A stretch of DNA of 64,000 nucleotides from Lepidodermella squamata (GCA_047495785.1 JBLDXI010000015.1:434001-498000); one strand, 5' to 3'. Shown: positions 1 through 64,000, counted from the first letter of the stretch. Program-made: numbers and translations. The notes: a model not told the origin generated them from the letters alone.

Positions 1-892
1 TGCGTAAATGCTAAATGTTAGGTTTGCTTAACGCCCACCAAAGCTCATTTACACTTCGCATTTTCAGAATTTGGACGATGAAACAATTACAAGAGAAGTT
101 CATCATTCATCATTACCCGGCGCGGAAGTTTGCTAGAATCTGAAAATTTACCTGCAAGCTTTAGAACTAAATTTGATAGTTGACAATAGATACTGAACGG
201 GCTAAATTGTATATCGGAATTGCGCCCGCTAATACACACTGGTAATCGACGTGTTTTTCTGGCAAAACATATCCACGGCTACAACACGAGCTAATTTAGC
301 CGAACAAATGAGCGACAATATCAAATTTTATTTTCGAAATTTGTAATGCTGTTGTTCAGACGTAATCCCGGCATTTTTTAGAAAATTTCATATAAATCAA
401 ACACCCCAGCACCTCTTCGTTGCCACCGCTATCTAGCGTTTTCACAGCAGCCGTTACTTGGTGTTTCAACGCATAAGCTTTCCGGTCCATATTTACACGC
501 AATCATTCTCCTGGTCAAGCATCTAGTTGCAATCTGAGTGCTGAGTGGAGCGTACTAAGACCCGACGTAGTTGAAGAGATCAACAAAGATATAGGATTCC
601 CGATGGAATCGAGAAGCATGCGAAGTTCAAGTACGCTCTTTCGCGAAAAACTGTTGTCTAAGATGATATTGTAGCGCCAGCTAGTGATGTACATTTTACT
701 CAGTAAATCCTCTTGATCAATACCATGCAAGGCAACCTATAACCCAAATCCGTAGTTTGTCTGTAGTTTCTTTCCGTTCGGTATCCTGAAAAGTACTTTT
801 TCGCGGAATGGGGTATTTTTCCAGTTCCTAGTCGCTTAGCCAAAAAACTGCCGGTCGTCCGAAACAAACGCAAAAGTAAAAGTAGTTTTTAT

Positions 893-2308
893 TTACTCAT
901 GTGAGTTTTTCCTCAGGAAAAAGAAGCTGAACAAACATAGCAAACATGTAAAATGCAAAGAAAGGTTATCAGATGAGCTCGTTAGGCTATCATCACCAAG
1001 CGCGACATACCCCGTATCTTCATCATTTTCCTCGGCACTAAAGCGGACAGCTGATAAAACGTAATTTCTCGAAATTTCTCGATCCCGCGACACTACTATC
1101 AAGCTTCTGTTGAAGTACGCCATAGCAGCTATGTATCCAAGATTGCTAATCTCAGAAATCAGGTTCCCGGTGAATCGATCGAACGCAGAAATCGATTCGT
1201 AACTCGCAAGAAAAACCAAATCCTGGGTGACAATTCCGGAAATCAAAAACGAAACTCTCGTCCCGTTGCCGAAGCCGCGAGAAAATTGCCCGGTCACTGC
1301 GTTGTAGCTGCAAAATGCGAACGGCCGAGCGCATTCCTTTTTGAATATGTAAATTATCGACCCATCATGGCACATCATTTGCGGCGCTGTTGTCAGCTCG
1401 CCCATGTGGCGATTTAACCAAGCCGGCCGTTTTGAGTCGAGATTTGTCGTTGCTAACTGGCAGGGAATGTCGCTTTTAAACGGGCAAACAATGCTGGCAA
1501 TTCGATTCGGCTGCAAGGGCGATACCATAAGATGCGCTTTGTCAAGCCAGTTCTGCCCTGAGGCGACATGGGAGCGCCATAGCGTCGACCAATTCTTCGA
1601 GCTGATCTCATCAACGTGCGAATCAATTAACATGAAAATACGGCCTTCAGGGGTGATGGCAGGAATTTGAGGCCAGGTTATGTTTAGAATTCGATGAATC
1701 AGTTTCCCATGCTTTGCCGAGAAAACTTCATAGCTGTCAGCACAAACAATGTAAATTTGATCCAAATCACCGCGGTAAGTAATAGGGAGTGCAGTTGTAT
1801 AGGAGTCATTATGGCAGACCCTCACAGACCAAATTTCGTTGAAATCGAGTAGAGAAAAAGAAATGAGCCACGATTTTGCCACATTTGAGGTTTTGTTAAC
1901 CAGCATCGTAAATAGCCGAAGTTCATCGTCAGAAATCGCAGGAGGTGAAAAGTCGATTTTATGTGTTAAAAAGCCGAATTGCTCATACAGCAGCGTTCTT
2001 TTGATCTCAAAGCCACTAGTTGCATTGAAACTGATCAATTCCCCAGCGTTTTGTTCGAAAATGTAGATAATCCCATTAGATGTAATCAGAGGTTGGCTTT
2101 TGTAAGTGCCTAAGAATTTCACGTCATTGCTAGTGAAAGAAAAAGGAGTGCTCTGCCACTTTATCGAAGGACTTTCGCCGCTCCTAGGCCTTCCAGATAG
2201 TTCGTCTCGATAGCAAGCTCTATCTAGACCACCGTTGAATTGGAGCCATGGCTTTGGTGGGGCTACAACGAAAGAGAAGCCGAAAAAGGCGAAAATCAGG
2301 GTTCGCAT
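893..2308 (-). CDS. Secreted, probably GPI-anchored PQQ/BamB-like beta-propeller protein (paralogue 1), intronless, 471 aa
   Basis: Uninterrupted ORF. N-terminal signal peptide; PWLQFNGGLDR..YR lead-in and repeated propeller blade motifs (GELISFNATSG, SYNAVTG, AFDRFTG). C-terminal small-residue run plus hydrophobic tail. Several N-x-S/T sequons. Confidence 0.75.
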   Translation of the reverse strand: MRTLIFAFFGFSFVVAPPKPWLQFNGGLDRACYRDELSGRPRSGESPSIKWQSTPFSFTSNDVKFLGTYKSQPLITSNGIIYIFEQNAGELISFNATSGFEIKRTLLYEQFGFLTHKIDFSPPAISDDELRLFTMLVNKTSNVAKSWLISFSLLDFNEIWSVRVCHNDSYTTALPITYRGDLDQIYIVCADSYEVFSAKHGKLIHRILNITWPQIPAITPEGRIFMLIDSHVDEISSKNWSTLWRSHVASGQNWLDKAHLMVSPLQPNRIASIVCPFKSDIPCQLATTNLDSKRPAWLNRHMGELTTAPQMMCHDGSIIYIFKKECARPFAFCSYNAVTGQFSRGFGNGTRVSFLISGIVTQDLVFLASYESISAFDRFTGNLISEISNLGYIAAMAYFNRSLIVVSRDREISRNYVLSAVRFSAEENDEDTGYVALGDDSLTSSSDNLSLHFTCLLCLFSFFFLRKNSHE

Positions 2309-3049
2309 TGGATGATTGCTGATTTCAGCCTATTTTGTACGAAATTGTTTATCATGGCTAATTTTTGGTCTAATTTTCTCTGCAAGTGGATAAGCCCTAT
2401 ATTCTATATTCGTAGCATGTGCCGCAGTAATTTACTGATGAAATTTTCCATATACATGTATGCGAGGCGTATTATTTGTGTGCCAGTCTGTGTTTGTTAT
2501 ATAAATGGCCCTCGCTTTCCCCTCCCTGCTGGGACCCGGCCATTGTTGTCGCGCGCTTTGTGAGGAAATGCGCGTTTACACAATATGTGAATGAAAAATA
2601 TGCAGAATAAACAGAGGCGGCTGTGCTTGCTTCTTGCTGATGATGTGATTTGAGCGGCCGTGCGATATTGGTTCCGCGCTGCGAGAGCCGAAAACTGAGC
2701 ATAGCACTTCCTTCTTCTTATTTGCGGCTGAAAATGAATGCTACAGTGTTGTTTTTTTCAGAGATAGCACCGAATGGCATCCATTTGCTGATCATGTGAT
2801 ACAAAAACATAAATAATTCAGATAAAATTCCGCTCATAGGCAGTGAAATTCGCTTTTTCCAACGCATCATTTCCTTTGGCCTCCGCAGTTTTGCCTCATG
2901 TTAAAATCATGGAAAACTGAAATCTGAAATAACAATTATTGAAATCTAGGATTATATATATTGCGGATCAAATACAGACTCTTAAAGCAAAATTACTTTT
3001 TTATACTCGCTGACACGGTTTATAAGTTTATTGATATATTCACGATCAT

Positions 3050-4510
3050 TCAGACAAGTAACGAGTACAGCAGATTGAGAAGAAGGCCTTTTATTGCAAA
3101 ATCTATGTTGCAATCGGCCGAAGAGTTCCGCTCCTCTGGATGGTCATGATCTTCACCGGCAGCCGTCACAGGCCCGAGTAGAGGTAAATTGCCACTAAGT
3201 TCTCCCTCAAGATCGGGCTTTCGCGTGAAATCCCGGTCAACGAATCGCAAAGCAGACAGGAAAAAGTGCTTGAAATTCGATCTTAGCCTTGTGACGACGA
3301 AAAGAGTCCCGTTGAAGAAAGTCATAGTCGGCAGGAACCCAGTTAGCCCTCGCTCAGCGATTTCATCCCCCGTCCTCCGATTTATCGCCTTAATCTTTTC
3401 ATGAAAACCAAGAAAAATCACATCTCTCGTGAAAAGAGCTGCGACAAAGTAACTAGTCCTCGGGCCGTACGACCTTGCAAATCGGCCGTTGTTCGCATTG
3501 TAGGCACAGAGGGCGCCTTTTTTCTCCGGATCACAGTCGGTACTGAAGGTGAAAATCGCTTTCCCATCATGAGCCATGAAAACCGGCGGATATCTCAGCG
3601 CCTCCATTTTCCAATTCCGCCACTCGATTCGCCTGGCTGTGATATCTGTTGTAGTTAACTGGCAGGTTACAGCGCTCAAAAATGGGCAAATTAACGTGCT
3701 GATATGGCTAGGGTTAGTCGGCGACAGCAGAGGAGCTGGGTCTCGGCCGTGGTTCTTCTTAGTTGCCACCCCGATTTTCCACAAAATCGTACCATTTTTC
3801 GGGTCAAGCTCCACCAAATGTATCTCGGCAAGAATGAAAAACCGACCATCCCCCGTGATCACAGGTAGGTAAGGATAATTATTGAGTTTGACAGAGAACA
3901 ATTTCAAACCACTTTCAGATGAATAAGCTTCGACCGTGTCGTAGCATAGCGCATAAATCACCTCGTTGTAATACGTCAAAGGCAGGGCGCTTAGATACTT
4001 ATCATTGACACAGATGCGGATTTTCCAGTCAACAATGCCGAAATCACTGAGAGAAACAGCCATAAGCCAGGCTTTATGCGGGGATCCGAACATATCAACC
4101 ATGAGTGTGTAGAGCTCTGTCTCATCGTCCTTGATAGCTGGTTGCGAGAATTTCTCCTCTTTGTAGCTGGGCTCGAAAATTTCATAGAGTATCGTCCTAT
4201 TCAGTTCAAGGCCCGTATTCGCATCGAAAACAATCAATTCACCAGCGCTTTGCTCCAGTATGTAGATTTTGCCGTCTGAAGTTATCAACGGTTGGCTTTG
4301 ATCGCTGGTTTGAACATAACGCGGCTCGTCGCTTGTTACCAGAAATTCAGTCAGCCAGATTGCGGCTAGATTCGTTAAATGTGACGATTTCTGGGCCACT
4401 TCACTGCGGTAAAATGATCGGTCCAACCCACCAGCGTACTGTAGCCATGGTTGTGGCTGCTGAGCATTGATGTTAGAAATGAGAAATGTCACAAAAATTG
4501 CTAGGATCAT
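3050..4510 (-). CDS. Secreted, probably GPI-anchored PQQ/BamB-like beta-propeller protein (paralogue 2), intronless, 486 aa
   Basis: Colinear similarity to 893..2308 (PWLQYAGGLDRSFYR, SQPLITSDGKIYILEQSAGEL, ICPF...CQLTTT, CAYNANNG). Signal peptide and hydrophobic C-terminal tail. Confidence 0.75.
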   Translation of the reverse strand: MILAIFVTFLISNINAQQPQPWLQYAGGLDRSFYRSEVAQKSSHLTNLAAIWLTEFLVTSDEPRYVQTSDQSQPLITSDGKIYILEQSAGELIVFDANTGLELNRTILYEIFEPSYKEEKFSQPAIKDDETELYTLMVDMFGSPHKAWLMAVSLSDFGIVDWKIRICVNDKYLSALPLTYYNEVIYALCYDTVEAYSSESGLKLFSVKLNNYPYLPVITGDGRFFILAEIHLVELDPKNGTILWKIGVATKKNHGRDPAPLLSPTNPSHISTLICPFLSAVTCQLTTTDITARRIEWRNWKMEALRYPPVFMAHDGKAIFTFSTDCDPEKKGALCAYNANNGRFARSYGPRTSYFVAALFTRDVIFLGFHEKIKAINRRTGDEIAERGLTGFLPTMTFFNGTLFVVTRLRSNFKHFFLSALRFVDRDFTRKPDLEGELSGNLPLLGPVTAAGEDHDHPEERNSSADCNIDFAIKGLLLNLLYSLLV

Positions 4511-5383
4511 TATTTTCAGTCTAAAATTTGTCTGCTAGGCCTAAGCGAAATTGCATTTTTTGCGCACAAGAAGTTTTATGTATGGCGTGTCACCACTGAA
4601 TTTTAATTTATCAAATGCACCGAGTTCTGTTAGTTCTTTGGGTTTTCTTTCACTCAGTGAGTGCCACTATGCTAATAAGACGTGTCTACCAAAACTCGCG
4701 ATTTCTTCTTCCGCCATTCATCGCCTCTCGGGCTAAGTACTCCCAGCTTCAATGACTCCATGCTTCAAAATGAAATAATACAGTGCAATCTTTCGGTGAT
4801 TTGATGAAGTCTCGTGCAAAATGGTTTCAATAAGAATAGGAAATGCATTCATATGTTATTTAGGTATAGTGTTTCTTCAGTCTCAGAAGCATTAATCTAA
4901 ATCAGTGATGTGAATGGAATGCATTTTTCAGTTGATTTAACCTCTTTTTTCGTATTAAATCCAATGTTAATAATTTATATCGATTCATAGGTATCTCGAA
5001 TTCGAAAAATATGTTCTCTGACCAGTATGTATCTAGTATAGAATTCAACCCACGTGGCTTATCTATTATTAGAATTCATGAATGAGTAAGTTGCATGACC
5101 GCGGCTCTGTCCCATGAATAAATTAACGCTCGAGAGTCGAAGGGCGCATTATACACTGCTGGATATGCACATTTATCGATTTTAGAATGATGACTCGCGG
5201 ATTGGTCATCGTTTCATGGGTGGTCAAACGCTACCACGCAGGGACAGGCAACTCTAGAAATCACCCAGCAGGTGATTCTAAACAAAGTGAGAAATTGATT
5301 TTGCTACCTCGGAAAGAATTTTGCCGAAATTCAATAGCATAGCCTAGTTATCAGTAAGCTTTGCATTTTGAGCATATAATGCC

Positions 5384-6037
5384 ATGGCCCGAATTAGTAC
5401 GCTCTGCATTGCCCTTTTGCTATTCGCCATGTTTTCCTGCTTTGGAGCCTCATGTCGGATATCGCATAGGAAGAGAAATATCGCTAATGAAGCAAACTTA
5501 GCCAAAGGACAAACTGTTCGGTTGCATAAGCTGCGTAAGTGTACAGCATATTTTCCGTGGATTTCACTAGTAAATTGGGAATCAGTTAATGAAGACTGTT
5601 ATAACAGAATTTCATAACGGCATATTGATCGGATTTCCATTGATTTTCTATGGAAATTCAGCGAATTATACCTATCCTTTTAAGGTGAAACCAAATTTCT
5701 TAACTTTTTGATTACTCGTGGAGTAATCGATTGGTCACCAATTACATTTTCTCCTTCTAATTGAAAGAATTATTTTTTTCTAAATTCCTTTTTAGTGAAA
5801 GGAGCGACGAAACAAAGCATGTCCCCTCAGGACGAGGAGCGGTTGCTGCAAGCCATCAAAAGCCAAGTTGCAAAAATCAGATTTATGAGATGTATGGAAC
5901 TCTTCTCGTACCCTGCCATCTGCAAAGGCTCAATGCTGTTTTACATGTGGGCTCGCGAACGTGCGAAATCAATTATGGAGGGCGAACAGGACAAATCGCT
6001 GTTGTCTCAGATTCGTGATTTGCAATTTAAACAATAA
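5384..6037 (+). CDS. Secreted peptide-precursor family, copy 1 (most divergent); exons 5384..5534 and 5796..6037
   Basis: Signal peptide followed by HRKR. GTAAGT donor at 5535 and TTTTAG acceptor ending 5795 join in frame. C-terminal RFMRCMELFSYPAICKGSMLFYMWA matches the family motif. Confidence 0.7.
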
Positions 6038-6600
6038 AATATTTATCTTGAATTCCTCAATTTCCTGCTCAAAGTATCCTACTTCTTCCATCACAAGTCA
6101 CAAGCTTCTTCCGCCCCAGCTTTTCAGTAACGCCCAACGAGCCAAAAAACTATGGCAGTTTGCAGTTATTTTTTAAATTTTCATTGAAGATTTTCAGGAA
6201 ATTCAGATCTTAGGGGCTTGTACCCAGCTCAAATCCTCCATGCCGATTGCAGTGATAATTTTAACGAAATAATTCAGTCACACGCGAAGTGGGCTGCCTA
6301 AAACTCACTCCAGAAATTCTCACTTGTTTTATCGATCAACGGTAAAAAGACGAACAATTTGTCAACGTTTGTGCGAATTATCAATATTTGACACCAGAAC
6401 TCGAATGATCAAATGTTTCGGAGTAAATATTACCGAACATGTGCGAAACCACGCCTTCCATCAGTCATTTTTCTACGGCAAAATGGTGGCGGAATAGCTG
6501 AAAATCGATCGATAGCACGCACAGCAAATCCGTGCAGTATTACACTCCGATTTACCAGTTTTTTTTATTACTTTCTTTCTCACATGAAAAACTAGGTAAC

Positions 6601-7985
6601 ATGGGGGAAAATTGTCTACATCTAATCTACATCGTAGCGTTGCTCCTGTATATGTGTTGCGAGAGCCAAGGTCTGACATCGCCTCTAAATGATACTGGAA
6701 ATTCGACTAGCAATTTCAGCTCACTTGCGATCTCGGCCAGCGTGTTAAAGCGAAACTATCTGAACTACTGCCCGCAAGTTTTGTCGAAATCACTACCGCT
6801 GGATGCTTTGTTTTCCAACATGTTCAAGTCACCTATGAGCGTTACAGTTACAATGGATATGTATCGCATGATAGCCATCGATGATATGCAGCAAAGGTAA
6901 GTTTGTCCTAATTAGGAGACTAATACTTTACAGTCAGGTATTTCTAAGCTTATCTGTCTGGGCGATTATATCAATGACTTGGTTCTACCCTTGCGACCCG
7001 ACATCTTGTGCGAATTTACTCGAAAACGAAACGATTTGCAATGCCGCCCAGTATAGCCTGTCTGAGAATGAATATTCTTACGTCATGTCTATTTCCATGT
7101 CAAACAAGGACGTTTGGGTGCCCCAATTTGCTCACATGAATGCTTTAGAATTCGCCAGGCCGTTCGAGAAGTTAGTTATATGATCGGTTGTAAAGAGATT
7201 TCTAGAATTATACCTGCTTCAAAAGGCTGAGCAATGGCATAGTCTACTTGACTTTCCCCGACAGCGGAGCGTCGTATTACTCGATGGGACGCTACGACAC
7301 AATTTGCGAAGAGTTCCCGTTCAGCAAATTTCCGTTCGACTCAATCAAATGTTCGTTCATTTTCGATTCCGAGGAAGTCGCGGCATATCTTAGCTACAAT
7401 TTGAGCCGATTCGCAATCGACGAATCAGCCGCGGATTCCTTTCTGTCCAGCGCTGATGTTTGGGATCTAATTTCCGTGGATCAGCCCAGAACTACGAAAA
7501 CTTCGCAAAATGCTGGCGAATACAGCTTGACCCGGATGACGGCAACTATTTCCTTCAAGCGAAGATCGAGTTATTTTGTGATAAATATAATTTTTCCTAT
7601 CTACGCACTGTATTTAATGCAACTCGCTGCTTTGATTATGCCACCTGATGTCCCAGATCGATCTGGTTTTGGAATTACCGTAGTTTTAGCCTTCTCTGTT
7701 ATTTTGTCATTCGTTGTTAGCCAGATACCACGAACTTCAGAGCCCGTCTACCTTGTTTACTTGGTCACGTTCAAATTTGCCTCAGGCATGGTGATTAATA
7801 TCTATCAACTCTTATCTTTGGCTGTCTTTAGTGGTTACGACGGATCCTTTTGTAAATCTGTTGTAGAAGTTGGTCGATTCAAAGTTACGAAACCTAGGCT
7901 AGTTGATGCTATCTTTTCTTTAAGCGTTATTCTTGTCACTGTTGTAGCCGATATATTCTTCATTTCGCTTATGATGATGATTTGA
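6601..7985 (+). CDS. Cys-loop (pentameric) ligand-gated ion channel subunit, divergent nAChR/5-HT3-like; exons 6601..6896, 6949..7170, 7226..7985
   Basis: Signal peptide, VWVP (loop A), C..FPFD..C Cys-loop, RRSSYFVINIIFP pre-M1/M1, M2 followed by IPRTS, M3 and M4. Introns of 52 and 55 nt restore a single frame. Confidence 0.85.
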
Positions 7986-8443
7986 ATGCCTTGAACCATC
8001 TCGATTGCAAGATCTCAGCACTTCACTATTCACTCAAAACAGAGTTGAATGAATGAGTTGAATGAATATATAGGCCATAGATTATTAATTTGGCCTGATG
8101 TTATTGCAATCTGTCTTGCGACGCGATTTCATGCGTGGTAATTAATTTATTTGCGAATCAATATACATGACTCACACGAAAAACGTTTTGCTTATCGCTG
8201 CTTGTAAAATTATCATCGTTTTATCATTTAAATTTTTCCATGACGATAGAACTGATGGCTTAGGTACTTATGTATCACCGGGTATCGAGCATCTACGTTG
8301 CTTCTCATCAACCTTAATTGGAACCGATCACTCATTACTATCTAAAAGGCCGACTCTTCATTCATTTATTTGATCGTTTTCATGATTAAAAAATTCTTGA
8401 AAATTGAAAGAAACATGAGTTTGCAAGGCCTGAAGGTCGTTGA

Positions 8444-11400
8444 TTACAAAATAGTACAGCTCGAACCCTGAGCCTCGATATCATAGCGGATTTCATTACC
8501 GCTCAACAAATCCATAAGTGTTACATTTCTTGCTCTCGCCGCTATGTCCAAAGCTTCGTCTCCAATTTCTGCGCCATGTTGCAGCAACAATTTGACAATA
8601 TCAACATGGCCACCGTCACACGCCAACGTCAAAGCAGTCCATCCCTTTCTACTCCTTGTATTCACACTTGCGCCAGCTTCTTCCACTAAAACACGTGCGA
8701 TTTCAGTGAAACCACTAGTTGCCGCTATCATGAGCGCTGTGTTGCCCATTTCATTCGCATCATCAACATTTGCATCTCTTCCAACCAGCAACGCCACAAT
8801 TTGATAGCAACCGACATAACTCGCGAACATCAGCGCTGTATTCCCATTCTCGTTCCGAAAATCGATACAAGAATCGTCTTGATCGACCAGAATCTTCGCG
8901 AGATCGACACGGCTATTTCTCGAAGCCCAGAGGAGGGGAGACCAGCCATTTTTGTTCTGAACGGCTACTTTGGTGCCTTTCTTCAATAAAACACGGCAAA
9001 TTTCGATATGTCCGATATAACTAGCCGCTGTAAGTGGGGTATCGCCATTCAAATTCGCAGCATTCACATCAGCCCCGTGATCCAGGAGCAACTTGACCAC
9101 GTCGAAATGACCCAATTGGCTTGATAAGATCAAAGGCGTATTGCCGCCTTCATCTCTAGCCTCGATTGTGCTCTCATCCAATTTCGCCAAAATCCTTGTT
9201 AGAGCTTTCAGGTCAGCCTTCCGAGCTGCATGGAGTATTTCCAGATTTTTACCGCCTATCGTGCCCAATCTGGCCACTTCCATTAGTCCAGATGGCCCTG
9301 ATTCACGGATTATGTCATGCTTCTTCGTGATTAAAAGAGCCAGTTTTCTCGAGTTCCCACAGCAGTAGGCTTTTTCGATAGCTTTCTCGTACCAATACTC
9401 GGAAACCTTGCCTCCTTTTTCGATCAAGTAATTGACGACCTCGAATTCGTCATAGAAAGCTAAAGTTAGCTCCAAAGCGTTAGCAACGTTCATTTTGTTG
9501 ACCAGGCTTATATCCGCCCCGTTTTCGACTAGAAATTGGACCAGTTCAAGCCTCCCAAGTCTTGCGGCTTCAATGAGAGGGTTATTCCCTTTCAAATCGC
9601 CTATTCCAAGGTTGCATCTCGACCTGCCAGACATCAATGCTCGAGCAACCTCGAGGCAGTTATCAGATATTACGCATTTGATCATGGCCGTTTCTGATCG
9701 ATCGTTAGTTGCATCAATCGGGAAATGATTACTATCGACCAACACCTTCACAATATCAGCATTGCCATTTTCACAAGATAGCATCAGACCGTTATTGCCC
9801 TCAGAATCACAGGTTTGAAGGAAGGATTTGACCGGGATTTCGGAGATAAAAAACCGTACAATCTTGCTACAACCGAGCTTGCAAGAAGCGAGAAACACAT
9901 TTTCGTACCAATGCCTCCGGTTTTCAACCAAGGTTTCGGAGACGTAATCAAGCATCGATTTGCCGGTATCTTGTGACAGGAATCGCTCTTTGGCCACTTT
10001 AACATTTGACGCGAAGCTCACCTCGGCTAATTTGCAGAACAACTCTGTGGCTAGGGATGTTTCGTTTGATTTTCCTTTTCGGATCAGCCAATTTTCGCTG
10101 TCGATAGATTTAACTAGATCGAGAGCTGGGAATGTTTGATCCCCGGGTTTGCCTAGAAACAACGAGGAAAGAACCTTGGACTCCATGCTTGAAATCAGGA
10201 TCTCGAGTAGCTTTAATCGTTTTTGCTCAATGGCTTTGGCGAGAATGTTGAAACTAGGAGATCCAAGAATAGCTGTCCTAAGCCTGGACTCTTCGCTGCA
10301 CTTGAAGTCAATTCGCGCTGTATCTGTGGCCAATTGATAGAAAACCTCGTTAAAGCTATAATATTCCGGACTATCTAGTCGACCGTAACAATGAAGTGCA
10401 GTGGTTTGAATAGCAATTTTACAGTACTCAGCGACTTCATGTCGGCTCAGGTTCCAAAGAATTGAAAGATCTTCCGTAGCGACAAATTCACCGGGTTGAA
10501 AGAGCAGGAATGTGAAGAGGATTTTTCGAAATTCAGGTTTTCGAAACTCAGCGGATGAGGCGAGAAGGCTTGCTGTTATCATCACGGTCTTCGAGTTTGC
10601 ATTGCTAACAGGAATCATAACAGATATCGGAATGATCTTCAGATAGAGATTGCTGAGTTCGGCCGGATCTTTTGAGCATTCTTGGAATAAATGCCTCATG
10701 ACAGCTGCCGCTGCTGGAGATCCTTGGCAAATACTGCCCAGCCTCTGATATTGGCTTGTTTCCAATTTTCTCTCGCTGTATTCCTGCTTCAGGAAGTCGA
10801 CCAAGCTTGGATTGTCAAGTTTTGGTATCTCCAGATACGAACTCGGGAATCGATCGATAGAGAAGCCGGCGAATCGCTTCTCTCGAGCTAGAGCAATGCA
10901 ATGAATATTGAGTGAACCAAAGCTGAGTTTCGAAACAGCACGCAACACGCCATGGCTGTAGACATCATCCAGAACAATTAGAAAGCTGGAGTTTTGCTTT
11001 TCAAAGCAATCGCGAATAGTTTTCGGATCAGCTTGATGGGAATCAGTTTGAAACCCGGCTTTTATTAAAACGTTTGTCAAGCTGGCGTAGAGAGATGCTT
11101 CATCGTACTGAACTGCTTTTGAAATTTCTCGGACATTTAGCCAAATCACGAGCTGGGCTTTGCTATCGAACAGTTTCTTTTCGTGCAAAATGCTATTGAC
11201 CAAGACGGTTTTTCCTAGCCCAGCCTCGCCCCATATAACGAGAGAGCCTGTTACCCATCGGGATTAGGTCTAACGAATTCAAGCTAAATGTTAATACCTG
11301 ATTTTTTCGTGAGCAGATTAGTTATAGCACCTCTTACAAGATCCTCCCGTTCAGCATGGCTGAAGTACTGCGACGGAAGAGCTGGGAAAAACCCCACGAA

Positions 11401-12022
11401 CTTCAATCTGAAAGGGCAAGTCATAGAAGTCCTGTTAGCCTTGAAAATAGTGAAACCAACCTGTCTTGAGCTTCAACAGGCAAATTTGTAGGTTCCTCCG
11501 TTGAGCCGTTACGATCAGCTTCAGTTATCACGCAAGGCTCAACAATTAAGGTCTCTTCCTTCTTCGATTTAATAATTTTGAGCTGGAAAAAACCTAAGAT
11601 TAAAACCATGGATCCTGTATTTTGTTTAAAGTTATTACCACTGCGGAAGAAGTTTGTTCGAGGCTAAGAAAAGCTTTCGAAAACTCTTCTGCCTCATTTT
11701 CGGATATGACCTGGGCGATTTGGTATGATAGCCACTCTGCTAGAGGAGCGTTGTATCTTTCAACGACGAGAGCTGCCAATACCAAGCTGGCATCTTCCCC
11801 AGCCGCTAGAGAATCGCACAGAACTCCACGGAGCTCAGCAGCTGTTGTTGCATCCTCCTTAGAAATCGTTTCCAACAATTCTTGCGTAAAGTGGGTTGAA
11901 GCCAACTGATAAAGTGCGTCGTCTTTCGAGAAGGATTTTAGCTCCAAGACCAGCCTCTCCACATCGAAGTCCTGTCTGCTTCTAAGATTCGCCAAGATTT
12001 GCCCAAAGCCGGAACTAACCAT
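8444..12022 (-). CDS. STAND NTPase: putative CARD-like domain + NB-ARC (Apaf-1/CED-4 type) + ankyrin repeats + C-terminal CaaX (CTIL); exons 12022..11639, 11582..11461, 11407..11298, 11247..8444 (1139 aa)
   Basis: Three GT-AG introns (56, 53, 50 nt) give one frame. Walker A GEAGLGKT at 11230..11207, Walker B FLIVLDDV, GxP motif ICQGSP, about 10 ankyrin repeats (GNTPL/GDTPL/GNTAL..A...GH). Protein ends in CTIL-stop. Start codon is the first in-frame ATG; an upstream exon is not excluded. Confidence 0.85.
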
Positions 12023-13979
12023 GAAATTTTGGCATTGCAAGAAGATCTATCACACTGGATGTAGAATGTGTCTTGCTCTTTGTAACTATCGCCTTAAAAT
12101 GTTTCGTAGCCTAGTATTGCGCTCTTTGATCCGTGGTTGCTAACCGAGAATAGCTACGCATCTCTATCTGATAAATAATGCATCAATGTGGTGTATTACT
12201 TCGATACGCAGTAGCTCATCGATTTAATGCGTTCGTTTCTTGAAGCGTAGCATCTCGGTGGTATCACTGCTCATAATGAGGAGGTGTAATTACGGAAAGC
12301 TCGAATAGCTTTGACGCAGGTGAAGGCGTTACTAGGATACACTCGTTAAAGAAAACAAAATCGTGGCAAGAGAACCGGAGCAAAAGACAATTCACGCACA
12401 TTCAATGTTTATCCAGAGATCTGCATTGGTTTCCTGTTTCCTGCGGATGAAAACGACTGTTCGAGAAATTTAGTCAGACAGCCAGTCGTTTTTCGATAAC
12501 CAAAGCAACAAATTTGATGATCTGCTTGATTCATTGATTATCTCCAATCTCCAAGCTCACAACGAAGTCAATCGCAGAAATCGACTTCTAAGCTATTTGC
12601 ATTCCTCATCCGACTTCACTTGTGTCCGGATAGGTTGACTACCCATTTGTCGATTTGAAATTGGTTAAAACAGACAAAGTAGTGGCTTGGCTGACGAATT
12701 CATTTCTATTGTGTTACCACGTTTTGCCATGTGCATGACTTATACAGTGCTTATGTATGAATGAGTCATGCATATAACAAAGAGTGGTCACACTACATTG
12801 AACAGAGAAAATTTCCCAGGTTCTCAAACTGTAAACAACAAGTTTAACAACACCTGACCCAGGCTCTTTAAATGCGCCTTCCACCAAAGAATTCCAATTA
12901 ATTTATGTGGAAATAGCTATTTCCTCGATTTGCGTCTTCACCGCCTTTTCTACATCACCTCGAAGTGATCAAAAGGCATATTTTTTTCTGTCATAAAAAC
13001 AAGTCTTAATCAATGTCCGAGAGCATTTGATTCTTTCAAATTTTCTTTCGGGTTTGGGTAAGAAACTTTCTTTTACTTCGCGTCTCCTTAACGGTGATGA
13101 AATTAGGTAACTCTGAACCGCGTTAGTTAATAGCTTCGATAACATAGTTTCTGAATTGTTTTCAATTAAGCCAATTTAAAATTATTTTGTTCAAAATGAA
13201 AAAAGCTGGTAGAGATCCAACTACGGCGTAGCTCAAGGTCATATGCCCATCAAATGATAACCATCATTCAATATAGTTTTCAACTACGATTCGCAAATCT
13301 AAAATCGCAGCTTGATTAGTTTAGTATTTAATTTAGTATTTAAGTTTCCGTGAAAGTAATGAGAAGCATGCACGAGTTCGCGTGTGTCGATCTTCAGACT
13401 GATTTATTAATTTTCTCAGCAATTTGACAATTTTATTATTTCTGGTTTGAGAAAGATTCGAGCTTGGAAATGAGTCTAAAGTGAAGTTCATATAGAATTT
13501 AGCTATCACGTGAGGAACACGAGTTAAGGTATCGGCGTAGATAACTGCTGAAATTATGCACACGTGATTGAGATTGCCCTGGGTCAGATTTTGCGTTACA
13601 ATGTTAATACCAGTTGTCCTCTTTTTGGCCGCGTCCCAAAGGACGCGAAGGGGCATTCCAAATAAACCAATTCCCACGACGTTTGATAAACCAGTCTGCT
13701 GACTGATTGCGATCTCACTATTACGCCTGTTTTGAAATTGTGTTATGCTCTCTGATGACTCATGCTGCAGTGTAATTTTTTGCCACACATTGATGATAAA
13801 CGTGGTAGAATACTAAAATAGCTGAAACACCGTTTTTTATCGCGCCGTTATTATGCATGATTCATATTAATTTGATCCGGCTAAATTTCTATGTGCACAC
13901 GCTAAATTTCGTCATTACAACAAACTTGCGTCATAAAAACCAGCGAATCTAACAAAAATTGCCCAGAGTCAATAATATA

Positions 13980-14527
13980 ATGATACCTAACAGCGTTTTT
14001 CTTGCGATGTTCGCCGTTACGATGGCTAGTGGCCGGCCAATTACGGTAAGTAAACACCATTGGCTAACATTTTCCTTGAATGAGTCTTTGTGTTTTTGTA
14101 GGCTGAGTCAGACGACACCGATAAGCCGAGTCTTTCGGATGTTTTAGCGGAGACCGCTGCTCTTCGGCGGCATAATCGAGATCTCCAGACGACTGATCAT
14201 TCTTCGTCTCTTCTCAAGTCGATAATTGCGGATGAAGCGAAGCATGACGATAAGAAGAAGCGGGGCGACAACAAGCATCATGTTCGCCACAATCTCATCA
14301 AAATGATCAAAGACATTTTGAAGCTGCGGGGAGACGAAGCTAAGCTCAAGGCCTACCTGAATGCAATCGAGCACGAGGTGAAGCGGCGGCGGTTCGAGAA
14401 ATGCGTCGAGACCTTCAACCCATCGATTTGCCGAAACACCGGTGCATTTTACATCTGGGCGCAACTGCTTGCCCAAGACATCCTCAACGGGAAGCACGAT
14501 TCAATGCTTGCTGGAATCGAGGAGTAA
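13980..14527 (+). CDS. Secreted peptide-precursor family, copy 2; exons 13980..14045 and 14102..14527
   Basis: 22-codon signal exon and phase-0 GTAAGT..TAG intron. Acidic pro-region, KKKR site, then RFEKCVETFNPSICRNTGAFYIWA. AATAAA downstream near 14608. Confidence 0.85.
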
Positions 14528-16054
14528 TCGCGAGTGACTTTTCAAATTTATTCCTGATTTTTCGTGTCCATTTCTATGTATTTTTCTACTCCGTGCTCAT
14601 TTTTGAAAATAAACACAACAAATAACGTCTCCTTTGCTTTCTATTTCCTTTCCTTTCGGTCATATTTTGAGTTTCACTATCAACCATACTCTTTTCAGCT
14701 TTCATCATTCAGACATCCCATTGAATTTCCTTTCGTAGTAAAAATGAGTAGTAAAACGCAACCACCCACAGATGTTAAGCCACCGTGACCACGACGCACG
14801 AATTACGGCAGCCAAATTACGCATGATAGTATGACTGTTTTTCTCACTTTTACGAGACGAGCATCATTTTATGGAGGCACGTTTTTCCACTCTTCGTGCC
14901 CACCATTTCCGACGGAGAATGAATCAAGGAAGTACAGGAAAGCCAACAATTGTTTCTGCCGAGCATGTATGACGACAAAAATTTTCAACGTTGTTTATCA
15001 CGATTACGAATTTTGAATAAATTATTCCGACGAGACACGAGATGTTTACGGATGTCAAATCAGAATCTCAAATTTCAGCCCTGATTAATTTCCTAATGTT
15101 TGGGTTCCGCAAGATGTGACTAATACTGCCAGAGATGTAAATGAGCGGTAATAACCACCAGGAAGTGTAAATTTTGAACGTTTGCCATTTATATAACCTA
15201 CCAATGCTGAATTTAAAAATAAAATGAATCATAATTTAAGCCATCCATACAGAAGGCTCGTTCGATATGGAATACATTGTGTAAAAATAATCCTTTTCAC
15301 CAATAATTAGCATGTAGATGGATGCTAGACACCTAAAGATTAGATTCAGCGATCGAGAAAATGGAAAGTCTCACTTCGTGATTGCACAATGATTCACGCT
15401 GGTTACTTTTAGATTGAGTTTCAGGAAATCAAAGCCCTCCATTCCCACAAGCAGTTTGTTATTCAAAGTTTTTTATATCGCATTTGCCGGCTGAAACCAC
15501 GAGGTTGACCCTTGCCGCGAATAATCTAAGTCTGAGTGCGAATTGTTTTTTCTCAATGGCGTTTTTATGGCGCTACAAACACATACGTGTACGCTATCCT
15601 GACCTTATCTATGCAAATACAATTACGCGATATAATATGCGGCACTCCCATCAGCATTCCATTGCGATGCCAAGTTTCCTATATTATAGGATAACACCAA
15701 AATAACGTTATCTGTACATAGCTTCAAATGAGAGATAATAAGATATTTCGATCAGTTTCAGGAAATTATCTTAATTAAATCGAGAAACCGTGCATTAGGA
15801 GTCTTCACTCATTTGCATGATTGGGACAAATCGTGGTAACGAAGAAATACCGAACCGATGCTATCATGAGTGACATACTAATTTAGTCATTCGTCATCGC
15901 GGTCGTCTATCGCCATAAAAGGTCGCGACATGGCCCGGCGCTATGTTATTCAGAGGCCAAGAACGTTGTTTGTACCCACTCGGGCCATAAAAGATTCGAA
16001 ATCAATGCGAAACATGTTATAATGCTCAGTTTATTTCTGAAATAAGCGTATTAA

Positions 16055-16441
16055 ATGAATACCAGCTATCAGGGCGTTTCTCAGGAGGACATTGAAGTCC
16101 CCCCACCCGGCAGATACTCACCTCATAACAATACGATCTACTACCAGCGATCTGCTAAGAAGAAATGCTGTTCTAGGAAGTGCTGTTGTATCGGGACAAC
16201 ACTTGGCGTGATATTTGGCCTGTTAGCGATCGCTGCGATAATTTACGTCGTCATGGTTGCCGAGTCGCAGTGCTATCGCGGCTGCCAACGGCTGTGCACA
16301 ACTGAGAACCACTGCACGGACGCGTGTTGGAAGGTGTGCTGGAAGGCGCAGTGGACCAAGTGCCCGGAGGACGGCACGAAAGCGTGTTCGTTCATTCTAT
16401 GGGACAAGGCTCTCATTAATATGGGCAATCTTTTCGGCTGA
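16055..16441 (+). CDS. Small Cys-rich single-pass (type II) membrane protein, 128 aa, unknown family
   Basis: Pro/Tyr-containing N-terminal tail, KKKCCSRKCCC, one hydrophobic helix of about 22 aa, then an 8-Cys ectodomain. GC-richer than its flanks. Confidence 0.7.
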   Translation: MNTSYQGVSQEDIEVPPPGRYSPHNNTIYYQRSAKKKCCSRKCCCIGTTLGVIFGLLAIAAIIYVVMVAESQCYRGCQRLCTTENHCTDACWKVCWKAQWTKCPEDGTKACSFILWDKALINMGNLFG

Positions 16442-17208
16442 TCAGCGCAACCACTGTTGACAATGGTCATATCGGCAACAATTAACGGAATAAGATGTAG
16501 TTCTTTCTTAGATTTTTGAATATCGAGATGAGAAAAATTGCCAATAGTTCTCGAACTTATTCAGTTTTGCTTTCAATTGTGACCTGAGGTAACAGTGACT
16601 GCACTTTTTTCATCAATTTGCCAAGCTTTTTTATTTATAATAAATCCTTTTTTATGGAGCAAAGAATCAGTTTTTAGCGCATGAAGATGTTTGCAACGTG
16701 ATCAAGTAACGTAGCTCATTCTTTAGCTACCCGTTACCCGTTACTGAACAGGATTCACAAGTTTCATAGCGTGCATTCAGACAGGTGAGGTGAACTGGGA
16801 CACATTCGGCACAAGTGACTGCTAATAACCAACTACCCGACGCAGTAATCGGCGGTTTCGAAAGTCACCAAAAGCTGACGATTATTACCGGCTCTCTCGT
16901 TTCGGCATTAACCACTAATCGTGATGAATAACGATCGTAACCGGAACTGTTAACCTTATTTTGCACATCATAAATGATGCTTGGACGGAGCGCACGGAAA
17001 TTAATGAGGCGATTCATGATATTATTTTCCAAGTATGACCTTTGACCCCAAATTATCTGTGACAGCACTTTATTTCCGTAAACAACCCAGCTGCTACGTC
17101 CCAGCTACGGCTCTTGCAGAAAATAGGTGCATTTTCACATCCATAGTGTTGCGAGTCGAGTGCAAAGCCTATCGGCAATTCTACGACGTAATTATACGTC
17201 GTTCCTCG

Positions 17209-17260
17209 CTGTTCATGTGTAAAATGAATCAACCAGCCTATAAAACAGTTTTTCTGTCGC
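17209..17260 (+). promoter_or_regulatory. Conserved core promoter block (TGAATCA + TATAAAA at 17239..17245) of peptide copy 3
   Basis: Same block upstream of copy 6 (about 31797..31845, TATAAAA 31828..31834) and partly of copy 4 (about 24976..24995). TATA lies about 60 nt before the ATG. Confidence 0.55.
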
Positions 17261-17300
17261 TATAATCTGCCTGTACACATTTCATTGTTAAAGTAATTTA

Positions 17301-17799
17301 ATGATACGTAGCAATCTAATCCTTGCTATTTTTGTTGCCACTGCTACTTTGAGCGGGCTAGTTAGGGTAAGTGAACTAAACTAGGATTCGCTTTCAATGA
17401 GGTACTTAAATCTTGGCTTAATCGTTTCAGGCTGAGCCAACAGATGGCGATGAACTCACTGCGGAAGTCGCAACGATGCAGCGGCACTTCGACGACAGCG
17501 AAAATCCTTCGTCTCCTAATATCGAATCAATGACCACAGTTGCAGCCATTGATTGCAAAAGCTGGCGAGAATTTGGCCGCGAAGTACGTCGACGAATGCT
17601 GGAGTTGCGAGGAAACCCCAGAAAGCGCATTGCATTTTTGAAGGCGGCTGAGCGACATGTAGCGAAGAAGCGGTTCGAAGAATGTCTCAAAACCTTCAAT
17701 CCATCGATTTGTCAAAACACCAAATCTTTTTACATATGGGAGCGTATAGTCGCCCAACGTATTATGGATGGGAGCCACGATTGTGTGATCAGGTTTTAA
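17301..17799 (+). CDS. Secreted peptide-precursor family, copy 3; exons 17301..17366 and 17431..17799
   Basis: Signal exon MIRSNLILAIFVATATLSGLVR, phase-0 intron, acidic pro-region, cationic domain with RFEECLKTFNPSICQNTKSFYIW. AATAAA at about 17868. Confidence 0.85.
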
Positions 17800-19295
17800 G
17801 TTGAAGAACAGCCATACTTTTTGATACTTTCAGTCTGTATCCTCTGATCATTCCAGAAATGAGCTCGAATAAAGAATCACCCATTTCATTCTGCTCACAT
17901 CGTAATTGTAATTCCATGCCACGTTAGCGCCAAAGTTGTTCAAAATTTCCCGAAACAAGTCTCATTTACTGCAGGAACATCATTTTTTAAGCTTTATAGA
18001 GCATTTTCAAGCCGAAAATGGGCATAAAATGCATTAAATGTTCGAGGATTCATGGGCAACCACTGTCCCTTTCTATAGCAAATTTCAATTAAAAATGAGG
18101 AGACATCCTCCTTTCGCGGTATCACGTTCTTTAATTGCATTCACAAGGCTAGATCAAAATCATCAAATCAAAACGTTTCCCCGCCCCCATAAATCAATCA
18201 TTCTAAATCTAAATCAGGTAAATAGGGTCTAACTCAAATCAAATCAAATCAAACCCGTATCACTGGGGCCACGCGATAAGTGACTCATTTAGGTACGAAT
18301 CATAAAAAATTCTTTCGCGATATTTTCACTTTCCTTTGAGAAGAACATCCTCTTAGGGAGAGGCTCTTTTGTCTTCAGGTCGTCCCACCATAGCCGAATA
18401 CGAGCATTACTGTATATATGACGACATTCTAAATTAATTCATCACGGGGTGAATTTTCAATGAATCCTTCCTACTTCCTACTTCCAACTTGCGGCAGCCA
18501 ACAGGCAGTTACGGAATAAATTATTATAGTTTATTTCAGCTTTGAATTTTAATTTATGATTCAGTGATTCAGATAGTTATATGCATGAACTTTCCAACAA
18601 ATGTTGTGAACATGAATTATGCGAATAGTTGAAATGACAACGTTGTACGAAGTAAAGGTATGCTACCTTGAGTGTATAAGCGGCCCAGCCGAGAAAAACA
18701 CAAGAATTATACCGACAAAAGAACCCATATCCAAATATTTCACCGGAACCAATTATTAATTGATTGCCTGTTAATTGATTCAGTCATTTCAGTAGACCAA
18801 CATTTCAGAAAATTGAATCTGCATCAGGCCGACTTTTTCAATTCGAACATATCTCCCGAGAATTGGCGGTGTACAATACAATGGGAAGGATTGCCCAGGA
18901 ACATAGTTCGGCATTCGATAACCTCGAATAAAGTCGCAAATGGCATTGTTATTAGCGCCAACAGCTGAATCTCCAACGCGAGCTGTCAATTCAAAGCTAG
19001 ATGCCGTTGAGTAATCGATCGCGTTACCAGCAGCTACCGAAACTATTTTCGATACCAAAATCGATTGGCCCAGGTCAACCTGAAACCATAGACTCGCAAC
19101 ATTGGGCTGCGTAACACCGGGCAAGACGAAAGATCCATCTGTCAGTCCAGCGTTAGTCGTGGCATCGAAATTCGAGGACGTAACTTGCTTCAAAAATGCG
19201 ATATTCAAATTTGTTTCACTGCTAACCTCGACTTTGCAAATCATCATATCTAAGCCACGACCTTGCTGGACTATTGTGACGTATCGACCTGATAT

Positions 19296-22200
19296 CGTTC
19301 GTGTTGCGACGTAAGGAACCGCCAGTGCTAGCACATACTACTATATATCATTAGACCGCTTTATAGCGGTTGTATCCCAAATTACTATCTTCAGTTCAGG
19401 GGCTGTAAAATTGCCATTAGCAGCGATCTTGCGTTCTCAGCGATTCTTGGACTCTTGAAGGGAGTAACTCAGCTTCTTCGCCTATAAACTTTTCTCACTC
19501 AAATTTTTCTCATGCTCTTCATGAATTCTTCGATCGAAGATTCTACAGGTAGCAAAAACGAGTGACCGTGACCTGGTGCCGTACATCTTTATCTTTATTC
19601 TTAAGGCAGCAAAGGAGCAAATCAGCGAAGGAAATGAAAGTGTCAATTCATCACACAATTTAATATAGTTCCAGCAGGAAGGGCGATAACAGGTAACAGG
19701 TTGAATAGATCGAAGTAACCAGCACTCAGCAATAGTTAAGAGCGACCTTATGCCAGAATTTCGCCACTTTCCATCACATATATCCAATAAATGTCAAATT
19801 CCAATATCCAATCAGATATAACAAAATCGGCAAATCCGAGTAAAAATTGAAGTAAAAAAAATCCTATCGAAAATTCAGAATTTAAAATTTGATGCAGCAG
19901 TTGATAGGATGCAGAGAACATACTTAACTAGAGTCGATAGATGTTGAGATCGAGAGTTCGAAAGATAACATGATCAGTACCCATTGTAATCCATTGGGTT
20001 ACCACTAAATTTCAGGTGGCAGCCATCATTTGAAAAATACGTGGAATGATTCGGGCAGAACGGTAACTAAAATAACAAGCCACAGTTATGGGAGTGGGCC
20101 GGGTTTAGCCCGGATCGGGCCGGGCCGGGTACGGGTCTGGTTCCGGTCTGACTTTGAGACCTTTCTCTAGTAGGGCTCAAAACCCTTAGCTAGGAACCAC
20201 TGACACACATGTAATTACATTGTGTTTGAGGCTGTAAGTTGAAAAAAATCCGCACGCTGATTGGTCAGTTGGCTCGTATCCATGACTCCGCCTTGCTACT
20301 TGATCGTGCGATCCATAAAATGTTTGCAAAAAATATCTTTTTATGAATGGTTTTACGCATTTGTTGGAAACGCGTGCTACGATACGGCCTTCATAAAAAT
20401 AATAAAAGCCACAAATTATATAGATCGCACGATCAAGTAGCAAGGCGGAGTCATGGATACGAGCCAACTGACCAATCAGCGTGCGGATTTTTTTCAACTT
20501 ACAACCTCAAACACAATGTAATCTCAAATGACAATATTGAATACTAAGAACTATTAAACTTGTATAGCCATGAGTTAAGCGTTTAAGCCAGTGCAAATTC
20601 AACAGAAATATTCAGCTCGCCATTGCTGAGAATCCGGTTTATTGTGACCACAGGCCGGGCCGAGTTCCAAAACTTAGGCCCGTGGACAACTCTGCAACGA
20701 CGCTAACAACTATGGAGCAGTGATGGCGGCTTATTCTGCCTCACTTGATTTGGATAAGATATTTCCTACAAATCAAAGCCTATTTCCCTATCTATTTGAG
20801 ACTGATTAAATGTTTAATGCTAACATCCAGCTCAAATCAGACTTGTCACTGAAATACTGTGCTTTGATTTAGCTTTGCCAAGCAGAAAAAATCGCACCAT
20901 TCCTTTAGAGAAAAGGTGAAAGATCCACTTGTAACCCGTCCTCATCAACAGTATATTTTGCCTCCGGTTACTCTGAAAGCCCGAGAATTATTCTGCGGTT
21001 CTCACCGATCGTTTCGATGTGCCGTAAGCATTCCAGATAGCCGTAATTATATATACGGTTGATTATTTCCTTCAATAACTATTTTTCTGTGGCACACCGC
21101 TGAACCATGGCTGTCGTTTCTGAAAATACGAGCCTGAAATAGTATCTGAAAATACGAGCCTTGGTATAGGCTTAATAAGTTCGCGCAGACCTCGTCAGAC
21201 CCAAACTTGAATCTTTGAGTGAGGTTTGTCAATACGGCAAGCGAGTGGTAAGCATTGCTCGAATATGGCGGGCTCATTGCTAATCATCGCTAATCGGATC
21301 ATATTGCTAGGAAAATTTGAAATCTTTCTTTGGCATGCAGGGATCCATGCCATGCTTCGCATTCTCGAATGAAATGAATTTTGTTATTTTCGTTAATTTT
21401 GTGCGATTCTACTCATGAGCTTCTAAACCCCTAACACTTAATACGTGATATCCGTGAGAGAGGCTCCCCAAGTTGGGTCGTCCACCGCCCGTATTTTAAA
21501 GGGTCCCACTCATGACAAAGGGGCGCTCGTTTCGCAAGCTAAAAATGGCATAACGTTAATTGGTGCGGTTTTCATGTGCTTCGACGCCGCGTGGTTGTCA
21601 CTCATTAATAAATTTCGACAATAATTTCCTTTTCTCTGCAACATTTCTCGAAACATTTAAGATTGCTTCGTTAACTGCTATTTGAAAGAAAGGCCATGCT
21701 GAACCCAGTATCTCATCGGCGAAATTACCCAGGAAACTGGTCAAAGCTGTGCCCATAGTCTCGTATTAACACGAGACATTCTTGATAAAACATGAAATGC
21801 GATTTATTTTGTGATAGGAAAAAAATAAGTCATGAATTTTTCCGAATTTCCGAATTTTCAAAAACGTTTTGGTTTAAGTCGATTTCCAGCGAGTATCTCA
21901 GTTGCGTTAAATCTCAGGTTGGAAATACACTATCGAGGTTTCCCTGCAATTTGAACCAATTTCCACATCCCCAGTGTCGAAATTTAGAAGGTTTCAACAT
22001 CTCAAATAGACTGAATTTGTGAATGGCGGCGGTCTTATGATAGAATATCGTTTAACTAAGCCCATTGAATTATCCTAGCGAATCTCGATTAAGGAACGCA
22101 GATGATCGCCATAGATTACAAATCGTTTCGATGGGCGATTGACTAGGCTATACACAAAGGCAGAAACGTATTACTGAAGTATTAACATTAGCTGATTTCC

Positions 22201-22869
22201 GCATCGAAAATCGGCTCTCTTTAGAGCTTTTAAGAGGAATTATTTCTAGGTGCAAGAGATAGATGAACCTGTTTACCCTGCTGATATCTGGAAAAGTTGA
22301 TAAACTTATTTCAAAATAAGGCAAAAATGGGAGAAAATGGAATGAAGAAAAAGATAAATTGTTTGTTCTGAAGAATTTGAAAGAGTTAGGAAGACCTTTC
22401 TATAGCGTTCCGTTCCCGCACGCATGAATTAAACAATCTCCTCATTGTTTTCACCATGCCCCCTTGTCTAGCAATGACGAGATGCGCTTTGATTGCAATT
22501 TTTAGAATATATTTATAATACAAAAACCTGTGCTATTTACGCTAAAATGATAACTGAGTAAATAAATGACGCGGAGCAATTTTTCACTATAAGTGTATTT
22601 AAAATGTAGGATATTATAATGCGAATTTTTCTTAATTCAAACAACGAAAATTAAAGGTTTTCAAGCAAGAAATTCAACGGCCATAAAACGAAAGATAGAT
22701 AATAACACCCAAAAACCACAATACCAGGCCTGCTGTGAGATGGTAATCAGATATCACTTTACCGGATGATCATTTGCGGAGGCTGGGTAATAAAGATGCA
22801 ATCGGTAATATTACTACATATATATTAGGATTCTGTGTGCTGTGGGTTCCTTACGTCGCAACACGAACG
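19296..22869. mobile_element. 3.57-kb non-autonomous DNA transposon, perfect 25-bp TIRs, 4-bp ATAT TSD (possibly Sola-like)
   Basis: CGTTCGTGTTGCGACGTAAGGAACC at 19296..19320 and its exact reverse complement at 22845..22869. ATAT on both sides (19292..19295, 22870..22873). The empty site CCTG-ATAT-AGGCG is present in the paralogue at about 34078..34090. Confidence 0.9.
20218..20518. mobile_element. MITE with 96-bp TIRs and TA flanks (Tc1/mariner-type), nested in the larger element
   Basis: 20218..20313 is the reverse complement of 20423..20518 with one mismatch; TA on both sides. Confidence 0.8.
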
Positions 22870-23106
22870 ATATAGGCGGAAAGCAAGGAATCGAGATTTT
22901 CGCATCGAAAGGCACATTAGGCTGGGCAGCATTGTTGCAAACTGGCAAAGCATCGGCATCGCTAGCCCCACCTGCTGGTATGTTGTTCGAAACAGCAATT
23001 TGAAGCCCAGAAATCGGAGTTCCGTTTCGGCGTAGTTGCAGCCCTTGAAACTGAATCGACCAATCGGCTGAAGGATGAAATCATCAACATAAATATGTGA
23101 AAATAT

Positions 23107-23884
23107 GTGTAGGTTGTATGACAATTGAGCAACGAAAATTGGGAATACGACAATTCGACAGCGACAATTCAACAAACGCCAATTCGGCAATATTTTTTTA
23201 TTCGATCGAAAACGACAACTCGGCAAACGACTACTCAGCAGTAAAAATTTATCGTACCCTTGAGCGACAATTCGGCAGAAGACAACTCGACAAATCACTA
23301 ATACTGAAACGACAACTCAGCATTAGCTATAGATTGGGAAGTTTCGAGAGCCACGCAAACTTAAAATAACCGTCAGATACATATTTCAAGCCTGTCGAAA
23401 AAATACAGGTTGAAATGGGCATGCTCGCTCCGCTCGCATAGCCTTCTTAGCCTTGATATTCTTGCTCAACCTAGGACATCACATTTTTTCCGTTTTCGGG
23501 TTTAATCGACCTAACGTCTCTAACGTGGCAGAAATGTATTCTTGCAGAGTTGTCGTTTCCCCATATTAGTGATTTTCATCATGTCGAGTTGTCGTTTTGC
23601 CGAATTGTCGAAAATGGATATTCTGCTCAATATTCATTTGCCGAATTGTCGAAAATGGATATTCTGCTCAATATTCATTTGCCGAATTGTCGAAAATGGA
23701 TATTCTGCTCAATATTCATTTGCCGAATTGTCGAAAATGGATATTCTGCTCAATATTCATTTGCCGAATTGTCGTTTTCGGTCCTCTAAATTTTTAATGC
23801 CGCGTTGACGTTTGTCGAATAGTCGTCCCGAGCTGTCGCATGTTGAATAGTCATTTGCTCACTTGTCGCCACACCACACTACAC
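23107..23884. mobile_element. Foldback-like element with modular inverted arms
   Basis: Left arm repeats CGACAA(T/C)TCG(G/A)CA; right arm repeats the reverse complement TGCCGAATTGTCG. Boundaries approximate. Confidence 0.55.
23597..23774. repeat. 41-bp minisatellite, 4.3 perfect copies
   Basis: Unit TTGCCGAATTGTCGAAAATGGATATTCTGCTCAATATTCAT starts at 23597, 23638, 23679, 23720, with a partial copy at 23761. Confidence 0.95.
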
Positions 23885-25071
23885 GTTATAGGTTAGTTGT
23901 CGTTGAGCTAACTAAAAGCGATCGCTATTCGTAGGTAATAGGTCTTAGCTCTTCAATAGCCATAATAGCGCTAATAGCTGTTAAACAAAACTGAACAGCA
24001 AAGTTAGTTCCTATTTATTACCCAAACACTGAGTATAATGTATCGCCGGGTTGTCCTTCGGCGGTGGTATTATCATTGGATAGATCATTGCGAGAGCGGC
24101 CTCTTTCAAACGCGGAATGCCAGAAATGCGGCAAATTTATTCCTGTTGTAAGGACTACTGCGATAAAGTCGGAGTAGCGGAAGAGCTATTAATTTGAGAG
24201 AACCCAAAATAAAGCCAATTACGATGTTGCAATTTTTTATCAATCTAAGCAACATCACAAGAAGCCCATCGTAGATCGTAGCCTAAATTTGCTGGTTTCG
24301 TTTTTGCAGCTGAGCCCCGCGGAAAAATGGCGAGTTTCATGGGGCCTTTTATAGGCGGAGTCTAAAGAGCCTAATCTGAACCTACGATTTTGCGACAGGG
24401 TCAGCACTGGAAAAACTTGACGCCGTCCTGACGAGATTCTGCAACATCACCGGAGCGAGCAAACAAAAACGCAATATAGGAGTAATGGCGTACCTCTACA
24501 CTCTACAAGATAATCGTCACGGGTCGCGGAATGAAGTCAGATCTAAATTCAGACGCATCTTTTTGAGGAAAACGGGTACCAGAGCATCGACAGCAAAACA
24601 CCACCATCAAAATCTGTCTAGCCGATCCTCAGCCGAAGTCAGCAGCGAAACATAAACAAGAGAGTCGAGAGAATAATTCAACTTTGCAACGAAATACCGA
24701 TAACCTGCTTCCCGGAAATTGCTAACATTGACTTGTACACATGCTACATGAATGATCTAGGGATATCGCTAGCGCTACTAGGCGCTCCCAATACTCGAAG
24801 TTTAGTTGATTGTTCAGTTGATATGGAAAAAATAATCTTCAGATGACGCGGCACACTGAGAGGAGCACGAATCAGCTTCTCTTGTGTAATTTGATTGATG
24901 ACTCATCATTCAATTCGCACCCGAAAGATGATTACTTGTGAATATTAAAATGATTTAACTGAAATATATAGTTTATGTTAAAATGAATCAACAGACTGAA
25001 TAACAATTTCGGACTTTTTCTTGAATCTGCCTCTTTAGACATTTCATTGTTAAAGTTTAAAGTCAATTGAA

Positions 25072-25567
25072 ATGATACGCTTCATCTTTGCGATTTTCGC
25101 TGCTACTGCCTCTTACTGGCTAATTATGGTAAGTAAACGCAATAAGCATTCACGTTCAATTTAAATTGAAGTAAATTTTGGCTTAACCGTTTCAGGCCTG
25201 TAAGTCAAATGATGGCGGTGAACCCACTGCGGAGACCTCCACGACGCAGCGGCATCTCGATGCTAGCGAAAATCATGCGTCTCCCATCGAATCTATGACA
25301 ACAGCTGCTACTGCAATTCATTGCGAAACCTGGCGAAAATTTGTACGCGATGTACCTCGACAAATCCTGAAGTTAAAAAGAAACGAAAAAGAGCTCATGG
25401 TATTTTTGAAGGTGGTTGTGGAACATGTTGCGCAGAAGCGGTTCGAAGAATGTGTCAAAACCTTCGATACGTCGATCTGTCAAAACACTCAATACTTTTA
25501 CGTATGGGCGCGTAAATATGCCCAACGTATTCTGGATGGCGAGCTCGATTGTTTGATCATTTGGTGA
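25072..25567 (+). CDS. Secreted peptide-precursor family, copy 4; exons 25072..25128 and 25196..25567
   Basis: 19-codon signal exon, phase-0 intron, family motif RFEECVKTFDTSICQNTQYFYVWA. Confidence 0.8.
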
Positions 25568-25684
25568 AAATCGAAGAACAGACATATTGTGCACACGTCA
25601 GACCCCCCTCCGTCTCATGTCACACTTTCGCTGACCCCTCCCCCCCCCTCTCGGAGCGTGACGTTATTTATGGATGCTCCCCTG

Positions 25685-26108
25685 CCGTGAAAGGCTAGTT
25701 TTCATTATTCATTAACAATTATTTGCACGCATTCATTATTCGATCGATTCAAAAATAAACGCGGGTAACGCACTGATTCCACTGTGAAACAAAACAACCG
25801 TTGACTTGACAAATTTGCGTTAAGACCGACGCAAATAAAAAGAACCACATTTTCACAAATATGTAAAAAATAATCCAATAAGAAATTATAAAATTTCGGA
25901 AGAATTTCTGAAATTTATCACTGACAAACATTATTAGAGAAAATTAGCTATGGGTTCGATATGCAAATAAAAGTGCATTGGTAAATGAGGCTCTGAAGTC
26001 GACGGTTACTTTGTTTTGCAGCGGCATTAATGCGACTCCCGCGTTTATTTTTGAATCTACCAATAGCGTGCGAGCAATTAATTTTTAGAGAAAACTAGCA
26101 TTTCGCGG
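25685..26108. mobile_element. MITE-like element with imperfect terminal and perfect subterminal inverted repeats
   Basis: CCGTGAAAGGCTAGTTTTC vs GAAAACTAGCATTTCGCGG (2 mismatches); inner 20-bp GATTCAAAAATAAACGCGGG vs CCCGCGTTTATTTTTGAATC. No clear TSD. Confidence 0.6.
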
Positions 26109-27350
26109 TTTTTTTGTGGACGGAGGAAACCGCCGTAAATGAAGAGGATGTGCCCGTATTGTGGCGGTGACACCTGTCTATCGCGTGCCGGTAATAGCCG
26201 CGGCAAAACCTGGTGCCATTCCGCCTATAAAAAGGCCTAATTTGATACTTTTAAATCATCTTCCGCTTTGAATTTCAACAAGTAGCTAGCTTAAGCCGTA
26301 AATAAAAAGCCTTAGTTTCGTACCTTCGAACATATTTTTGCTACAAATTACAAGGTATTTTAACATCATACAAGTCGGGTCGATCGGTCATGATCCAGTG
26401 ATCGCGAGAACCCGTCACCGTTAAACATATATCGGGATTTTCAGTCTTCAACCTTTGCTAATTTTCAGAAATTATCAGCAAACGATTGCCCATTGTCCTG
26501 TTTTATTCTACTAATATTCTTATTCATGCCACATTAATGCCTTGCGAAGTTCAGTTCATGGCGGAAACTCAAGTCACAGTTTTTCAATTTTTCTAAAATG
26601 TCACATTTACTGATGAAACCTCAGTTCCATAAAACATGGTAAATTTTTCAGGCTTTTTTATTCATTAATCATTAATTATTCATTCTTATTGTAAGCGTAT
26701 TTCTTGATGATTTCATGCTAGGGCCTTTTAACGGATGGCCTATACTAATATGTCAACATTCTTCATTCTTCAGCGAAGTACCAAGATGTAGAGGAGTCAA
26801 AGATCAGATAAAGCTAAAGATGTATTCTATGGAGATACCTGATACTCAAGTCTTGATTCTTAAGAAAGTCGAGGTGACTGGAGATCAGGCTTGTAAGAGG
26901 GAACAGGGGTCACGGGCCTCATGATTCATTTTCGGCTGTATACTTAGAGTCTCAGTCTCAGTATGCATGGATACGGAGTTTTCTGTCAAACAATCTTCAT
27001 TCGAGTGATCAAATCAAAATCATCCATGCCCAGAATATGGATTCCGCATCTCGAGATGGAGAATAAGGGAATACTCTATGGCTAGCCATGGAGAAATAGA
27101 ATATCCCCCCGATCTGGAACCCCGAGTGAGTCTGGCGCAGCCAAACGAATCGAGGGGTTCCAGAGAGGCCCCTCAAGGCTTGGCGGGCGAAACGTCCGAA
27201 TTATAATGTGTCCGGATTATTAAGCTGTCCGCTTTGTGAAACGCGCCACCTGCATCTTCTAACGGACAACCTGTCCGTCGCCTCAAAACTGTCCGTACTA
27301 ACCCACTGTCCGCATTTTATAGGTCCGGATTATAGAGATTATACTGTATA

Positions 27351-27738
27351 CCGTACTGCCCGGAACAAAAACCATGACATTTGTTTTTTTCAAACGCTGA
27401 TGAAACCCTGACATTTAAAAAGGACTGACATTTATTTCGGGCCTGACATTTATTTATTCGAACCAACTAGTAACTTGCCCAGGTACCAAAACGACATACA
27501 TTTTCCTTAACTTCTACTTTTCTATGACCTTTCCCTGACCTTTCTATGTGGCAAGAGTAGTAATTATCTCCATTCAGAATGGCTATAATGACCTCATTAG
27601 TGATCTTCCTTGAAGTCCCTGCCATTGAACTGACATTTATTTCGGGCCTGACATTTATTATTTCGAATGACCTCTAACCTCTGACATTCATTTGAGGCTG
27701 CCATTTATTCGAGGCTGGCTTTTTTTCGGGCAGTACGG
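27351..27738. mobile_element. Tc1/pogo-type MITE with TA TSD
   Basis: TA-CCGTACTGCCCG ... CGGGCAGTACGG-TA, with internal TGACATTTATT repeats. Abuts the end of another element (...GATTATACTGTA at about 27348). Confidence 0.8.
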
Positions 27739-28019
27739 TATTAGTAATTCAGATATGTGAGAAGCATGAACTTCACAAACAGGTTATAGGCGAATAATTG
27801 AATAAATGAATTAAAATAAGAATAAATGAACAGCATGGTTCATGGGTTCTTCTGTATCATTTTGAACGAAATATATGAGAAGGCAGGGTAACCCTGGTAA
27901 AAGAGGAGCAGCCGAGAAAAAACACAAGAATTATACCGAAGAACATAGAACCCATACATCAAAACTATTCATCGGAACCAGATCCGTAAAAAATACCTAT
28001 CAAATGTCAGTCAGTCATT

Positions 28020-28720
28020 TCAGTAGACCAGACTTTCCCGATGCAGAATCAACAAATTGATTCTGCATCGGGCCGACTTCATCAATTCGAGCATATCTAC
28101 TGTAACGGGGTTCTCATCTGGTAAGAGACGGTAAACGATGGCGTTTTTGGCACGAATGTGTTTCTGTTTCCGCTCCCAAGTGCGTACTTCATTATATGCA
28201 CGTTGGTCGAAGTCCACACCAGGGGATTAGAGTTAGGCAACGGTTAAAATTCCCCCAGTTAAGCTTACGAATACCAGTGAAGCAGAAAATTGCGGAATAT
28301 TTAATTACAACAATTTGCGTGCGCACTGACCACTCGCCACCAGGGTAGATAAGGGCTGGTCCTCGTCATTTATACGATTTACTTCGGCATATTTCACTAT
28401 TGAAAGTCTTGTTTCCAATAGCTTCTAACACACCATGCCCCAGCTGCTACTACCAGGCCAGTAACGACTCATGACGCGGCTATGACTATATACAATTACA
28501 AGTAACAGCGAGTTTCACATAACTGATGTTGCTAACTAGGTAGGTTGATAGATTGTAGCCTGGCGTTACAGCTCCCATTGATTTTCCGGGGTGGATGTTG
28601 TAGTGGTCAGCAAAATACAAATATGGAACATTAATAAGCGATGAGGAAGCGAGTAAAATAACGAAGTGCTGCCGGTCGGAGAGATGCATCCCGCAATGAG
28701 CAACATGTCAATCAAACATC
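28020..28720 (-). pseudogene. Internally deleted remnant of the lectin-like gene: 3' end (28020..28100) and 5' end (about 28500..28720) joined by an unrelated 400-bp segment
   Basis: 28020..28100 matches about 33580..33649. 28500..28720 matches about 38360..38620 (HYNIHPGKSMGAVTPGYNLSTYL vs HYNIYPGKSVTAVTPGYNLSTFL). Confidence 0.8.
28101..28500. mobile_element. Candidate solo LTR
   Basis: Begins TGTAA exactly at the homology breakpoint and ends TTACA; about 400 bp; no TSD; right end ambiguous. Confidence 0.4.
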
Positions 28721-28868
28721 TCGAACTAATTATTGTCGAACTGCCCTCTCCTGGTCGTTAAATAACAGTTTTTAAATCCGAGATGTGATCAGGTTTGTGA
28801 CTTTCTTGAAAAACGGAATCCAAAGGATCTAAAAAACTGTTTTTCTGTCGCAATAATCTGCCTGTATA

Positions 28869-28905
28869 GCACATTTCCGAAACATAGGCGGGCCCGGAAA
28901 TGTGC
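28869..28905. mobile_element. 37-bp micro-insertion with 11-bp TIRs and a 9-bp TSD (Mutator-like signature)
   Basis: GCCTGTATA-[GCACATTTCCG...CGGAAATGTGC]-GCCTGTATA. The paralogous empty site at about 17269 reads GCCTGTACACATTTC. Confidence 0.8.
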
Positions 28906-28937
28906 GCCTGTATACATTTCATTGTTAAAGTAATTTA

Positions 28938-29439
28938 ATGATACGTAGCAATCTAGTCCTTGCTATTTTCGTTACCACTGCTACTTTGAGCGGGCTGGTT
29001 AGGGTAAGTGAATTAAACTAGGATTCACTTTCAATTCAAAATGAGGTAATTCTTGGCTTAATCGTTTCAGGCTGAGCCAACAGATGGCGATGAACTCACT
29101 GCGGAAGTCGCAACGATGCAGCGGCACTTCGACGACAGCGAAAATCCTTCGTCTCCTAATATCGAATCAATGACCACAGTTGCAGCCATTGATTGCAAAA
29201 GCTGGCGAGAATTTGGCCGCGAAGTACGTCGACGAATGCTGGAGTTGCGAGGAAACCCCAGAAAGCGCATTGCATTTTTGAAGGCGGCTGAGCGACATGT
29301 AGCGAAGAAGCGGTTCGAAGAATGTCTCAAAACCTTCAATCCATCGATTTGTCAAAACACCAAATCTTTTTACATATGGGAGCGTATAGTCGCCCAACGT
29401 ATTATGGATGGGAGCCACGATTGTGTGATCAGGTTTTAA
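28938..29439 (+). CDS. Secreted peptide-precursor family, copy 5 (exon 2 identical to copy 3); exons 28938..29003 and 29071..29439
   Basis: Same structure as copy 3; 29052..29620 is essentially identical to 17412..17980. Confidence 0.8.
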
Positions 29440-30676
29440 GTTGAAGAACAGCCATACTTTTTGATACTTTCAGTCTGTATCCTCTGATCATTCCAGAAAT
29501 GAGCTCGAATAAAGAATCACCCATTTCATTCTGCTCACATCGTAATTGTAATTCCATGCCACGTTAGCGCCAAAGTTGTTCAAAATTTCCCGAAACAAGT
29601 CTCATTTACTGCAGGAACATCAGTTTTTTTAGCCGAAAATGGGCTTAAAATGCATTAAATGTTCGAGGATTCATGGGCAACCTCTAGTTGGTGACCGCCA
29701 ACAGGCGATGGCGTCCGGCGGAGTCCAGGTTCTGAGCCCATTTGGAGTCCAACCTCGAAAGAACTCGTAAGAAGAGTCGAAAAGAGTCCGAAAGGCTCTG
29801 GAGTCCTCGTTTGGACCACACTGCTCTGAAGCTTCTCAACATTGACGAAACAACAGACTAAATTTTCTCTTTCTCAGCCGTTCTGGCCGAGCTGGGAGGG
29901 ATGAAAAGTCGCACAATACCTACTCATCATTCATTTTTCAGGATTATCCATTCATTCATTCAATTCCTTTTGACGTATTTTGACGTATTTTCCACGATTT
30001 TCGAAATTTTCGCTGGCGAGCGGCATCGCAAATTTTCTTTTTCATGATCAAGCACCATACGCTAGGGTGCCTTTTTCGACGCAATCTGTTCTATAGATTG
30101 TGCAAGCTCTCAATGTTGTTTTTGGTTCGATCAGACATCAGACAGGTCATCCATACTTCATCCCACCTGCAGGGGCTTCCTCAAAGTACATAGGATCTCG
30201 AAACAAGTAGTAGTAAAGAAGAACCCGTTCACGATAAAAAGTTGACAATTCTGTTCCAAATGCTGATCTCTATTATATTATTTAATCATTTTATAATAAT
30301 CCCTCGTTTAATTATTGTTTTTGGCATTAATCTGAAATATTAACTGAAATCGCAGCGCAAATGGGAAAGCGCAGGTAGCGCAAGTGGGAAAGCGCAAGTG
30401 GGAACATACCAATTCTTGAATAAATGTGGGATCTTTGTTTCAATTTTTTCATATTCCGTCGCTTGAAAGACATTTTTCAGAGGGGTATTCTGCAGCTTTG
30501 ATGAAAACTTGACGACTCGCGCAGATAGTGACGCGGAAGTCTGAGGAGACAGGAGACCCATTCCGCGGTTATTAAGACAATCCTCTGTCCTCTGCGGATC
30601 GAAGAAAAAGCCATGCGTTGGCTGTGAACCAAGATTCAACGCCATCTATGCGCGGCATCATTCTGCTCCTCTAGCG

Positions 30677-31471
30677 CAATGCTTCTCAACCTTCATTTTT
30701 CGGGCCGCATGCGGCCCGCAGCCCAATTTTGTGCGGCCCGGCACTCAACTAGGTAACTTGTATTGGTTGCGGCCCGCAAAGCCTTGTTATCAATCATTTT
30801 TAAATAGCTTTAAGGTCCAAGCGATGCCCGGAAGTCCAAGTACAAGGTTCCTATGAATCATCCCTATTTTGATGCATTTTAAGCCCATTTTCGGGTTGAA
30901 AATGCCCAAAAAAGCGTCAGTTAAAGCTCGCTTCGCTCGCGAATTGATTCGAGGTCGAGGGTGAAAAATTATCACCCCCAAACAAAAATCCTGGCTACGC
31001 CACTGAACTTAACGCAGTTTATACCACTAAGGCCACTAAAGCCACTCCTTCCCTTATTCGTTCATTCACCCTAATCCATGTTTTCAAATGCCCTCAAGCC
31101 TCAAGGCCCGTTCTTGAATATTTTGCGTAAATAATTTCCAGTTATGATTTTCTAGTTTCTTTTTTGCGATGAGCGGAAATGACATTGTTAGCTCAAAAAA
31201 TTGCTCATAAAACTAGATAGATACTTACTTGGTAATTTACTCGTGATTGCCCAATTTTTGTTAAATTTTTTGTGTTTTAAATTGCAATGAAATTAGCGAC
31301 TAAACAGCATTAATATCTGTTTAATTTCGCTCACATAATGAACATGCGGCCCGCTGTGTTCTTACAATACAGTGGTAGCGGCCCGCCGGCGAGGGCCGAA
31401 GTCATGCGGCCCGCAGGGATGGAAAATGAGTTAAAAAATGGCCCACAATGGAAAAAGGTTGAGAAGCACTG
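30677..31471. mobile_element. Non-autonomous hAT (Charlie/Buster-type) element
   Basis: 17-bp TIRs CA(A/G)TGCTTCTCAACCTT; perfect 8-bp TSD CTCTAGCG (30669..30676, 31472..31479) with central TA; subterminal GCGGCCCG repeats. Confidence 0.92.
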
Positions 31472-31891
31472 CTCTAGCGGTTAGAACGAACAGGCAGAGG
31501 CAACTGGGCGTGTTGAGCAGCCTGAGTTCGGCATAAAGGCAGCTCTATTTGAAGAGTAATTGTCGTTACAGCTTTTACAGCTGAGCCTGCGAAGAACGAG
31601 CGGGATCAAAATCGCGACAGAGGTCCGTCCTACTGTTCGTATTAGTCGTCCTATTAGTCCGAGCAAAAAGCTGCCAGTTATCGAAGCTGAAGAAGGCGTT
31701 GTTCAATGGAATTAATAAGGAATAAGGCGAGTAATGACAACTGGGTCGAGTGCCAATCGGCAATTCTACATAATTATACATCGTTCCCCGCTGTTCGCTG
31801 TTCGTGTGTAAAATGAATCAAACAGCCTATAAAACGGTTTTTGCTTCCTCCAATCTATGCTTGTACATATTTTATTGTTAAAGTTAATTTA

Positions 31892-32394
31892 ATGATACGT
31901 AGCAATTTGATCCTTTCGATTTTCGTTGTAGCTGTCACTTTGAGCTGGCTGATTAGGGTAAGTAAACTCAATAAGTATTCACTTTCAATTAAACTTGAAG
32001 TAAATGTTGGCTTAATCGTTTCAGGCTGAGTCAAAGGATGGCGGTGATCTCACTGTGGAGGCCTCCGCAATCCAACTGCATCTTGGTGCTAGAGAAAATC
32101 CTTCGCCTCCCATCGAGACAATGACAACAACTGCCGCAAAATACGGCAATAGCAGGCATGCTTTTAGGCGCAGAATGATTCAACAAATTCTGATGTTACG
32201 AGGAGATGAAAAAAGCTCAGAGCATATTTGAAGGCGATGGAGCGATATGTGAAGCAGACAAGGTTCGAAGCATGCGTCAAAACCTTCGATCCAACGATTT
32301 GTCAAAACACTGGTGCCTTTTACGTATGGGCGCAGTTGTTCGCCCAAGATATTTTGGCTGGAAAGCTTGATCATGCGATCAGGTGGCACCAATG
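31892..32394 (+). pseudogene. Secreted peptide-precursor family, copy 6, frameshifted (or homopolymer sequencing error); exons 31892..31957 and 32025..32394
   Basis: Promoter, signal exon and splice sites intact. The A6 run at 32209..32214 needs A7 to read DEKKLRAYLKAMERYVKQTRFEACVKTFDPTICQNTGAFYVWAQ. Confidence 0.75.
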
Positions 32395-33581
32395 AAGAAC
32401 AGCCATATGTCGGGATTTTTTCAGTCTGTAACATTTGATAATTTTCAGAATATCTTCAGAATATTTTCAGAAATAAACGATCACCCATTTTCCAGTTTTT
32501 CTAATGATATTATCTTATTGCAATGATACTAATGACATGGCAAGATGCTATTCTCAATTATTATGTAAAAAAGCTGAATAAGGAAAACAATTTGTGTACA
32601 TTACTGTATTAACCAAAAACTAAAACAAGTGATAACTTCACCCTAATTCTCTCTCTTGGATGCGCCATAAGCCCACCCGTGGCCGGTGCTAATATATATT
32701 CCTATTTCGAAATAAAACACGATTTAATGCCTTGGTACGGCGACAAAACAGCGAAATCTTAATATGTAAAAGATGCATTGCGTTTCTGCTGTTATGTCGC
32801 TTTTGCTGTTATGACGGTCTGCCAATGCCTTGCAAAGTTCATTTTCTGGCAAAAACTCGGATCACAGTTTTTCAATTTTCTAAAATATCTCATTTACTCA
32901 GTGCCTCAGTTCCATACTACATAATACGTCCTGCATTTGTCAGGATTACTCATTTATTTATTTTCCATCCTATTGTAAGCGTGTATATCATCTTTTTTCA
33001 TGCTCCTCTCTCTCCCGTTTCATGCTGAGTTGTAAAACGCAACCGCCTACTCGCATTCAGCCACGTTACAATAAGTAGCTGAATCACGAATCATGAACAT
33101 TCTTTCGCGATATTTCCACTTTTACATGCTACATGCTTACAAAGTCAGGCTCACTTTTCTTCCGGCCGTGCTCACCGTAGCCGAATATAAGCATTATTGC
33201 ATGTATGACGACATTTCTAAATTAATTCATCACGAGTTGAATTTTTAATGAATTCTTCCTTCTTCCAACTTGCGAAAGCCAACAGGCGTTTTCGGAATCA
33301 GTTTATTTCAGCTTTTAATTTTAATTTGTGATACATTAGTGATTCAGATAGGTTATAGGCATGAACTTCCCCACAAATGTTGCGAACTGTGAACATAAAT
33401 TATGCGAATAGTTGAAACGAAGTAGAGGGAGACTGAAAGTTATATTACGCCCATTATAAGAGGCCCAGCCAATAAATATACCGAACAAAAAGAGCAGCTC
33501 TTATCGCCATATCAATATCGTTCACCGGAACCAGATCCGCTACAAATACATACCAAATGCCAGTAAATTGATTAAGTCGTT

Positions 33582-36500
33582 TCAGTAAACCAGAATTTCA
33601 GCAAATTGAATCTGCATCGGGCCGACTTTATCAATTCGAACATATCTACCAAGAATAGGCGGTGTACAATACAATGGGAATGATTGCCCAGGAATATAGT
33701 TCGGCATTTGATAACCCCGAAAAAAGTCGCAAATTGCATTGTTAGCGCCGTTAGCTGAATCTCCAACGCGAGCTGTCAAATCGAAGCTAGATGCCGTTGA
33801 GTAATCGATCGCGTTTCCAGAAGCTACTGGAACTATTTTCGATACTAAAATCGATTGACCCAAGTCAACCTGAAACCATAGACTAGCAGCATTTGGCTGC
33901 GTATTACCGGGCAAAGCGAACGATCCATCTGTCAGCCCAGCGTCAGTCGCGGTATCAAAATTCGAGGACGTAACTTGCTTAAAAAATGCGAGATTCACAC
34001 TTGTTTCAATGCTGACCTCGACTTTGCAAATCATCATATCTAAGCCACGACCTTGCTGGACTATTGTGACGTATCGACCTGATATAGGCGGAAAGCAAGG
34101 AATCGAAATTTTAGCATCGAAAGGCACATTAGGCTGGGCAGCATTGTTACAAACTGGCAAAGCATCAGCATCGCTCGCTTCACCTGCTGGTATATTGTTC
34201 GAAACAGCAATTTGTAGCCCTGAAATCGGAGTTCCGACCTCGGCATAGCTGCAGCCCTTGAAACTGAATCGACCAATCGGCTGAAGGACGAAATCATCGA
34301 CATACTGATGAAGCGTTGACAATGGCGTCGTTGTCATACAGCTCAACATTGCAAAATTGATCTGAATGTTCGTGGAATCGAAATTGGATTCACTGGAACA
34401 CCTTTGAAATTCAATGCAGACAAAGTTCAGGGTTCAGGCACGGCACCAAAACAAAAAGTACCTAAAATACAGCAAACACGAGGAAACAGCGGATGTTTCT
34501 ATTTCTGACATGACAGCAAAAATGCAATGCATCTTTTACAAAGTAATTGTTGCCGTCTTTGCTGCGTTGGGTATTCGCTGTCATGGCCAAAGGCCATGCA
34601 CAAATTTAGAATTGCTGAATAGTTTGGTGAACGGGGTGAGAAAATGGAATAACGGTATTGTCTCATATCTCTCATCAGTAAACCTTTATTTGTAGGGTTT
34701 GATTGATGAAACAAACTAAACTCACTCGGTTACTTCCTACCGTCAGGGATTTGGCTGATGGCGTAGGAATGCAGTTGCTGAATGTCTGAGAAAGGACGAA
34801 GAAACCGTCGCGATAAACTGAAACGCGATGATTGCCGAGCGTAAAATCTACGTTCACCACATAGTGCTGCCATATATCGTGTAGTTGAACTACGGGCTGC
34901 AGATCCGATGAGGCATTCGAGAACATCAAAGCGTGGATAGCGATCGTGTATGACGACATCGGGGCAACCTTATTGTAGCCGAGGTCGTAACTGATCGGTA
35001 TGCTACTCGCTGTCAAAAAGTTGCTATTTTGATTGGAGAAACGATAGGCACCTGAATCACCAGTAGCCCAGGGAAAGTCAGGAGCCCGACAGAGTTGGCC
35101 CAATTGCAGTAAGAATATTGCTGCTGCTATCGACAGACGATAAGCCCAAGTTTAAATCGAAAGGAGTCACGAAAACGGCTTTCAATTCCCTCGGCGAAGT
35201 GATAGGACAGCGTTTCAAGGATTTGGCGAATTTTTGACTCTGAGCAATTTGGTAGAAGACCAAGCATGCATAAGTGACCGAGGCACTGCCGACGCCTCCG
35301 ATTCTAAAAAAAGATGTATTCGTTTGAAGACCACTTTGGTTACAGCCGGCTGTAACTGACGCTATCAATTCGCCCTCTTGAACAAAGTATACGTATACGG
35401 TATCTTTAGATTGGTCGTAGATGAAGCCAATGAAACTCCATTGATTTAGCAGTATTTTGAAAGGCGACGTTACGGTTTTTCTAGTGGCGTTTCCGACGCA
35501 TGAAAAAATCGCTTGAGCATACCCGCCTGCCGATATACCTAAACCGACTGTGTATTGGGCATCTGACGCCGGCGAATCGAGCCAACCGAGTAGGCCGCCG
35601 CCAGTGCTGGACGGTCGAACGTGAATTAGAAGCGAGAGAATCTGAGTTAGTTTAGCTGCGGCGGTTGAGATGAACAAGTAGCTTGCGGTTGAGGTCAGCT
35701 TCCAAGCCCTGAACATTATAATGAAGATTATAATGAATCATCCTCAATTTGCTAATGTAAATTATTAGAATAATTGAATAATTGAACTTTCAGCTATAAA
35801 AGCAATATCCCTGTTCAGCTTTGCGATAGAAGTTATGAAAATTAATTCTTGATACACACTGATCTGAGAGGACCGGACAGAGTTCAATTCAAATTGAAGT
35901 TCAAATTATCGCGACACATGGAGATCTGATTATGAAACATCGATGCAAATGTCTGCACATTAAGGAAACTTTTGACTTCAGTGGTAGTTTGTCTTCCATT
36001 TTTCTTTACAAATTCAGCAATTCGACCAAATCAAAACATCTTCCTGTGATTCAGTGAGGTTAAATCTTACTCACGTTTTGGTGTAGCTCATAATTTTATC
36101 GCACACCGGGCTTCCAGCTGTTGTGAAAACAGAGCTCGTATTGACGAAATCTCCAAGGGAGCAGGCAAGCGGGAACAAGGCAGCTGGGGGAGGAGCTAGA
36201 AATGGCATAATAGAATACGAAATTTAACGCAAGCATGCAATCACGTACGGGTCCACATCGACTGCGCTGCTTGCTCGATTTCATCGTTTGCTAGCGCCCG
36301 TTTGTATATCTGAACATTCGCCAGCTTGCCGGTCCACGAGCCGCCAATAATCAGGTAGGCGTTGATTTTTAAGGTTGTTGCCTGCTGGTTGCAATCGATG
36401 TAGGCGATGCCAACATCTACGCGATCGATGTAAACACGCGCAACCTTAGCTTGGCAATCAAACGCGATTGCAAAATGGCGCCAAGAATTTTTCGGTAATA

Positions 36501-38523
36501 GCGCTTCATAGCCCATGCCCGTTGCATTCACGAATAACGCGCTATTGACGTTACAGCCTCGTGCTCGTTCTACCAATATTTTACCAGTATCGTTGATAGA
36601 AATTCGCAAACATTGGATAAAACTATAAAATAGAATCATATTTGCAATGCTGTTGAGGTAGAAAGAATATCGTTCTTACTTGTCCTGGTAGGATTCGAAT
36701 AGCACCAAAGTACCGGCTGTGTGCCATACCCAGGCTGCAAAGGTCCAGCCATATTGCTTATCGACAGCCAGGTTATCCATAGGCAACAGAAGTCGGCCAA
36801 ATCCAGTCCACGCGAGGGCTGAAAGTGGCCTGCCATCAACGCCCGAGCCATAGGTCAGCCCGTTCGAAAAAACTCCATTATTACCATTGCCACTCAGATC
36901 ATCAGCCCGATGCATGATATCTAGTGGCCAATAGCCATCGGGCACCAAGGTGAATCTAGGGTCGAGCTGTGGCGTGGAAACCTCGACAGAAGTCACAGTT
37001 TTAGCCTCGCCCAAATCAATGGTAACATAAGGTCGGTCAAGAAAATTCAGAGTACCGTAATTAAATTTGGTACAGTTCAAGAAACTTTTTTCGCGTATGA
37101 TTCGATTAGCCGTAACAGCTGAGGAATTTGCGAATCCTGAGAGAGTGCTCGTGTCTTCAACATAGGCCTTAGCTATCCGGGCTTTGAAAGCTAAATTGGG
37201 ACTGTAACGCGGTATATTTTTGCAGCCAAGAAGCTCGACCTTGTAGCAGCGAGCTGAACCCGAATAGCCCAGTGGATCAATAGCAATAAATTTAGCTAGC
37301 ATCGGCTTCGGAAATACGACCGTTGTTATAGTGGCTGAGTCAGTATTTCCCACCAAGACCGTTTTGCCATTATTTTCTTGAAACTTCACCCAGTTGCCGT
37401 AAGACGAAGATTTGTACCTCAAACCAAAAAAAGTCACCCATGAATTCAGTCGATCACAGCCTTGAAATTGAACAGCAGTTACCAATGTTTGCTTCTTGAG
37501 GTCGATAGTTAGCGACATTGTGTTTGCGAACGAGCCCATGCCCCAATTCAGCCTCGAGTAATACGGTCCAGCAAGGAAACGATCAGTCGAAATTTGAGAA
37601 TCTTCAATTTCCATAGATTCAATGCCAAGAGGTTCGAAACACTGAGCTGTTGTGCCTTTAAAGGCCAATCTGCCTTGACTTGAATACGGCGGCGTTCGCG
37701 TTTCTGTCACGCTTGATACTTTCACATAGCGTGTCAAATGCGGTCGGAACAATCGGTTTATTGTTGTTATCTTGTACAGGGTACCGAACATAGCAGGATC
37801 TCCGTGGCCTCTGTTAATCTGGTAGAAATTCAGCCCGTCGAAACTGTATTCGATTCTCAAGTTTTGAAAACAAGCTATGCAGTAGAAGTGAAACTCGGTG
37901 AGCCAGACGATTCGCTGAAGATCGACCATTATCCAAGCACCAGCTGCCTCGTTGCTAGCCAGGCCAAAATAGTAAATGTGCCGTGCGTACAGTCGTCCGA
38001 ACATAGCCATTTCCATTGGTGGATTCGTCGAAATTGCTGAATACGCCAGATCGTCCACGTAAGAATTATCGTAGTCGAGAATCTCGTCGTCCGATATATT
38101 CTTCATCAAACTAGGCGAAGTCCAAGCTGACTTCAAAACATCCCGCCACAATTCAGTCTCGGTACATTTGGTCGATTCCGAGGAGCATTTCTTCGACTTT
38201 TTCAACAGGCCATCAGAAGATAAGGAGAATGATGTTGCAGTTGAATCATTCACAATCTGAGCTATTTGCGAGCTTGGAACTTCGAAGCTCCAAAGCAAAC
38301 ATGTGGTCAATTTGAATTGGCCAGACTTGCACGAATCGATGGAATTACAGAGAGCCATGCAATTAACAGCGAGTTTCACGTCACTGGTGTTGCCAATTAG
38401 GAATGTTGATAGATTGTAACCTGGCGTTACTGCAGTTACTGATTTCCCGGGGTAGATGTTGTAGTGGTAACCTCCGGCAACCACCGAGGCTATCAAATAC
38501 AGCAAAATAAAACTTTGCAACAT
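33582..38523 (-). CDS. Large secreted mosaic lectin-like protein: signal, PAN/apple, F5/8 type C (discoidin) x2, partial F5/8-like, LamG/pentraxin-like x3, C-terminal fucolectin/F5/8-like; one apparent frameshift near 35085
   Basis: Motifs CMALCNSIDSCKS (PAN); WIMVDL, CFEPLGIES, AVQFQG, VELLGC (F5/8); YWPLD..DDLSGNGNNG, WRHFAIAFD, NVQIYKRAL (LamG); WFQVDLG, GRYVRI. GT-AG introns link the ORFs except at about 35085, where two frames overlap without an intron. The last intron boundary is uncertain. Confidence 0.75.
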
Positions 38524-40139
38524 TTAGCTAGCGGTAAAGAAGTGAATAAAATAATGGAAAAGACTGTGCTACCGCGATCGGAGGGGTGCAGCCCGCTACG
38601 AGCAACATGTCAATCAAACATCTTGTCCGTTATTTCCAATATATTGCTGCGATTTCTTCGACTTATTGCGACAGCGCAAAGTTTGAAATGATCGAATTGC
38701 GGCAAGGCGAGATCTACAGGAAACGACAGAGCGAAAAAAGCTCCATTTGAGATCCTTCGTATATTAGTAGATACTGTCCAGCAATTATAGCTGTCCAGCT
38801 CCATCTTGGCCGATACAGCTTTTAGACTGAGAGGTACTGTGACTTTCTTGAATGACTGTAGGTATTTTTAAAGCTGTCTTTAATGTAATTTTCTCCAAAT
38901 TATCTTTAGCTCTAATTTTCAATTCAACACTTTGATAAACGACTGGCAACTTAGCCTCTATATCGACATATGTGTGGTGTCCTTCACCTGGGCCGTAAAA
39001 ATCCTCATTTTTCATATTCTCTTGGTTCTCAGCAACTTCCTACCTGCCACTCGTACAAGGAACTCGGTCTGATCATCAACGCTGGTCTCTTGTTTCGCCC
39101 TCATCTTAAACCATTGTTAGCAAAATCTATAACTGTTTAATGCTATTCTTAGAGCCTTTCATGGCCAGTCACCATCCGTCCTCACCTGGGCCTATCGCGT
39201 CTATTCTAGGCCTTTACTTGAATACTTCCCTTCTATTTGGTCGCCTTACAAAAATGCGATTTTATTGAATATTATGTACAAAAATACTTCACTCGTTGTG
39301 CCGTGTGCTTCTTTTCTCACGATCCTAGCCGCCCATCTTATATAAACAAAGGCTTTTAATTCTCAAACTAGATTCTTTAGAAAAGCGCCGAATTCTATTA
39401 GATCTTTTTCTCCTGTACAAAATTTACTACATTTACAGTTGATTCGTTTCGTCTAACCCTTATCTACTCGCGGCTCGAGGCCATTGTCTTCGCCTTAGAT
39501 ATCCTCGACCTGATGGCCGTTATCGTAATGCTACCTTTTCGCCAATTTCTTTCTCAATCGCGTTTCATAGATTTCTTCGCTCCGAAGTTTCAATCTCGGA
39601 TCAACTGGAATCAATCTAAGGATGCGATTAATTTCCACACACCCTCTGTCATAAATCGTTGTAAAATGTTGTTTTTGCTACATGCGGCAATTTCGTATGT
39701 AAGCACTGCCGCCAGCATTATATCGCGTGTGTTAATATAATTACAATATAAGCACGTGAGCGTAAATTACTCACACGTTATTTCAACGATAGCCGCCCAG
39801 CCAGTGGCTTTAAGCTGCCGCGAGCGGTGTTTAATTGCCACCGTCCACCTGGCATATAGGAGATTGTTAGCTCGTGCCGGCGAGCACGAGCCTCCACGTT
39901 GTCAACACCTTTTTCTCGCTACACACTAACTTTTGATGGGCATATACAACTATAAACAAGAGTTAATGATAAAGCCGCTCTTCAAGTCAACTAGCGGCTG
40001 TAAAACATCCATTAAACAACTGAGGGCTCGTGTCATGATTAGCAAAAGCAGCAGAAAAAAATTACACAAGAGAAGCAGCTTAGCGCTCTTCTCAGTGCCG
40101 CGTCATCTGAAGAATAATTTTTTTCATATAAACTAACAA

Positions 40140-42955
40140 ATGATGTTACGGGTATGGGGTGCGCCCTTGGCTGCTGCTCTATTCACTTGCATCGCCCTAG
40201 CTCAGGACCAGGTAAGTAACTTACTTATTGACTTATTGCCAACCCCATTCTGCCGATCTAGGATTGCCCACGCGAGTTGGACAGGTCGAACTCGCTGTGC
40301 CTCCGGCCTTCCTCGCTGTTTACATCGGCTGATGATATTAGACCCGAGACGATCACAGCCATTCTTGAGGAGCACAACAAAATTAGACGTAGGTCAAAGG
40401 ATTGCATTATCGATAAATCACTCACTTCATGTGATTTTTAGGCAATGTTTACCCATTTGCAAACCCAGCCTTGGAACCACTGCGATGGGACGATGACCTC
40501 GCTCGTCAAGCCAAGGGGTAGGTCGTAGCAAATGCAACATGATTGTAGAGAAATTCGTGCTTGAAACTCCCATCTTCGTATTTTAGATGGGCCAGCCAGT
40601 GCGTAGAAAGCCGCGACGATGTCCGAAACCGGGTCTTGCCGAAATTCGACTCGATTGGTCAGAACTTTTGCTCTGGAGATTCAACGACGGATTGGGGGAC
40701 TTGCATTCGCTCAACTTGGGGTGGCCAGGAGCGATATTTCAACTACGGCCGCCAGTCAGACCGTCCTGTTGATGAATATGTTCAAATTATCACGGCGTCA
40801 ACTCGTTTTGTTGGGTAAGATAAGAACTTCTATGATTTTTGAAAAATCAACCTTTTTTATTTGAAAAAGCTCTTGTTAATCATTACTCTTCACTGATGTA
40901 TAATAAACAAATTATTATTGATTCTAGTTGCGCCCGAGTGCTTTGCCGCAGCACATTCTACCTGGTAAGATTTTCTTTCAACTAGAAATTAATTCCTCTT
41001 CATTTGCATTGTTTCCTACTAGTTCTGCAACTACGGGCCAGGTGGAAACGTAGCGTCTCCTGAAAACAACTACCTACCACTACAGTACCCATACCGGGCT
41101 GACGGATATACATTCGAAAGCCGCAGAACAGATCCTCCGCGTGACGATGACCGCTTCCGCATCCCTGTTGATAACGACCGTTTCAGAGTTACTGATCCTC
41201 CGAGAACTGAACCTCCACGCCCACAGACCGCAGCTCCGAGACGCCGAACACAGGCTGACTGGGAAGATACGACCAACAAAGGCGCTGGCAGCATGTCAAA
41301 CTGGGGCAAGCCCTGTGGTGACCCACCTCGCGTTAGCGGTGGCTACTTGATGCGTGGAACTGCTGTGCGACTCTTCGGCCAATATATCGAAACCGCGACG
41401 TATTTCTGCTTGAATGGGGCAACGCCGCGACCTGACACTGTCGAGTGTAGGACAATGAGCAACTACGGATCCTGGGATGGAAACATCCCCGTTTGCCCGT
41501 CAACCTACGATAACCCTGACGATTACCGTTGGCGTCAGACTGAAAGGACAACTGAAGATCCGCGTTGGAGAACCCCCGAGAGAACAACGGAAGATCCCCG
41601 TTGGAGGCAGACTGAACGAACAACAGAAGATCCCCGTTGGAGAACCCCTGAGAGGACAACAGAAGATCCACGTTGGCGTCAGCCTGAAAGAAACACCGAA
41701 GACCCGCGTTGGAGAACTCCTGAGAGGACAACGGAAGATCCCCGTTGGTGGCAGACTGAACGAACAGTTGATGACTTTCGCTGGAGACAGACGACTGAAG
41801 ACCTTCGTTGGCGCCAACCCGAGAGAACGACGGAAGATCCCCGCATGAGACTGCCGCAGATCACGACTGAGGACTCACGTTGGCGCCAGAGATGGGAGGC
41901 TGAGACACGGGACGACTCGCGTTTCAGGATGACTGAAGAGCCACGCACTACAACCACTACCCAAGCTCCGCGAGATCGCGATGGCATCATCAGAACTCGT
42001 AGCTTCTCCCTAGTTCCTCTCCGCGCTTACAGCGTTAGTTTTGTCGAGAGTTATAAACTTATGAACCGATTCTTAACTTTCAATTTTAGTGCCCAAGCAC
42101 GGTGGACCTGCGCAATTCTCTATGCCTTAGCCCTATCTCTGACTTCCTGGGCATGGAGGAAATGACTATGAGTGTTAGGCAGGCCATTTTAGACGACATC
42201 AACCGCCTGCGTTCTGGCGTCACTCCAAGAGCCCGAAACCAGCTAAGGCCACTGCTGTGGGACAACATGCTCGCTGCCCAAGCCGCAGGGTAAGCTAATC
42301 CCTAACATTATATTCCGGTTCTTCTGGTCAAGAACGTAAATTAAGTCGAGAGTCGAGAGAGTCTGAAGTCCATTGCTAAATCAAAAGAGACGTAGATTTC
42401 TCCATATTTTTCTAGTTACTTTCTCAATTTTTAGGTTTCGAAAATACTCTGCCGTTACGATTTTTGAACATATTTTATTTTGTTTTTAAATAGATGGGCC
42501 TCCCAATGTACAGGCACGAAGGACCCACCGCAGCTGCGCGAGTTGCCAGATTTCGGCAGCGTCGCCCAAAGCATGTGCACCGGCGATGTTGATCGCGATG
42601 GCAACGCACTGTCGTGGCGCGACTGTATTGCTCAATGGGGCGACCAGCGGAACAGCTGGCGCTACGGCGATTCGACGGACCGCGCTCAAGATTACGCGCA
42701 AATCGTCAATGAAGACACGCTTTACGTTGGGTAAGCGACATCGAACATCCAACTGTTGAGATAGCAAACAATTTTGAAATTCTTTCCTTGATTTTAGATG
42801 CGCTCGTGTTCAGTGCCGCGATCTCCCTCAAATTTCTCTGGTATCTCGAACTTTTTATTTGAAAATCGTTTTTTCACTTTTTGATTTTACAGTACTGCAA
42901 CTTTGGCCCGGCAGCTAGAATCGGCAGCAATAGACCTCCTTACGAAAGGGAATAA
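40140..42955 (+). CDS. CAP/SCP gene A: signal, CAP, sushi-like, 12-aa repeat, CAP
   Basis: Spliced: ILEEHNKIR, LRWDDDLARQA, WASQC, IGQNFC, YVQII, VGCA, FCNYGPGGN; then CGDPP..YFC..W....P.C; second CAP with DDINRLR, LLWDNMLA, YAQIV, YCNFGP. Stop TAA ends at 42955. Confidence 0.85.
41527..41890 (+). repeat. Coding 36-nt repeat, about 10 copies of RWR(Q/T)(T/P)ERTTEDP
   Basis: Visible in ORF 41293..42165; alternating Q and T variants give a 72-nt higher-order period. Confidence 0.92.
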
Positions 42956-43303
42956 ACCAATGAAGCGATACCGGAGTTCTATAGACCTCGAATATCTGTT
43001 TTGATTGTATCAAAAAATTATATCAGTTTCATGTTTGTCCGTTCCTCGAATTGAATGTATCCATTCTGTAATTAAACAGCCCTATTTGATGGCTGCAATA
43101 TCAAAAATAAACATGCGTCTAATGCCAAACTTCGGACAGTCCAATCAAACTTTGAATTATCAAATAAGTAGTAAATTTAACGTAAAGCTAACATGCACAT
43201 GGTTGAAGTTATGAATGAAAGTGATGAAAAGCTTTACTTCATCGCATGACTAGTAGTATTTCATGAGTAAAGTTCTAGTCACACGCTTTGTTCGAAAAAC
43301 GTT

Positions 43304-44095
43304 ATGATAGAGCTAAAAGTGCTTTTCTTAATTGCTTTAGCTCCGACTGCTTTCTCTGAAGCACAGAATTTTACGCAACGCGAGATTGACTCAATTCTTT
43401 CCGGGCATAATTACCTGAGAGGTAGGCTCTTAACCAGCGTAAACCAGCCGAAATCATTTCGTAATTATTGTTAGTGAATGTGAATCCTTCTGCAATTACT
43501 CCCCTGGCTAACCTTCAATGGGATACAGACCTGGCAGAACTTGCTAGAGGGTTCTTAAATCAAATTAGTTCATCCATAAATAGTATTATTTCTCCCAGGT
43601 GGGCCTCGAAATGTTCTTCGCTGGCGGAGGATCTCGCAGATGTTCGTATGCCATACAAATTCAACGGCGTGGGAAGGAGTCATTGTTCCGGTCGCGGGAA
43701 GACATTACTCTCTTGCACCGACCAGTGGTATGCTCAGAAAAATAATTTTAACTACGGCACAGAGCCTGCAAATGAAGTTGCGGCCTATATCAACATAATA
43801 GCGAATGTTACACAGCTTTTAGGGTAAATTCCCCAGTTGAAAAATGAAAAAAAAAACAATACACTTATTTTTGATCAAGCTGTGGGCAGAACCAGTGTCC
43901 TGGAGAAGAATACTGGATGGTTGGTCTCAGATTTTGGAATTTAGAAAATGAACTCGCTTGCATTTTTTCTACCTTCAGGTATGCGCCTATTGGCCTTCTG
44001 GGGCGCTTTACACCCTTGAAAACAATTGCAAACCCTTCTCACACCCTTACAAAGTTTCCAGCAACAATAATACTTTCAGCTGGTGGATTGGATAA
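43304..44095 (+). CDS. CAP/SCP gene B: signal + single CAP
   Basis: MIELKVLFLIALAPTAFS, ILSGHNYLR, LQWDTDLAELA, WASKC, YINII, LGCG, VCAYWPSG. Same intron positions as its neighbours. Confidence 0.8.
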
Positions 44096-44309
44096 ATTCC
44101 ATCGAGTCAAAACGTTGCTTGGAATTCGCTGAACTGAAATGCCGATAGAAGCTGAGAACCTACAGCAATCCAGCTAAAACGTATTCTTTGTTCAGTAAAT
44201 GCTGCAAAAAAATCGACAATGGCTGAAAAAATGCGCCCAACAAAATGAAGCTTTGTCGACTGTGGTCAAGCAAAGCACTCCTGATTAACCTATTATTTTA
44301 GCAATAAAA

Positions 44310-45534
44310 ATGTTGAAAACAATAGGATTTTTCGTGATTTTTCTCTTAACGACTGCGCCATCTTTGGGGCAAAATCATCTTACACAAGGCGAAATTGATC
44401 GAATTTTAGGCGCCCATAATTACCTGCGAGGTGAACCTTGTTTTCAGCTTAACAAAATTTGTAAAATTGTGTTTGTTCAGGAGGTGTAAAGCCGCCAGCA
44501 GCTACGCCATTGATCGACCTGCAGTGGGATAACGATCTAGCTGATTTGGCTCGAAGGTTTGTTCACCTCAGTTTCTTGATAGCTAATTCACTTCTGCTAA
44601 ATTTCAGATGGGCCTTACAATGCTCTGGTAGACAGGAAGATCTCTCCCAAGTTCGAATGACGTACAAATTCAATGGAGTCGGTCGAAATCACTGTTTCGG
44701 CCAGGATCTCATTTGGCGATCTTGTTTGGAACTATGGGCGGCTCAAGGCGAAAATTTCGTCTACGGCTCCGAGCCAACAAACGAAGTGGGAGCTTACGTT
44801 AATATCATCACCGCAGAGACGCGATACGTCGGGTAAATAAATTATTATCCTATTTTCCGTCTATTTGTTGTTTATTCAGATGTGACCAAAACCTCTGTCC
44901 GGATGGGCAATATTTCTTGGTACGCCAAAATATTATGTTTCCATTATTTTTTGAAAAATTACCCAATGCATAGTTTTGCGCCTATGGACCATCCGGCAGA
45001 ATCCCGACGCCTGAGAATAATTTTCGGCCCCTCTCCTACCCGTATCAAGCCGCTGTTCAGACAACAGAAAGCCCAATTACACCGGCCGCTGTTCGGTTCA
45101 TCGCTGATCCCGACCCAGATTTTGATCCGTATGCTGAACCTTATTTCTACCGGAATGTACATCTCGAGCTCGCCCCGCCTGTCACCCCACGTCCCGGCCA
45201 ATTCATATCAAGACAACCTGGTAGGGACGATAACGGGCGTGAATGGGAAGATCCGACTAATCGAGGAGCCGGGAGTTTGTCGAATTGGTACAAGCCCTGC
45301 GGAGATCCACCCAGGGTTCGTGGTGCCTACGTCATTCGAAGTAGTGCGAGGCGGTTAAGGGGGTTCTACATCGAAGTCGCGACCTATTACTGCCTGGATG
45401 GAGCTCTACCAACACCGACTGACACGATTTTATGTAAAATATCAGGAAATCAAGGCGTATGGAACTCGACAATACCATCTTGCCCGATAGCAGCGACCGT
45501 GAGTAGAAACGGTCTGGATTCCAATGGCAAATAG
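44310..45534 (+). CDS. CAP/SCP gene C: signal, CAP, sushi-like
   Basis: ILGAHNYLR, LQWDNDLADLA, YVNII, FCAYGPSG, then EWEDPTNRGAG..KPCGDPPRVRGAY. Confidence 0.8.
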
Positions 45535-45742
45535 GTCCTATGAATGTTATCACCTTCTCATCATTTTTTGTAAATTGAGTGTATCATGATAACTTTCATC
45601 AGGTGTCAACGCAAGCTGTGAATGTTTGCCTTGATTGTGGGCAATATTTCTTTGCTGTGAAATAAAACTGAGGTGTTGTAGCATCATGACTTGGTAAACA
45701 CGAGTGAACTTTTTCCAGTACTCCTAGAACTCGTAACCCGAA

Positions 45743-48121
45743 ATGCTAAGTTTTTGTCTTCAATTGTCTAGCCTGATCACTATTGTTTCCGCACAGGTAC
45801 ATCTCAAAACTTCACATTTTATGAAAACAAACCCTTTTGATACTTTCAGTCAGCATTATTTGAAGCAGCTGATGTTTTGCCGCAGCGGGTTATTCAAATT
45901 ATCCTTGACGAGCACAATAGATTAAGATGTGAGCCTCAGTGTATTCGCGGTCTTTGTAACTCGTTTCCTTACTTGCTCTAGCAACTGTTGACCCACCTGC
46001 AGCCAGGCCCCTTGTCGACCTCAAATGGGACGCTGATCTTGTTGAAGTAGCAGCAAGGTTCACTTCCAAACCACTATTCTCTCTAGCTAGACTCGAATAT
46101 CTTGTTTTCTCAGCTGGGCGTCAAGGTGCTCAGATCGCGACCAAGATCTCAATGATATTCGTTCCGATTGGTACAGCGAAGTTGGTCGGAGCTCGTGCCG
46201 CGGGGAAAACCTCGACTGGCAGGCCTGCCTCGCAACCTGGACCGACCAGAGACGCAATTTTGTCTACGGATCAGCGTCTAGGGGCGTCGTAACAGCTTAC
46301 GTCAACATTGTAGCCTCAAATACAAGATTCATCGGGTATGCACAAATTTTGCTCTATAAGACTCTATCATGATGATCCCTTGAATCAGATGCGCAAGATC
46401 TCGTTGTCGTGGAAATCAGTTCTTTTTGGTAAGTTTCAGATAGGAAAGGCCTTTGGAATTATTTCTTTGCTCAGTTTTGTGCTTATGGACCGTCTGGAAG
46501 GACTCCATCTGCCGAGAACAATTTCAATCCTCTGCAGTACCCCTACCCAGTTCTTAGCAACTTGCAGGATGACAGGAACAGACAGCCATCGAGAATCGAA
46601 AGCCCTGATCCCAACTTCGATCCCTATGCTATTCCTTACCGATACAGGAATGAAGTTCTCGCAAGGACCCCGTATCCAACTAGAAGACCTGAATTCTTAG
46701 CAACGAGACGCCGTAATACAGATGATAACGGCCGAGAATGGGAAGATCCGACCAACAGAGGCGCGGGGAGTGTTGGTTCATGGAACAAACCGTGTGGAGA
46801 TCCGCCCAGAGTTCGCGGGGCTTACGTGCTCCGAAGCAGTGCTCAGCGTGTTAACGGCGTCTATACTGAGGTAGTTACGTATTTCTGCTTGAATCTTGCT
46901 GTGCCTATCCCAGTTGATACGATAATGTGCCAAACTTCGACGAGTCGTGGTAACTGGAACACGACCTTACCGTTTTGCCCACTTGAAGCTCCACCTGAGG
47001 ACCCGCGTTTCGCGTGGAGGGGCGGAGCGCCGGGAATAGTTGTTCCTGATTCTCAGCCAAGCTTCCGAACAACTGTTAGAACCACCACTTCCGAAACTCC
47101 TGATCTTCGAACTCGAATGGCGACTTTGCCGCCGCGAACTCAAGGCAATCAAGGCATGGGAAGGCCTGCACGTGAATTCGATTACAAATTTGGAGAGGTA
47201 AATTTCAGTCTGCTCATACTCGAATATGACAACTCTGCTCCCATTACAGTGCCCACCTACGGTCGAACGGACGAATTCTTGGTGCTTATTGCCTAAAAGT
47301 ACTTTTACCGGCATTGACGAGTGGACTGTCGAGGTCAAGGAGGCGATTATTCAAGAGCACAATAAGATCAGAGGTGTAAAACCGTGTTTCGCCATTACTC
47401 CCTTATAATTCATATCTGTTTCGAAAGCTGCTGTCGATCCACCGGCTAGAAATTACGGTCTGCCCGATTTGTCGTGGGATGACGATCTCGCCTACCAAGC
47501 TGCTGGGTAAGAGTGTTTGGTTTCTTCGAAATTCTCCGAGAGCTCTAGTCACTCATCAAGCTCATCGGAACTTTCTGTTCCAAATGTTTATTGATAGTTT
47601 ATCAATTTTTGTCTTCTATGTTAGCTGGGCGGCTCAGTGTGACGGTGGGAAGGACGATCCTGCTAATCGCAATTTGCCTTATTACGGCCCTGTCGGCCAA
47701 AACATCTGCTCTTACGATACTGACATGGATCCGATCGCAGCCTGGAAAGACTGTATTTCGAACGTTTGGGGCTCGGGTCGTCGCGATTGGCGATACGAGA
47801 CAGGCGGAACGGGGCCAAGAGTCCCAGATTACAGCCAAATGATTTGGGAGAAAACAAAATGGATTGGGTAAGATATTGTGCCTTATTATCGCGGTTTTTA
47901 GAATTTGATCGGATTTGTTGAAGATGCGCACGAGTACAATGCAACAATCGACCCCGCGTCCAAATGGTACGTCGCCAAATGAATTGTGAAGTTGGTTTCT
48001 AATTTCAATCATCTAGGTTTGTAATTACGGCTATGCTGGAAACACGCCGAGATTCAACCGTTCGCCTTACGCAAAGCCCTACGTGCGGCAAGGCGAGCAA
48101 TCTGAGGAGGATGACACTTGA
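45743..48121 (+). CDS. CAP/SCP gene D: signal, CAP, sushi-like, linker, CAP
   Basis: ILDEHNRLR, LKWDADL, YVNIV, FCAYGPSG; sushi module; second CAP with IIQEHNKIR, LSWDDDLA, VGQNIC, YSQMIW, VCNYGYAGN. Stop TGA ends at 48121. Confidence 0.8.
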
Positions 48122-48804
48122 AAGATGAATGCTGATATCTTCCCGTGCAAGATTTCAGCATTTTTTTGATATAATGCGTTGTATTCACGACTTTGCCCTG
48201 ACTCCACTCGAAAAGAATGTCCTCTATTTTCGGTTATTAAAGTCCCTTTGAAATATGTCTCCATTCAAGGGCGATGAAAGGAATGCCACACCGAAATAGA
48301 ATTATAAATGAATAAGAAAAGTGAGACACCCTGGGAAATAAAAAATGCCGGTTTCGAGGTGCAAAGGAGTATAAACAAGAAACAATTTAACGTTTGAAAT
48401 CAGTTTCTATGAAAGGAAGGTATTGAAAAACAGCAGGTCATCGAGATGAACTTCGGATCGTTTCTGAAAAGGTTTGTTGACCTCCGCTCTTTTGATGGAA
48501 AATCAGCTGACCTCTAATTACTGCGCATCGACCTCGCATGAATAGCATTCTTTCTGGGTTCTTTATTCTGTGACGCAGATGCATGTTTTTCAGAGAGTGA
48601 CCCAAGTTTTGAAACGCATTTTCGTCACGTACCCTTTTCATTTATTTACTCAATCAAAATACAATACTAACAACGAGGAGCGGTCAATATGCGGCTTTGA
48701 TCTAAAACAGAAAAAAAAACCGCGTAACCATAGTGGCGCTTGTAGCGCGGTGAGAACTGCTCGGCAAGGACCAGTGCATTCTATTTTGGATTTTCACACC
48801 AAAC

Positions 48805-50364
48805 ATGATCAGTTTGTGGTTGGCTCTACTACTCGCGGCAAGCGTTGCTGCTCAATCGGTAAGCTCGCTTCCTTATTTGCTAACTCGAAGGGCGTAAGGG
48901 AATACGGAAATAACGCTAACGCATGAAATACAGAATTTATACGAAAAACTCCAGTTGATAGCCTTACTAACAAGTCTTATTCACAAAAAGTAACCCTTCC
49001 TGCGCTCTCTGCTTGATAACTTGGTTTTTTTAAGTCTGAAGCTCCTGATGTTGCGACTCAACAATTGATTCTTAGCGAGCACAATCGACTGAGATGTAAC
49101 TTTCAACTTGCTCCCCTCATTAATTGATCTATTTTTCTTTATTTTAAGCGAGCGTTGACCCCCGACCTGCAGTTCCGCTTGCCAACCTGAGATGGAACAT
49201 TGACCTAACCACCGTTGCCCTTCGGTAAGATAACTTTCATGCATCATCGAATTTAATTGCCAACAAATCGATGTGCGATGAACAACAACAGAATGGCCTC
49301 AAGATGTACGGATGCTGAAGCTGATCTCGAGGACATTCAATCGCAGACCTTTTCCGACTTCAGTTACAGCACCTGCCGCTCACCCGACTGGCGCAACTGC
49401 CTCAAATCGTGGACTGATCAAAAAGCCAGCTTTGTCTACGGAACGGGGGATACTTCGAGGGGCGAGATCGACAAATACGTCAACATCATCGCAGAACGAA
49501 CGACCTCAGTTGGGTAACATATCTTCCAGCTGTCCGAAATTCTTATAAGTCATTGCTTTGCAGATGCGCAAAATCACGTTGCCGCAGTGGTCCCAACTAC
49601 ATCGTAAGCTTGCAACTTTAGATTGTTGATTCGATGATTTATTTCGCGTTTAGTTCTGCGCCTACGGTCCTTCGGGGCTCATTCCATCTGAAGATAACAA
49701 ATTCTCTCCGAAGCGTTATCCGTACAAAATTGTGGAATCTCAGCGATTGCCAAGCTCCCCTGTTATTCTTCCAGTCCAGATAATTCGTCCGCAGCCGCAG
49801 CCGCAGCCGCAGCGGGAGCCGCAACCACAACGAGAGCCGCAACCGCAACGTCAGCCACAGCCGCAGAGGGAGCCTCAGCCACAGAGGGATCCACAACCGC
49901 AACCGCAGCGAGAGCCGCAACTGCAGTTTCAGCCCCGCAATGACGACGGCTATTCCGATCCCTATGCTACCCCGTACCGTTTCCGAAATGAAATCCTGGC
50001 TAGAATTCCGGCTGGAAGACGCCAGGGTCTTGTAGCCAGGCGCCGCAATTCCGACGATAACGGCCGAGAATGGGAAGATCCGACCAACAGAGGCGCGGGG
50101 AGTGTCGGTTCATGGAACAAACCGTGTGGAGATCCGCCACGCGTTCAGGGCGCCTACGTCATGCGAAGTACTGCCCAGCGGTTGAACGGAGTCTACACCG
50201 AAACTGCGACTTATTTCTGCCTGAATCTAGCGGTTCCCTATCCGACAGATACTGTTATTTGCACAACTTCAGGTAGTCGCGGTTCCTGGGATTCGAACCT
50301 GCCAATATGCCCGAGTAGTGTTCCTCGTGAGGAAAGCGACCGCTTTTCGTGGCGAGGAGATTAA
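48805..50364 (+). CDS. CAP/SCP gene E: signal, CAP, PQPQRE repeat, sushi-like
   Basis: MISLWLALLLAASVAAQ, ILSEHNRLR, YVNII, FCAYGPSG, Pro/Gln repeat, sushi module. Confidence 0.8.
49789..49938 (+). repeat. Coding PQPQRE hexapeptide repeat (about 7 units)
   Basis: Visible in ORF 49732..50364; synonymous codon variation between units. Confidence 0.9.
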
Positions 50365-50933
50365 GCTCCTCAAACGCAACATAATGGAAATCATTTGACG
50401 TGTACCTGAAACTTCTGCATGCCTCCTTCTTTGATACGATTATCCACCATTGTGTTTGGTTTGATACCCGTTGGTTCTAATATAGAACACTGCCCGAAGA
50501 ATAAATCTACGTATTATGACGTGTGTTGTTCGGCTTTTCAATGAAGGTGGATACTGCGATATTATCAGCATGTTGAAATGGATTTGGGGTTAGCATTAGT
50601 GGAAAGGATTAGGTTAATCTTCCTTTACAACTTACGGCTAAACCTTCTCATGAGCGTTAATCGTGAAGGCTTAAACAGGTTTATGGCCTGTTTTCTACGT
50701 AGGTACTAATATTAGACGCGCGCGTTCCAACTCAATCCTTGGTTGGCAGAGAATTTAATCCCGAGTTTCTTCGCCTAATATCACCGTTCGTCCTGCTTCT
50801 AGATCTTTCTTTCCAGTATATATTGTTCGACAGCTCTCATATCTTTATAGTTTCTCGAAAAGAATCTTGATGTTAGTTTAGATGTTAGTTAGATTTTCCG
50901 ATTAAAGCATATTGGCGGCTAGAAAAATAAACG

Positions 50934-53900
50934 ATGGTTAGGTCACTTCTCGTCCTACTACTCGCATGCGTCGTTGCTGGACAGCAAAATGTAAGAGTCT
51001 CCCCGCTCTTTTTCCTAACATGTGGGTGGCAGAAGGGGCATTTCATTGAAAGCTATGCAAGGAAAGTCCCAACGACCACGATTCCGATAGTTTTCTCGGA
51101 AGCTAATTAATGCGTATTGTCTGCTTCCAGGCCGAAAGCCCAGATGCCGACACTCAGCGCTTCATTCTGTCTGAGCACAACCGACTGAGATGTGAGTTTT
51201 GTTGTTCCTAACCTGGACCTGAGTGACAAAACCTTGATTGATTTCCGAAATAGCAAGCCTTGATCCACCGCCAGTATCTCCCCTTCCAAACATTCAGTGG
51301 GATGGCGATCTCGAAGGTGTGGCGAAACGGTCAGTTCTTATATATTTTGAAAGGCGTGCAAATTCCCATGTTTCACAAAAAAGCTTCGTAGCTGGATTCT
51401 GCACTCAAAATGGCGCCGAGATCGACGGCGTCCGATCACAACTGTTCGGCGAAGTCAGCCGCAGCGTCTGCAATGACGCTTCTGCGGACTGGAGGTCGTG
51501 CCTGCAGAAATGGACCGACCAGAAGCGGACATTTATCTACGGAGCCAGCTTCCAGATGGGCGAGACAAGCGCTTACGTCAACATTGTTTCCGATATTGTC
51601 ACTTCTATCGGGTAAGTTGACCTCCGTAACTTGGATGACTGGCCTTTCCAACCTATCATTTGTAAAGATGCGCGAAAATGCGGTGTCAAAGCAGCGAGAC
51701 ATATGTCGTAAGTTCGAACAGAATCCATAATTCATGATATTTTACATTCATCAATTGCCTGCAGATTTGCGCTTACGGACCTTCGGCCTTGACTGAAAAT
51801 GAAGCGAACCGGGGCGAGCCTCGTGCATATCCATACAGAGCTCGGCAATCTGGCAACCAACCTGGCAATCAGCCAACTGGCGGGCAAGGAAATCCTTCAC
51901 AATCAAACGCGGTAAAAGTTTGATTATCTTTGAACTTGCGGGATCATTCAAGACAATATCGCTAAAATTACCCCAACGGCTAACGGCGTGTGATATTTCA
52001 AACCTCAGGCAGAGTGACCAATTACAGCATTTAGACTACCCAAATTAGGAACCCAAATGTGTGCACAGCTAAACTGCTCTTTCGGAAGTAAAAATGCAGC
52101 AGTACCGCTATCATAAACCTGGGTCTAAACCGCGTCGGATTAGGCCCTTGTTTTGCCAGATGTAGAAATAATTTGCCAAAAGCGAAGCTGGTAAATTTGG
52201 AAGATTCTCCAATGAAAACACGCTTAAACCTTAAAACCCCGTCTTAAAGTTGACTGTGGGCTAAAGTAAATTTAACAGTGGGCATTGCGTTTATCCAAAT
52301 TTTCTTCTCCGTTCTATCATCGATAAACATCGCACACTGTATGCGAGGAAGCTCGTCATTAGACACGATTTCCGTCCAGAAATCGCCTCGGATTTGTCGA
52401 AGATATGAGTCCCAAGAGTCATTCATAACTGCGAGTCAATTCCAATGATCACTTCCCTTTATTACATTGTCTTTCCAGGCCGAAAGCCCAGATGCCGACA
52501 CTCAGCGCTTCATTCTGTCTGAGCACAACCGACTGAGATGTGAGTTTTGTTGTTCCTAACCTGGACCTGAGTGACAAAACCTTGATTGATTTCCGAAATA
52601 GCAAGCCTTGATCCACCGCCAGTATCTCCCCTTCCAAACATTCAGTGGGATGGCGATCTCGAAGGTGTGGCGAAACGGTCAGTTCTTATATATTTTGAAA
52701 GGCGTGCAAATTCCCATGTTTCACAAAAAAGCTTCGTAGCTGGATTCTGCACTCAAAATGGCGCCGAGATCGACGGCGTCCGATCACAACTGTTCGGCGA
52801 AGTCAGCCGCAGCGTCTGCAATGACGCTTCTGCGGACTGGAGGTCGTGCCTGCAGAAATGGACCGACCAGAAGCGGACATTTATCTACGGAGCCAGCTTC
52901 CAGATGGGCGAGACAAGCGCTTACGTCAACATTGTTTCCGATATTGTCACCTCTATCGGGTAAGATGATATGCCTAATTACATAGCATGTACGATAGCAT
53001 TTCGCCATTCGTGACATTTAAGGTGCGCGAAAATGCGGTGTCAAAGCAGCGAGACTTACGTCGTATGTCTGAACTGATTTCCTATTTTTCAATCGCTAAT
53101 TTATTGAATCAACCACAGATTTGCGCCTACGGACCTTCGGCCTTGACTGAAAATGAGGCGAACAGAGGCGAGCCCCGAGCATACCCGTACAGAGCTCGGC
53201 AATCTGGCAACCAACCTGGCAATCAGCCAACTGGCGGACAAGGAAATCCTACGCAGTCAAACGCGGTAGAGAAACCGATTTCCTCCTCAGAATTGAAATG
53301 ATTTACATCGTTTTAGTACGAATCGCCCGACTCAGCAACACAGCAGTTCATCTTAAGTGAACACAACCGTTTGAGATGTAAGTGAGCTGAATAAGATTCG
53401 AGGAATTGTAACGATGACAATCTCCCTTGAACAGCTAGCGTCAACCCACCCGCCATCGTTCCTCTGGCTGATCTGCAATGGGATAACGACCTTGCAGGAG
53501 TTGCTCAGCGGTTGGTTAATCATCAGATGAATTCACTATCTTATATCAGCATTCTCTAACCTTATCAGTATGGCAGCGACCTGTTCGCAAGCCGATGCTG
53601 ATCTTGAGAGCATTCGATCCAGCAAATTCAACGACATTGGGCGAAGTGTTTGCGAGGGGAATAACGTGGAATGGCGTTCGTGCCTCAGGTCTTGGACCGA
53701 TCAGAAGCCAAACTTTGTCTATGGCTCGAGCTTCCCAATGGGCGATATCAGTGCTTACGTTAATATCATCGCTGCTGTTACTACTTCAATTGGGTAAGCC
53801 ACCATTTTGCTTCAATCACTTCGCCAGTGAACTTCAATCGAGAATGTTAACCTGGGCTCCGGGATCGAGCTAATTTTTCTCTGATTTTAGATGTGCCAAG

Positions 53901-54900
53901 TCTCGCTGCAGCAGTGGCACGAATTACATCGTTAGTTAACCCTTCAGCTATGATTTTGCTGGCTTTCACATGTTTTCTGCAGTTTTGCGCTTACGGTCCT
54001 TCCGGTAATGTTCCGACGGACGAGAACAACCAAGAGCCACGAGCTTACCCCTATAAGCGAGTTCCTCAAGCCCGCCCTGGACAGCAAAGGCCAGCACAAA
54101 CACAACAAGCCGCGGTAAGATACCTTGGCTACCTCGAATTTTTTATCAACCATATGCTTCGCTTAGTTTGACGCCGCTGATGCTGCCACGCAGCAAATGA
54201 TTGTCAGTGAACACAACAGATTGCGGTGTAAGTTATTGACTCTTTTTCCGGTGTTCAAGTTGTGTACCCTTCGCTTGCAGCAAGCGTAGATCCCCCTGCT
54301 GCCCGGCCACTCGGCAACGTCGCGTGGGATAGCGATCTTGCCAACGTCGCAGGGCAGTAAGTTTTCTAGCATTCTTCAATTCATCTATCAATCATTCAAC
54401 TCGTAAATTTACTGAAAGAATGGCTGCCAAGTGTTCTAAAGAAGACGCAGATCTTGACAGCATTAAATCGCAGAAGTTCCCTACCATCGGCCGTAACGTT
54501 TTCACTGGAAATGATTGGCGAACCTGCATGACGACATGGGCCAATCAGAAGCAGAATTTCGTTTATGGCTCAGATTTTCAACTGGGCGAGTGCTACGAAT
54601 ACATCAACGTTATTGCTGCTGCGACTACATCAGTGGGGTAATTACTCAAAGCTTCAAGCGATTAATGCTGATTTTTTATATTATTGTAAGATGTGCGAAA
54701 TCACGCTGCAACAGTGGATCTAACTACATCGTAAATTTAAATATTACGTAGTGAAAAATTCAACTTCACTCATCTTCTTTATTTTCAATCCTTAGATATG
54801 CGTCTACGGCCCTTCTGGTCGTGTTCCATCTGCTGAGAACAACAACGACCCGGATACTTTCCCGTATAGGAGCGTTGATGGTTTCATCGCACGGGGCTAG
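50934..54900 (+). CDS. CAP/SCP gene F: signal + four tandem CAP domains (modules 51131..51911, 52479..53265, 53317..54114, 54167..54900)
   Basis: One signal exon. Modules 1-3 each end GCG|GT (phase 0) with no stop, and the next begins AG| in phase 0. Each module has SEHNRLR, W-D-x-D-L, Y(V/I)N(I/V), C(A/V)YGPS. Only the last has a stop (TAG, 54900). Confidence 0.8.
51125..52964 (+). repeat. Near-perfect direct repeat, 51125..51616 = 52473..52964 (offset 1348), including two introns
   Basis: ORFs 51238..51615 and 52586..52963 translate identically; one nucleotide difference noticed. Confidence 0.92.
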
Positions 54901-56210
54901 ACAAGCCTGCTAAGTGCCAAGTTACATGACAAAGAAAAACACTCTTTTCTCACTATCCATTCCCTACCAATACGCTCCAAGTGTTAAGTGCTTGAAGAGT
55001 AAATTGGCCCTTCCCTTTCATGAATTACGCCCCCGCTTCGCTGAAATAAACTAAAGCCAGAAGAAAATCCCTCATCGAAAGCCTGGACTTTTTCATACTG
55101 GATATAATAAACTGGCTTCAAAGCACTCCCATTAAAAAAGTAAAATAAAGTATTTCGCAATGATCAGCATGTTTTGGAATTAATGTTATTATTTTTTTTT
55201 TAAGCCATTTTTTTTATTTTGCTTTGACGTCATGGTGCTTTGAAGCTTTTGTTTTTAAGCCTTTTACTATATTTTTCCTACTTCGTAGGGGATCCAAGAG
55301 CATAATGTAGTAACTACTGGTATTTCTTTGGCTCGTCCAATTTTATTCGACTGAAAATTCAGACATTTTTACTCTTAAATTTTCAAAATTTGTAAGCATT
55401 ACTGGGCGAGAAATTCTGCACTTATCGAAGATTTCTTCAAGATTTGATTACTTTATATTCCGAAAATTTAATTTGTAAACAATTATTCGTACCTTCCTAC
55501 CTGTTGATAGTGAAAATTCTGTCGGGAAGGCACAGGCTTGGAACTTCCTCTATAATCTATAACGAGTTAAATTACATTAAGTCTGTCTCCAGCACTCTAA
55601 AACTAAAAACTCTAAAAGTGTAAATGATGGTAGGTATGATCACACATGTCAGCACTTTCAATCTCGTAGCTAAGATTTTTTCATTTTAATTTTTATTGTT
55701 TTATTTACTTTATACGATTTTGATTACGGGAAGCAGAGACTTAAGAACAATTTATAGAAATGAAGGCAACAGCCCCTATGTGCGACAGCTTGCTATCTTT
55801 TTGGTACGTCTCATGCAGTCTACAACAATATCGCTAGCTTTTAAAACATGCTTTGCTTAGAAGAACAATTTATAATGCCCAATATTCAATATTTCGAATT
55901 TTTCACACTGATCATTCTGATAGAATCAATATTTTTGCCTTTCATCGTCAGCTCATACAATTTTTGCAGTAGAACTTTCTTTTGCGATTCGATTTCATTA
56001 CTGCGGCGATGCAAAGTTTTTTGATGCAAAGAATGTTCAGCAATGTAACTGGTGGACCTGAAAGCCAAATTAATTATGCGGGCTTCACAACAAAATGTGC
56101 TTCCTTATGAAACAAGATTGACATCTCGCTTCACGTTCAGAGATCGATAGTGTAGCAAAACTACGTGCAATACCTCCAATCCAATACCTCATTTTTGTGT
56201 TAACGGCGAA

Positions 56211-59200
56211 ATGAATTTTATTTTGATACAAATCTTAGCTTTCCTCCTATCACTGCAGGGAATAAAAAGCGAAGAATGGGTGACTTATCCTGAGTTTTTG
56301 AATAAGTTGCCCAGCCAGCTTGATGCTTCATTCGAATTTTCCACGCAACTCATGGGCGAATGTGCCGCAACGTGCGAACAATACGGTGATGTTTGCAGCA
56401 GTTTTGCATTCAGTGAAAAGCTACGGACTTGTAAGCTATTCGAACATCAGAATTCGCTAAAGCCTGTTCCGGATTTGGCAATCGATGTTGAAAATGGCAT
56501 GTTTTCCATGTACTATCGCGTAAAGATTCTCCCAGCTTCAAATCTTCACCAAATGATTGATATTTTGTAAAATAGAAAACATGGTGCCCATCCGGCTGGA
56601 TAGCAGATCCAACCTCGCAAAACTGTTATCTCATGAGCTCGCAAGCATCGTCACGGCTTCTCGCTTGGAAAATGTGTGACGAAGCGCACAGCTCGGAGCT
56701 CGTAACGTTCCAATCGGTGGAACAACGCGATGCTTTGTACGATCTCCTGTATGAAAACTATCCACAAGTCCCCAAATGGTGGACTGGTTATGCTAAATTT
56801 GACAACACGCTTTGGCCAAGGCCCGTGGAAGGTAAAAACTTGCGTAAAACTTTAGACTTGGGGCGAGGGACCGATATTTGCAAAATTAGGAGTGATTATT
56901 GATAATCGAACCGGAAGGATTCTAGCAAAGGTATTTGACAGTTTTTCTTGAAACGTTGCCTTAGACTGTTGGTTGCGGCACCACCTATTCCCATTGGCTT
57001 CATATTCCTTGTCTTTTAATTTTCCAGAATTACTCGGTTTCGTAAAGATGCGAGGTGACTGCCCAGGTTCAAACCTATTGCCAGTCCCCATAGCAGCGTC
57101 GCTGGAAGAATGTGCTGCGAAGTGTGACAAGTCGTTCAAGGACAGGTGCGTATCATTCACGTACAACGATCGTACTTTCGAATGCTCACTGAAGTTCAAA
57201 ACTTGCGACGTTCCGACCGGCACTCTAACTGCTGATCTTTGGACCTATGAGAAGACATTCGACCGCCGGCCGCCATCTGTGGAGATCGGCGCCCGTTTAC
57301 CTCCCTATATATATTCGCCTGTGGTTGGTATGAGTCGATATGCCTGTTATCAGCTATGCCGCAGCCGGCCGGATTGCGTGGGCTTTCTTCACGCCCCTAG
57401 CGACGGCAATCGATGCATATCTTACCGGGGTATAGGCACTAAAAACACAAGTATCCCCGAAGATCTGCTGCACTACATCACGGACATTGACAGCCCGCCC
57501 TGCGTTAAAGGCGTTCGATACCACGATGTTTGCCTCATACTGAACCGCGTGTCGTTGACGTGGGTCAACGCACATGCTCAATGCCGGCAGATGGGCGGTA
57601 TGCTTTATCGGCCGGTTGAGCACAGCCAGAAGTCGCTGGCAGCGTACGCCATGATCAGCAGAGGCGGCAGTACAAATACGATGCATGTTGACTTGACCGA
57701 TGCCGATGTTGAGGGCACTTTTCGAACTTATTACGACAAGGAAGACCTTGCCGATCCAGTTTACGAGAAAATGGCCTACCGCGCTGGGTAATGAAAATAA
57801 AATAATGTGTTTTTATTTGTTTCCCAAGCTCAGAATTTGGGATTCAGAATGTTCTGCATTTTCACAGTTTCGTTACTTTCTCGAATGTTTTCGTCAGAAT
57901 GTTTTCGAGGATTATTACTTTGGAATGTTGCATCATTCCAAATGAATTGATACTCAATAACCAGCTCGCATGGAACTTCAAAAATCGGAAACTGATAATA
58001 ACTGTAATCATGTAATTTCGTTAATCCAATGCCTTCAGCTGAAAACATTACTGATATTTCGGCTCTTTTTCGTTATTAGCAGATATACCAAATAATTTTA
58101 CCTCGCATGGTCTGGCTAATAACTTGAATAAATTCTCCAATAGATACACCAATATGGGAACCACTCAAAACTGCGCTCGGATGATCACCCCCGCCGCAGG
58201 CCAACTACCCGAAACCGCGTATCTCACGGATGGAATCTGCACCACAGGTCGATATTTCTATTGTGAGACGCGTAAGTCGTTAGCTTGCAATCTACCACTA
58301 ATCGTATTCGAAATGATTCTCACACTATTTCAGCTACATCTCAATCATGGCCTACGTTGTGCCGCTTCACCCAGGCAGGATCTGAGTACATGGGCAAGAT
58401 GTCGCAGACGATATCAGGAGCGCCATGTAGAAATTGGGCCTTGACCTCTTACGCATCGCAGTGGCGCGACTTCCCAGAACAGCACGTCGATCACTCGTAC
58501 TGCCGTAATCCCGACCCTTTTATCAGCCAAGATGGCGTGTGGTGCGTCCGAGATGACACTGGTGACATCGAAGCTTGTGATGTCCCAATGTGTGGTAGGT
58601 TACATTTTTCCAACAGGTTTACCCACTATCATTTCTGTCATAATCATATAGATGAGTCTGGTTGGAAAGATGACGAAGATGTGTCCAGCAACTCGTTCCA
58701 ATATGCCACTCTGAGCTACGACCCATTTCAGAACAACAGTTACAGCTGGACGGCTGAAACTCTAACTGGCTCAGCGAATGCCATATGCTCGATGCCCGCG
58801 AAATCATGTACGTGGAGAGTAGTGCCGGGTTTTCTCAAACGATTTTCGGACATTTGGGCTTTCAAACTTGTTTCCTTTGTTTTCTTATCAAGGGTGTGAA
58901 ACATACTACCGAGGCAGCTGTTACAAAATATATCGCTTGATGCGAAACTACACGGATGCTGCTGCGATTTGCGCCGCGAATTCCTGGCATCTAGTAACCA
59001 TAACTTCGCACGAGGAGCACCTATTTCTCAGCGGCTTGGTTTTCCTCTATGCCAGTGTGTTTAGAAAAAATCCCACTAAGAAATCTCAATAACTTTTAAT
59101 CGATGCTGTACAGGGAGAAATTCAAGCCCAAACAACGGCTATTACATGGGCCTATCGGGCACGATTCCGGATAATTACTCTTGGGATAGCCTCGAGCCAT

Positions 59201-59358
59201 TCAGCTTCACGCGCTGGAACTCTGGAAACCCGAGCTATAATGGCACTGGCTGTGTCGTTTTCGGTGCAATTCCAGGCGGGGACTTCTGGAGAGACATGGC
59301 ATGCTCATCTCTGGCGTGGTTCATCTGCGAAACCGATCTCACAGCGCATGATAATTGA
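56211..59358 (+). CDS. Secreted mosaic protein: PAN, truncated C-type lectin, PAN, PAN, C-type lectin, kringle, C-type lectin
   Basis: Signal peptide; ECAATC..CSSFAF..C (PAN); CPSGW..CY (CTL start); EECAAKC..CVSFTY; YMGKMSQTISGAPCRNW..YCRNPD..VWC..CDVPMC (kringle); WNSGNPS..CV..WRDMAC..FICE (CTL). Short GT-AG introns between modules. Confidence 0.85.
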
Positions 59359-60560
59359 ATCGTCTTGAACAATTCTTCTTTTATATGATCGTTCGTTGAT
59401 CCGAACTTCTCTGCAAATTATTGATTTCCTCTTTCCTCGGTATCTCAAGCAATCAATATTCGATACCACGACTTGGTGAACGGTGAACATCGTTAGTTTG
59501 TAATTAATTCATGTCAATGCATGAATTTGAATGGAAAAGAGAGCCGTTGCTGTAACTATTCTCTGATTTTCTGGAGGGTTCATTTTTCTTTTTTTCCCCT
59601 GCCGTTCTCAGGGCATTTTTCACAATAATGCCCAACCTATCCAAATTCTCCAAATCAGAAAATACTGATCTGTTATCAAGTATGGTAATTTTAATTAAGT
59701 ATTATATATTCGCAGCAACAATAAAAAGATCAAAACGCATGAAGTGAGCTAATCAACTCGACTGAAATCTGAAATCCGATGGTTCGTTGATTAGATCGAG
59801 CACCACGTAGCGAAGTGGGGATCAGTCAGCTTCGAGATTGAATGACCTCGTCATACTTCTAATCCCGCTTTGATGTGCGGACAATTTTTTAACCCTGAAG
59901 GCATGCTATTAGAAGCTGTGAATAAAGCTGTGATCACTGGAGCCCAGCACTCACATTACCTTAAATAGAAACAAATAGCGATAGGCTTTTGATAGCTTTT
60001 TTGCTAACGATCTCCCTATATTGATACTTATTGTCCTGCACTGGATACTGGCAGCATCGGTCTCCTTTATGATTCGTTCTATCAAGAAAAACGTGAATGG
60101 CCTCCCTTTAGCACTTTGCACACCTGAGTCATTTACAGAGTCTTGTCCTTAAAATAAACAATGTGATGTGAATTGCCAACTACTGCACTTGATGTCAAAA
60201 GAATTGGCGGGGCCCATAGCGATAAACTGAGGAGTTCTGGTTCTTTTCTGGGTTCAACGATTTATGAAAAGCTGCATTTTTTGAAGCTCATTAGAAAAGA
60301 AAACAAGTGCAACTTGCGCGTACAATTTCGACAATGTCGGCAAGCTGAATCGGTGATATTCATCCCGCAAGATAAATCCATCAATGGTTCAAAAAATTAG
60401 GGCAATTACACGTGCATTTCTGCAAAAAATTCCACTCACAGTTTTTAAAGCACGGAACCCGATAGAGAATTATCTTGAAAGTTTATATTATTGAGATTTT
60501 TGCTGCGCAATTTCTTACGATTTCAGACTTTTTATTTCCCGTTTCAGCTTTTCACGCCTG

Positions 60561-61908
60561 ATGATGATCTTACTATTAATCAGCCTACTGGCCTTCTCTG
60601 CGGTTTCAGCCCAAGATTCAGTAATTAATTGATTATTGGTTCGCTGAAATTTGCTTCATTTTGTTCAATACAGTCGTCAAAATTCGAATATTCGGATGCT
60701 ATGAGCCAGAAAACAAAACAACTCATACTTGACGAGCACAACAAACTGAGAAGTTATTCATGCGTCGAAAATTTGCTGAAAATTTTACTTATTGTTATTT
60801 CACAGAAAGCGTCGATCCACCGGCCTTTCCTCGCCTGGAAGATTTACAATGGGATACTGATCTAGAAATTACAGCAAAACGGTCTGCTTCGGCTGAATTG
60901 ATCACTCGAAACTCATAGATTTTCCACAATATTAGACTATCATCCAAATGTTCAGAGCGGGAAGAAGATCTGAAAGTCATTGTCGACTTGAATTCCGAGC
61001 AATTCGGCCGCAGTTCTTGCTCTGGTTTCAACTTAGCCTGGGCTGACTGCCTTATCAAATGGACAAATCAGAAGAAAGATTTTGTTTACGCTGCATCTCC
61101 ACACGGCGAGGTAAAGTCCTACATTCAAATCATTGCTGCTGTTACGAAAACCATCGGGTATTATTCCAATGATTTTATTACTCTATTTCTTATGCTACAC
61201 CTTTGTCCAGATGTAGCCGAGCTCGTTGCCAGGGTGGACAGTACTACATGGTTAGGGTGCCACCCTATTTTTCAAAAATCATGACGTTTTCCATTTTAGT
61301 TTTGCGTTTATGGACCATCTGGGACGTTTGCTTCCGGGGTGAATGATTACTGCCCTCTCTCGGTTCCTTATAGATCTCAGTCTGCAGCAGACAACACTTT
61401 GAATCAAGCCGTCATTGATGATCCCATAAGCGCAAGGCCGAGAAATGGCACCGTAGCGCCGTCAAGAAATCGCAACCCTGATCCCAGTCCAGCGAGAAAT
61501 CAGCTTGACAACATTTACGCCGATCCTTACGCAGAGCCTTATGCATACCGGCGTAAAATCGAGAGCATGCCCATTCAAAGACCTTTAGCCTTTGTATCTC
61601 GCCGCTTCGGCCGAGACGATAAGGGTCGAGAATGGGAAGATCCGACAGATCGAGGTGCTGGGAGTATCGGCGCTTGGGGCAAGCCTTGCGGAGATCCACC
61701 GCGAGTTCGGGGCGCCTACGTCATGAGAAGCAGTGCTCAGAAGATTGGGGCTGTTTACATCGAGGTTGCAAATTATTACTGCTTGAACGGAGCATTGCCC
61801 ATTCCGACAGATACTATAATCTGCCAAACTTCGACTGAACGAGGCAGCTGGAAGACCCCGCTACCTACATGCCCAGCTACAAATGATCGAAATGATTTAG
61901 CTCAGTGA
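60561..61908 (+). CDS. CAP/SCP gene G: signal, CAP, sushi-like
   Basis: MMILLLISLLAFSAVSAQ, ILDEHNKLR, LQWDTDL, YIQII, FCVYGPSG, EWEDPTDRGAG..KPCGDPPRVRGAY. Confidence 0.8.
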
Positions 61909-62769
61909 ACTATGCTACTTTATTCAGTCATTTCAAACGCACAACGATTTCCTTAACCATCTCTCGGCTTCGCTCAATTCCGCTCAACCGGAGAATTTCA
62001 AGTGAAATTTGAGATAAAACCTGATGAATCTATCGCCTTCCGCTGGAGCATAATAAATTATTAAAATATTAAAGCCAACCACAGGGTCGTTGAAGCTTTT
62101 TAAGTGCATGGTTTCAAAGATGGCAATTCTCCTGAAAGAATTTTCCTTGAGATTAATACCAATCGAGATATCCCTCTCTTAACCTTTTGCGTTATTCTAT
62201 GCTGTGAATTTTTCATTTACTGGTAATGTTTACCTTTTCCCATATACATGAAAGAAAAGAGGCGAATATTTCATTATTTATAAATTCATGTTTGAAAATG
62301 CAACTCCGTAAAATCAATTTTACACCGTACGAACTGAGATTTAAACGATGCCAGCGTCACCATAGCAGGAAGATTAAAAAAGCGCGCGGGCAGGCTGGGG
62401 AAACTTTATTGACATATCTTGTTATCATGGAATCGATACCGCAAAGACATGGCTGGCGTTTTTCATCTACTATCAGGCATCGGGTATACGAATTACAAAA
62501 GATGAAAAATCTGTAGGTTCAACATGCTGCCTAACAGTATGCTAAACGGCGTGAATTAGTTACATAACTTCACGATTTTCCATCTCCAATTTGCTCGTTT
62601 ACACGATCATCCACCCTCCATCCTTCATAGCGGTTACAAGCTTGAAGATCCGATTCGTTCAAATCTTCTGTGGTACGTGACCTGTTTTTCTTTCCCCAAA
62701 CCCGGACACATTCTTTTGAGAAATATTGCTGGGTAACTTTCCACGTTTTAGAGTTCTATCACTCATGCG

Positions 62770-64000
62770 ATGAAATCGCTCAGCCATTTAATTGTTTTCA
62801 TCGGCTTTGCGCTCACTAAAGTTCGATGTGATGAATGGGTGACTCTACCTGAGTTGGCTAACAAGCTACCAAGTCAACTTGAGGCTCTCTTCGAATTGGC
62901 TACGACAAAGGGCGAGTGCGCTTTGACTTGCGACAAATACGGCGAGGTTTGCAGCAGTTTTGCATTCAGTGAGAAACTGGGAGCGTGCAAGTTGTTTGAA
63001 CACCAAAATTTGACCAATCCCGTGCCAGATTTGGATAATGACGGCGAGAACGGGATGTTCACCATGTATTATCGAGTAAGTGACGTTTAAGAATTATTCC
63101 GGTTTAGAAAATTCTTCATCCTCCACCCACAGAGATCATGGTGTCCTTACGGCTGGGTCTCGGATCCCGTTTCTCGGCGATGTTACCTCATGGCTCCGCA
63201 AGCGTCCACACGCCTTCTAGCTTGGAAGGTTTGCGACGAGGCTCACATGTCGGAACTGGTAACTTTTGAGTCGGCACAACAGCGCGATGCGCTTTATCAA
63301 CTTGTGAGGGAAAACTATCCAGATGTAAACAAATGGTGGACTGGATATGCTAAATTTGACAACCGATTGTGGCCGAGACCCGTCGAAGGTGAGTTATTTT
63401 TCTGCTTCAAGAACGCAGAGTCAGTTCATTTACTATTTCTGAGGAAAAAATAGCATTTCGGGCAATTAGGTAGCATTGACTTCGAAATTTGGAGCTTCAA
63501 AGTCATTATTGGGCTAATAGCTTAGATTTGGGGATGCAAGGCTAGATTCCGGGACAGAAAATTGAATTTGAGGATGTAGATTCCAAAACTCAATTAAGTT
63601 TCGAATCTTCCGAATCTCAAACACGTTGTTTCCAATTACATACTTTCCTAATCTAGAGTTGTTTGGCTATGTCAAGATTCGTGGAGCGTGTGCAGGCTCA
63701 GATATCTTCGCTCAACCGCTGTCTGTTTCGCTGGAAGCATGCGCTGCGAAGTGTGATAAATCCCTGAAGAACAAATGCGTATCATTTACCTATAACTATC
63801 GAACTTCGGAATGTTCGCCCAAACTAAAAACTTGCCAAATATCAAGCGGTGCGCTAACGTCCGATCTTTGGACCTACGAAAAAGCTTTCAACCGACGACC
63901 ACCATCTCTTGAAGTCGGCGCACGAATCAGCGCTAATTCCTATCAACCCGTATTCAATCAGAGCCAATGGGCCTGTTATCAGCTGTGTCAAAGCCGAATC
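62770..64000 (+). CDS. Paralogue of the PAN/CTL/kringle gene, 5' part (runs off the window)
   Basis: Exons homologous to 56211 onward (EWVTLPELANKLPSQL, WWTGYAKFDNRLWPRPVE, LEACAAKCDKSLKNKCVSFTY) with the same intron positions. Confidence 0.85.

Follow-up and report, generated by a model that had tools for sequence, protein, structure and literature searches.

An Apaf-1-type NB-ARC gene of Lepidodermella squamata with ankyrin repeats and a predicted C-terminal prenylation motif

A 64,000-nt stretch of Lepidodermella squamata DNA (the window) raises the question of whether it encodes an NB-ARC protein with an ankyrin sensor and a C-terminal lipid anchor, and what such a protein would most resemble. 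A 919-aa open reading frame on the minus strand (8444..11203, TTG start) holds no Walker A motif. A reading made from the sequence alone, here called the sequence-only reading, had placed this motif just upstream, and GEAGLGKT is indeed found there (11230-11207) in the same frame. The same reading had proposed three short introns linking this motif to a helical N-terminal domain. As read from the sequence, these introns (56, 53 and 50 nt) are all GT..AG with pyrimidine-rich acceptors, their removal restores the frame, and exons 1–4 join into a 3420-nt coding sequence with a lone terminal stop that would encode 1139 aa (Table 1).

Codon usage and homology agree with this gene model. Codon log-odds, trained on exon 4, were positive for exons 1, 2, and 3 in the proposed frame alone (+0.27 for exon 1 and +0.25 for exon 2) and about zero or below in the introns and flanks. 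Alignments with homologues begin at residue ~175 and cross the junction of exons 3 and 4 unbroken; the pre-P-loop segment of exon 3 was aligned with P0007 (both NB-ARC copies), P0008, P0001, and P0004 and continued gapless into exon 4. In a second version of the sequence, present in public DNA contigs, all exon indels are multiples of three, including a 3-nt in-frame insertion in exon 2 at 11544; its 2-nt and 5-nt indels are located 3′ of the stop, and within the 56 nt of intron 1 the versions differ by 13 substitutions or more. No RNA run containing the locus was found; the sole candidate, run X2, gave a sparse set of short contigs that look chimeric, none of which joins exons across one of the three introns, and it neither confirms nor refutes splicing. 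An Rfam scan of the whole window returned no match, and a prokaryotic promoter and terminator scan of the 5′ flank, which has no bearing on a eukaryotic gene, stayed at background level. We read the locus as a single intact gene with four exons, from an invertebrate with short introns, and we infer its splicing in vivo and its mRNA 3′ end.

Table 1. Features of the predicted gene, in window coordinates and residues of the spliced protein
Feature	Position	Strand	Description
Spliced CDS exons	12022-11639, 11582-11461, 11407-11298, 11247-8444	minus	Joined by GT..AG introns
Exon 1	11639..12022	minus	Residues 1-128; ATG at 12022 is the first downstream of stops
Intron 1	11583..11638	minus	56 nt, GTAATA...CCAG; two in-frame stops
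Exon 2	11461..11582	minus	Residues 129 to ~169; charged linker
Intron 2	11408..11460	minus	53 nt, GTTGGT...TTTCAG
Exon 3	11298..11407	minus	Residues ~170-206; conserved pre-P-loop NB-ARC start, FFPALPSQYF...
Intron 3	11248..11297	minus	50 nt, GTATTA...AACAG; exon junction confirmed by homology
Exon 4, 5′ part	9902..11247	minus	Residues 206-654; NBD, helical domain 1, winged helix, helical arm
Walker A / P-loop GEAGLGKT	11207..11230	minus	Residues 212-219; G, G, K invariant in alignment A1
Walker B LIVLDDV	10961..10981	minus	Residues 295-301; L..L.D invariant in A1
GxP motif CQGSP	10715..10729	minus	Residues 379-383; Apaf-1 counterpart CKGSP
MHD-equivalent FNE	10346..10354	minus	Residues 504-506; Asn replaces His (A1 columns about 490-500)
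Ankyrin region	8498..9901	minus	Residues ~655-1122; ~12-14 repeats in blocks ~655-825 and ~875-1122
C-terminal tail NEIRYDIEAQGSSCTIL	8447..8497	minus	17 residues
CaaX box CTIL	8458-8447	minus	Frame end TCG AGC TGT ACT ATT TTG TAA (SSCTIL-stop)
TAA stop codon	8444..8446	minus	Read from the sequence
AATAAA, likely polyadenylation signal	8364..8369	minus	~75 nt 3′ of the stop; read from the sequence

Two other accounts of the gene itself were weighed. Exons 1 and 2 might encode a small helical protein of their own, ending at a TGA (11421-11419), with a separate NB-ARC-ankyrin gene starting at the ATG at 11424 (MTCPFRLKFVGFF...). The exon 2 frame does stay open for 13 further codons, its stop overlaps the ATG of the exon 3 frame (ATGA), the two parts are not joined by RNA, and homology has the late start described above. 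Against this, intron 2 is canonical GT..AG, contains a pyrimidine tract (TTGCCCTTTCAG), and has a length like that of the other introns, and its removal restores the frame exactly; among the differences listed between contig versions, those in intron 2 lie more densely than those in exon 3; and an overlapping stop and start is foreign to eukaryotic gene arrangement. A pair of genes is very unlikely in our view. It is hardly to be expected either that the locus is an unexpressed or decaying family member, a pseudogene, for which we give the lowest estimate of all. The failure to find the locus in any RNA run and the replacement of the MHD histidine would fit decay, but an unbroken frame runs through 3420 nt and four exons, every catalytic motif is kept, and exon indels between contig versions preserve the frame throughout. 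The single four-exon gene is the model used below.

By its sequence, the core of the predicted protein belongs to the NB-ARC STAND ATPases. Pfam NB-ARC (PF00931; curated cut-off 23.5 bits) matched at 47.6 bits (E = 1.7e-12) with the Walker A included, and at 22.1 bits, under the cut-off, on the 919-aa frame alone. A weaker NACHT match (28.8 bits) overlaps the NB-ARC match and is outscored by it, and Pfam found no LRRs, the other feature of canonical animal NLRs (NACHT-LRR). The Walker B (LIVLDDV) and GxP (CQGSP) motifs named by the sequence-only reading are both present in the spliced protein, at residues 295-301 and 379-383. The sensor-1 Arg (RNBS-B) is also kept, with ALAREK aligned to LTTRDK of Apaf-1.

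The proposed likeness of this core to Apaf-1 was borne out by two comparisons. A profile of the family, compared with the PDB, had Apaf-1 as its best match (E = 9.5e-18, over Apaf-1 residues 133-465, NBD-HD1-WHD), followed by weaker matches to plant NRC1 (6e-7) and CED-4 (2e-6). An AF2 model of the NB-ARC module, which is of moderate confidence (pLDDT 62.6, from an alignment of six sequences), had Apaf-1 entries at ranks 1-6 in a Foldseek search (E from 2e-11 to 1e-9, the top one 2.3e-11). Apaf-1 is therefore the nearest solved relative of the NB-ARC in both sequence profile and predicted fold. The winged helix is present (SILWN...) without the MHD/LHD histidine: FNE stands at the position to which the family profile aligns the LHD of Apaf-1. 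Four of five relatives have His there (VHP, LHE, IHQ, and VHE), and P0004 has N. Since this His normally contacts ADP, its replacement by Asn suggests that resting-state control may differ from that of Apaf-1; the loss qualifies the mechanism and not membership of the fold.

Relatives of the protein are few and distant. An exhaustive HMMER search against 1.8 billion representatives returned eight matches. Five metagenomic NB-ARC-ankyrin ORFs (P0001-P0005, at loci L001-L005 of ENA assemblies) matched with E from 1e-13 to 1e-8 and 25-28% identity; they have the NB-ARC-ANK order in common with the L. squamata protein but are very distant from it. Their contigs are eukaryote-type, carrying CEP104, Ddi2, and chitin-binding genes, and some of the ORFs lie in tandem. 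Animal genes are present on the contigs of the relatives, and one of these contigs has an Atthog domain, presumably associated with the Athena elements of bdelloid rotifers, which we take as a lead only. Word-indexed protein searches with the NOD region and the family profile returned nothing, or plant NLRs only at E > 1e-6, and a JGI metagenome scan with exon 4 returned no relatives.

The C-terminal half of the protein is ankyrin, as had been claimed, with strong Pfam matches (Ank_2, 8.1e-70; Ank, 7.1e-56) and no match to WD40. A tandem-repeat search of this region found no DNA-level tandem repeat, so the ankyrin repeats are old and diverged, and not recently amplified. We presume that the array is the sensor. 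The codons at 8458-8444 confirm the SSCTIL-stop ending. At this predicted C terminus, CTIL fits the GGTase-I CaaX rule, with Cys at -4, Ile at a2, and Leu at X; a polar Gly/Ser linker leads into the box, which lies 13 residues past the last ankyrin helix. Upstream of the CaaX Cys there is no second membrane signal, in the form of either a polybasic stretch or an extra Cys. A consensus-like donor (G/GTAATG at 8500/8499) could, if used, remove the C-terminal tail. From residue frequencies, we estimate that about 0.1-0.3% of proteins have a CaaX-like end by chance. In human OAS1 p46, experiments have proven CTIL to be a prenylation box that is both necessary and transferable, and it is sufficient to give OAS1 p42 membrane localization and prenylation-dependent activity (PMC7612834). 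The geranylgeranylation signal of the sequence-only reading survives as a canonical CaaX motif. The three distant relatives with readable C-termini end in ...ARLLQ (L001), ...ENGAH (L002), and ...VRKGRRK (L005), none of them CaaX. We see geranylgeranylation of the CTIL end by GGTase-I as an evenly balanced prospect; the lipid anchor is so far a sequence motif only.

At the other end of the protein, residues 1-128 had been described as a helical domain with a CARD or death fold, and only the first half of this description found support. Single-sequence AF2 predicted an all-helical domain of eight helices at low confidence (pLDDT 48.7). No family was matched in Pfam at E ≤ 10; phmmer against the PDB returned no death-fold chain, with chance-level matches to MCM3 (0.039) and caspase-7 p20 (1.7); Foldseek with the low-confidence model returned nothing below E 0.5; language-model neighbours (Atlas features) were bacterial hypotheticals and DUF5071/HEAT-like clusters, under the recognition threshold; and neither a word-indexed protein search nor the JGI metagenome scan returned a homologue of exon 1. 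These five independent tests gave no signal and leave a CARD or death fold unproven rather than refuted. Upstream of the metagenomic relatives, the ORFs compared at L002, L003, and L005 are unlike residues 1-128, and no upstream exon resembling them was found there. Two of those ORFs are the tails of preceding ankyrin genes. A charged linker of ~40 residues connects residues 1-128 to the NB-ARC, and we presume that they form an output or effector domain, at present an orphan.

How the two ends are read decides what kind of protein this would be. If residues 1-128 were a divergent CARD or death fold, the product would be a membrane-tethered, Apaf-1/CED-4-like platform for caspase activation. 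Helical N-termini of ~100 aa in animal NB-ARC proteins are commonly divergent death folds missed by Pfam, a placozoan study naming them "death-like domains" (PMC6321704); the NB-ARC here is nearest to that of Apaf-1, and the predicted helices 3-8 of the low-confidence model have lengths that fit a six-helix bundle. The searches described above gave no death-fold signal, however, eight helices are predicted over 128 residues as against six in about 90, and the long linker to the NB-ARC is unlike Apaf-1; we consider such a platform rather unlikely. Given that a CARD lacks support and that CaaX is absent in the distant relatives with readable C-termini, an "apoptosome-like" role is an analogy and not a shown function. 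A second account keeps the STAND gene and makes its product cytosolic, with CTIL a chance or lineage-recent ending that is unprenylated or functionless. It draws on the C-termini of the relatives, on the lack of any further membrane signal before the Cys, and on an estimate that tens of proteins per proteome would carry CaaX-like ends by chance. Yet CTIL is an experimentally validated, portable box (PMC7612834), carried here by a flexible polar tail past the last ankyrin cap. We give the cytosolic account a little under an even chance.

Our preferred reading is of a STAND switch with a prenylated sensor end. We are highly confident of the architecture, in which a helical orphan domain and a charged linker precede an Apaf-1-type NB-ARC (~170-654), the ankyrin array, and a flexible CTIL tail. 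Taken as a whole, with the STAND switch, this architecture, and CTIL prenylation together, the reading is probably the best explanation, although we hold it with only moderate confidence. The switch mechanism would be that of the family, carried over by analogy. At rest, the ankyrin array and the winged helix would keep the NB-ARC in a closed, ADP-bound state. Once the array binds a ligand or a modified host protein, nucleotide exchange would become possible; the NB-ARC would then oligomerize into a ring, and the ring would cluster the N-terminal domains as the signalling output. A geranylgeranylated CTIL would place the protein on endomembranes via its sensor end, as in OAS1 p46 and GBPs; this location is suggested by the lack of a polybasic stretch or extra Cys beside the box. 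Any role in immunity or cell death is inferred.

In most well-studied animals, an NB-ARC protein of Apaf-1 type is an apoptosis adaptor encoded by a single-copy gene. A lineage that joined NB-ARC to ankyrin and to varied N-termini would constitute a further, independent "NLR-like" repertoire in animals, alongside the coral and placozoan ones. Known routes by which STAND proteins are placed on membranes are N-terminal acylation, palmitoylation, and lipid-binding patches. A prenylated member, if real, would add a new route and a conceptual link to the prenylated antiviral sensors: such receptors would patrol endomembranes like OAS1 p46 and GBPs and oligomerize at the surface of the membrane. The N-terminal orphan, a candidate for a new signalling module, would then be a new output module. 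We suggest only tentatively, as somewhat doubtful, that this is the first receptor of the NLR-like STAND type to be tethered to a membrane by a geranylgeranyl group at its sensor end, within an NB-ARC-ankyrin family of invertebrates that would be large and as yet undescribed. For now, the locus is of value as a clean, intact, and testable example, its significance not being established yet.

Among known systems, the closest in its core is Apaf-1, compared here through human and mouse structures (PDB 1z6t, 3sfz, 3shf, 5juy). The two have in common the P-loop, hhhhDD, the sensor-1 Arg, C(K/Q)GSP, and the winged-helix ILW, as well as an overall logic of N-terminal output domain, NOD, and C-terminal repeat sensor. 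They differ in that the sensor of Apaf-1 consists of two WD40 propellers, whereas here it is ankyrin; in Apaf-1 and Dark, cytochrome c is bound by the C-terminal WD40 propellers. Further differences are an N-terminal domain without a recognizable CARD (low-confidence model, pLDDT 48.7), Asn in place of the LHD histidine, the ~40-residue linker before the NB-ARC, and a CaaX C terminus that has no counterpart in Apaf-1.

Proteins joining a NOD to ankyrin repeats have already been described in corals and fungi. In Acropora digitifera, NACHT/NB-ARC proteins with ankyrin, TPR, WD40, or LRR repeats are described by Hamada et al. (2013), as summarized in PMC4083563, some of the coral NACHT/NB-ARC-ankyrin proteins having death-fold N-termini, and in placozoans an NB-ARC expansion has N-termini called "death-like domains" (PMC6321704). 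The likeness lies in animal NOD proteins that form lineage-specific expansions, with varied N-terminal effectors and non-LRR repeat sensors, including ankyrin. The differences are that no cnidarian or placozoan sequence was a significant relative in the HMMER search of 1.8 billion representatives, that the two reports mention no lipid-anchor motif, and that the present protein has an orphan domain at its N terminus. The sequence-only reading had taken the whole arrangement to be one not known from described animal NLRs; in view of the coral proteins, that claim is too strong for the NOD-ankyrin part.

Fungal NLR-like STAND proteins share the tripartite architecture of effector, NOD, and repeats. 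In fungi, ankyrin repeats come after a small share of the NB-ARC domains, whereas NB-ARC occurs mainly with TPR, and ANK with NACHT (Dyrka et al. 2014; PMC4986451). Fungal repeats are often near-identical in DNA, whereas the ankyrin repeats here are diverged and old, and the gene has short spliceosomal introns of animal type and animal gene neighbours. Finally, OAS1 p46 and the GBPs have folds unrelated to the STAND ATPase found here, being a nucleotidyltransferase or a dynamin-like GTPase, but they offer the nearest likeness for its C terminus: in both, a CaaX box at the C terminus brings a cytosolic sensor to endomembranes (PMC7612834; PMC8357416), and the tetrapeptide of OAS1 p46, CTIL, is identical to the box for which prenylation is predicted here.

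The locus resolved into a gene of four exons (table below). GEAGLGKT, the Walker A motif that the sequence-only reading had placed just upstream of the annotated open frame, was found in the same frame at 11230–11207; it precedes the first ATG, GTG, or TTG and was therefore missed by the mechanical ORF list. Removing the three proposed introns restored one frame, giving a coding sequence of 3420 nt with a single stop at its end and a product of 1139 residues ending SSCTIL. The features described in the sequence-only reading were thus correct in every detail.

Features of the NB-ARC gene and its neighbors (window positions)
Feature	Position	Strand	Remarks
919-aa ORF	8444–11203	minus	ORF list
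Exons 1–4	12022–11639, 11582–11461, 11407–11298, 11247–8444	minus	joined by three introns
Intron 1	11638–11583	minus	56 nt, GT..AG, pyrimidine-rich acceptor
Intron 2	11460–11408	minus	53 nt, GT..AG, pyrimidine-rich acceptor
Intron 3	11297–11248	minus	50 nt, GT..AG, pyrimidine-rich acceptor
Cys-loop ligand-gated ion-channel gene, exon(s)	7248–7985	plus	weak Pfam Neur_chan_LBD and Neur_chan_memb matches
PQQ_2/BamB-like beta-propeller ORF	3050–4510	minus	486 aa, uninterrupted, 29.7 bits
F5/8 type C (discoidin)/NedA-like galactose-binding ORFs and PAN/apple domain ORF	33582–34349, 36676–38523; 56973–57791	minus; plus	

Four lines of evidence (codon usage, homology, indels between two versions of the locus, and an AATAAA ∼75 nt downstream of the stop codon) indicate that the predicted gene model is more than a set of open frames. 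With exon 4 as the training set, log-odds of codon usage were positive in the proposed frame only (+0.27, +0.25, and +0.12 for exons 1, 2, and 3) and negative or near zero in introns and flanks. Alignments of the spliced protein with homologs (P0007, in two NB-ARC copies; P0008; and the metagenomic ORFs P0001 and P0004) started at residue ∼175–197 and continued ungapped over the boundary between exons 3 and 4 into the P-loop, which assigns the conserved pre-P-loop segment "PaLPsqyF..." to exon 3. Contigs from a public DNA run carried two versions of the locus (compared over 8300–12200), ∼11%–12% apart over the N-terminal part and the NB-ARC module, or NOD (10445–11339, for example, shows 111 differences over its 895 nt), and only ∼1% apart in the ankyrin part (8658–9823). 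Exon indels between versions were +3, −3, +3, and −2−1 (=3) nt, and intron 1, 56 nt long, differed by at least 13 substitutions. Such uneven divergence might come from divergent haplotypes, from homeologues, or from gene conversion within the repeats. Among public runs, none recorded as RNA contained this stretch; the single possible RNA run gave sparse, chimeric short contigs, with no joint at any intron among them.

Two other gene structures were weighed. Exon 2 might continue to a TGA overlapping an ATG in exon 3's frame, making two genes; we consider this improbable because intron 2 is canonical and matches the size class of the others. At the 3′ end (8395–8500), a consensus-like minus-strand donor, AGCG/GTAATG (exon end 8500, cut at 8500/8499), with two possible acceptors downstream (AG at 8431–8430 and at 8397–8396), could possibly remove the last 17 codons and replace the CTIL tail. 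Set against this, the second version has two frame-breaking indels past the stop (+2 and −5 nt, at 8423 and 8392), which argues against coding beyond it.

The NB-ARC gene converges with the Cys-loop channel gene, their ORF ends lying ∼460 nt apart. The beta-propeller ORF could be a horizontal acquisition, judging from its bacterial-type domain and intron-free frame in an animal genome. The discoidin/NedA-like and PAN/apple ORFs are probably secreted lectin-like genes.

Pfam NB-ARC matched the protein, Walker A included, at 47.6 bits (E 1.7e-12; cut-off 23.5 bits), with a weaker overlapping NACHT match. The domain is very divergent in sequence. When 1.84 billion representatives were searched exhaustively with HMMER, only eight matches were returned, the best at 25%–28% identity; five were NB-ARC or NB-ARC–ankyrin ORFs from ENA metagenome assemblies. 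The contigs of these five bear short-intron genes of eukaryotic, animal type (CEP104, Ddi2, a chitin-binding domain, a K+ channel). A contig with a relative (P0011) has an ORF with a Pfam Atthog domain (L002:8390–8953), a domain associated with Athena retroelements of bdelloid rotifers, which is a hint to the animals carrying this family; we found no literature description of an NB-ARC–ankyrin family in rotifers or similar animals.

The alignment of the protein with its relatives (A1) keeps the P-loop, hhhhDD, GxP, and "LW(N/D)" winged-helix motifs. Against all PDB sequences, its profile ranked Apaf-1 top (E 9.5e-18; Apaf-1 residues 133–465, covering NBD, HD1, and WHD), far ahead of tomato NRC1 (6e-7) and CED-4 (2e-6). 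With the AlphaFold model from A1 (pLDDT 62.6), Foldseek placed Apaf-1 entries at ranks 1–6 (E 2e-11 to 1e-9), with plant NRC proteins next. The protein retains the sensor-1 Arg (ALAREK, LTTRDK in Apaf-1), and CQGSP is the counterpart of Apaf-1 CKGSP. These profile, Foldseek, and motif matches support the proposed Apaf-1-type NB-ARC, with one regulatory residue altered: Unlike in Apaf-1, the LHD/MHD histidine is Asn (YYSFNEVF; FNE at 10346–10354, minus). This position is His in four of five relatives and Asn in P0004. In plant NLRs, MHD-motif changes often loosen autoinhibition.

The ankyrin repeats, whose sensor role is putative, matched Pfam at E 8e-70, and an HMM built on the protein's own clear copies mapped ∼12–14 repeats in two blocks (residues ∼655–825 and ∼875–1122). 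No tandem repetition at the DNA level was found across the array, which is therefore old, neither homogenised nor amplified now.

The suggestion of a CARD or death fold at the N-terminus gained no support. A Pfam search as permissive as E ≤ 10 assigned residues 1–128 to no family. They had no homologs in the word-indexed protein collection or JGI metagenomes, and gave chance-level PDB sequence matches only. Single-sequence AlphaFold predicted eight helices (pLDDT 48.7), for which Foldseek returned no match below E 0.5; language-model neighbors (bacterial hypotheticals, DUF5071/HEAT-like clusters) were all below the recognition threshold, and ORFs upstream of the relatives were unrelated to this region. 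It also exceeds a CARD in length and helix count. Residues 1–128 may still be a divergent death fold, as "death-like domains" are notoriously difficult to detect, according to a placozoan study (PMC6321704).

The last capping helix (…LMDLLSG) is followed by a 17-residue tail, NEIRYDIEAQGSSCTIL, which is polar and presumably flexible. GGTase-I recognizes Cys, any residue, an aliphatic residue, and Leu, a rule that CTIL fits. Several points speak against a selected role for the motif. The distant relatives lack a CaaX box, ending in ARLLQ, ENGAH, and VRKGRRK. No close orthologue was found in the word-indexed collection, with the family profile, or in JGI metagenomes, and the protein has no second membrane signal beside CTIL. 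From sequence, we regard prenylation of this end as about evenly balanced. Two of the relatives' contigs (L003:2–988; L005:3–578 and L005:2149–3588) have tandem NB-ARC–ankyrin genes, and the ankyrin proteins that these encode end in a Ser/Thr-rich stretch and a polybasic tail (...RKHRRRK, ...VRKARRK, ...VRKGRRK). These ends are a C-terminal signal of a different, conserved kind, perhaps an NLS or a membrane-binding patch.

On the model of other STAND proteins, the resting NB-ARC would be locked on ADP by the winged helix and the ankyrin array; ligand binding at the array would open the lock, nucleotide exchange would drive ring assembly, and the clustered N-terminal domains would signal. If CTIL were geranylgeranylated, the resting receptor would be tethered to endomembranes via its sensor end.

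The claim that this arrangement is new to animals holds in part. The coral Acropora is known to have NOD proteins that combine an ankyrin sensor with a death-fold N-terminus (PMC4083563), NB-ARC expansions have been described in placozoans (PMC6321704), and NB-ARC–ANK is a minority architecture in fungi (PMC4986451); we found no literature report of an NLR-like protein with a CaaX box. Human OAS1 p46 has a CaaX box identical to CTIL. Mutating its Cys abolished activity, and CTIL alone, added to OAS1 p42, conferred membrane localization and antiviral activity (PMC7612834; also PMC8357416); the box is therefore competent in principle. Prenylated OAS1 and GBPs show endomembrane attachment like that proposed here.
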